From the NCBI RefSeq assembly GCF_040363165.1, contig NZ_BSRG01000008.1, positions 36,141-68,140 on the forward strand: a stretch of DNA of 32,000 nucleotides, given 5' to 3'. Shown here in pieces: positions 1 to 32,000 of the stretch. This DNA comes from Thermus sp. LT1-2-5 (GTDB lineage Bacteria > Deinococcota > Deinococci > Deinococcales > Thermaceae). How positions within the stretch are numbered: the stretch's first letter is position 1; each line of letters opens with the position of its first letter. Both the position numbers and the translations under genes were made by a program. The notes beneath the pieces are model-generated. The model was given only the letters and a program-made list of their open reading frames with translations, was not told the origin of the DNA and did not search any database.

Positions 1-1481
1 CCGAAGTAGTTGCCGTTGATGGCCGGGGCCACATCCGCCGGGCTGCTACCCGGCCCCGCCACCCCGCCCACCAGGGTAACCTCCGGGCTAAAGGGCAGGT
101 TGGTGCCCGAGAAGGTGGCCACCACGCCCTGCCGGTAGTGGGCCACGCCGCCTTCGGCGTCATTGGCGAAGAGGTAGTCGTTGAACTTGAACTTGCTGGC
201 CACCCGGCTATAGGCCACGCTGAAGGACTGGCCGTCCACCTGGCCTTTAACCGTAACCCCATCTAGGCGCACGGCAGGCGTAGAAACAAGGCTCGTGTCG
301 TACACCCGAACCCCAAAGGTGGCGGTAGCCTCGCTCACCGCCACGCCGTTAGGGGCAGGGGCGTTGTTCTTCACCCCCAAGGTCAGCGTGGCGTCTCCGC
401 GGAAGAGGTTACCAGCCCCTTCCCCCAGAGCAACCCTGCTAGAAGCGTAAGAGGCAGCACCGAACTGCCCTGTGGAGAACACGTTCCCCGGGAAGAGCCG
501 GTCCCAGTCAAAAGTCGTGCTGCCCTGGGTAAGGTAACGGAGGCCCGCCGTGGCGGTGAGGCTGCCGGAGATGGAGTACTGCACCCGGGAGAGCTCCTTA
601 AGCTGCCCCTCGAGGCCGGACACCCTTTCGGTCAAGGCCCCAACCTTCTCGGAAAGCCCCACCAGGTCGGAGCGGAGAGCGGCAGCGAACTCCTGGACGG
701 CGGCCACATCCTCCTTGGAAGCGAACTGCTCCAGGTCAGGAAGCTCTTGGCCTCCGGAAACCAACTTCTCCAGGTTGGTCACCCGGTCCTGGAGGGCCAG
801 CACGTCCTGGTTGAGGAGGACGGCAAGCTCGTTCAGGGCCTGGATGGCCTGGGCGTTGGCCTCCAACTGGGTTTGGAGAGCGGCCACGTCGCCCTTCACG
901 CCCTCCACGTCCTGGGCCAGGGCCTCCAGTTGCTCGGCCAGCTGCTGGGCCTGGGCCAAAGCGGTATCAGCGGCGATGGAGGCGGCCTCCACCCGGTCGG
1001 CGAGGTCCTGGAGGGCAGCCTGATCCATGCCGGGCTCGGGGGCCGGCTGGGCCTTGAGCTCCTCGATCAGGGCCTCGAGGCGGGCGATGTCCTCCTTGGT
1101 AGCGGCGCTGTCCTCCAGAGCGGAAACCCGCACGCCCAGGGCAGCGAGCTCAGCGGCAAGCTCCTGCACGGCGTTCTTCAGGGCTTCCAGGTCCTCAGGG
1201 GACATGGCCTCCATGGTGGGGGACTCGCCCTTGGCCTTCAGCTCCTCCTCGATCTGCTGCAGGAGGCGGTAGATGAGGAGAGCGGCCTGGTAGCGGGTAA
1301 GGGTCTCGTTCCCCCGGTAGGTGCCGTCGGGGAAGCCCGTAATGATGCCCTTGGCCGCCAGGCTCTCCACGGCCTCCTTGGCCCAGTGCCCAGCGGGCAC
1401 GTCGGAAAACTGGGCCAGACCGAAGCCCATGGAGAGCACGGTCAAGAGCCCTGCCAGAAGTACCACTAGCCTTTTCTTCAT
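1..1481 (-). CDS. slpA: S-layer protein SlpA, N-terminal ~493 codons (C-terminus lies beyond the left edge)
   Basis: The reverse-strand frame is open from the ATG at 1481-1479 to the window edge. It is absent from the ORF track because no stop lies in the window. My translation begins MKKRLVVLLAGLLTVLSMGFGLAQFSDVPAGHWAKEAVESLAAKGIITGFPDGTYRGNETLTRYQAALLIYRLL, which is a signal peptide plus an SLH domain. A long Ala/Glu/Leu coiled-coil region follows. This matches my memory of the T. thermophilus SlpA N-terminus. Confidence 0.9.
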   Translation of the reverse strand, partial: MKKRLVVLLAGLLTVLSMGFGLAQFSDVPAGHWAKEAVESLAAKGIITGFPDGTYRGNETLTRYQAALLIYRLLQQIEEELKAKGESPTMEAMSPEDLEALKNAVQELAAELAALGVRVSALEDSAATKEDIARLEALIEELKAQPAPEPGMDQAALQDLADRVEAASIAADTALAQAQQLAEQLEALAQDVEGVKGDVAALQTQLEANAQAIQALNELAVLLNQDVLALQDRVTNLEKLVSGGQELPDLEQFASKEDVAAVQEFAAALRSDLVGLSEKVGALTERVSGLEGQLKELSRVQYSISGSLTATAGLRYLTQGSTTFDWDRLFPGNVFSTGQFGAASYASSRVALGEGAGNLFRGDATLTLGVKNNAPAPNGVAVSEATATFGVRVYDTSLVSTPAVRLDGVTVKGQVDGQSFSVAYSRVASKFKFNDYLFANDAEGGVAHYRQGVVATFSGTNLPFSPEVTLVGGVAGPGSSPADVAPAINGNYF

Positions 1482-1618
1482 ATTCCCGTACACCCCCTTC
1501 AGGGATTTCGGGAAAGACAGGTACGGGCGAGTTTCCGCGTTTCCTCTCCGAACCGCCTTTCCCCTAGATGCAGGGTTTAACCACACACAAGGCCTGCTTT
1601 TCCCCTGCATCCGCAGGT

Positions 1619-1648
1619 ATCATAAAAGGCTCACACAAGCCCTGTCAA
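1619..1648 (-). promoter_or_regulatory. slpA promoter (-35 TTGACA, 18-nt spacer, -10 TATGAT), implying a ~130-nt 5' leader
   Basis: The reverse strand reads ggcTTGACAgggcttgtgtgagcctttTATGATacc. The -35 lies at 1648-1643 and the -10 at 1624-1619. A long slpA leader is established for Thermus. Confidence 0.65.
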
Positions 1649-1667
1649 GCCCTGGCCCCTTTAGGTT

Positions 1668-1676
1668 TGCTATACT
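1668..1676 (+). promoter_or_regulatory. Extended -10 element (TGcTATACT) upstream of the glmS ribozyme/glmS, divergent from the slpA promoter
   Basis: The sequence tttgcTATACTcc lies about 50 nt upstream of the ribozyme core. No good -35 is seen. Confidence 0.4.
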
Positions 1677-1727
1677 CCCGCGAGGGGAGGTGGGAGCCTG
1701 GCGTGAAATGGGTTTTGGGATGGCGGG

Positions 1728-1915
1728 AAGCGCAGGGGGTTCGGAAGAACCTCACGAGGTGGCGGACCCCGCAAGGGGATTACCGGCGAGGGCCGGGAAA
1801 GATCGAGAAATCCGCGGATGCCGCCCGGGGTGTGCCCGCCCCGCCCGCCTGAGCAAAGCCTTCCGGGAAAGCCACCTTCGCGAGGAGGGGACAACCGGGG
1901 GGCAGGGCGTGAGGG
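1728..1915 (+). ncRNA. glmS ribozyme (GlcN6P-dependent self-cleaving riboswitch) in the glmS 5' leader
   Basis: It sits directly upstream of glmS. It contains a candidate cleavage site A/GCGC at 1729/1730. It also contains the core strings ACGAGGUGG and AUCGAGAAAUCCGCGGAUGCCGCCCGG, which correspond to the ACGAGG ... AUCGA..UUUCGGCGGAUGcCuCCCGG core that I recall from the Bacillus and Thermoanaerobacter glmS ribozymes. A downstream GAGGAGGGGACAACC peripheral segment is present. The end coordinates are approximate. Confidence 0.8.
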
Positions 1916-1970
1916 AATAGCCTAGGGGCTAAACTAGTCCTTTTTTTGTTAGCTTTTCAAAAGGAGCGCC

Positions 1971-3785
<1,815 letters not shown>

Positions 3786-3786
3786 A

Positions 3787-5355
3787 CTAGATAATTTCCA
3801 AAAATTTTGCCACCACCTCCGGGTCCAGGCTCCTCCCCGCCTGGGCCCGGAGGTCCTCCAAAGCCTCCTCCTTGCTCCAAGCCCGCTTGTAGGGGCGTTC
3901 AGAGATGAGGGCGTCGTAAACATCCACCACGGCGAAGATGCGGGCCTCGAGGGGAATGGCCTCCCCCTTGAGGCCGAAGGGGTAGCCGGAGCCATCCCAG
4001 CGCTCGTGATGGTAGAGAACCACGTTCAAAGCAGTCTGGGGCAAAAAGGAGAGGTTCCGCAAAATCTCCAAGCCCACCTCGGGGTGGGTTTTCACCACCT
4101 TCCACTCTGCCGTGGAAAGAGCGGTGGGCTTGCGCAGGATCTCGTCGGGCAAGGCCAACTTGCCCAGGTCGTGGAAGTAGGCCCCCAGGCGGAGGCCCTC
4201 GAGGTCGGAAAACCCCAAGGCTTGACCCAAGCGAAAGGAGAGCTCCGCCACCCGCTCCGTGTGCCCCTGGGTTTCCAGGTCCCGGTACTCCAATACCCGG
4301 GAAAGGGCCCTCAGCGCCGCCTCGCGGGTGCTTTTGAGAACCCGCAGGTGAAAGAGCCGCTCTAAAGCCTCCTCCAACCGCTTGGCCACCACCTGCAAAA
4401 CCGCCTCGTCCTCCGAGCGGTAGGGCACCTTTTCTCCAAAAGAGCCCAAGGCCAACACCCCGTACCGCCGCCCTTCGGGTTTTAAGGGAACCAAGAGGGC
4501 CGAACGCAACCCTGCTTCCACGTAGGGCCTTAGGGCCCCGGGAAAATGGGCGTAGTCCTCCACGTAAATGGGGCTTTCCCAAAGCCGAGGGTGGCCCAAA
4601 AGCCCCTCGCCAAAGCGGATGGGGTGCTCCACGTAAAGCCGGGGAAAGCCGGGGGGGTAGCGGCCCGCCCTCACCGCCGGCCGCACCCGCCCCCCCTGGA
4701 ACAGGTAAAGGGCTCCGCCATGATAGGGGGTTAGTTTGAGCAGGGTTTCCAAGGCCTCCTGGGCCATCGCTAAGGGATCACGGGCGCTTTCTAAAGCAAG
4801 GGAAAGCTCCAAAAGGGCCCGGTTGCGCTCCGCTTCTTCCTGCGCCCGCTCCAAGGCCTCAATCCGGCCCAGGACCATTCCCGCCGCTTCCGCCAGGGCC
4901 TGCAGCCAGAAGCGCTCCTCGGGGAGGATTTCCCCCACGCCCCCGGCAGTGTCCATGGAGAGCACGCCTAACACCCTTCCCCGCGGATCCCGAAGGGGAA
5001 CACCCAGGTAAACCCCGGGCTGCGGCTGGCCCGTTAGGAAGACCACCCGGGGATCCTGGGAAACATCGGGTACGAAAAGGGGCTCCCCGCTTTCTAACAC
5101 CACCCAAGAAACCCCTTTACCCCGGGGCAAGCGGAAGCCCACCCGCTGCCGGGAAAGCCCCTCCGCCGCCACCAGCTCCAAGGCGTCTTCCTCCGGACGA
5201 TAGAGAAAAAGGAGAACCGAGACCGCCCGGGTTTGGGCTTTGGCCGCCTGCACCACCTGGCAAAAGACCTCTTCCCGCCGTTCCAAAGGTGCAAGGAGAC
5301 GCCACGCCCGGACCAGGGCCTCCAGGCGCTTAAGCTCCAGCGTCCCTGAAGCCAT
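3787..5355 (-). CDS. GAF-domain / HD-GYP domain protein (probable c-di-GMP phosphodiesterase)
   Basis: The C-terminus carries HTERVA ... FHDLGK ... HHERWDGSGYP, which are HD-GYP signatures. The N-terminal two-thirds look like tandem GAF domains. I place the start at the ATG at 5355 (MASGTLELK). The track start at 5412 would overlap the upstream gene by about 50 nt. Confidence 0.85.
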   Translation of the reverse strand: MASGTLELKRLEALVRAWRLLAPLERREEVFCQVVQAAKAQTRAVSVLLFLYRPEEDALELVAAEGLSRQRVGFRLPRGKGVSWVVLESGEPLFVPDVSQDPRVVFLTGQPQPGVYLGVPLRDPRGRVLGVLSMDTAGGVGEILPEERFWLQALAEAAGMVLGRIEALERAQEEAERNRALLELSLALESARDPLAMAQEALETLLKLTPYHGGALYLFQGGRVRPAVRAGRYPPGFPRLYVEHPIRFGEGLLGHPRLWESPIYVEDYAHFPGALRPYVEAGLRSALLVPLKPEGRRYGVLALGSFGEKVPYRSEDEAVLQVVAKRLEEALERLFHLRVLKSTREAALRALSRVLEYRDLETQGHTERVAELSFRLGQALGFSDLEGLRLGAYFHDLGKLALPDEILRKPTALSTAEWKVVKTHPEVGLEILRNLSFLPQTALNVVLYHHERWDGSGYPFGLKGEAIPLEARIFAVVDVYDALISERPYKRAWSKEEALEDLRAQAGRSLDPEVVAKFLEII

Positions 5356-5363
5356 GACGCCCT

Positions 5364-6578
5364 TCACTCTACCAGGTGAACCGAGGAAGGCAGGGGGATA
5401 AGCTTTAACCAAGCCTCGGCCTCAAAGGAGCGGCGCCAGGGAAAGGCGAGGGCCTCGAGGTCTACCCGGTACCCTTCCCACGCCACGTAGGGCCAAAGGG
5501 AAGCCACCCCCAGCGCCTCCTCCCCCAAGGGCTCGGGAAAATGGCCCCGCACCCAAGGCCTCCCCACCTCTCCCCACCAGTAGGCGAAGTAGGCCTCAGC
5601 CAGGCGCCGAAGGCGCTCTTCCCGGTCCCTTAGAAAAAGCCCCCCTTGGGCCAGGGCGCTCCCCAGGTTGTTGGCGGGGGTGCCCCAGGCGGCGTAGGCG
5701 GCAAGCCGACCGTAAAGCCCTAGGGCCTGGAGGTACCCCATGAGCCCCGCATCCCCCCGGTTCACCCGGCTGAGGTCGGCCAAGGCCACGGGGTGGCGGG
5801 CCATGAGGGCCATGAGCTTTAGGAGGACCTTCCTTGGCTCCCCACCCCCGTAGGCGAAGAGGACGAGGTCAGGGGCGGCGGTAAGGGGCACCGCCTCCGC
5901 CTGGGCGCTTCGCAACAGCCCCGCCACCGTTTCCCCCAAGGGTATGCCCTCGTAGGGGGTGGCCCGCTCCGGGGAAACCCCCTCGTAGACCACCGCCACC
6001 CTAAGCCCCGGGCGCACGGCCCGGAGGAGAAGGACCTGCCCCGCCTCGTCCGCCCCCGGACGGCTGGGATAGGGCAGGGCCTGGGCCTCCTTGGGGGCGG
6101 GTGAGCCCCGCACGGCGTCGTCCCACACCGCTTCCAGGTAAAGCCCCTTCAAAGCGGCCCACGGGGCGAGGGCGTGGAGGACTTTTAGGTTTCGCTCCCT
6201 CTGGGTGGCGTCCCAACGGGGCACCACGCCGAAGAGGAAGACCTCCCCGCCATACCGCACCCTCCAGGCCAAAAGGAACCCCAGCCGGGCCAGGGCGTCC
6301 TCAGGGGGAAGGTCCAGGTGGCGGCTTTGCAGAAGCCCACCATACGCTAGGGCGTCCAGGCTGGCGACCAAGCGCTCTCCCGGGGTGGAAAGGAGCCAGG
6401 CCCTAAGGAGGGGAAGGTCCGCCCCCTCGAGGCCCCGGTACACCTCCCGCGGAGGGCAACGCACCCCCTCCCAGCCACAAGGGGCCCAGTTGGGCGGGCG
6501 GTCGTCCAAGGGAAGGTACACAACCCCCGCCCCCAGGGCGAACCCCCACAAAAGGGCGAAGAAGGCGAGCCTGGCCAC
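5364..6578 (-). CDS. Hypothetical exported protein (possibly DUF4127 family)
   Basis: 404 aa with a GTG start. It has an N-terminal hydrophobic segment followed by YLPLDDRPPN, which I associate with DUF4127 proteins. It is tightly packed between trxB and the HD-GYP gene. The family assignment is from memory only. Confidence 0.7.
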   Translation of the reverse strand: MARLAFFALLWGFALGAGVVYLPLDDRPPNWAPCGWEGVRCPPREVYRGLEGADLPLLRAWLLSTPGERLVASLDALAYGGLLQSRHLDLPPEDALARLGFLLAWRVRYGGEVFLFGVVPRWDATQRERNLKVLHALAPWAALKGLYLEAVWDDAVRGSPAPKEAQALPYPSRPGADEAGQVLLLRAVRPGLRVAVVYEGVSPERATPYEGIPLGETVAGLLRSAQAEAVPLTAAPDLVLFAYGGGEPRKVLLKLMALMARHPVALADLSRVNRGDAGLMGYLQALGLYGRLAAYAAWGTPANNLGSALAQGGLFLRDREERLRRLAEAYFAYWWGEVGRPWVRGHFPEPLGEEALGVASLWPYVAWEGYRVDLEALAFPWRRSFEAEAWLKLIPLPSSVHLVE

Positions 6579-6584
6579 GCCTTC

Positions 6585-7577
6585 TTAGGGTTTGGCGGCT
6601 TCCCCTTGGGCCTTGGCCTCGTGTTCCGCCAGGTACTTCTCCGCGGTCATGGCCGCCCGGGTGCCCGCCCCCACGCTGGTGGTGAGCTGGCGGTAGATGG
6701 GGTCGGCCACATCCCCGGCGGCGAAGATGCCCGGCACCGAGGTGTACACCTCGTCCCGCACCGCCACGTAGCCATCGGGCCTGAGCTCCACCACCCCCTT
6801 GAGGAAGCCCGTGTTGGGCTCGTGGCCGATGAAGACGAAGACCCCGTCCGTGGGGTAGACGTATTCCTCCCCCGTCTTCAGGTTCTTTAGCCGCACCCCC
6901 GTCACCTGGTCCTCGCCCAGGATCTCCGTGACCACGTGGGAGAAGAGGAAGTGCATCTTGGGGTTCTGGAAAGCCCGGGCCTGGGCTAGCTTGTTGGCCC
7001 TAAGCTCATCCCGGCGGTGGACCAGGGTCACCTTGCGAGCGAACTTGGTGAGGAAAAGCCCCTCCTCCACGGCGGCGTCCCCCCCGCCCACCACCACCAC
7101 CTCCTTGTCCCGGTAAAAGAAGCCGTCGCAGGTGGCGCAGGTGGACACCCCACGGCCGTAGAACTTGTCCTCGCCGGGAACGCCAAGCCGCCTGGGGTTG
7201 GCCCCGGTGGCCACGATGACCACCCGGGCGGGGTAGCTCCGCTCAAACCCCCGGACCAAGAAGCCCTCCTCCAGGGGCTCTATCCCCAGGACCTCGTCCA
7301 TGACGATCCTGGCCCCGAACTTCTCCGCCTGTTGCACCATGCGGCTAGCCAACTCGGGCCCGGAGATGCCCTCGGGAAAGCCGGGGTAGTTTTCCACCTC
7401 CTCCGTCTGGGCAATCTGCCCCCCCGGGAGGCCTTTTTCCACGATGACCGTCTTGAGGCCTGCCCGGCCCGTATAAATACCTGCGGTGAGGCCCGCCGGC
7501 CCCCCGCCCAGGATGACCACGTCGTAGCGCTCCTCCGCCGCCCCGCTCGCTGAGAGTCCTGCCAAGGAAAACTCCAT
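6585..7577 (-). CDS. trxB: Thioredoxin-disulfide reductase
   Basis: It has the GGGPAG FAD motif, the redox CATCDG motif, a GGGDAA NADPH motif and a GDV motif. I place the start at the ATG at 7577 (MEFSLAG), which is preceded by AAGGAGGGGAGA. The longer track ORF (to 7682) is an unlikely extension. Confidence 0.93.
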
Positions 7578-7695
7578 CTCTCCCCTCCTTCGCTTCCAGG
7601 CTACACCCCCAAATACCCTTGGGGGGTATATACCAAACCCAGTCTGGCGAAAGGACTTCCCCCTGTCAAGGGAAAAAGGCAATCCGAGCCGCTTC

Positions 7696-7771
7696 TGGTG
7701 ACCCCAGGGGGATTCGAACCCCCGTCTCGGCCTTGAGAGGGCCGTGTCCTAGGCCTCTAGACGATGGGGCC
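7696..7771 (-). tRNA. tRNA-Glu (anticodon CUC)
   Basis: The reverse complement GGCCCCATCGTCTAGAGGCCTAGGACACGGCCCTCTCAAGGCCGAGACGGGGGTTCGAATCCCCCTGGGGTCACCA folds as a cloverleaf. The anticodon loop is CU-CUC-AA and the 3' CCA is encoded. Confidence 0.9.
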
Positions 7772-7792
7772 ATGCGCGGCTCGGACTGCTTC

Positions 7793-7867
7793 TGGTGACC
7801 CCAGGGGGATTCGAACCCCCGCCGCCGCCTTGAAAGGGCGGTGACCTAACCACTAGTCGATGGGGCC
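7793..7867 (-). tRNA. tRNA-Glu (anticodon UUC)
   Basis: The reverse complement is GGCCCCATCGACTAGTGGTTAGGTCACCGCCCTTTCAAGGCGGCGGCGGGGGTTCGAATCCCCCTGGGGTCACCA. The anticodon loop is CU-UUC-AA and the CCA is encoded. Confidence 0.9.
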
Positions 7868-7874
7868 AAACATT

Positions 7875-7948
7875 TGGCTGGGGTGCGTGGACTCGAACCA
7901 CGACCGGCGGATCCAGAGTCCGCTGTCCTGCCGTTAGACGACACCCCA
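7875..7948 (-). tRNA. tRNA-Gln (anticodon CUG)
   Basis: The reverse complement is TGGGGTGTCGTCTAACGGCAGGACAGCGGACTCTGGATCCGCCGGTCGTGGTTCGAGTCCACGCACCCCAGCCA. It has the U1-A72 pair typical of tRNA-Gln, a 3-bp D stem, the anticodon loop CU-CUG-GA and an encoded CCA. Confidence 0.88.
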
Positions 7949-7980
7949 GCGGCGGGCGCCCGATCCCTCGGGCAGACGAT

Positions 7981-8625
7981 ATGGTACACTCTAAAGGGCG
8001 GATTGGCAAGCCCCTGATGCCTATGGAGGAAAGCCTTTTACAAATCCTTAGCCGTTATATCTCGCCCATGGCCGCGGAAAACCTTCTGCGCCGGGCCCTA
8101 GGCCCAAGGCTGCCCGCCACCCCAGGGGAGTGGGCGCGGTTCATTGAGGCAAGCCTTTGGCCCGAGCTTGGCCGCCTCCTTCCCTTTCGCGAAATGCCTC
8201 CTGAGCTGAGGGCTTTGGTGCGGGAATTGAAGCAGCTTTCCCTCCAGGAGGCGGAAGGGGAAAGCGAGGAGGCGGAGGAGGAAGAAGCCCTTCTGGAGGA
8301 GGCGGTGGACCTCGAGGACCCCGCGGCCCGGGAACACTTGGCGAGGCGGCTGGCCCGCCTCGAGGGGGTTTTGGGGGTGGTGGTGGCCGGTAGGAGCGGG
8401 AAGGAGGAGCGTTTCGCCGGAGAACCCATCCCGCTAGAGCTCGTCCACCGCCTGCTGGCCCGCCAAGGATACGGGGTTTTCTACGCCCTCCTCCAGGAAA
8501 ACGTGGTGGCCCTAAAACCCCTAGGCGTTGGGTACGTGGGCCTTCTGGCCCGCAAGGAAACCAACATCGGCCGCTTGCTCCACGCCCTGAGGCGGCTTGT
8601 ACCCATCACGGAGGTTAGCGGATGA
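7981..8625 (+). CDS. Hypothetical protein: helical N-domain, acidic linker, possible Roadblock/LC7-like C-domain
   Basis: 214-aa ORF whose TGA overlaps the next ATG (ATGA at 8622-8625). The real start may be the ATG at 8017 or 8023. The C-terminal LEGVLGVVVAGRSGKEE ... GYVGLLARKETNIG only loosely resembles Roadblock/LC7 domains. Confidence 0.55.
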   Translation: MVHSKGRIGKPLMPMEESLLQILSRYISPMAAENLLRRALGPRLPATPGEWARFIEASLWPELGRLLPFREMPPELRALVRELKQLSLQEAEGESEEAEEEEALLEEAVDLEDPAAREHLARRLARLEGVLGVVVAGRSGKEERFAGEPIPLELVHRLLARQGYGVFYALLQENVVALKPLGVGYVGLLARKETNIGRLLHALRRLVPITEVSG

Positions 8626-10319
8626 GAGGATGGCTTCCCCTGGTTCTGGCCCTTGTCCTATCGGCCCTTGCCGCACCCTTGCCCCAGGCGTATGACCGCC
8701 TGGAGGAAGCCCTGGCCCAGGTGGGCCTCGCCAACCCCACCCAGGCCCTGGCGGCCTTGGACCGGGCGCAAAGCGTGTTGCGCCAGGAGGCGGAAGGCCT
8801 TCCCCCCGTGATCCGGGACGCCGTCTTGAACAACCTCGAGGGCCTGCGGCAGGCGGTGGTGCAAAAAAGCCGGGCAGACCTAGAAGCCCGGCTTCTCCTC
8901 GTTCGCCATCTCTTGGGCAAGGCGCTTTACGATGGGTTCTTCCAGGCGAGCCCCTCGGAAAAGCCCGCCTACCTCAGCCGCCTGGCCCGGGCCACGGGCC
9001 TGCCCCCGTCGTTAACCCAGGAGGTCCAGGGCCTAGGAGCAGAGGAGGCCAGGCGCCGCCTGGAAGCCCACTTCCTCCAGGCCATGAGCCAGGACCTGGG
9101 CCGGGCCTTGGATGCGGCCTCGAGGCCCGAGGCCTACCTGGCCTTGGCCCGGGCCTACGCCCGCTTTTTGGTGGTCCAGGATAGCCCGCAAAGCACCCTT
9201 AAGGCCCAGGACTTCATCCAGGCCCTGGCCAAGGTTTCCTCCGGGGAGGGCTTCCGCCCCGAGGTAAAGGGGCTTTTGGACCGGGTGGCTGCCTGGCGCC
9301 AGGCCCTCCTGGCCCCCGCCCCCAAAGCCCAGGCCAGCCCCACCCCTGCCCCGGCCCCCACCACACCCCCCGCCGCCCCTGCACCTTCCCCCACATCTAC
9401 CGCACTCCCCAGCCCCTCCCAATCCTCCGCAATCCCTCCCGCAGACACAGCTCAGGCCAGCCCTCCTTCAGTGGAAACCTTCTACACCCCGCCTTGGATG
9501 GACCGAGCTACTGCGGAGGCGGTGCGCCGTCAAGCCTACACTTTGGGCTATAACTACAACTTTGAGCTGCTGGAAGCCCTAAACCAAACCCAAGCGGAAG
9601 TGGGCCTGGCCATTGCGACCTTAGGGCGGGGAAACCTAGCACAGGGGAGATACCACCTGGACCGGGCGTTGTGGCAGTTCCGCGCCAACCTCGAACCAGT
9701 TTTTGCCGTCATTGATCCCACCCTTACGGACCAGATTTCCCGCACCCTTGTGCACCTCTCAGGGGCCACGGGCATCCGAACCTTAGATGCCTTGGTGGTA
9801 TATGAGGCCCTGGAAGAGCTCAAGCAGGCGTTTGGCCAAGGACCTAGCGAAAACCCTTGGCTCTTCTTGAAGCTTCTACTGGCCCAAACAGCGGGTGTCC
9901 CCCGGGCAGTCTTCTTCCTCTTGGCCGCTGCCTTGAGTCTTTTTCCCCTTTACCTCATCCGCCTTACCTTCGGCGGGCGGAACGTGTATTGGAACCTCTT
10001 GGGCCTCGCCTTCCTTTTCCTCTTTTTGCCCATTCTGGCCGAAGGGCTTTCCTACTTTGGCTCGGTCATGGCCGACTACGGCAACCTGCCCTTCTTAGGT
10101 TTTCTTTCCAACCTTTCTATCGGCCAGGGCCTTATCCCCTACCTTGCGTGGGGACTTACCGTGTTCTTGGTGGTAGCGCTGGCCGGGGCGGGGCTGAGGG
10201 GCATCGCCGCCCAGTTCGGCCTCCTGAAGGAGCGGGGGGAGGAGGTGGCCGCCACCGCCGAGCGCCCCGCCTCCACCTTGACCAGCGAAACCATCGTGGA
10301 GTGGGACGAGGAGTTTTAG
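8622..10319 (+). CDS. Hypothetical membrane protein (signal peptide, helical domain, Pro/Ala/Thr/Ser-rich linker, C-terminal multi-TM region)
   Basis: 565 aa. GGAGG lies 8 nt upstream of the ATG. The N-terminus is MRGWLPLVLALVLSALAAP. The linker is APAPKAQASPTPAPAPTTPPAAPAPSPTS. There are about 4 hydrophobic segments near the C-terminus. I recognise no family. Confidence 0.7.
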   Translation: MRGWLPLVLALVLSALAAPLPQAYDRLEEALAQVGLANPTQALAALDRAQSVLRQEAEGLPPVIRDAVLNNLEGLRQAVVQKSRADLEARLLLVRHLLGKALYDGFFQASPSEKPAYLSRLARATGLPPSLTQEVQGLGAEEARRRLEAHFLQAMSQDLGRALDAASRPEAYLALARAYARFLVVQDSPQSTLKAQDFIQALAKVSSGEGFRPEVKGLLDRVAAWRQALLAPAPKAQASPTPAPAPTTPPAAPAPSPTSTALPSPSQSSAIPPADTAQASPPSVETFYTPPWMDRATAEAVRRQAYTLGYNYNFELLEALNQTQAEVGLAIATLGRGNLAQGRYHLDRALWQFRANLEPVFAVIDPTLTDQISRTLVHLSGATGIRTLDALVVYEALEELKQAFGQGPSENPWLFLKLLLAQTAGVPRAVFFLLAAALSLFPLYLIRLTFGGRNVYWNLLGLAFLFLFLPILAEGLSYFGSVMADYGNLPFLGFLSNLSIGQGLIPYLAWGLTVFLVVALAGAGLRGIAAQFGLLKERGEEVAATAERPASTLTSETIVEWDEEF

Positions 10320-11227
10320 CCGAGCCGGGTGCCGGGGACGACCCCGTACCCCCGGGCCCAATCGGCAGCGGGCATGGGGCGCTTGCCCTCGGGCTGGACT
10401 TGGAGAAGGCGGATAAGCCCCTCCCCGGTGCCCACCAAGACCCCTTCCCGGTCCACCGCCTGGACCACCCCGGACTCCCCCTCCCCGGGTTCGGGCCGCA
10501 TGGCCAGGACCTTGACCCGCTTGCCCCGGTGGAAGAAGTAGGTTCCCGGCCAGGGCTGCACCCCCCGGTGGCGGTTGTAGATGGCCTGGGCGCTTTCCTC
10601 AAAGCGGATCCGCCCCTCCTCCTTGGTGAGGAGGGGGGCGTAGGAGGGCTCTCCCTCCTGGGGCATAGGGGTGAGGCGGGGAAGGTCTTGGAGCACCTCT
10701 AGGAGGAGCTCTATGCCCTTATCCCGAAGGCGCTTGGCCAGGGCCTCGGCATCCTCCTCGGGAGCGATTTCCGTGCGCCAAAGGGCGTAAAGGGGTCCGG
10801 TGTCTACCCCCTCCTCCGTCCTCATGATGGCCACCCCGGTTTCCTTCTCCCCCCGGATGAGGGCCCAGGGCACGGGGGCGGGCCCCCGGTACTTGGGAAG
10901 GAGGGAGGGGTGGAGGTTGAGGAAGCCGTAGGGGGGCACCTCGAGGACCTCCTTGGGCAGGATCTTGCCGTACGCGGCGGTGACCGCCACCTCAGGGGCC
11001 GCCTTCCGGAAGGCCTCGAGAAACTCCGGGTCCCTGAGCCGCTTTGGCTTCAAAAGGGGAAGCCCGTGGGCCAAGGCGTACTGGGCCACGGGGCTCGGGG
11101 CAGGCTTCAGGCCCCGCCCCTTGGGCTTGTCCGGCTGGGTCACCACCAAGACCACCTGGTGGTGGCGGTTTAGGGCGTCCAGCACGGGCACCGCCCACTC
11201 GGGGGTGCCGAAAAAGGCCACCCTCAT
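10316..11227 (-). CDS. fmt: Methionyl-tRNA formyltransferase
   Basis: 303 aa. The protein starts MRVAFFGTPEWAVPVL and contains LNLHPSLLPKYRGPAP (the formyltransferase motif). It is translationally coupled to def. Confidence 0.95.
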   Translation of the reverse strand: MRVAFFGTPEWAVPVLDALNRHHQVVLVVTQPDKPKGRGLKPAPSPVAQYALAHGLPLLKPKRLRDPEFLEAFRKAAPEVAVTAAYGKILPKEVLEVPPYGFLNLHPSLLPKYRGPAPVPWALIRGEKETGVAIMRTEEGVDTGPLYALWRTEIAPEEDAEALAKRLRDKGIELLLEVLQDLPRLTPMPQEGEPSYAPLLTKEEGRIRFEESAQAIYNRHRGVQPWPGTYFFHRGKRVKVLAMRPEPGEGESGVVQAVDREGVLVGTGEGLIRLLQVQPEGKRPMPAADWARGYGVVPGTRLG

Positions 11228-11799
11228 CGCCCGGAAAGCTCCTTGAGGAGCGCCCTGGCCTCCTTTTGCATGCGGGCCAGCTCCGCCCGGTTCGCCTCCA
11301 AGAAGGCCTCCCGCTTAGGCTTAGGCAGGCGCTCAAAGAAGAGGACGCCGTCCAGGTGATCCATCTCGTGTTGGAAGACCCGGGCCATGTACCCCTCCAG
11401 CTCCAGGGTGCGGGGGGTGCCCTCCTCGTCCTGGTAGGCCACGCGGATGCGCTCCGCCCGGGGAACCTCCTCGGAGTACAGGCCGGGAAGGGAAAGGCAG
11501 CCTTCCGTGCCCTCCACCTCCCCCTCCCGGTAGAGGAGGACGGGGTTGGCCACCACATAGACCCGGCGCACCAGGTCGCGAAGCGGCCGCTCTTCCTCCT
11601 CGGGCTCGTCGGCGTACTCCACGGCCACGAAAAGGCGCTCAGAAAGCCCTATCTGCGGGGCAGCGAGGCCCACCCCCCTGGCGTCAAACATGGTTTCCAG
11701 CATGTCCTCGGCCAGCCTTTTCACCCGGGAAAAATCCCGCACGGGCTGGGCCCGCTTGCGCAAGACCGGGTCGCCGTAGAGGCGGATAGGGTAGATCAT
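11224..11799 (-). CDS. def: Peptide deformylase
   Basis: 191 aa with the three PDF motifs GVGLAAPQIG, EGCLS and QHEMDHLDG. Confidence 0.96.
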   Translation of the reverse strand: MIYPIRLYGDPVLRKRAQPVRDFSRVKRLAEDMLETMFDARGVGLAAPQIGLSERLFVAVEYADEPEEEERPLRDLVRRVYVVANPVLLYREGEVEGTEGCLSLPGLYSEEVPRAERIRVAYQDEEGTPRTLELEGYMARVFQHEMDHLDGVLFFERLPKPKREAFLEANRAELARMQKEARALLKELSGR

Positions 11800-11804
11800 C
11801 CTAG

Positions 11805-12620
11805 CTATTGTAGCGCAACCCGTACCCTTCCCAAAACCTGGCCCACCGCCTGGACCCCAGGGGGAAGGTCGAGGAGCAGGGGGCCTTCCACCATCCCGGG
11901 GCGGAAGCCCCCTTGGGGCCTGGCCTCCACCTCCTTCAGGCCCTCCAGAGCCTCCCTGGGCCCCACCACCTGGACGGCCTTGGGGGCGTAGTCCTCCACC
12001 ACCATCCCCGCTGGCGGGCGGAAGACCAGGGGCACTTCCTTGCGGAAAAGGGGGGCCTCCCGGGCCACAAGGCGCACCTTCTTGGGCGTGAGCTCCACCC
12101 CCGGCAAGGGACCTTCTAGACCGAAGGCGGTGAGGGTAGCCTCCTCGTTCCCCAGGTCCAGCCCCAAGGCCACCACCGCCTGCTCCACCTGGCTCCGCGG
12201 GCCCCTGGCCTCCACGAAGGCGGGATCGGTGGTCACCCAGGCACCCTGGGAAAGAACCTCCACGGGCAAGGTGCGGCTTAAGACCGCCTCCACCCGCCCT
12301 TCCACCCGGGCGGGCCGCACCTCCAGGACCTCCACCCCCTGGGGCACCGCCACCCGCACCTCCCGGGCGAAGGCCCCCTCCACCTCGGAGAGGTCCAGGT
12401 AAGCGGAGACGGGGGGCGTGCCCTCCACCAAGGGGGCCGGCCCCCGGAGGCGCAGGAGGACCTCCTTAGGGACACCCTCCGCCACCTTCTCCCCTTCCAG
12501 GCCCAAAACCCGCAAGGGCACGCTCACCGCCCGCTCCACCACCGGGGCCCTTTCCCTCAGGGAGTACCAGAGGGCTAGGGCCGCCAAAAGGGCCAGGAGG
12601 AAGCCGCCCCAGTCACGCAC
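11805..12620 (-). CDS. cdaR: YbbR-domain protein (CdaR-like regulator of diadenylate cyclase)
   Basis: 271 aa with an N-terminal TM anchor followed by repeated beta-rich YbbR-like segments. It lies immediately downstream of cdaA and overlaps it by 8 nt, which is the conserved cdaA-cdaR arrangement. Confidence 0.75.
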   Translation of the reverse strand: MRDWGGFLLALLAALALWYSLRERAPVVERAVSVPLRVLGLEGEKVAEGVPKEVLLRLRGPAPLVEGTPPVSAYLDLSEVEGAFAREVRVAVPQGVEVLEVRPARVEGRVEAVLSRTLPVEVLSQGAWVTTDPAFVEARGPRSQVEQAVVALGLDLGNEEATLTAFGLEGPLPGVELTPKKVRLVAREAPLFRKEVPLVFRPPAGMVVEDYAPKAVQVVGPREALEGLKEVEARPQGGFRPGMVEGPLLLDLPPGVQAVGQVLGRVRVALQ

Positions 12621-13326
12621 GGACCGCCTCCTTCAAGCGCTCCCGCAGGGCCTCGAGGGCCAACGGGGGGGATAGCCTTCCCCCCTCGGCCAGCCGGATG
12701 GCCCCCGTTTCCTCGCTCACCACCAGGACCAAGGCGTCGGAAACCTCGGAAAGCCCCAAAGCGGCCCGGTGCCGGGTGCCCAGGCCCAGCCGGGCCTCGG
12801 AAAGGGGGAAGATGCACCCTGCGGCGAAGACCCGGTCCCCCCGGAGGATGGCCCCCCCGTCGTGCAGGGGGGTGCCGGGGTAGAAGAGGGTTTCCAGAAG
12901 CCTGGCGGTAAGCCTCGCCTCCAGCACCTCCCCCGTGGCGGCGTACTCCCCCAAGGGGGTGCGCCGCTCTATGGCGATCAGGGCCCCGTAGCGCCGCTCG
13001 GAAAGGCGGGCAAGGCCTAGGAGGAGCTCCTCCAAGGCCAAGGAGGCGGCCCGGGGGCCCTGCGTCCGGCCTAGCCGCTCCAAAAGCCCCCTGAGCTCCG
13101 GCTGGAAGACCACGACGAGGGCGAAGGCCCCTAAGGTGGCGGCGTTGCCCAAAAGCCAGGACAAGGTGGAAAGCCCAAGGAGGCTAGCCAAGAACCAGAC
13201 CAGGAGGTAGACCAAAACCCCCCGCACCAGATTTAGGGCCCGGGTGCCAGCGATGAGCCGCCAAAGGTAGTAAAAGAGCACAGCCACCAGGAGGATGTCC
13301 AAGAGGTCGCGCCAGGTGAAGGGCAT
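12613..13326 (-). CDS. cdaA: Diadenylate cyclase CdaA (c-di-AMP synthase), membrane anchored
   Basis: It has three N-terminal TM helices and a DAC domain with the motifs GALIAIER, LHDGGAI, GTRHRAA and VVSEETG. I place the start at the ATG at 13326 (MPFTWRDLLDILL), 2 nt after the deoB stop. The track's 41-codon Gly/Pro-rich extension overlaps deoB. Confidence 0.92.
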   Translation of the reverse strand: MPFTWRDLLDILLVAVLFYYLWRLIAGTRALNLVRGVLVYLLVWFLASLLGLSTLSWLLGNAATLGAFALVVVFQPELRGLLERLGRTQGPRAASLALEELLLGLARLSERRYGALIAIERRTPLGEYAATGEVLEARLTARLLETLFYPGTPLHDGGAILRGDRVFAAGCIFPLSEARLGLGTRHRAALGLSEVSDALVLVVSEETGAIRLAEGGRLSPPLALEALRERLKEAVRA

Positions 13327-13328
13327 GG

Positions 13329-14474
13329 CTAGCGGATGGGCGTCCCCGGGCCCTCCCAGGGAAGGCCAAAGAGCCTGGCCCAGGTGGCCCCGAGGTCGGC
13401 AAAGGTGTCCCGGGTGCCCAGGTCCCCCTCCACCCCCGGCCCCACCCAAAGAAGCATCCCATATTCCCGGGTGTGGTCGGTGCCGAAGAAGGTGGGGTCG
13501 TTTCCATGGTCGGAAACCAGGAAAAGGTGGTCCTCAGGGCCCAAGGCAGCGAGGAGCTGGGGAAGAAAGCGGTCCACCTGGACTAAGGCCTCGCCGTAGC
13601 CCAAGGGGTCACGGCGGTGGCCGTACTTGCTGTCAAAGTCCACTAGGTTGACCAAGAGGAGGCCAGAAAAGGGCTCCTGCATGAGGGCCAAGGTCTTTTT
13701 CAGGCCGTCGGTGTTGTCCTTGGTCTTCACCTCCCGGGTGAAGCCCCGGTGGGCGTAGATGTCGGGGATCTTCCCCACCCCCACCACCTCGAGGCCCCCC
13801 TCCTTCAGCACGTCCAGCACGTTCCTGGGCGGCTCCAGGGCGAAGTCCTTGCGGTGCTCCTCCAGGCGGTAAAAGTTCCCCGGGCTTCCGGCGAAGGGCC
13901 GGGCGATGACCCGGGCCACCTGGTACTCGCCCACAAGCATCTCCCGGGCCACCTGGCAAAAGCGGTAGAGCTCCTCCAGGGGCACCACCTCCACGTGGGC
14001 CGCCACCTGGAAGACGGAGTCCGCCGAGGTGTAGACGATGGGGTAGCCCGTCTTGAGGTGGGCCTCGCCGTAGTGGCGGATGGCCTCGGTGCCGGAGTAG
14101 GGCCGGTTCAACAGCCAGCCCCGAACCCCAATCCGCTCGGCCCAGGCGCGCAGGAGCTCCTCGGGAAAGCCCTCGGGAAAGGTGCGGAAAGGCCTTTCCA
14201 GGTAGACGCCCACGAACTCCCAGTGCCCCGTGGTGGTGTCCTTGCCCGGGTTCACCTCCCGCATACGGCCAAACCCCCCCTGGGGGGAGGAAGGCCGCTC
14301 CAAGGTATGCACCCCCGGCACAAGGCCCAAGCCCAAGGCGGCGAAGTGGGGAAGGGCGATCCCCGCCTTCAACACCGTGTGGTCCAGGGTGTCCGCCCCC
14401 TCGTCCCCGAAGCTGGGGGCATCGGGGAGGTAGCCGAGCCCCACGGAGTCCAGGACAATGGCCGTGACCTTCAT
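13329..14474 (-). CDS. deoB: Phosphopentomutase
   Basis: 381 aa. The N-terminus [19 protein letters not shown] ... GADTLDH and the C-terminal SDHGNDPT metal-binding motif are typical of DeoB. Confidence 0.93.
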
Positions 14475-14725
14475 CAGGAACGAAGCCCCTCTTCGTCCTC
14501 CTCCTCCGCCAAGGCCATGAGCTCCTCCGGGGTCATCTCGGAAAGGGCCCGCACCGCCTGGAACTCCTCCAATAGACCCCGGATCTCCTCCATGGCCTCC
14601 TCCAGGGAGAGCTCCCCGTCCTTGTACTCGTCCACCACCTCTTCGATGGCCTCGAGGATCCCCACCGCCGCGCTCGCCTGGGAAAGGGCCTGGGCCATCT
14701 CGGAAAGCCTTTCCGCTAGGTCCAT
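14474..14725 (-). CDS. Small highly acidic hypothetical protein (83 aa)
   Basis: The ORF sits between zapE and deoB. Its TGA shares one nucleotide with the deoB ATG. By my count about 25 of its 83 residues are Glu or Asp, and it is predicted helical. I recognise no family. Confidence 0.6.
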
Positions 14726-14734
14726 GCCCCCATG

Positions 14735-15715
14735 CTACCCCAAAAGCTCGGCGAGCCGCGAGAGGGCCCGGCCGTACTTCTTGGCGAAGGGCCCGTGGCG
14801 GTAGCTTTCCGGGAAGACCTCCTTAAGGGGTACCCCGGAAACGCGCAGGGCCAGGCCCAGGTTGTAGAGCTGGTCCACGAAGTGCACGAAGCGCAGGGCG
14901 TCGTTCTGGTCGGGTATGGGGGCGAGGCCCTGAAGGTAGACCGCCTCCAAACCCTCAAAGAGGTAGCGGTAGCGGATGGGGTGCAGGGCGCGGAGGTGGG
15001 CGAGGAGCCCGGGGAAGGGGTCCAGGCTTTTGGGCCTGGGGTCTTCCCGGTAAAGGGCCAAAAGGGCTGCATCGCCCAAGGGCTCGGGGAGGCGCTCGGG
15101 GTCGCGGTGGCGAAAGTCCTCCCCCTCTATGCGCTCCACGGCGAAGCGCTTGGCCAGGCTTTGGATCTGGTGCTTGAACTGCTCGGCGTTGAAGCGGCCC
15201 TCCCCTAAGGCCCCCGGGGGGGTGTTGGAGGTGGTGGCCACCCTCAAGCCCTGGTCCATGGTGAGGGCCAGGAAGTGGGTGGCCATCTGGGCGTTCCCCG
15301 GGTCGTCCAGCTCAAACTCGTCCAGGAAAAGGTAGCGAAGTTCGGCGAACCGCCTCGCCCCTTCCCTAAGCCCCATGAGGCCCAGGGTGTAGGTGAGCTC
15401 CTCAAAGGTGAGGAAGGCCTTGGGCGGGGGGGCCTCCAGGTAGGCCGCCACCAGGAGGTGGGTCTTCCCCACCCCAAACCCCCCGTCCAGGTAGATCCCC
15501 TGGGGCCCCGGCATCCGGGGCCGGAACAGGCCCTTGGGCCGGTCATGCACCCATCTTCGCAGCCTTTCCTTGGCCAAGGCCTGGGAAGGATAGCGGGGGT
15601 CGGGCCGGTAGGCGGCAAAGGTGGCCTTCCGGAAGCGGGGCGGGGGCACGAAGCTCGCCAAGAGCCTTTCCAGGTCCACCTCGGGATGGCGGTCCACCAG
15701 GCGCATATAGGGCAT
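14735..15715 (-). CDS. zapE: AFG1/ZapE-family ATPase
   Basis: 326 aa. It has the Walker A motif [11 protein letters not shown] and the Walker B motif [10 protein letters not shown], with the overall AFG1-like layout. Confidence 0.85.
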
Positions 15716-15763
15716 TCTACGGGGGGTGGTCCTGGGGCGTTCCCTCTGCTACCCTAGAGGGGT

Positions 15764-16021
15764 ATGGTGCGGCTTTACGGCGTCCCGGGGTGCGGCCCCT
15801 GTGAAATCGTGAAGATGTTCCTGGCGCAAAAGGGCGTGCCCTTCAGCTTCGTCAACGCCCGCGAGGACCAGGAGGCGGCGAAAAAGGTGGCGGAGCTCGC
15901 CGGGAGCCCCACCGCCGGGGTGGTCCTGGAGTGGAACGGCAAGACCGAGGTCATCCGCGGAGTATCCCCCGCCGCCCTGAACGCCTGGTACGCCCGCTAC
16001 CGGGAAGAAAAGGCCTCCTGA
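15764..16021 (+). CDS. Glutaredoxin-like (NrdH/YruB-type) small redox protein
   Basis: 85 aa. It begins MVRLYGVPGCGPCEIVK, which carries a CxxC motif in a thioredoxin-fold context. Confidence 0.8.
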   Translation: MVRLYGVPGCGPCEIVKMFLAQKGVPFSFVNAREDQEAAKKVAELAGSPTAGVVLEWNGKTEVIRGVSPAALNAWYARYREEKAS

Positions 16022-16506
16022 AGCGCTTTTAGGTGGTGGGCCTCGTGATAGGCGGCGGCCCGCACCCAGCCCAAGGCGGTGAGCTCCCCAAAGAAGGGGT
16101 GGGGGAAGGTGGCGGGGTGGTGGGGATTGGCCTTCCCGGCCTCCTCCAGGAGAAAGGCCCGGGCCCTTTCCAAAAGGGCAAGCACCTCTTCCTGGGAAAG
16201 CCCCCCTTGGGGCCTCACCCCCTCGGGGGCCTGGGGCTTGCCGTCCTTGTACTCCCCGGGCTTCACGGAAACGGGCGGGAGGACTTCCCCTGCCGCCACC
16301 CGCCGCAGCCGCCTTAGAACCCGGGCGGTGGACTCCTCCACCAAGGCGATGTGCTCCGCCACCATAAGGGGCGTCCAGGCCCCTTCCCGCAAGGGGCGGG
16401 CAAGCCAATCGGGCTCGGCCCCCTGCAAAAGGGCAAGGAGGGCTTTTCGGCTTTCCCCAAGGCGCGAAAGGGCCTCTTCCCAAGTGCCGTAGGCGTCCAG
16501 TTCCAT
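15997..16506 (-). CDS. DinB-family (DinB_2) metal-dependent protein
   Basis: 169 aa. It has the conserved His pattern of the DinB four-helix bundle (AEHIALVEES ... YHEAHHLKAL). It converges on the grx-like gene with a 25-nt overlap. Confidence 0.75.
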   Translation of the reverse strand: MELDAYGTWEEALSRLGESRKALLALLQGAEPDWLARPLREGAWTPLMVAEHIALVEESTARVLRRLRRVAAGEVLPPVSVKPGEYKDGKPQAPEGVRPQGGLSQEEVLALLERARAFLLEEAGKANPHHPATFPHPFFGELTALGWVRAAAYHEAHHLKALQEAFSSR

Positions 16507-16666
16507 ACCTCAGGATACCAGGGCGCTCCTCCGCCTGGGGGCGGCCCCAGCTTGAAGACCTCCCCTTCCCTAGGCTCGAGGCGAACGTATGCCAGGCCCT
16601 TTGGGAGGAGCGGGAAAAGCGTGGGGTTCGTAGCCGCCCAAAAGGGTTTTCCTGCCCTGCGAGGGG

Positions 16667-16672
16667 TATAAT
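16667..16672 (+). promoter_or_regulatory. Consensus -10 (TATAAT) 6 nt upstream of the fabI ATG, suggesting a leaderless fabI mRNA
   Basis: The sequence reads gaggggTATAATccccccATG. There is no Shine-Dalgarno sequence between the -10 and the ATG. Confidence 0.5.
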
Positions 16673-16678
16673 CCCCCC

Positions 16679-17461
16679 ATGCTCACCCTGGACCTGTCCG
16701 GCAAGAAGGCCCTGGTCATGGGGGTCACCAACCAGCGGAGCCTGGGCTTCGCCATCGCCGAAAAGCTAGCGCAAGCGGGAGCCGAGGTGGCCCTAAGCTA
16801 CCAAGGGGAAAGGATCCGCCCCGAGGCGGAAAAGCTGGCCGAGGCCCTGGGGGGCGCCCTCCTCTTCCAGGCGGACGTGACCCAAGACGCCGAGCTGGAC
16901 GCCCTTTTCGCCGGCCTGAAAGAGGCCTGGGGAAGCCTGGACTACCTGGTCCACGCCATCGCCTTCGCCCCCCGGGAAGCCATGGAGGGGAGGTACCTGG
17001 ACACCCGGCGGCAGGACTGGCTTTTGGCCCTGGAGGTTTCCGCCTACTCCCTGGTGGCGGTGGCCCAGCGGGCCGAAGCCCTGCTCAACCCCGGGGGCAG
17101 CATCGTCACCCTCACCTACTACGCCAGCGAGAAGGTGGTGCCCAAGTACAACGTCATGGCCATCGCCAAGGCTGCCTTGGAGGCGAGCGTCCGCTACCTG
17201 GCCTATGAGCTCGGGCCCAAGGGGGTGCGGGTGAACGCCATCTCCGCTGGCCCCGTGCGCACCGTGGCCGCAAGGAGCATCCCCGGCTTCACCAAGATGT
17301 ACGACCGGGTGGCCCAGACCGCCCCCCTCAAGCGCAACGTCACCCAGGAGGAGGTGGGCAACCTAGGCCTCTTCCTCCTCTCCCCCTTGGGAAGCGGCAT
17401 CACCGGGGAGGTCATCTACGTGGACGCGGGGTACCACATCATGGGGATGGAGCTGGAGTAG
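16679..17461 (+). CDS. fabI: Enoyl-[acyl-carrier-protein] reductase (NADH)
   Basis: 260 aa. It contains [20 protein letters not shown] and the FabI-type SDR catalytic pattern [10 protein letters not shown]. Confidence 0.95.
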
Positions 17462-17496
17462 GGCGCACCTCTTTTTTCTCCCCCACTTCCGCTAGC

Positions 17497-18720
17497 ATGG
17501 AGGGGATGAGACGGCCCACGCCCACGGTCTGGGTAGGGCGGGTGCCTGTGGGAAGCGCCCACCCCATCGCCGTGCAGTCCATGACCAACACCCCCACCGC
17601 CGACATAGAGGCCACCTTTCGCCAGGTGGCGGAGCTCTACCGGGCGGGAAGCGAGATCGTTCGCCTTACGGTGAACGACGAGGCAGCGGCCCAGGCGGTG
17701 CCCAAGATCAAGGAAAGGCTCCTTGGGGAGGGGATAGACGTCCCCTTGGTGGGGGATTTCCACTTCAACGGCCACCTCCTTCTGCGGAAGTACCCCAAAA
17801 TGGCGGAAGCCCTGGACAAGTTCCGCATCAACCCGGGCACCCTAGGCCGGGGCCGCCACAAGGACCTCCACTTCGCCGAGATGGTGCAGATGGCCCTGGA
17901 CCTGGGCAAGCCCATCCGCATCGGGGCCAACTGGGGTAGCCTGGACCCTGCCCTCCTCACCGAGCTCATGGACCGAAACGCCAAGCGCCCGGAGCCCAAA
18001 AGCGCCCACGAGGTGGTCCTCGAGGCCCTGGTGGAAAGCGCCGTCCGCTCCTACGAGGCGGCCCGGGAGCTGGGCCTGGGGGAGGACAAGATCGTCCTTT
18101 CCGCCAAGGTGTCCAAGGCCCCCGACCTGGTCTGGGTCTACCGGGAGCTGGCCCGGCGCACCCCAGCCCCCCTCCACCTGGGCCTCACCGAGGCGGGGAT
18201 GGGGGTGAAGGGGATCGTGGCCTCCGCCGCCGCCTTGGCCCCCCTCCTTTTGGAGGGGATTGGGGACACCCTCCGCGTCTCCCTCACCCCCGCCCCCGGC
18301 GAACCCCGCACCAAGGAGGTGGAGGTGGCCCAGGAGATCCTCCAGGCCCTGGGCCTCAGGACCTTCGCCCCCGAGGTGGCGAGCTGCCCCGGGTGCGGCC
18401 GCACCACCAGTACCCGCTTCCAGGAGCTTGCGGAAGAGGTTTCCCGCCACCTCAAGGAGAAGCTCCCCGAATGGAGGAAGCGCTACCCCGGGGTGGAAGG
18501 GCTCAAGGTGGCGGTGATGGGCTGCGTGGTGAACGGCCCCGGGGAGAGCAAGCACGCCCACATCGGCATCTCCCTCCCAGGGGCGGGGGAAGAACCCAAG
18601 GCCCCCGTCTACGCCGATGGCAGGCTCCTCACCATCCTCAAAGGGGACAACCTGGCGGAGGAGTTCCTAAAGCTTCTGGAAGCCTACGTGAAGGAGCGCT
18701 TCGCCCCCCAGGCCGGATGA
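17497..18720 (+). CDS. ispG: 4-hydroxy-3-methylbut-2-en-1-yl diphosphate synthase
   Basis: 407 aa. It starts [11 protein letters not shown] and is close to the T. thermophilus GcpE sequence I remember. The [4Fe-4S] cysteines are present (SCPGCGRT ... [10 protein letters not shown]). Confidence 0.96.
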
Positions 18721-19874
18721 AGCCCTTCGCCTTCCGCATAGAAGCCCAAAGCGGCCGAGCCCGGGTGGGCCGCTTCTACACCCCCCACGGGGCAGTGGAA
18801 ACCCCCCTTTTCATGCCCGTGGGCACCCAAGGTTCGGTGAAAGGCCTGCTACCCCGGGACCTAAAGGAGATCGGTAGCCAAATCCTCCTGGCCAACACCT
18901 ACCACCTCCTTCTGCGCCCGGGGCCGGAGCGGGTGAGGGCCCTCGGAGGGCTTCACGGCTTCGCCGGGTGGCAAGGGCCCTGGCTCACGGACTCCGGGGG
19001 GTTCCAGGTGATGAGCCTGGGGCACCTCCGGCGCATAGACGAGGAAGGGGTGGTCTTCCAAAACCACCTGGACGGGAGCCTCGTCCGGCTCACCCCGGAA
19101 AGGAGCATCGCCGTGCAGGAGGCCCTGGGGGCGGACATCGTCATGGCCTTTGACGAGTGCCCCCCCTACCCCGCAAGCCGGGCCTACCTAAAGGCTTCCT
19201 TAGAGCGCACCCTGCGCTGGCTGGAGCGCTCTCTAAGGGCCAAGACCCGCCAGGACCAAGCCCTCTTCGGCATCGCCCAAGGGGGGACGGACCCCGAGCT
19301 AAGGCGGCTTTCCACGGAGGAAACCCTCCGCTTCGACCTACCCGGCTACGCCATCGGGGGGCTGGCGGTGGGGGAGCCCAAGGAGGCCATGTTCGCCATG
19401 GTGGCCCTTTCCACCGAGCTCCTCCCCGAGGACCGCCCCCGTTACCTCATGGGGGTGGGCCACCCGGAAGACCTGGTGGCGGCCATAGGGCTTGGGGTGG
19501 ACCTTTTCGATTGCGTCTACCCCACGCGCACGGGCCGCTTCGGAAGCGCCCTGGTGCCCGAAGGCCGCCTCAACCTGAAAAACGCCCGCTTCCTGGAGGA
19601 AAAGGGTCCCCTGGAGGAAGGGTGCGACTGCTACACCTGCCAGAACTTCAGCCGGGGCTACCTGGCCCACCTGGTGCGGGCTGGAGAGATGCTGGGGGGG
19701 ATCCTCCTTTCCCTACACAACCTGCGCTACCTCCACCGCCTTACCGAGGGCGCACGGGAGGCCATCCGGCAAGGGTCCTACGGGGCCTTCGCCCGCGCCT
19801 TCGCCGAGCGGCGCTTCGGCCGGGAGGTGCCCCTTTGGTTCCGGGAGGCCCTGGTGGCGGGGGGGCATTGGTAG
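18717..19874 (+). CDS. tgt: Queuine tRNA-ribosyltransferase (tRNA-guanine transglycosylase)
   Basis: The start ATG at 18717 overlaps the ispG stop (ATGA). The protein begins [37 protein letters not shown]. It contains the LTDSGGFQ active site and the zinc site CDCYTC...H. The longer track ORF from 18393 is a frame-overlap artefact. Confidence 0.95.
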
Positions 19875-19886
19875 AATGCCCTTGGT

Positions 19887-21122
19887 ATGACGCCAAGGCA
19901 CCTTATCCTGGGCCTCCAGCACACGGTGGCCATGTTCGGGGCCACGGTGCTGGTGCCCCTCCTCACCGGGCTGAACCCGGCGGTGGCCCTCTTCACCGCC
20001 GGGGTAGGTACCCTGGTTTTCCACCTGGCCACGGGACGGATGGTGCCTGTCTTTTTAGGCTCCAGCTTCGCCTTCATCGCCCCCATCCTGGCGGCCAAGG
20101 AGGCGGGGTTTTCCCTGGCGGCGGTGGGGGGCGGGATTGTGGCGGCGGGCCTCGTCTACGCCCTTTTTGCCCTTTTGGTACTCCTCATCGGCTCGGAACG
20201 GGTGCGCCAGGTCTTCCCCCCGGTGGTCACGGGGCCAGTCATCGTGGTCATCGGCCTAACCCTGGCCCCGGTGGCGGTGGGCATGGCGGCCAAGGACTGG
20301 CTTTTGGCCGTGGCCACCTTCTTGGGAGCGGTGGTGAGCGCCGTGTTTTTGCGCGGGCTTTTCCAGATGATCCCCGTGCTCCTTGGGGTGGGGGTGGGGT
20401 ATGTCCTGGCCCTCCTCCTGGGCCGGGTGGACCTAAGGCCCTTGCAGGAGGCCCCCTGGTTCGGTCTTCCCGCCTTCACCTTGGCTTCCTTTGAGTGGGG
20501 GGCGATCCTCCTGATCGCCCCTGTGGCCTTCGTCACGGTGATGGAGCACATCGGGGACATCCTCACCAACGGCCGGGTGGTGGGCAAGGACTTCTTCGTC
20601 CGCCCTGGCCTCCACCGCACCCTTTTGGGGGACGGCCTGGCCACCAGCCTGGCGGGGCTTTTAGGCGGCCCCGCTAACACCACCTACTCCGAGAACACCG
20701 GGGTTTTGGCGGTGACCAAGGTGTATGAGCCCGTGGTCCTCCGCATCGCTGCGGTCTTCGCCATCCTCCTCTCCTTCTCCCCCAAGCTCGCCGCCCTCCT
20801 CCAGACCCTGCCCCAAGGGGTTTTGGGGGGGATTTCCATGCTCCTTTTCGGCATGATCGCCTCCGTGGGCATCCGCACCCTGGCGGAGGCCGAGATCGAC
20901 TTCACCCATAGCCGCAACCTCATCGTGGTCTCCGCCATTCTGGTCCTGGGCCTGGGCGGGGCGGTGGCCAACCTGGGCACGGTGCAGGTGGCGGGGGCGG
21001 CGGTGCCCCTGAAGGTGAGCGGCATGGCCCTGGCGGCCTTGGCGGGGGTGGTGCTAAACCTCCTCTTGCCCCGGCAGCTGGAGCCAGAGGAACTGGCCGC
21101 GGAGGAAGAGCGGCTCCCCTAG
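19887..21122 (+). CDS. NCS2-family nucleobase permease (uracil/xanthine permease)
   Basis: 411 aa with about 12 TM segments. The N-terminal [16 protein letters not shown] and the later [14 protein letters not shown] are typical NCS2 motifs. Confidence 0.88.
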
Positions 21123-22216
21123 CCTTCCCGGTAAAAGCGGCTTTGCTTGTAGTAGTCCTCCAGGAGGACCTTGAAGAAGGCGGCGGCGGGGACCCCCAAA
21201 AGGGCGCCCCAGAGGCCAAAGAGGCTCGCCCCGGTGAGGATGGCGGCGATGGCGGTCACCGGGTGAAGCCTCGTAGCCCGGCCCACGATGAGGGGGCCGA
21301 AGAGGTTCCCCTCCAGCTGGTTGGCGAGCCACAGGACAAAAAGAGCTAGGAAGACCTTGAGCCACCCCCCCGTGGCGGCGAGGAGCAAAGCGGGCACTCC
21401 GGAGACGAGGACCCCCACGAAGGGGATGAGGTTGAAGACTCCGGCCAGAAAGCCCAGGCTAGCCGCCAGGGGCACCCCCACGAGCCATAGCCCTACCCCC
21501 ACAATGAGGCCCACCAAAAAGGCCACGAGGAGTTGCCCCCGCACATAGCCCCCCACGCTCCGGTCCAGCTTGGCGGCGAGCTCCGCCACCAGGGGCTGGT
21601 ACGGCTCGGGGAAGGCGCGGAGGGCGGCTTGGCCGAGGCGGGGCAGGTCGTAGAGGAAGTAGAGGGAGAGGGTGAGGGCGGTGAAGAGCTGGAAAATCCC
21701 GCCCAGAAGCCCGGTGAAAAAGCCCAGGAGGTTGCCCCCTTGGGCGAGGAGGCCCTGGAGCCAGCGCACCAGGGTATCCAAAAACCCCTGCAAAAGTCCC
21801 TGGAGATTGCGGCTGGCCTCGGCCAGAACCGGGTTTAGCGCCTCAGGCACGGGCACGGCCCGAAGCCGGTCGGGCAGGGCGAGGAGCCAGGCGAAAAAGG
21901 GGTCCAGGAGCCTGGGGAGTTCCTGGGCGAGGCGGGAGAGCTCCAAGACGGTCTGGGCGGTGAGGAAGGAGGCGAGGCCCAAGAAAAGGCCCAACAGGAG
22001 GTAGACCAGGGCCACCCCCATGGCCCGGGGAAGCCTAAGCCCCTCAAAGAAACGCACCAAGGGGTGGGCCAGGTAGGCGAAGGCGAAGGCAAAGAGGAGG
22101 ACAGAAAGCGCAGGCCAGGCCCGGGCCAAAAAGCGGTAAAGAAGGAAAAGGAGCAGGAGGTAGACGAAAACCCTCACGTAGGGGTTCTCCCACACCTTGG
22201 CGAAGGCCTCGCGCAT
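21119..22216 (-). CDS. AI-2E family transporter (PerM/UPF0118)
   Basis: 365-aa polytopic membrane protein with the typical PerM-like layout. It converges on the permease gene with a 4-nt overlap. Confidence 0.8.
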
Positions 22217-22220
22217 GGGG

Positions 22221-22916
22221 CTATTCTAGGCCGAAAAAGGCCTTGGCCTGGCGCAATAGCTCCTCTCCCTTTAAGCCCTGGAAGAGGAAGCGCCCCCGGT
22301 CGGGCTCGCCCTCCCAGATCTCAAAGAGAAGCCTGGGGGCCCCGCCCTGGAGGCCGGTATTCCCCACGTAGCCCAAGGGGTCGCCCCGGTGGAGGCGGCT
22401 ACCCACCTTAAGGCCCGGGTAAGGGGCCTGCAGGTGGCCGTAGACGGAGGTGCGCCCGTCCGGGTGGCGGACCCAGACCTCGAGGCCCCGCAACACCTCC
22501 ATCTCCTCGGGCCCCGCCCCCTCCTTCACCCGCTCCAGGAGGGCACGGAAGGCCTCGGGGGAAGGCTCTTGGTGGTTTAAGTCCACCTTCACCACCTCGC
22601 CGCTGGCCGCCGCCACCACCCCCATGCCCCGCACCACGGGCACGCAGGCGTCCCCCGGTTGGAAGACAAAGCCGGCGCTCACCCCCTTGCGGTAGGGACG
22701 GGGGGCGCCCGGGAGGTTTTCCGGGCGCTGGGGCAGGCAGGCCCCAGGCAGGGGCAGGCGATAGCCCGCCGGGGCCCAAAGGGCCTGGGCCTTGGAGGCG
22801 GCCACCTCCTGGCGCAAGGCGGCGAGCTGCCGGCCCCGGGAGGAAAACCCCAGGGTCACCACCAGGGCGTAGAGGGAAAGGAGGAGAAGGAGGTAGTGCC
22901 CCGGTTTCCACACCAC
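22221..22916 (-). CDS. M23-family metallopeptidase (LytM-like), membrane anchored
   Basis: 231 aa with a GTG start and an N-terminal TM segment. It contains HPDGRTSVYGHL ... GDPLGYVGNTG, which are M23 motifs. Confidence 0.85.
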   Translation of the reverse strand: MVWKPGHYLLLLLSLYALVVTLGFSSRGRQLAALRQEVAASKAQALWAPAGYRLPLPGACLPQRPENLPGAPRPYRKGVSAGFVFQPGDACVPVVRGMGVVAAASGEVVKVDLNHQEPSPEAFRALLERVKEGAGPEEMEVLRGLEVWVRHPDGRTSVYGHLQAPYPGLKVGSRLHRGDPLGYVGNTGLQGGAPRLLFEIWEGEPDRGRFLFQGLKGEELLRQAKAFFGLE

Positions 22917-22932
22917 AGGGACATGCTACAGG

Positions 22933-22956
22933 AAAAGGGCCCCCCGCAGGGGGCCC
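22933..22956 (-). terminator. Rho-independent terminator downstream of rpmB
   Basis: The reverse strand reads GGGCCCCCTGCGGGGGGCCCTTTTCC. This is a GC stem with a short loop followed by a T-tract, 17 nt after the rpmB stop. Confidence 0.7.
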
Positions 22957-22972
22957 GGGGGAGGAAGGGGGG

Positions 22973-23269
22973 CTAGAGGAGCTTCAGAAGCCGTTCCTTA
23001 ATCTCCTTGGCGGAAAGGCCCTCTAGCTTCAGGCCCTTCGCCCTTTCCAAAAGCTCGTAAACCTTGGGGATGTGGCTTGTCGCCACGCGGAAGGTGATCT
23101 CCTGGCCCGCCACCCTCACCCGCACCTTCTGCAGGTTGGGGTACTGGCGCCGCTTAGAGATGCCCGTGGTCTTCTTGCCCACGCCCCCTTCCCGCTTGGC
23201 CTTACCCCGCCGCTGGATGCTGTTGGCCACGATGGGCCGCTTTCCGCTGATCTCACAGACCTTGGACAT
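22973..23269 (-). CDS. rpmB: 50S ribosomal protein L28
   Basis: 98 aa starting at the ATG at 23269 ([33 protein letters not shown]). GGGAGG lies upstream. The track's 27-codon N-terminal extension is rejected. Confidence 0.95.
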
Positions 23270-23303
23270 GGCACCCTCCCGTGCCCGAAGGCAAACCCTA
23301 TGG

Positions 23304-23312
23304 AGTATAGCA
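23304..23312 (-). promoter_or_regulatory. Extended -10 (TGcTATACT) for rpmB
   Basis: The reverse strand reads ctttgTGCTATACTccat, about 35 nt upstream of the rpmB ATG. This is the same TGcTATACT element seen upstream of glmS. Confidence 0.4.
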
Positions 23313-23342
23313 CAAAGGGCGGATTTCGGTAGACTCTGGGGG

Positions 23343-23795
23343 ATGCCCACGGTGCTCGTGCCCTTACTCCTGGCCTTTGACCAGATCCTAAAGCTCTGGG
23401 CCCTGGAAAACCTCTCCCCCGTGCCGAAGCCCCTCTTGGGCGACCTCCTCTACCTCACCCTGGTGCAAAACACCGGGGCGGGCTTCGGCCTCCTGCAGGG
23501 AAGGGCCTTCCTCCTGGGGTGGCTGAGCCTTGGGGTGGGAGCGGTCCTCCTCTACCTCCTGGCCAAGCAGCGCTACGCCCCCCTCTTCACCCTGGCCCTT
23601 TCCCTCATCGCCGTAGGGGCCTTGGGGAACGGGATAGACCGCCTGGGCCGGGGCTGGGTGGTGGACTACCTGGACCTCGGCACCCCCTTCCCCCTCCTCG
23701 CCAACTTCCCCGTCTTCAACCTGGCGGACGTCTGCGTGACCCTGGGGGCCCTCCTCCTTCTCCTCTCCCCGAGGCGGAAGCGCAAGCGGTTTTAG
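23343..23795 (+). CDS. lspA: Lipoprotein signal peptidase (signal peptidase II)
   Basis: 150 aa starting at the ATG at 23343 ([19 protein letters not shown]). It contains the catalytic-Asp regions GNGIDRL ... VVDYL ... [17 protein letters not shown] lies 7 nt upstream of the ATG. Confidence 0.92.
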
Positions 23796-24949
23796 CGGGC
23801 CACCAAGACCTTCTGGAAGCGCTCCAGGGCCTTTTGCAGGTTTTCCTCGCTGGTGGCGTAGGAAAGCCGCACGTGGCCGAAGGCGGCGAAGTCCGTGCCC
23901 GGGACCACGGCCACCCCCGCTTCCAAAAGCCTTTCCGCCGCCTTTATCTCGTCCTCGGCGATGGGAGCGGTGTTCATGAGCACGTAGAAGGCCCCTTGCG
24001 GGCGCACCGCCTCGAGGCCCAGTTGCGCCAAGCCCGCAAGGAGGAGGTCCCGCCGCCTGCGGTAGGCTTCGCGGGCCCTCTCCACGAAGGCGCGGGAGGC
24101 TTCCTGGTTGGTGAGGGCCTCGAGGGTGGCCCACTGGGCGATGGTGTCGGGGCTAGTGGTGGACTGGCTGGACACGTCCGCCATGGCCTTAATGACCTCC
24201 TTGGGCCCGCAGGCGTAGCCGATGCGCCAGCCCGTCATGGCGAAGGCCTTGGCCGCCCCGTTCACGGTGATGGTGCGCTCGGGGGCTACCCTTCCTGGGG
24301 AGAAGTGGGCCCCCTCATAGATGAGGTGCTCGTAGATCTCGTCGGAGATAAGGTAGAAATCGTGGGCCTGGGCCAGCTCCGCCAGGGCCCTAAGGACCTC
24401 CTCCGGGTAGACGGCCCCCGTGGGGTTGTTGGGGGAATTCACCACCAGGGCCTTGGTGCGGGGGGTGATGGCCCGCTTCACCCGCTCGGGGTCCGGCACG
24501 AAGCCCTCCTCGGGGCGGGTTTCCACCTCCACCGGCACCCCCCCGGCGAAGCGCACCATCTCCGGATAGCTCACCCAGTAGGGGGCCAGGACGATGACCT
24601 CGTCCCCAGGGTCCAAAAGGGCCTGGAAGAGGTTGAAAAGGGCCTGCTTGCCCCCCACGGTGACGATGGTCTCCTCGGGGCGCACCTCAAGGCCGTTTTC
24701 CCGCCGGAACTTCTCCGCCACCGCCTCCCTAAGCTCGGGGATGCCCGCCGGGGGGGCGTACTTGGTCTTGCCCTGGGCCAGGGCCCGCCGCGCCGCCTCC
24801 TTCACGTGCTCCGGGGTGTCGAAGTCGGGCTCGCCGGCGGTGAGGGCCACCAGGTCCACCCCTTGGCGCCTAAGCTCCAGGGCGCGGGCGTTCACCGCCA
24901 CCGTGGCCGAGGGCTTCATGGCCTTGACCCTTTGCGAAAGGCCGCGCAT
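23792..24949 (-). CDS. aspC: Aspartate aminotransferase (PLP-dependent, class I)
   Basis: 385 aa. It starts MRGLSQRVKAMKPSATVAVNARALELRRQGVDLVALTAGEPDFDTPEHVK, which is near-identical to the T. thermophilus AspAT sequence I remember. The PLP lysine context NGAAKAFAMTGWRIGY is present. Confidence 0.96.
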   Translation of the reverse strand: MRGLSQRVKAMKPSATVAVNARALELRRQGVDLVALTAGEPDFDTPEHVKEAARRALAQGKTKYAPPAGIPELREAVAEKFRRENGLEVRPEETIVTVGGKQALFNLFQALLDPGDEVIVLAPYWVSYPEMVRFAGGVPVEVETRPEEGFVPDPERVKRAITPRTKALVVNSPNNPTGAVYPEEVLRALAELAQAHDFYLISDEIYEHLIYEGAHFSPGRVAPERTITVNGAAKAFAMTGWRIGYACGPKEVIKAMADVSSQSTTSPDTIAQWATLEALTNQEASRAFVERAREAYRRRRDLLLAGLAQLGLEAVRPQGAFYVLMNTAPIAEDEIKAAERLLEAGVAVVPGTDFAAFGHVRLSYATSEENLQKALERFQKVLVAR

Positions 24950-24955
24950 GGCATA

Positions 24956-24961
24956 AGTATA
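24956..24961 (-). promoter_or_regulatory. -10 element TATACT 6 nt upstream of the aspC ATG (a leaderless-type arrangement)
   Basis: The reverse strand reads ccctcTATACTtatgccATG. No Shine-Dalgarno sequence is present. Confidence 0.45.
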
Positions 24962-25319
24962 GAGGGTAGCCGCTAATAGAGAAGGTGGGGGCGCTTCCCG
25001 CTTTTTTCGGTTCCCGCACCTGGGATGAGGCGGACCCCCGCTCGGACTACCCCCTGGCCTGCTCGCCGATCCCCCTTTGGCCGGGCTGCGGGAAGCCCCC
25101 GTGCTCCAGACCGGGTGGAACCCTCCTGGGCTTAGGGGCGTTGGAGAGAAGGCAGCGGTTCGCCCTGCTCGAGGAGCCTAAGCGCATCGCATAAACTTCC
25201 CTTTGCGCCCGGGCGGTGGCGCGCTTGGAAGGCGCCCTGGTCCAGAGCCCGTCTGGAAAAACCCACCTGGAAACCAAGGCCGGGCGCCCGCTTCCCGTAA
25301 GCCGCCATCCGGGAGGCCG

Positions 25320-26240
25320 CTACGAAGCCCCCACCGGATGGAGGAGGGGCTCTTTCCCCCGGCTGCCGGCCCGCCGCCCCACCACCCGCAGGCCCAGGGG
25401 CTCCACCGCCGCCCGGTAACGGGCAGCCTCAGGCAAAAGCTCCCCGTCGGCGTGGGCGGGGACGGGATGGGAAAAGGCCACCTCCACCTCCCGTGCGGCG
25501 AAGGCCGCCACCTGGGGATGGGAAAGGTGCTTGCCCAGAAGGAGCCGGGGAAGGATGAGGACCACCCCGGGCCGGGAAAAGCGCCGGGCCAGGACCACGG
25601 AGAGGAGGCCGTCTTGGGGGTCGGCCATGGGGGCGATGGGGATGCCGCCGCCATAGGCGGGGCCGTTCATGGCGGCCAGGAGCAAAAGGGGGCCCTGGTA
25701 AACCTCCTTCCCCTCCAAAAGGATCCGGCCCTCGGGCAGGCGGAGGTCCTTGAGCACGCTAAAGAGGGCGTAGAGGTAGCGGGGCATGCCCCGGAGGAAG
25801 GAGGGGGCGGAAAGGGCCTTCTTGGCCACCAAGGCGTCAAACCCCACGCCCAAGGAGGCGCCAAAGGGCTCGCCGTTCACCCGGCAGAGGTCCACCGCCT
25901 CCTCGGGGGCGAAAAGGGCGTGCTCCAAGGCCGCGGGCCAGGGAAGCCCCTTGAGGCCCAGCATGCGGGCGAAATCGTTCCCGCTCCCGATAGGCACCAC
26001 CCCCAAGGCCTTTTCCGTGCCGGCGAGGCCCTTGAGCACCTCGTGCACGGTGCCGTCCCCCCCCACCGCCACCACCCGCGCCCCGGGGGGGGCCTCCCGC
26101 GCCAGGAGGGTGGCGTGGCCCGGCCCCTCGGTGAGGAAGGCCCTCGCCCCCTGCTTCCGGGCCGCCTCGAGGATGGCCCCCGAGAGCCTTCCCACCTTGC
26201 CCCGGCCTGCGGCGGGGTTCACGATGACCCAGCGTTCCAC
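25320..26240 (-). CDS. Diacylglycerol-kinase-family lipid kinase (YegS/DagK-like)
   Basis: 306 aa with a GTG start. It starts MERWVIVNPAAGRG and contains VVAVGGDGTVHEV and PIGSGNDFAR, which are DAGK catalytic-domain motifs. Confidence 0.88.
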   Translation of the reverse strand: MERWVIVNPAAGRGKVGRLSGAILEAARKQGARAFLTEGPGHATLLAREAPPGARVVAVGGDGTVHEVLKGLAGTEKALGVVPIGSGNDFARMLGLKGLPWPAALEHALFAPEEAVDLCRVNGEPFGASLGVGFDALVAKKALSAPSFLRGMPRYLYALFSVLKDLRLPEGRILLEGKEVYQGPLLLLAAMNGPAYGGGIPIAPMADPQDGLLSVVLARRFSRPGVVLILPRLLLGKHLSHPQVAAFAAREVEVAFSHPVPAHADGELLPEAARYRAAVEPLGLRVVGRRAGSRGKEPLLHPVGAS

Positions 26241-26251
26241 CCTCGTATTCT

Positions 26252-26257
26252 TATAAA
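26252..26257 (+). promoter_or_regulatory. Candidate -10 (TATAAA) 7 nt upstream of the phage Rep ATG (leaderless-type)
   Basis: The sequence reads cgtattctTATAAAgctttacATG. It lies in the 24-bp gap between the host lipid-kinase start and the Rep start. No good -35 is seen. Confidence 0.35.
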
Positions 26258-26264
26258 GCTTTAC

Positions 26265-27626
26265 ATGAGCTCGGTGAGGCTTCTCGGGTACGGGATAGAT
26301 ACCCTGGTGGTCAATCTCTATTGGGATGAGGGGGCGTACAGCCTGCCCGAGGGCCTAGAGGCCACGCTGGACAACTTGAAGGAGTTGGGACGGGTTGAAC
26401 CGGATGCGGGCGTGCTGTGGGGGGTGGATGCATACCTCCCCCTTCCTAACCCGTTGGCTGGGTGGACGGGTTCTGAGGTGGAGCCTGAGCTGTTCCAGTC
26501 GGCGGCGGTGAGGTCTGTGCGCCATTATCGGTGGATGCTGGATTTTGCGGGGCTCATTTTCTGGCGGCTTTCCTCCGTGAAGGAAACTACTAGGAGGGCC
26601 AATTTCCCGGCTATGCGGGTGGAGTTTACCGGTCGCTACCTCATGTATGCCCGTAGGCGGGCAGATGAGGTGGTGCGGTGGGCAGTGGAAGCCGCCACGA
26701 ACTTGGTTGGGGTTCGGCCTTCTCGGGTGCAAGTGTCCAGGGCAGACCTGTTTTGTGATGTGGAGGTACCGCACGGGTACTTTACCTTGGACTCGCTGAA
26801 CCGGTTTACGTCCAGGAGCCGGGCTCGTGGGCTCTATGCCGTGGAGCCGGCGGCCCCCGGCGAAGCCGGGGCCCCGGCTACCGGGGGGCCCATGAGTATC
26901 ACGCCCCCCGCTACGCGACTTCGGGTCCCGGAGTCCTGGGAAGAGGCTCCGGCGCATTTGTCGGCGCATTTACGGGGTCGGGACTGGTCCGGCTTCACGT
27001 TTGGCCGGGGTCCCCTTCATGCTCGGGTGTACTCCAAGACTATTGAGGCCAAGGCGAAGCCAGGTGCTAGGGCGTTGCTGGAGATGTACGGCCAGGAGCA
27101 CGGGCCGATAGAGGGTGAGGTAATCCGGGTAGAGTTCCAACTAACTACCGAGGCCTTAGCAGAAATCATCGTGCCTGGGGATGGTTCGGATGTCCGGGAT
27201 TGGGACACGTTTGTGTGGGCGGTACCGGCTATTTGGGCTTACTTGACGGGGGACTGGCTTGTGTACCGCCAAGAAGGTGGGTATCGGCGCATGCGGGATA
27301 ACGAGGTGGATGCCGTTTGGGTCGTGGTTCAGTCGGCCTTTCGGTCTGGGGAGGTGGGACGTGGGGGAGTAGTTAGGCACGCGTGGAAGGCTATGGTGGA
27401 CCCGGTCATGTTGGCGAAGCAGGCTTTGGGTGCGTACATGACGGCGCTAGTGGCTGTTGGGAAGGTGGTGGATAGGGTTCGGGGCGTCTGGGTGAGGCTG
27501 TTCCGTGAGCTGGGCTTGGATAAGGAAGGGGAAGAGGCCCTCGGCAAGATAGGGTTTTGGTCCGTTAGGAAGGCAGAGCGGGTGAAGCTGGCCAAGTTCG
27601 GCTTTATGCCGGTCGGAGGTGTGTGA
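26265..27626 (+). CDS. Rolling-circle replication initiator (gene II-like; Rep_trans / phage CRI-type)
   Basis: 453 aa starting at the internal ATG of the 807-aa track ORF (MSSVRLLGYGIDTLVVNLYW). The N-terminal GIDTL motif and the central GRGPLHARVYSKTIE motif resemble the IDxL and R(I/V)Y(D/S)K motifs of Rep_trans/CRI initiators. It is the first gene of the module. Family membership is inferred, not searched. Confidence 0.7.
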   Translation: MSSVRLLGYGIDTLVVNLYWDEGAYSLPEGLEATLDNLKELGRVEPDAGVLWGVDAYLPLPNPLAGWTGSEVEPELFQSAAVRSVRHYRWMLDFAGLIFWRLSSVKETTRRANFPAMRVEFTGRYLMYARRRADEVVRWAVEAATNLVGVRPSRVQVSRADLFCDVEVPHGYFTLDSLNRFTSRSRARGLYAVEPAAPGEAGAPATGGPMSITPPATRLRVPESWEEAPAHLSAHLRGRDWSGFTFGRGPLHARVYSKTIEAKAKPGARALLEMYGQEHGPIEGEVIRVEFQLTTEALAEIIVPGDGSDVRDWDTFVWAVPAIWAYLTGDWLVYRQEGGYRRMRDNEVDAVWVVVQSAFRSGEVGRGGVVRHAWKAMVDPVMLAKQALGAYMTALVAVGKVVDRVRGVWVRLFRELGLDKEGEEALGKIGFWSVRKAERVKLAKFGFMPVGGV

Positions 27627-27925
27627 TGGCTCAAGTGATGGTGTTGGCGGTCAATGTGTTCCAGAAAAAGGACGGTGCGGCGGGGGCTCGGGTGGTGGTG
27701 GCGTCTACGCCTCGCAATCCGAACGTGCGGGGGTTGTTGCCGGTGGAGTTTGAGGCTCTGCCCGAGGTGGCAGATACCATGAAGGTTTTGCCGGGCATCT
27801 ATGACTTGGATGTTGAGCTTCCGGTGTCCTCGGGTTTCGGGCAACCAAATGGGGTGCGGCCCCTAGTGGTAGGGGCTCGGTTCGTGGCGGCGGTGGTGCC
27901 GGATAAGAAACATGCTCAGTCCTGA
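27626..27925 (+). CDS. Putative ssDNA-binding protein (gene V-like)
   Basis: 99 aa. The ATG overlaps the Rep stop (TGATG), and GGAGG lies 6 nt upstream. The protein is small and beta-rich and sits directly after Rep, as in Ff, Pf and other inoviruses. The assignment rests on position and size only. Confidence 0.55.
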   Translation: MAQVMVLAVNVFQKKDGAAGARVVVASTPRNPNVRGLLPVEFEALPEVADTMKVLPGIYDLDVELPVSSGFGQPNGVRPLVVGARFVAAVVPDKKHAQS

Positions 27926-28000
27926 GGAACTCCAGGAGGTTTTGAAGGCAGTCATGTTTGCGTTAGGGGTTATTGCCGGTGCCTTGCTGGGAGGTGAGTG

Positions 28001-28105
28001 GTGAACCCGGTGGTCTGGTTCGGGATGGTGTTGGCGTGGGTTGCGGTGCCGTATACGTTCCTGGCGGCGTACCGCTACACGGGGAGGTTGTATGGGAACC
28101 TGTAG
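28001..28105 (+). CDS. Candidate 34-aa hydrophobic virion-cap protein (pVII/pIX-like)
   Basis: The GTG start is preceded by GGGAGGTG, 6 nt upstream. My translation is MNPVVWFGMVLAWVAVPYTFLAAYRYTGRLYGNL, one TM helix with a basic/aromatic tail. Its size and position match Ff pVII/pIX (32-33 aa). It falls below the ORF-track cutoff. Confidence 0.35.
   Translation: MNPVVWFGMVLAWVAVPYTFLAAYRYTGRLYGNL

Positions 28106-32000: not shown

What the first reader, a model, noticed from the sequence alone, without database searches (positions are those of the whole stretch)
26237..26264. Left junction: the phage abuts the host lipid-kinase start codon, with an imperfect 13-nt direct repeat at both ends and no integrase
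Seen directly: only 24 bp separate the GTG start of the DAG-kinase-like gene (26240, minus strand) from the Rep ATG (26265, plus strand). CCACCCTCGTATT (26237-26249) recurs as CCAACCCTGTATT (31887-31899), just after the Zot stop. The spacing of about 5650 bp is consistent with attL/attR cores. The gap holds an AT-rich element, cTTATAAAg, that reads as a -10 hexamer on both strands: TATAAA 7 nt before the Rep ATG, and TATAAG 9 nt before the kinase GTG. Inference: integration replaced the upstream region of the host gene, so its expression and Rep expression may share one bidirectional promoter. With no phage integrase present, a host recombinase (XerC/D, as for CTXphi) or the adjacent transposase-like gene may mediate integration. 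The junctions show only weak dif-like features (TGTATT central-region-like; ATGTAAA on the minus strand).
Basis: partly seen in the sequence, partly recalled or inferred. Interest (0 to 1): 0.65.

Follow-up and report, generated by a model that had tools for sequence, protein, structure and literature searches.

The report
Filamentous prophage junction made by IS110-type recombinase
The spot is the true left end of a filamentous prophage sitting in the shared promoter of two Thermus genes, but the proposed 13-nt end repeat is a chance match inside an unrelated insertion sequence, and close relatives show that the phage integrates with its own IS110-type recombinase and a putative guide ("bridge") RNA, not with host XerC/D.

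Summary
The coordinates are correct. The kinase GTG is at 26240 (minus strand), the Rep ATG is at 26265, and 24 bp lie between them. Host collinearity with three Thermus genomes stops exactly at 26251, so the phage starts at 26252.

The 13-nt "direct repeat" is not an att core. It occurs at chance frequency (6 matches, 8 expected). Its right copy (31887-31899) lies inside the terminal region of an IS630/ISTth6-like element inserted at the CTAG of the Zot stop codon. The window ends 118 nt into that IS, so the real right end is outside the window.

Relatives integrated at the same site show the missing part: Zot, a ~130-nt structured RNA, an IS110-family (DEDD) recombinase, then CT, then the host histidine-phosphatase gene. 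The RNA has two internal loops. Their sequences match attB (CCCCGTATT-CT-AGGGCC) and attP (GGTTAGGT-CT-TATAAA) according to the published IS621 bridge-RNA rule, and they change together with the sites across lineages.

Integration splits the Rep promoter (TTGACA-N18-TATAAA).

XerC/D and IS630 explanations are not supported. That these Thermus inoviruses integrate through an IS110 transposase was already proposed in 2024. The bridge RNA, the attB and the split promoter appear to be new details.

The parts
25320..26240 (-). Host DAG-kinase-like (YegS/BmrU-type) lipid kinase gene with a GTG start at 26240-26238.
   Evidence: ORF. Pfam DAGK_cat + YegS_C. It is 93% identical to T. thalpophilus and collinear with Thermus genomes.
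26241..26251 (+). Retained host half of attB: left target CCTCGTATT (26241-26249) plus core CT (26250-26251). Empty-site consensus is CCCCGTATT-CT-AGGGCC.
   Evidence: Empty sites. Alignments to L003, L015 and L007 end at 26251. It matches 10 of 11 positions of the 5' target-loop guide CCCCGTATTCT of relatives.
26252..26264 (+). Phage left end (right-donor side): TATAAAGCTTTAC. TATAAA (26252-26257) is the -10 half of the split Rep/junction promoter.
   Evidence: The same left end occurs in L094 and L121. TCTTATAA (26249-26256) is complementary to the guide TTATAAGA. The reconstructed attP gives TTGACA-N18-TATAAA, and OH16 has TTGACA-18-TACAAT.
26265..27626 (+). Replication initiator (gene II / Rep). 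An alternative GTG start lies at 26274.
   Evidence: 54% aa identity to phiOH3/phiOH16 gene II and 86% to L094/L121.
27623..30878 (+). Inovirus structural module: gV 27623-27925, gVII-like 27912-28004, gIX-like 27998-28105, gVIII 28389-28622, gIII 28625-30202, gVI 30444-30878.
   Evidence: tblastn to OH3/OH16 and the same gene order as the annotated records. gVII and gIX are assigned by position and size only.
30930..31883 (+). Zot-like assembly ATPase (annotated 'IV' in OH3). Its stop codon TAA is rebuilt by the IS insertion; it is TAG in all relatives.
   Evidence: Pfam Zot. 80-90% aa identity to relatives. Relatives end GGCTAGGTG.
31881..32000 (+). Left end of an IS630-family (ISTth6-like) insertion sequence, cut by the window end. 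It comprises the TA target duplication (31881-31882), the inverted repeat AGTGCCAACC, and the transposase N-terminus starting at ATG 31908.
   Evidence: 100% identical over 122 nt to a T. thermophilus SG0.5JP17-16 plasmid, and 36-42 plasmid records carry copies annotated as IS630/ISTth6. The ends were defined from 5 copies: GC-TA|AGTGCC...GGCACT|TA-G.

Best explanation
Window 26241-26264 is attL of an OH16-like (Thomixvirus-type) Thermus inovirus. The phage integrated by IS110-family, bridge-RNA-type site-specific recombination into the 17-bp divergent promoter region between the lipid-kinase gene and a histidine-phosphatase gene.

Shown:
- The host sequence ends at ...CGTATT-CT (26251).
- The phage left end starts TATAAAGC (26252).
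- Relatives at the same site end ...GGTTAGGT-CT-AGGGCC-ATG(His_Phos).
- This gives attB = CCCCGTATT-CT-AGGGCC and attP = GGTTAGGT-CT-TATAAA, with a CT core.
- Between Zot and the recombinase gene, relatives encode a ~130-nt RNA with two stem-loops, each carrying a 10+10-nt internal loop.
- The four loop halves read as left-target+CT, the complement of right-target, left-donor, and the complement of right-donor. This is the rule established for IS621.

Inferred:
- The RNA guides the recombinase.
- The circular phage carries a TTGACA-N18-TATAAA promoter across attP that drives Rep. Integration separates its -35 (in the recombinase 3' end) from its -10 (26252-26257), lowering Rep expression in the prophage.
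- Integration replaces the overlapping host -10 boxes (TAGAAT and TATTCT) with hybrid sequences.
- In this window the recombination module should lie beyond an ISTth6-like IS that inserted at the Zot stop codon. That would put attR about 2.1-2.2 kb past the window end.
For: Junction position:
- Collinearity with three empty-site genomes ends at 26251.
- The empty-site sequence is conserved in 11 Thermus loci.

Same site in independent sequences:
- The identical left junction occurs in L094 (metagenome) and L121 (a Thermus MAG).
- The matching right junction, with the IS110 recombinase abutting His_Phos, occurs in L088 (an IMG/VR viral contig, UViG_2630968794) and L093.
- L093 and L094 are 91-98% identical where they overlap.

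Recombinase:
- Pfam DEDD_Tnp_IS110 + Transposase_20.
- Full-length homology to the IS621 (8wt6, E 7e-34) and ISCro4 recombinases.

RNA:
- The consensus fold has two internal-loop hairpins. 95.6% of cells are paired, against 36-61% when partners are slid.
- Variation is concentrated in the loops.

Guide matches:
- 11, 9, 9 and 8 nt on the strands predicted by the IS621 rule. The total is 37, against a shuffled mean of 20 and maximum of 29 (0 of 5000) (rule from PMC11208160).
- The cognate total exceeds every non-cognate one for L088 and matches within the related group for the others.
- OH16 guides match its own attP.
- A prospective check on isolate genomes gave 10/9/9/7 nt for T. caldilimi and 9/6/9/8 nt for T. 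caldifontis.

Promoter:
- TTGACA-18-TACAAT in OH16.
- TTGACA-N18-TATAAA in the reconstructed attP.
- None in the window junction as it stands.

Against: - The window itself contains no recombinase, no bridge-like RNA and no attR. Their presence downstream is inferred from relatives that are only 70-80% identical in DNA. The source contig could not be retrieved.
- phiOH3 shows that this module can be lost.
- The host left target in the window has one mismatch to the relatives' guide (CCTCG versus CCCCG).
- The RNA stems are nearly invariant, so stem covariation is weak (3 pairs).
- The single-sequence fold is not more stable than shuffles (z = -1.05).
- Rfam has no matching family.
- No transcript or recombination data exist for these elements.
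- One isolate prophage (L122) has an irregular attL.
Confidence: 0.8

Rival explanations
1. Host XerC/D integrates the phage at a dif-like site, CTXphi-style. The 13-nt imperfect repeat would represent the attL/attR cores.
For: No integrase gene is visible in the window. Many inoviruses use XerC/D (literature cited in PMC4763002).
Against: - The repeat occurs at chance frequency, and its right copy is inside an IS630 element.
- attB is the 17-bp kinase/His_Phos promoter.
- Both junctions carry a CT core and match the RNA guides of a phage-encoded IS110 system in relatives at the same site.
- Sister phages sit at different, guide-matched sites rather than at one dif.
Confidence: 0.03
2. The adjacent transposase-like gene (IS630 family) mobilised or integrated the phage.
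For: It lies immediately after Zot.
Against: - It is a standard ISTth6-like copy with its own inverted repeats and a CTAG/TA target duplication. It is found in many unrelated plasmid contexts.
- It interrupts the phage at the Zot stop codon.
- Relatives with the same attL have no IS there.
- The left junction has no IS630 inverted repeat.
Confidence: 0.02
3. The phage IS110-family transposase performs the integration but recognises the sites through protein alone. The conserved RNA-like region would then be a regulatory leader, and the loop/site matches would be by-products.
For: No RNA or biochemical data exist for these elements. The stems show little covariation.
Against: - The four loop halves match the sites with the strand polarity of the IS621 rule.
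- They change together with different att sites in at least five lineages.
- The recombinase is a full-length homologue of two structurally characterised bridge recombinases.
Confidence: 0.07
4. The window's prophage is a fixed, immobile remnant. The IS630 insertion, and possibly further decay or deletion of the recombinase module as in phiOH3, would have left attL as a fossil.
For: - The IS sits between Zot and the expected RNA/recombinase region and disrupts the small Cys-rich ORF start.
- OH3 lost most of the transposase gene.
Against: All visible phage genes are intact ORFs. The downstream region cannot be seen. This concerns present activity and is compatible with the proposed origin of the junction.
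Confidence: 0.3

Closest known systems
IS621 / IS110-family bridge-RNA recombination (Durrant et al. 2024, PMC11208160; structures 8wt6, 9t56)
   Same: - DEDD + Tnp recombinase.
- An upstream RNA with a target-binding and a donor-binding internal loop.
- The 5' loop halves read as the top-strand left flank plus core, and the 3' halves as the bottom-strand right flank.
- A CT core.
- A sigma70-type promoter rebuilt across the RE-LE junction of the circle.
   Different: - Here about 5.6 kb of inovirus genes lie between the element's left terminus and the RNA gene.
- The junction promoter sits directly in front of the phage Rep gene.
- The hosts are thermophiles.
- A sister clade appears to use the donor site in inverted orientation.
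- No experimental evidence exists for these elements.
Thermus inoviruses phiOH16, Zuza8, Zuza27 and their proviruses (PMC11437467); phiOH3 (PMC4763002)
   Same: - Same gene order and homologous proteins (Rep 54%, Zot 80% aa).
[quoted passage not shown]
   Different: - The window phage is a distinct lineage (about 76% nt identity, and only over Zot).
- It sits at the kinase/His_Phos promoter.
- It carries an ISTth6-like IS in the Zot stop codon.
- The papers do not describe the att sites, the CT core, a bridge RNA or the split promoter.
Neisseria filamentous prophages Nf/MDA with a pivNM/irg IS110-family transposase (Kawai et al. 2005, cited)
   Same: A filamentous phage that carries an IS110-family transposase at one end and integrates site-specifically with it.
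   Different: The host phylum and target differ (dRS3 repeats). This comparison rests on the literature and was not made here.
CTXphi-type XerC/D-dif integration
   Same: An inovirus prophage with no tyrosine integrase in view.
   Different: There is no dif-like duplicated core. The att sites match phage RNA guides, and related phages use different sites.

Membership tests
IS110-family bridge-RNA recombination system | Recombinase with a DEDD (RuvC-like) domain and a Tnp domain | tested here: met
   Met in relatives at the same att site (L088, L093) and in OH16: PF01548 + PF02371, and full-length homology to IS621 and ISCro4. Not visible in the window itself.
IS110-family bridge-RNA recombination system | The module (RNA + recombinase + attR) is present in this particular prophage | not testable with these tools
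   The window ends 118 nt into an IS at 32000. The source contig (68,142 bp) could not be retrieved.
IS110-family bridge-RNA recombination system | Non-coding RNA 5' of the recombinase gene with two internal-loop hairpins | tested here: met
   RNAalifold on 10 variants gives two hairpins with 10+10-nt internal loops. 95.6% of cells are paired, against 36-61% in slid controls. There is little stem covariation and no Rfam family.
IS110-family bridge-RNA recombination system | Loop halves complementary to target and donor flanks with IS621 polarity, and covarying with the sites | tested here: met
   L088 group: 11/9/9/8 nt. No shuffle out of 5000 reached the total. New isolates L123 and L124 follow the rule.
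IS110-family bridge-RNA recombination system | Shared core dinucleotide (CT) at both element ends | tested here: met
   Window attL ...CGTATT-CT-TATAAA. attR in L088 and L093 is ...GGTTAGGT-CT-AGGGCC. attB is CCCCGTATT-CT-AGGGCC.
IS110-family bridge-RNA recombination system | RNA-dependent recombination activity | not testable with these tools
   Requires experiments.
OH3/OH16-like Thermus inoviruses (Thomixvirus, Paulinoviridae) | Homologous Rep, gV, gIII, gVI and Zot in the same order | tested here: met
   tblastn gives 48-80% aa identity for all five, in the same order.
XerC/D-dif integrating inoviruses | A duplicated dif-like core at both prophage ends | tested here: not met
   The candidate repeat is at chance level and its right copy is inside an IS.
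XerC/D-dif integrating inoviruses | attB coincides with the chromosomal dif or terminus | not tested
   No whole chromosome of the source was available. attB is a gene-promoter site conserved next to the kinase in 11 genomes.
IS630/Tc1-mariner family (ISTth6-like), window 31881-32000 | Terminal inverted repeats and a TA duplication at a CTAG target; HTH-type transposase N-terminus | tested here: met
   The ends are AGTGCC...GGCACT flanked by C-TA/TA-G in 5 copies. The RefSeq annotation is IS630/ISTth6. HTH domains were found. Only the left end is visible in the window.

The most novel reading that the evidence does not exclude
OH16-like Thermus inoviruses are in effect IS110 elements with a whole filamentous phage as cargo. 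A phage-encoded bridge RNA programs integration into chosen host promoters, here the overlapping -10 boxes of two divergent, apparently leaderless genes. The IS110 'junction promoter' has become the Rep promoter, so phage replication is licensed only after excision. Lineages retarget by changing loop sequences, and one clade has inverted its donor site. These would also be natural thermostable bridge recombinases.
Probability: 0.6. Interest if true: 0.7.

Novelty: new member of a known kind. Interest (0 to 1): 0.5.

Why it matters
- It corrects the anatomy of this prophage. The right end is not after Zot, and the integrase is phage-encoded.
- It gives a base-level model (attB, attP, CT core, four guides) for how a group of thermophilic filamentous phages choose their integration sites. 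That model can be tested directly by PCR of the circle junction and by loop swaps.
- If the RNA guide is functional, these are phage-borne and presumably thermostable bridge recombinases.
- The split Rep promoter would be a simple switch linking excision to replication.
- Integration also rewires the promoters of a lipid kinase and a phosphatase.

Tried and rejected
- Exact-sequence look-ups of the window's Zot (two start choices), kinase and Rep found nothing. The right flank of this genome therefore stayed out of reach.
- A single-protein Rep scan and an exact IS DNA scan of viral contigs found nothing.
- A fixed DNA pattern for the RNA scaffold found only two viral contigs.
- Rfam gave only a spurious miRNA hit.
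- I first read the L097-L108 clade in the same orientation as L088. The matches then fell on the wrong strands. They fit the IS621 rule only if donor and target are read on the opposite strand. The apparent intact target next to L108 is explained by a 20-bp palindromic target.
- The 1.2-kb window-specific segment at 19875-21105 is a xanthine/uracil permease gene, not a mobile element.
- One search printed a 17-nt spacer because I cut the right end one base short. With the full CT core the spacer is 18 (coordinates).
- The simple promoter scan finds no full sigma70 promoter at the empty host site. The host -10 reading (TAGAAT and TATTCT, 6 nt from the start codons) is therefore only an inference.

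Full report
**1. What is in the sequence**

- CAC at 26238-26240 is the GTG start of a 306-aa minus-strand ORF. It carries DAGK_cat and YegS_C domains.
- An ATG at 26265 opens a 453-aa plus-strand ORF that is 54% identical to gene II (replication endonuclease) of Thermus phages phiOH3 and phiOH16.
- Downstream lie homologues of gV, gVIII, gIII, gVI and the Zot-like ATPase in the OH3/OH16 order.
- Window 26265-31883 is therefore an OH16-like inovirus prophage, and the 24 bp at 26241-26264 hold its left junction.

**2. Where the junction is**

I scanned GTDB representative genomes with the kinase protein. This returned 13 Thermus loci, 11 of which carry an uninterrupted site.
- Upstream of the kinase GTG these read ...CCCAT-GGCCC-TAGAAT-ACGGGG-GTG. 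A divergent gene starts only 17 nt from the kinase start.
- That gene encodes a His_Phos_1 protein.
- In window orientation the empty site is CCAC-CCCCGTATT-CT-AGGGCC-ATGG.
- Alignments of the window to T. thalpophilus, T. composti and T. scotoductus all stop at 26251.
- The host therefore runs through ...CCTCGTATTCT (26241-26251), and the phage begins TATAAAGCTTTAC-ATG at 26252.

**3. The proposed 13-nt direct repeat**

The two 13-mers share 10 of 13 positions. At that stringency the window holds 6 matches, against 7.97 +/- 2.94 expected by chance.

More decisive is where the right copy sits.
- From about 31879 to 32000 the window is 100% identical to a T. thermophilus plasmid segment and 92-95% identical to many others annotated as IS630 / ISTth6 transposase.
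- Comparing five copies in unrelated contexts fixes the element ends as GC-TA|AGTGCC(A/C)...GGCACT|TA-G. This is the CTAG target with TA duplication known for IS630 (the target rule is from my own knowledge).
- Every relative of the phage ends Zot with GGC-TAG-GTG.
- The IS therefore inserted into the CTAG that contains the Zot stop codon and rebuilt it as TAA.
- The window stops 118 nt into it, so the true right end of the prophage cannot be seen.

**4. What relatives show**

A scan of IMG/VR with a Zot alignment found L088, a viral contig (IMGVR_UViG_2630968794) whose Zot is 88% identical. After Zot it carries, in order:
- a small Cys-rich ORF;
- about 130 nt of non-coding sequence;
- a 313-317-aa ORF with DEDD_Tnp_IS110 and Transposase_20 domains;
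- then, 10 nt after its stop, the ATG of the same His_Phos gene that flanks the empty site.

A metagenome scan added further junctions.
- L093 has the same right junction.
- L094 has the same left junction as the window: kinase GTG, CCCCGTATT-CT-TATAAACCTTTAC-ATG.
- L093 and L094 are 91-98% identical where they overlap.
- A Thermus MAG contig (L121) gives a third independent copy of the left junction in the same host synteny.

Together these give:

| Site | Sequence |
|---|---|
| attL | CCCCGTATT-CT-TATAAA |
| attR | GGTTAGGT-CT-AGGGCC |
| attB | CCCCGTATT-CT-AGGGCC |
| attP | GGTTAGGT-CT-TATAAA |

Most longer relatives keep the IS110-type gene after Zot. phiOH3 retains only its 3' remnant. 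Three isolate genomes (Thermus sp. [quoted passage not shown] This arrangement was already reported, and an Nf-like transposase-mediated integration proposed, in PMC11437467.

**5. A bridge-RNA-like element**

The spacer between Zot and the recombinase gene is conserved as a scaffold with four variable blocks.
- RNAalifold on ten variants predicts two hairpins, each with a symmetric 10+10-nt internal loop. The variable blocks are those loops.
- 95.6% of cells are paired, against 36-61% when partners are slid.
- The stems hardly vary, so stem covariation is weak.

In the L088 group the four loop halves match the att sites as follows:

| Loop half | Sequence | Match |
|---|---|---|
| 5' half, loop 1 | CCCCGTATTCT | attB left flank plus CT, top strand, 11 nt |
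| 3' half, loop 1 | GCCCTAGAC | bottom strand of the right junction, 9 nt |
| 5' half, loop 2 | TGGTTAGGT | phage right end, top strand, 9 nt |
| 3' half, loop 2 | TTATAAGA | bottom strand of TCTTATAA at the phage left end, 8 nt |

- This is the polarity published for IS621 (PMC11208160). [quoted passage not shown]
- The summed match is 37 nt. Shuffled loops give a mean of 20 and a maximum of 29 (0 of 5000).
- The L088 RNA matches no other phage's junctions comparably.
- phiOH16's donor loops match its own attP (GTGTAGT-CT-TACAA).
- As a prospective test, the T. caldilimi provirus gave 10/9/9/7 nt and the T. caldifontis provirus 9/6/9/8 nt on the predicted strands. Thermus sp. PS18 has a clean attR but an irregular attL.
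- The recombinase aligns over its full length with IS621 (8wt6, E 7e-34) and ISCro4 (9t56).
- Rfam 15 has no matching family.
- I found no paper in the held library linking bridge RNAs with filamentous phages or Thermus.

**6. The AT-rich element**

- In phiOH16 the recombinase gene ends in CTTGACA. Eighteen nt later, just past the CT core, comes TACAAT, followed by the Rep start. The scan tool calls this an 11/12 promoter.
- Joining the L088 right end to the window or L094 left end gives TTGACA-N18-TATAAA (coordinates; one search shows 17 because of a one-base trimming slip).
- The junction in the window as it stands has no such promoter.
- The CTTGACA motif is kept at the recombinase 3' end in all clades, and a -10-like hexamer follows the core in each.
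- This is the IS110 'junction promoter' described for IS621. Here it sits in front of Rep.
- I infer that integration uncouples Rep from its -35, and that excision restores it.
- On the other strand the host TAGAAT (6 nt from the kinase GTG) becomes AAGAAT/TATAAG. On the far side the His_Phos TATTCT becomes AGGTCT.
- Effects on host gene expression are plausible but untested. The simple scan sees no full promoter at the empty site.

**7. Verdict on the interpretations**

- XerC/D-dif integration has no support. There is no duplicated core, the target is a promoter, the att sites match phage-encoded guides, and sister phages sit at other guide-matched sites.
- The IS630 element is an unrelated later insertion.
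- The main uncertainty is that this window's own RNA, recombinase and attR are out of view. Its Rep is on a 68-kb contig that I could not retrieve.
- The module could also have been lost or damaged, as in phiOH3.
- I expect attR about 2.1-2.2 kb beyond the window end (IS about 1.0 kb plus about 1.2 kb).

**8. Novelty**

The phage type and its IS110-mediated integration are already in the literature (PMC11437467; Kawai 2005 for Neisseria). So is the bridge-RNA mechanism (PMC11208160), and a 2026 preprint describes cargo-bearing IS110 loci. The additions here are:
- the base-level att sites;
- a putative bridge RNA with guides that covary with their sites in this phage lineage;
- the Rep promoter split across attP;
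- the specific host target.

I class this as a new member of a known kind, with moderate interest.

Noticed in passing
window 31881-32000: An ISTth6-like IS630-family element is inserted exactly in the CTAG of the Zot stop codon, changing TAG to TAA. It also separates the start (GTGGCTAGG) of a small Cys-rich ORF from its body.
   Followed up: yes
L088 3870-4007; L090 5525-5662; L123, L124 after Zot: A conserved ~45-aa ORF with a CxxC...CP...CP pattern (MARCPVCGMPHSLAMQVNRYKRHCPYVAFGRCPYDPRRGIYRMRR) overlaps the Zot stop in most relatives. It has no Pfam hit and is absent from OH3 and OH16. It could be a zinc-ribbon regulator of the integration module.
   Followed up: partly
L097-L105, L108 (metagenome contigs): In a sister clade the loop/site matches fit the IS621 rule only on the opposite strand. 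The ~16-bp donor site seems inverted relative to the recombinase gene (bottom strand ATGGTAGT-CT-CACAAC, against OH16 top strand GTGTAGT-CT-TACAAT). The crossover register (CT or AG) is ambiguous without an empty site.
   Followed up: partly
L099 versus L098/L104: The host flank of the L099 prophage (CCGGTAAGCT) matches the target guide of L098/L104 (10-11 nt) better than its own guide (GGGGTAAGCT, 8 nt). This may reflect off-target or half-match integration, or exchange of guides.
   Followed up: no
L109-L115 (metagenome contigs): A more distant inovirus clade (Zot 61-67% identical) carries an IS110-family gene (about 40% identical) on the opposite strand downstream of Zot.
   Followed up: no
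window 30876-30930: A tandem duplication of a 27-28-nt unit (TGATGGGTGGTGTGTAGCTAAGGG(T/G)GT) lies at the gVI stop / Zot start boundary.
   Followed up: no
window 29458-29719: gIII contains three Asp/Gly-rich repeats (DTDGDGWPD-like). There is a weak Pfam hit to bacterial TSP3 (calcium-binding) repeats, also seen in the gIII of relatives.
   Followed up: partly
L088 3997-4002; L090 5661-5666; L097 ~5587: A conserved TAGAAT lies about 7-10 nt upstream of the predicted RNA 5' stem. This suggests the RNA has its own -10 element in addition to any read-through from the phage operon.
   Followed up: no
L122 (Thermus sp. PS18 CP102606) 6093-8374 and 16236-16880: This inovirus provirus sits next to a tyrosine integrase/S24 repressor block and a Rad52-like gene, so it lies inside or beside another mobile element. 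Its attL is irregular (TAGGT where CT is expected).
   Followed up: partly
window 19875-21105: A xanthine/uracil permease gene is present in the window but absent from the otherwise collinear T. thalpophilus locus. The AT skew is strongly negative there.
   Followed up: partly
window 30203-30443: A GC-rich non-coding stretch of about 240 nt lies between gIII and gVI, and is conserved in position in relatives. It may hold the origin or the packaging signal, since the Zot-Rep spacer is taken up by the integration module.
   Followed up: no
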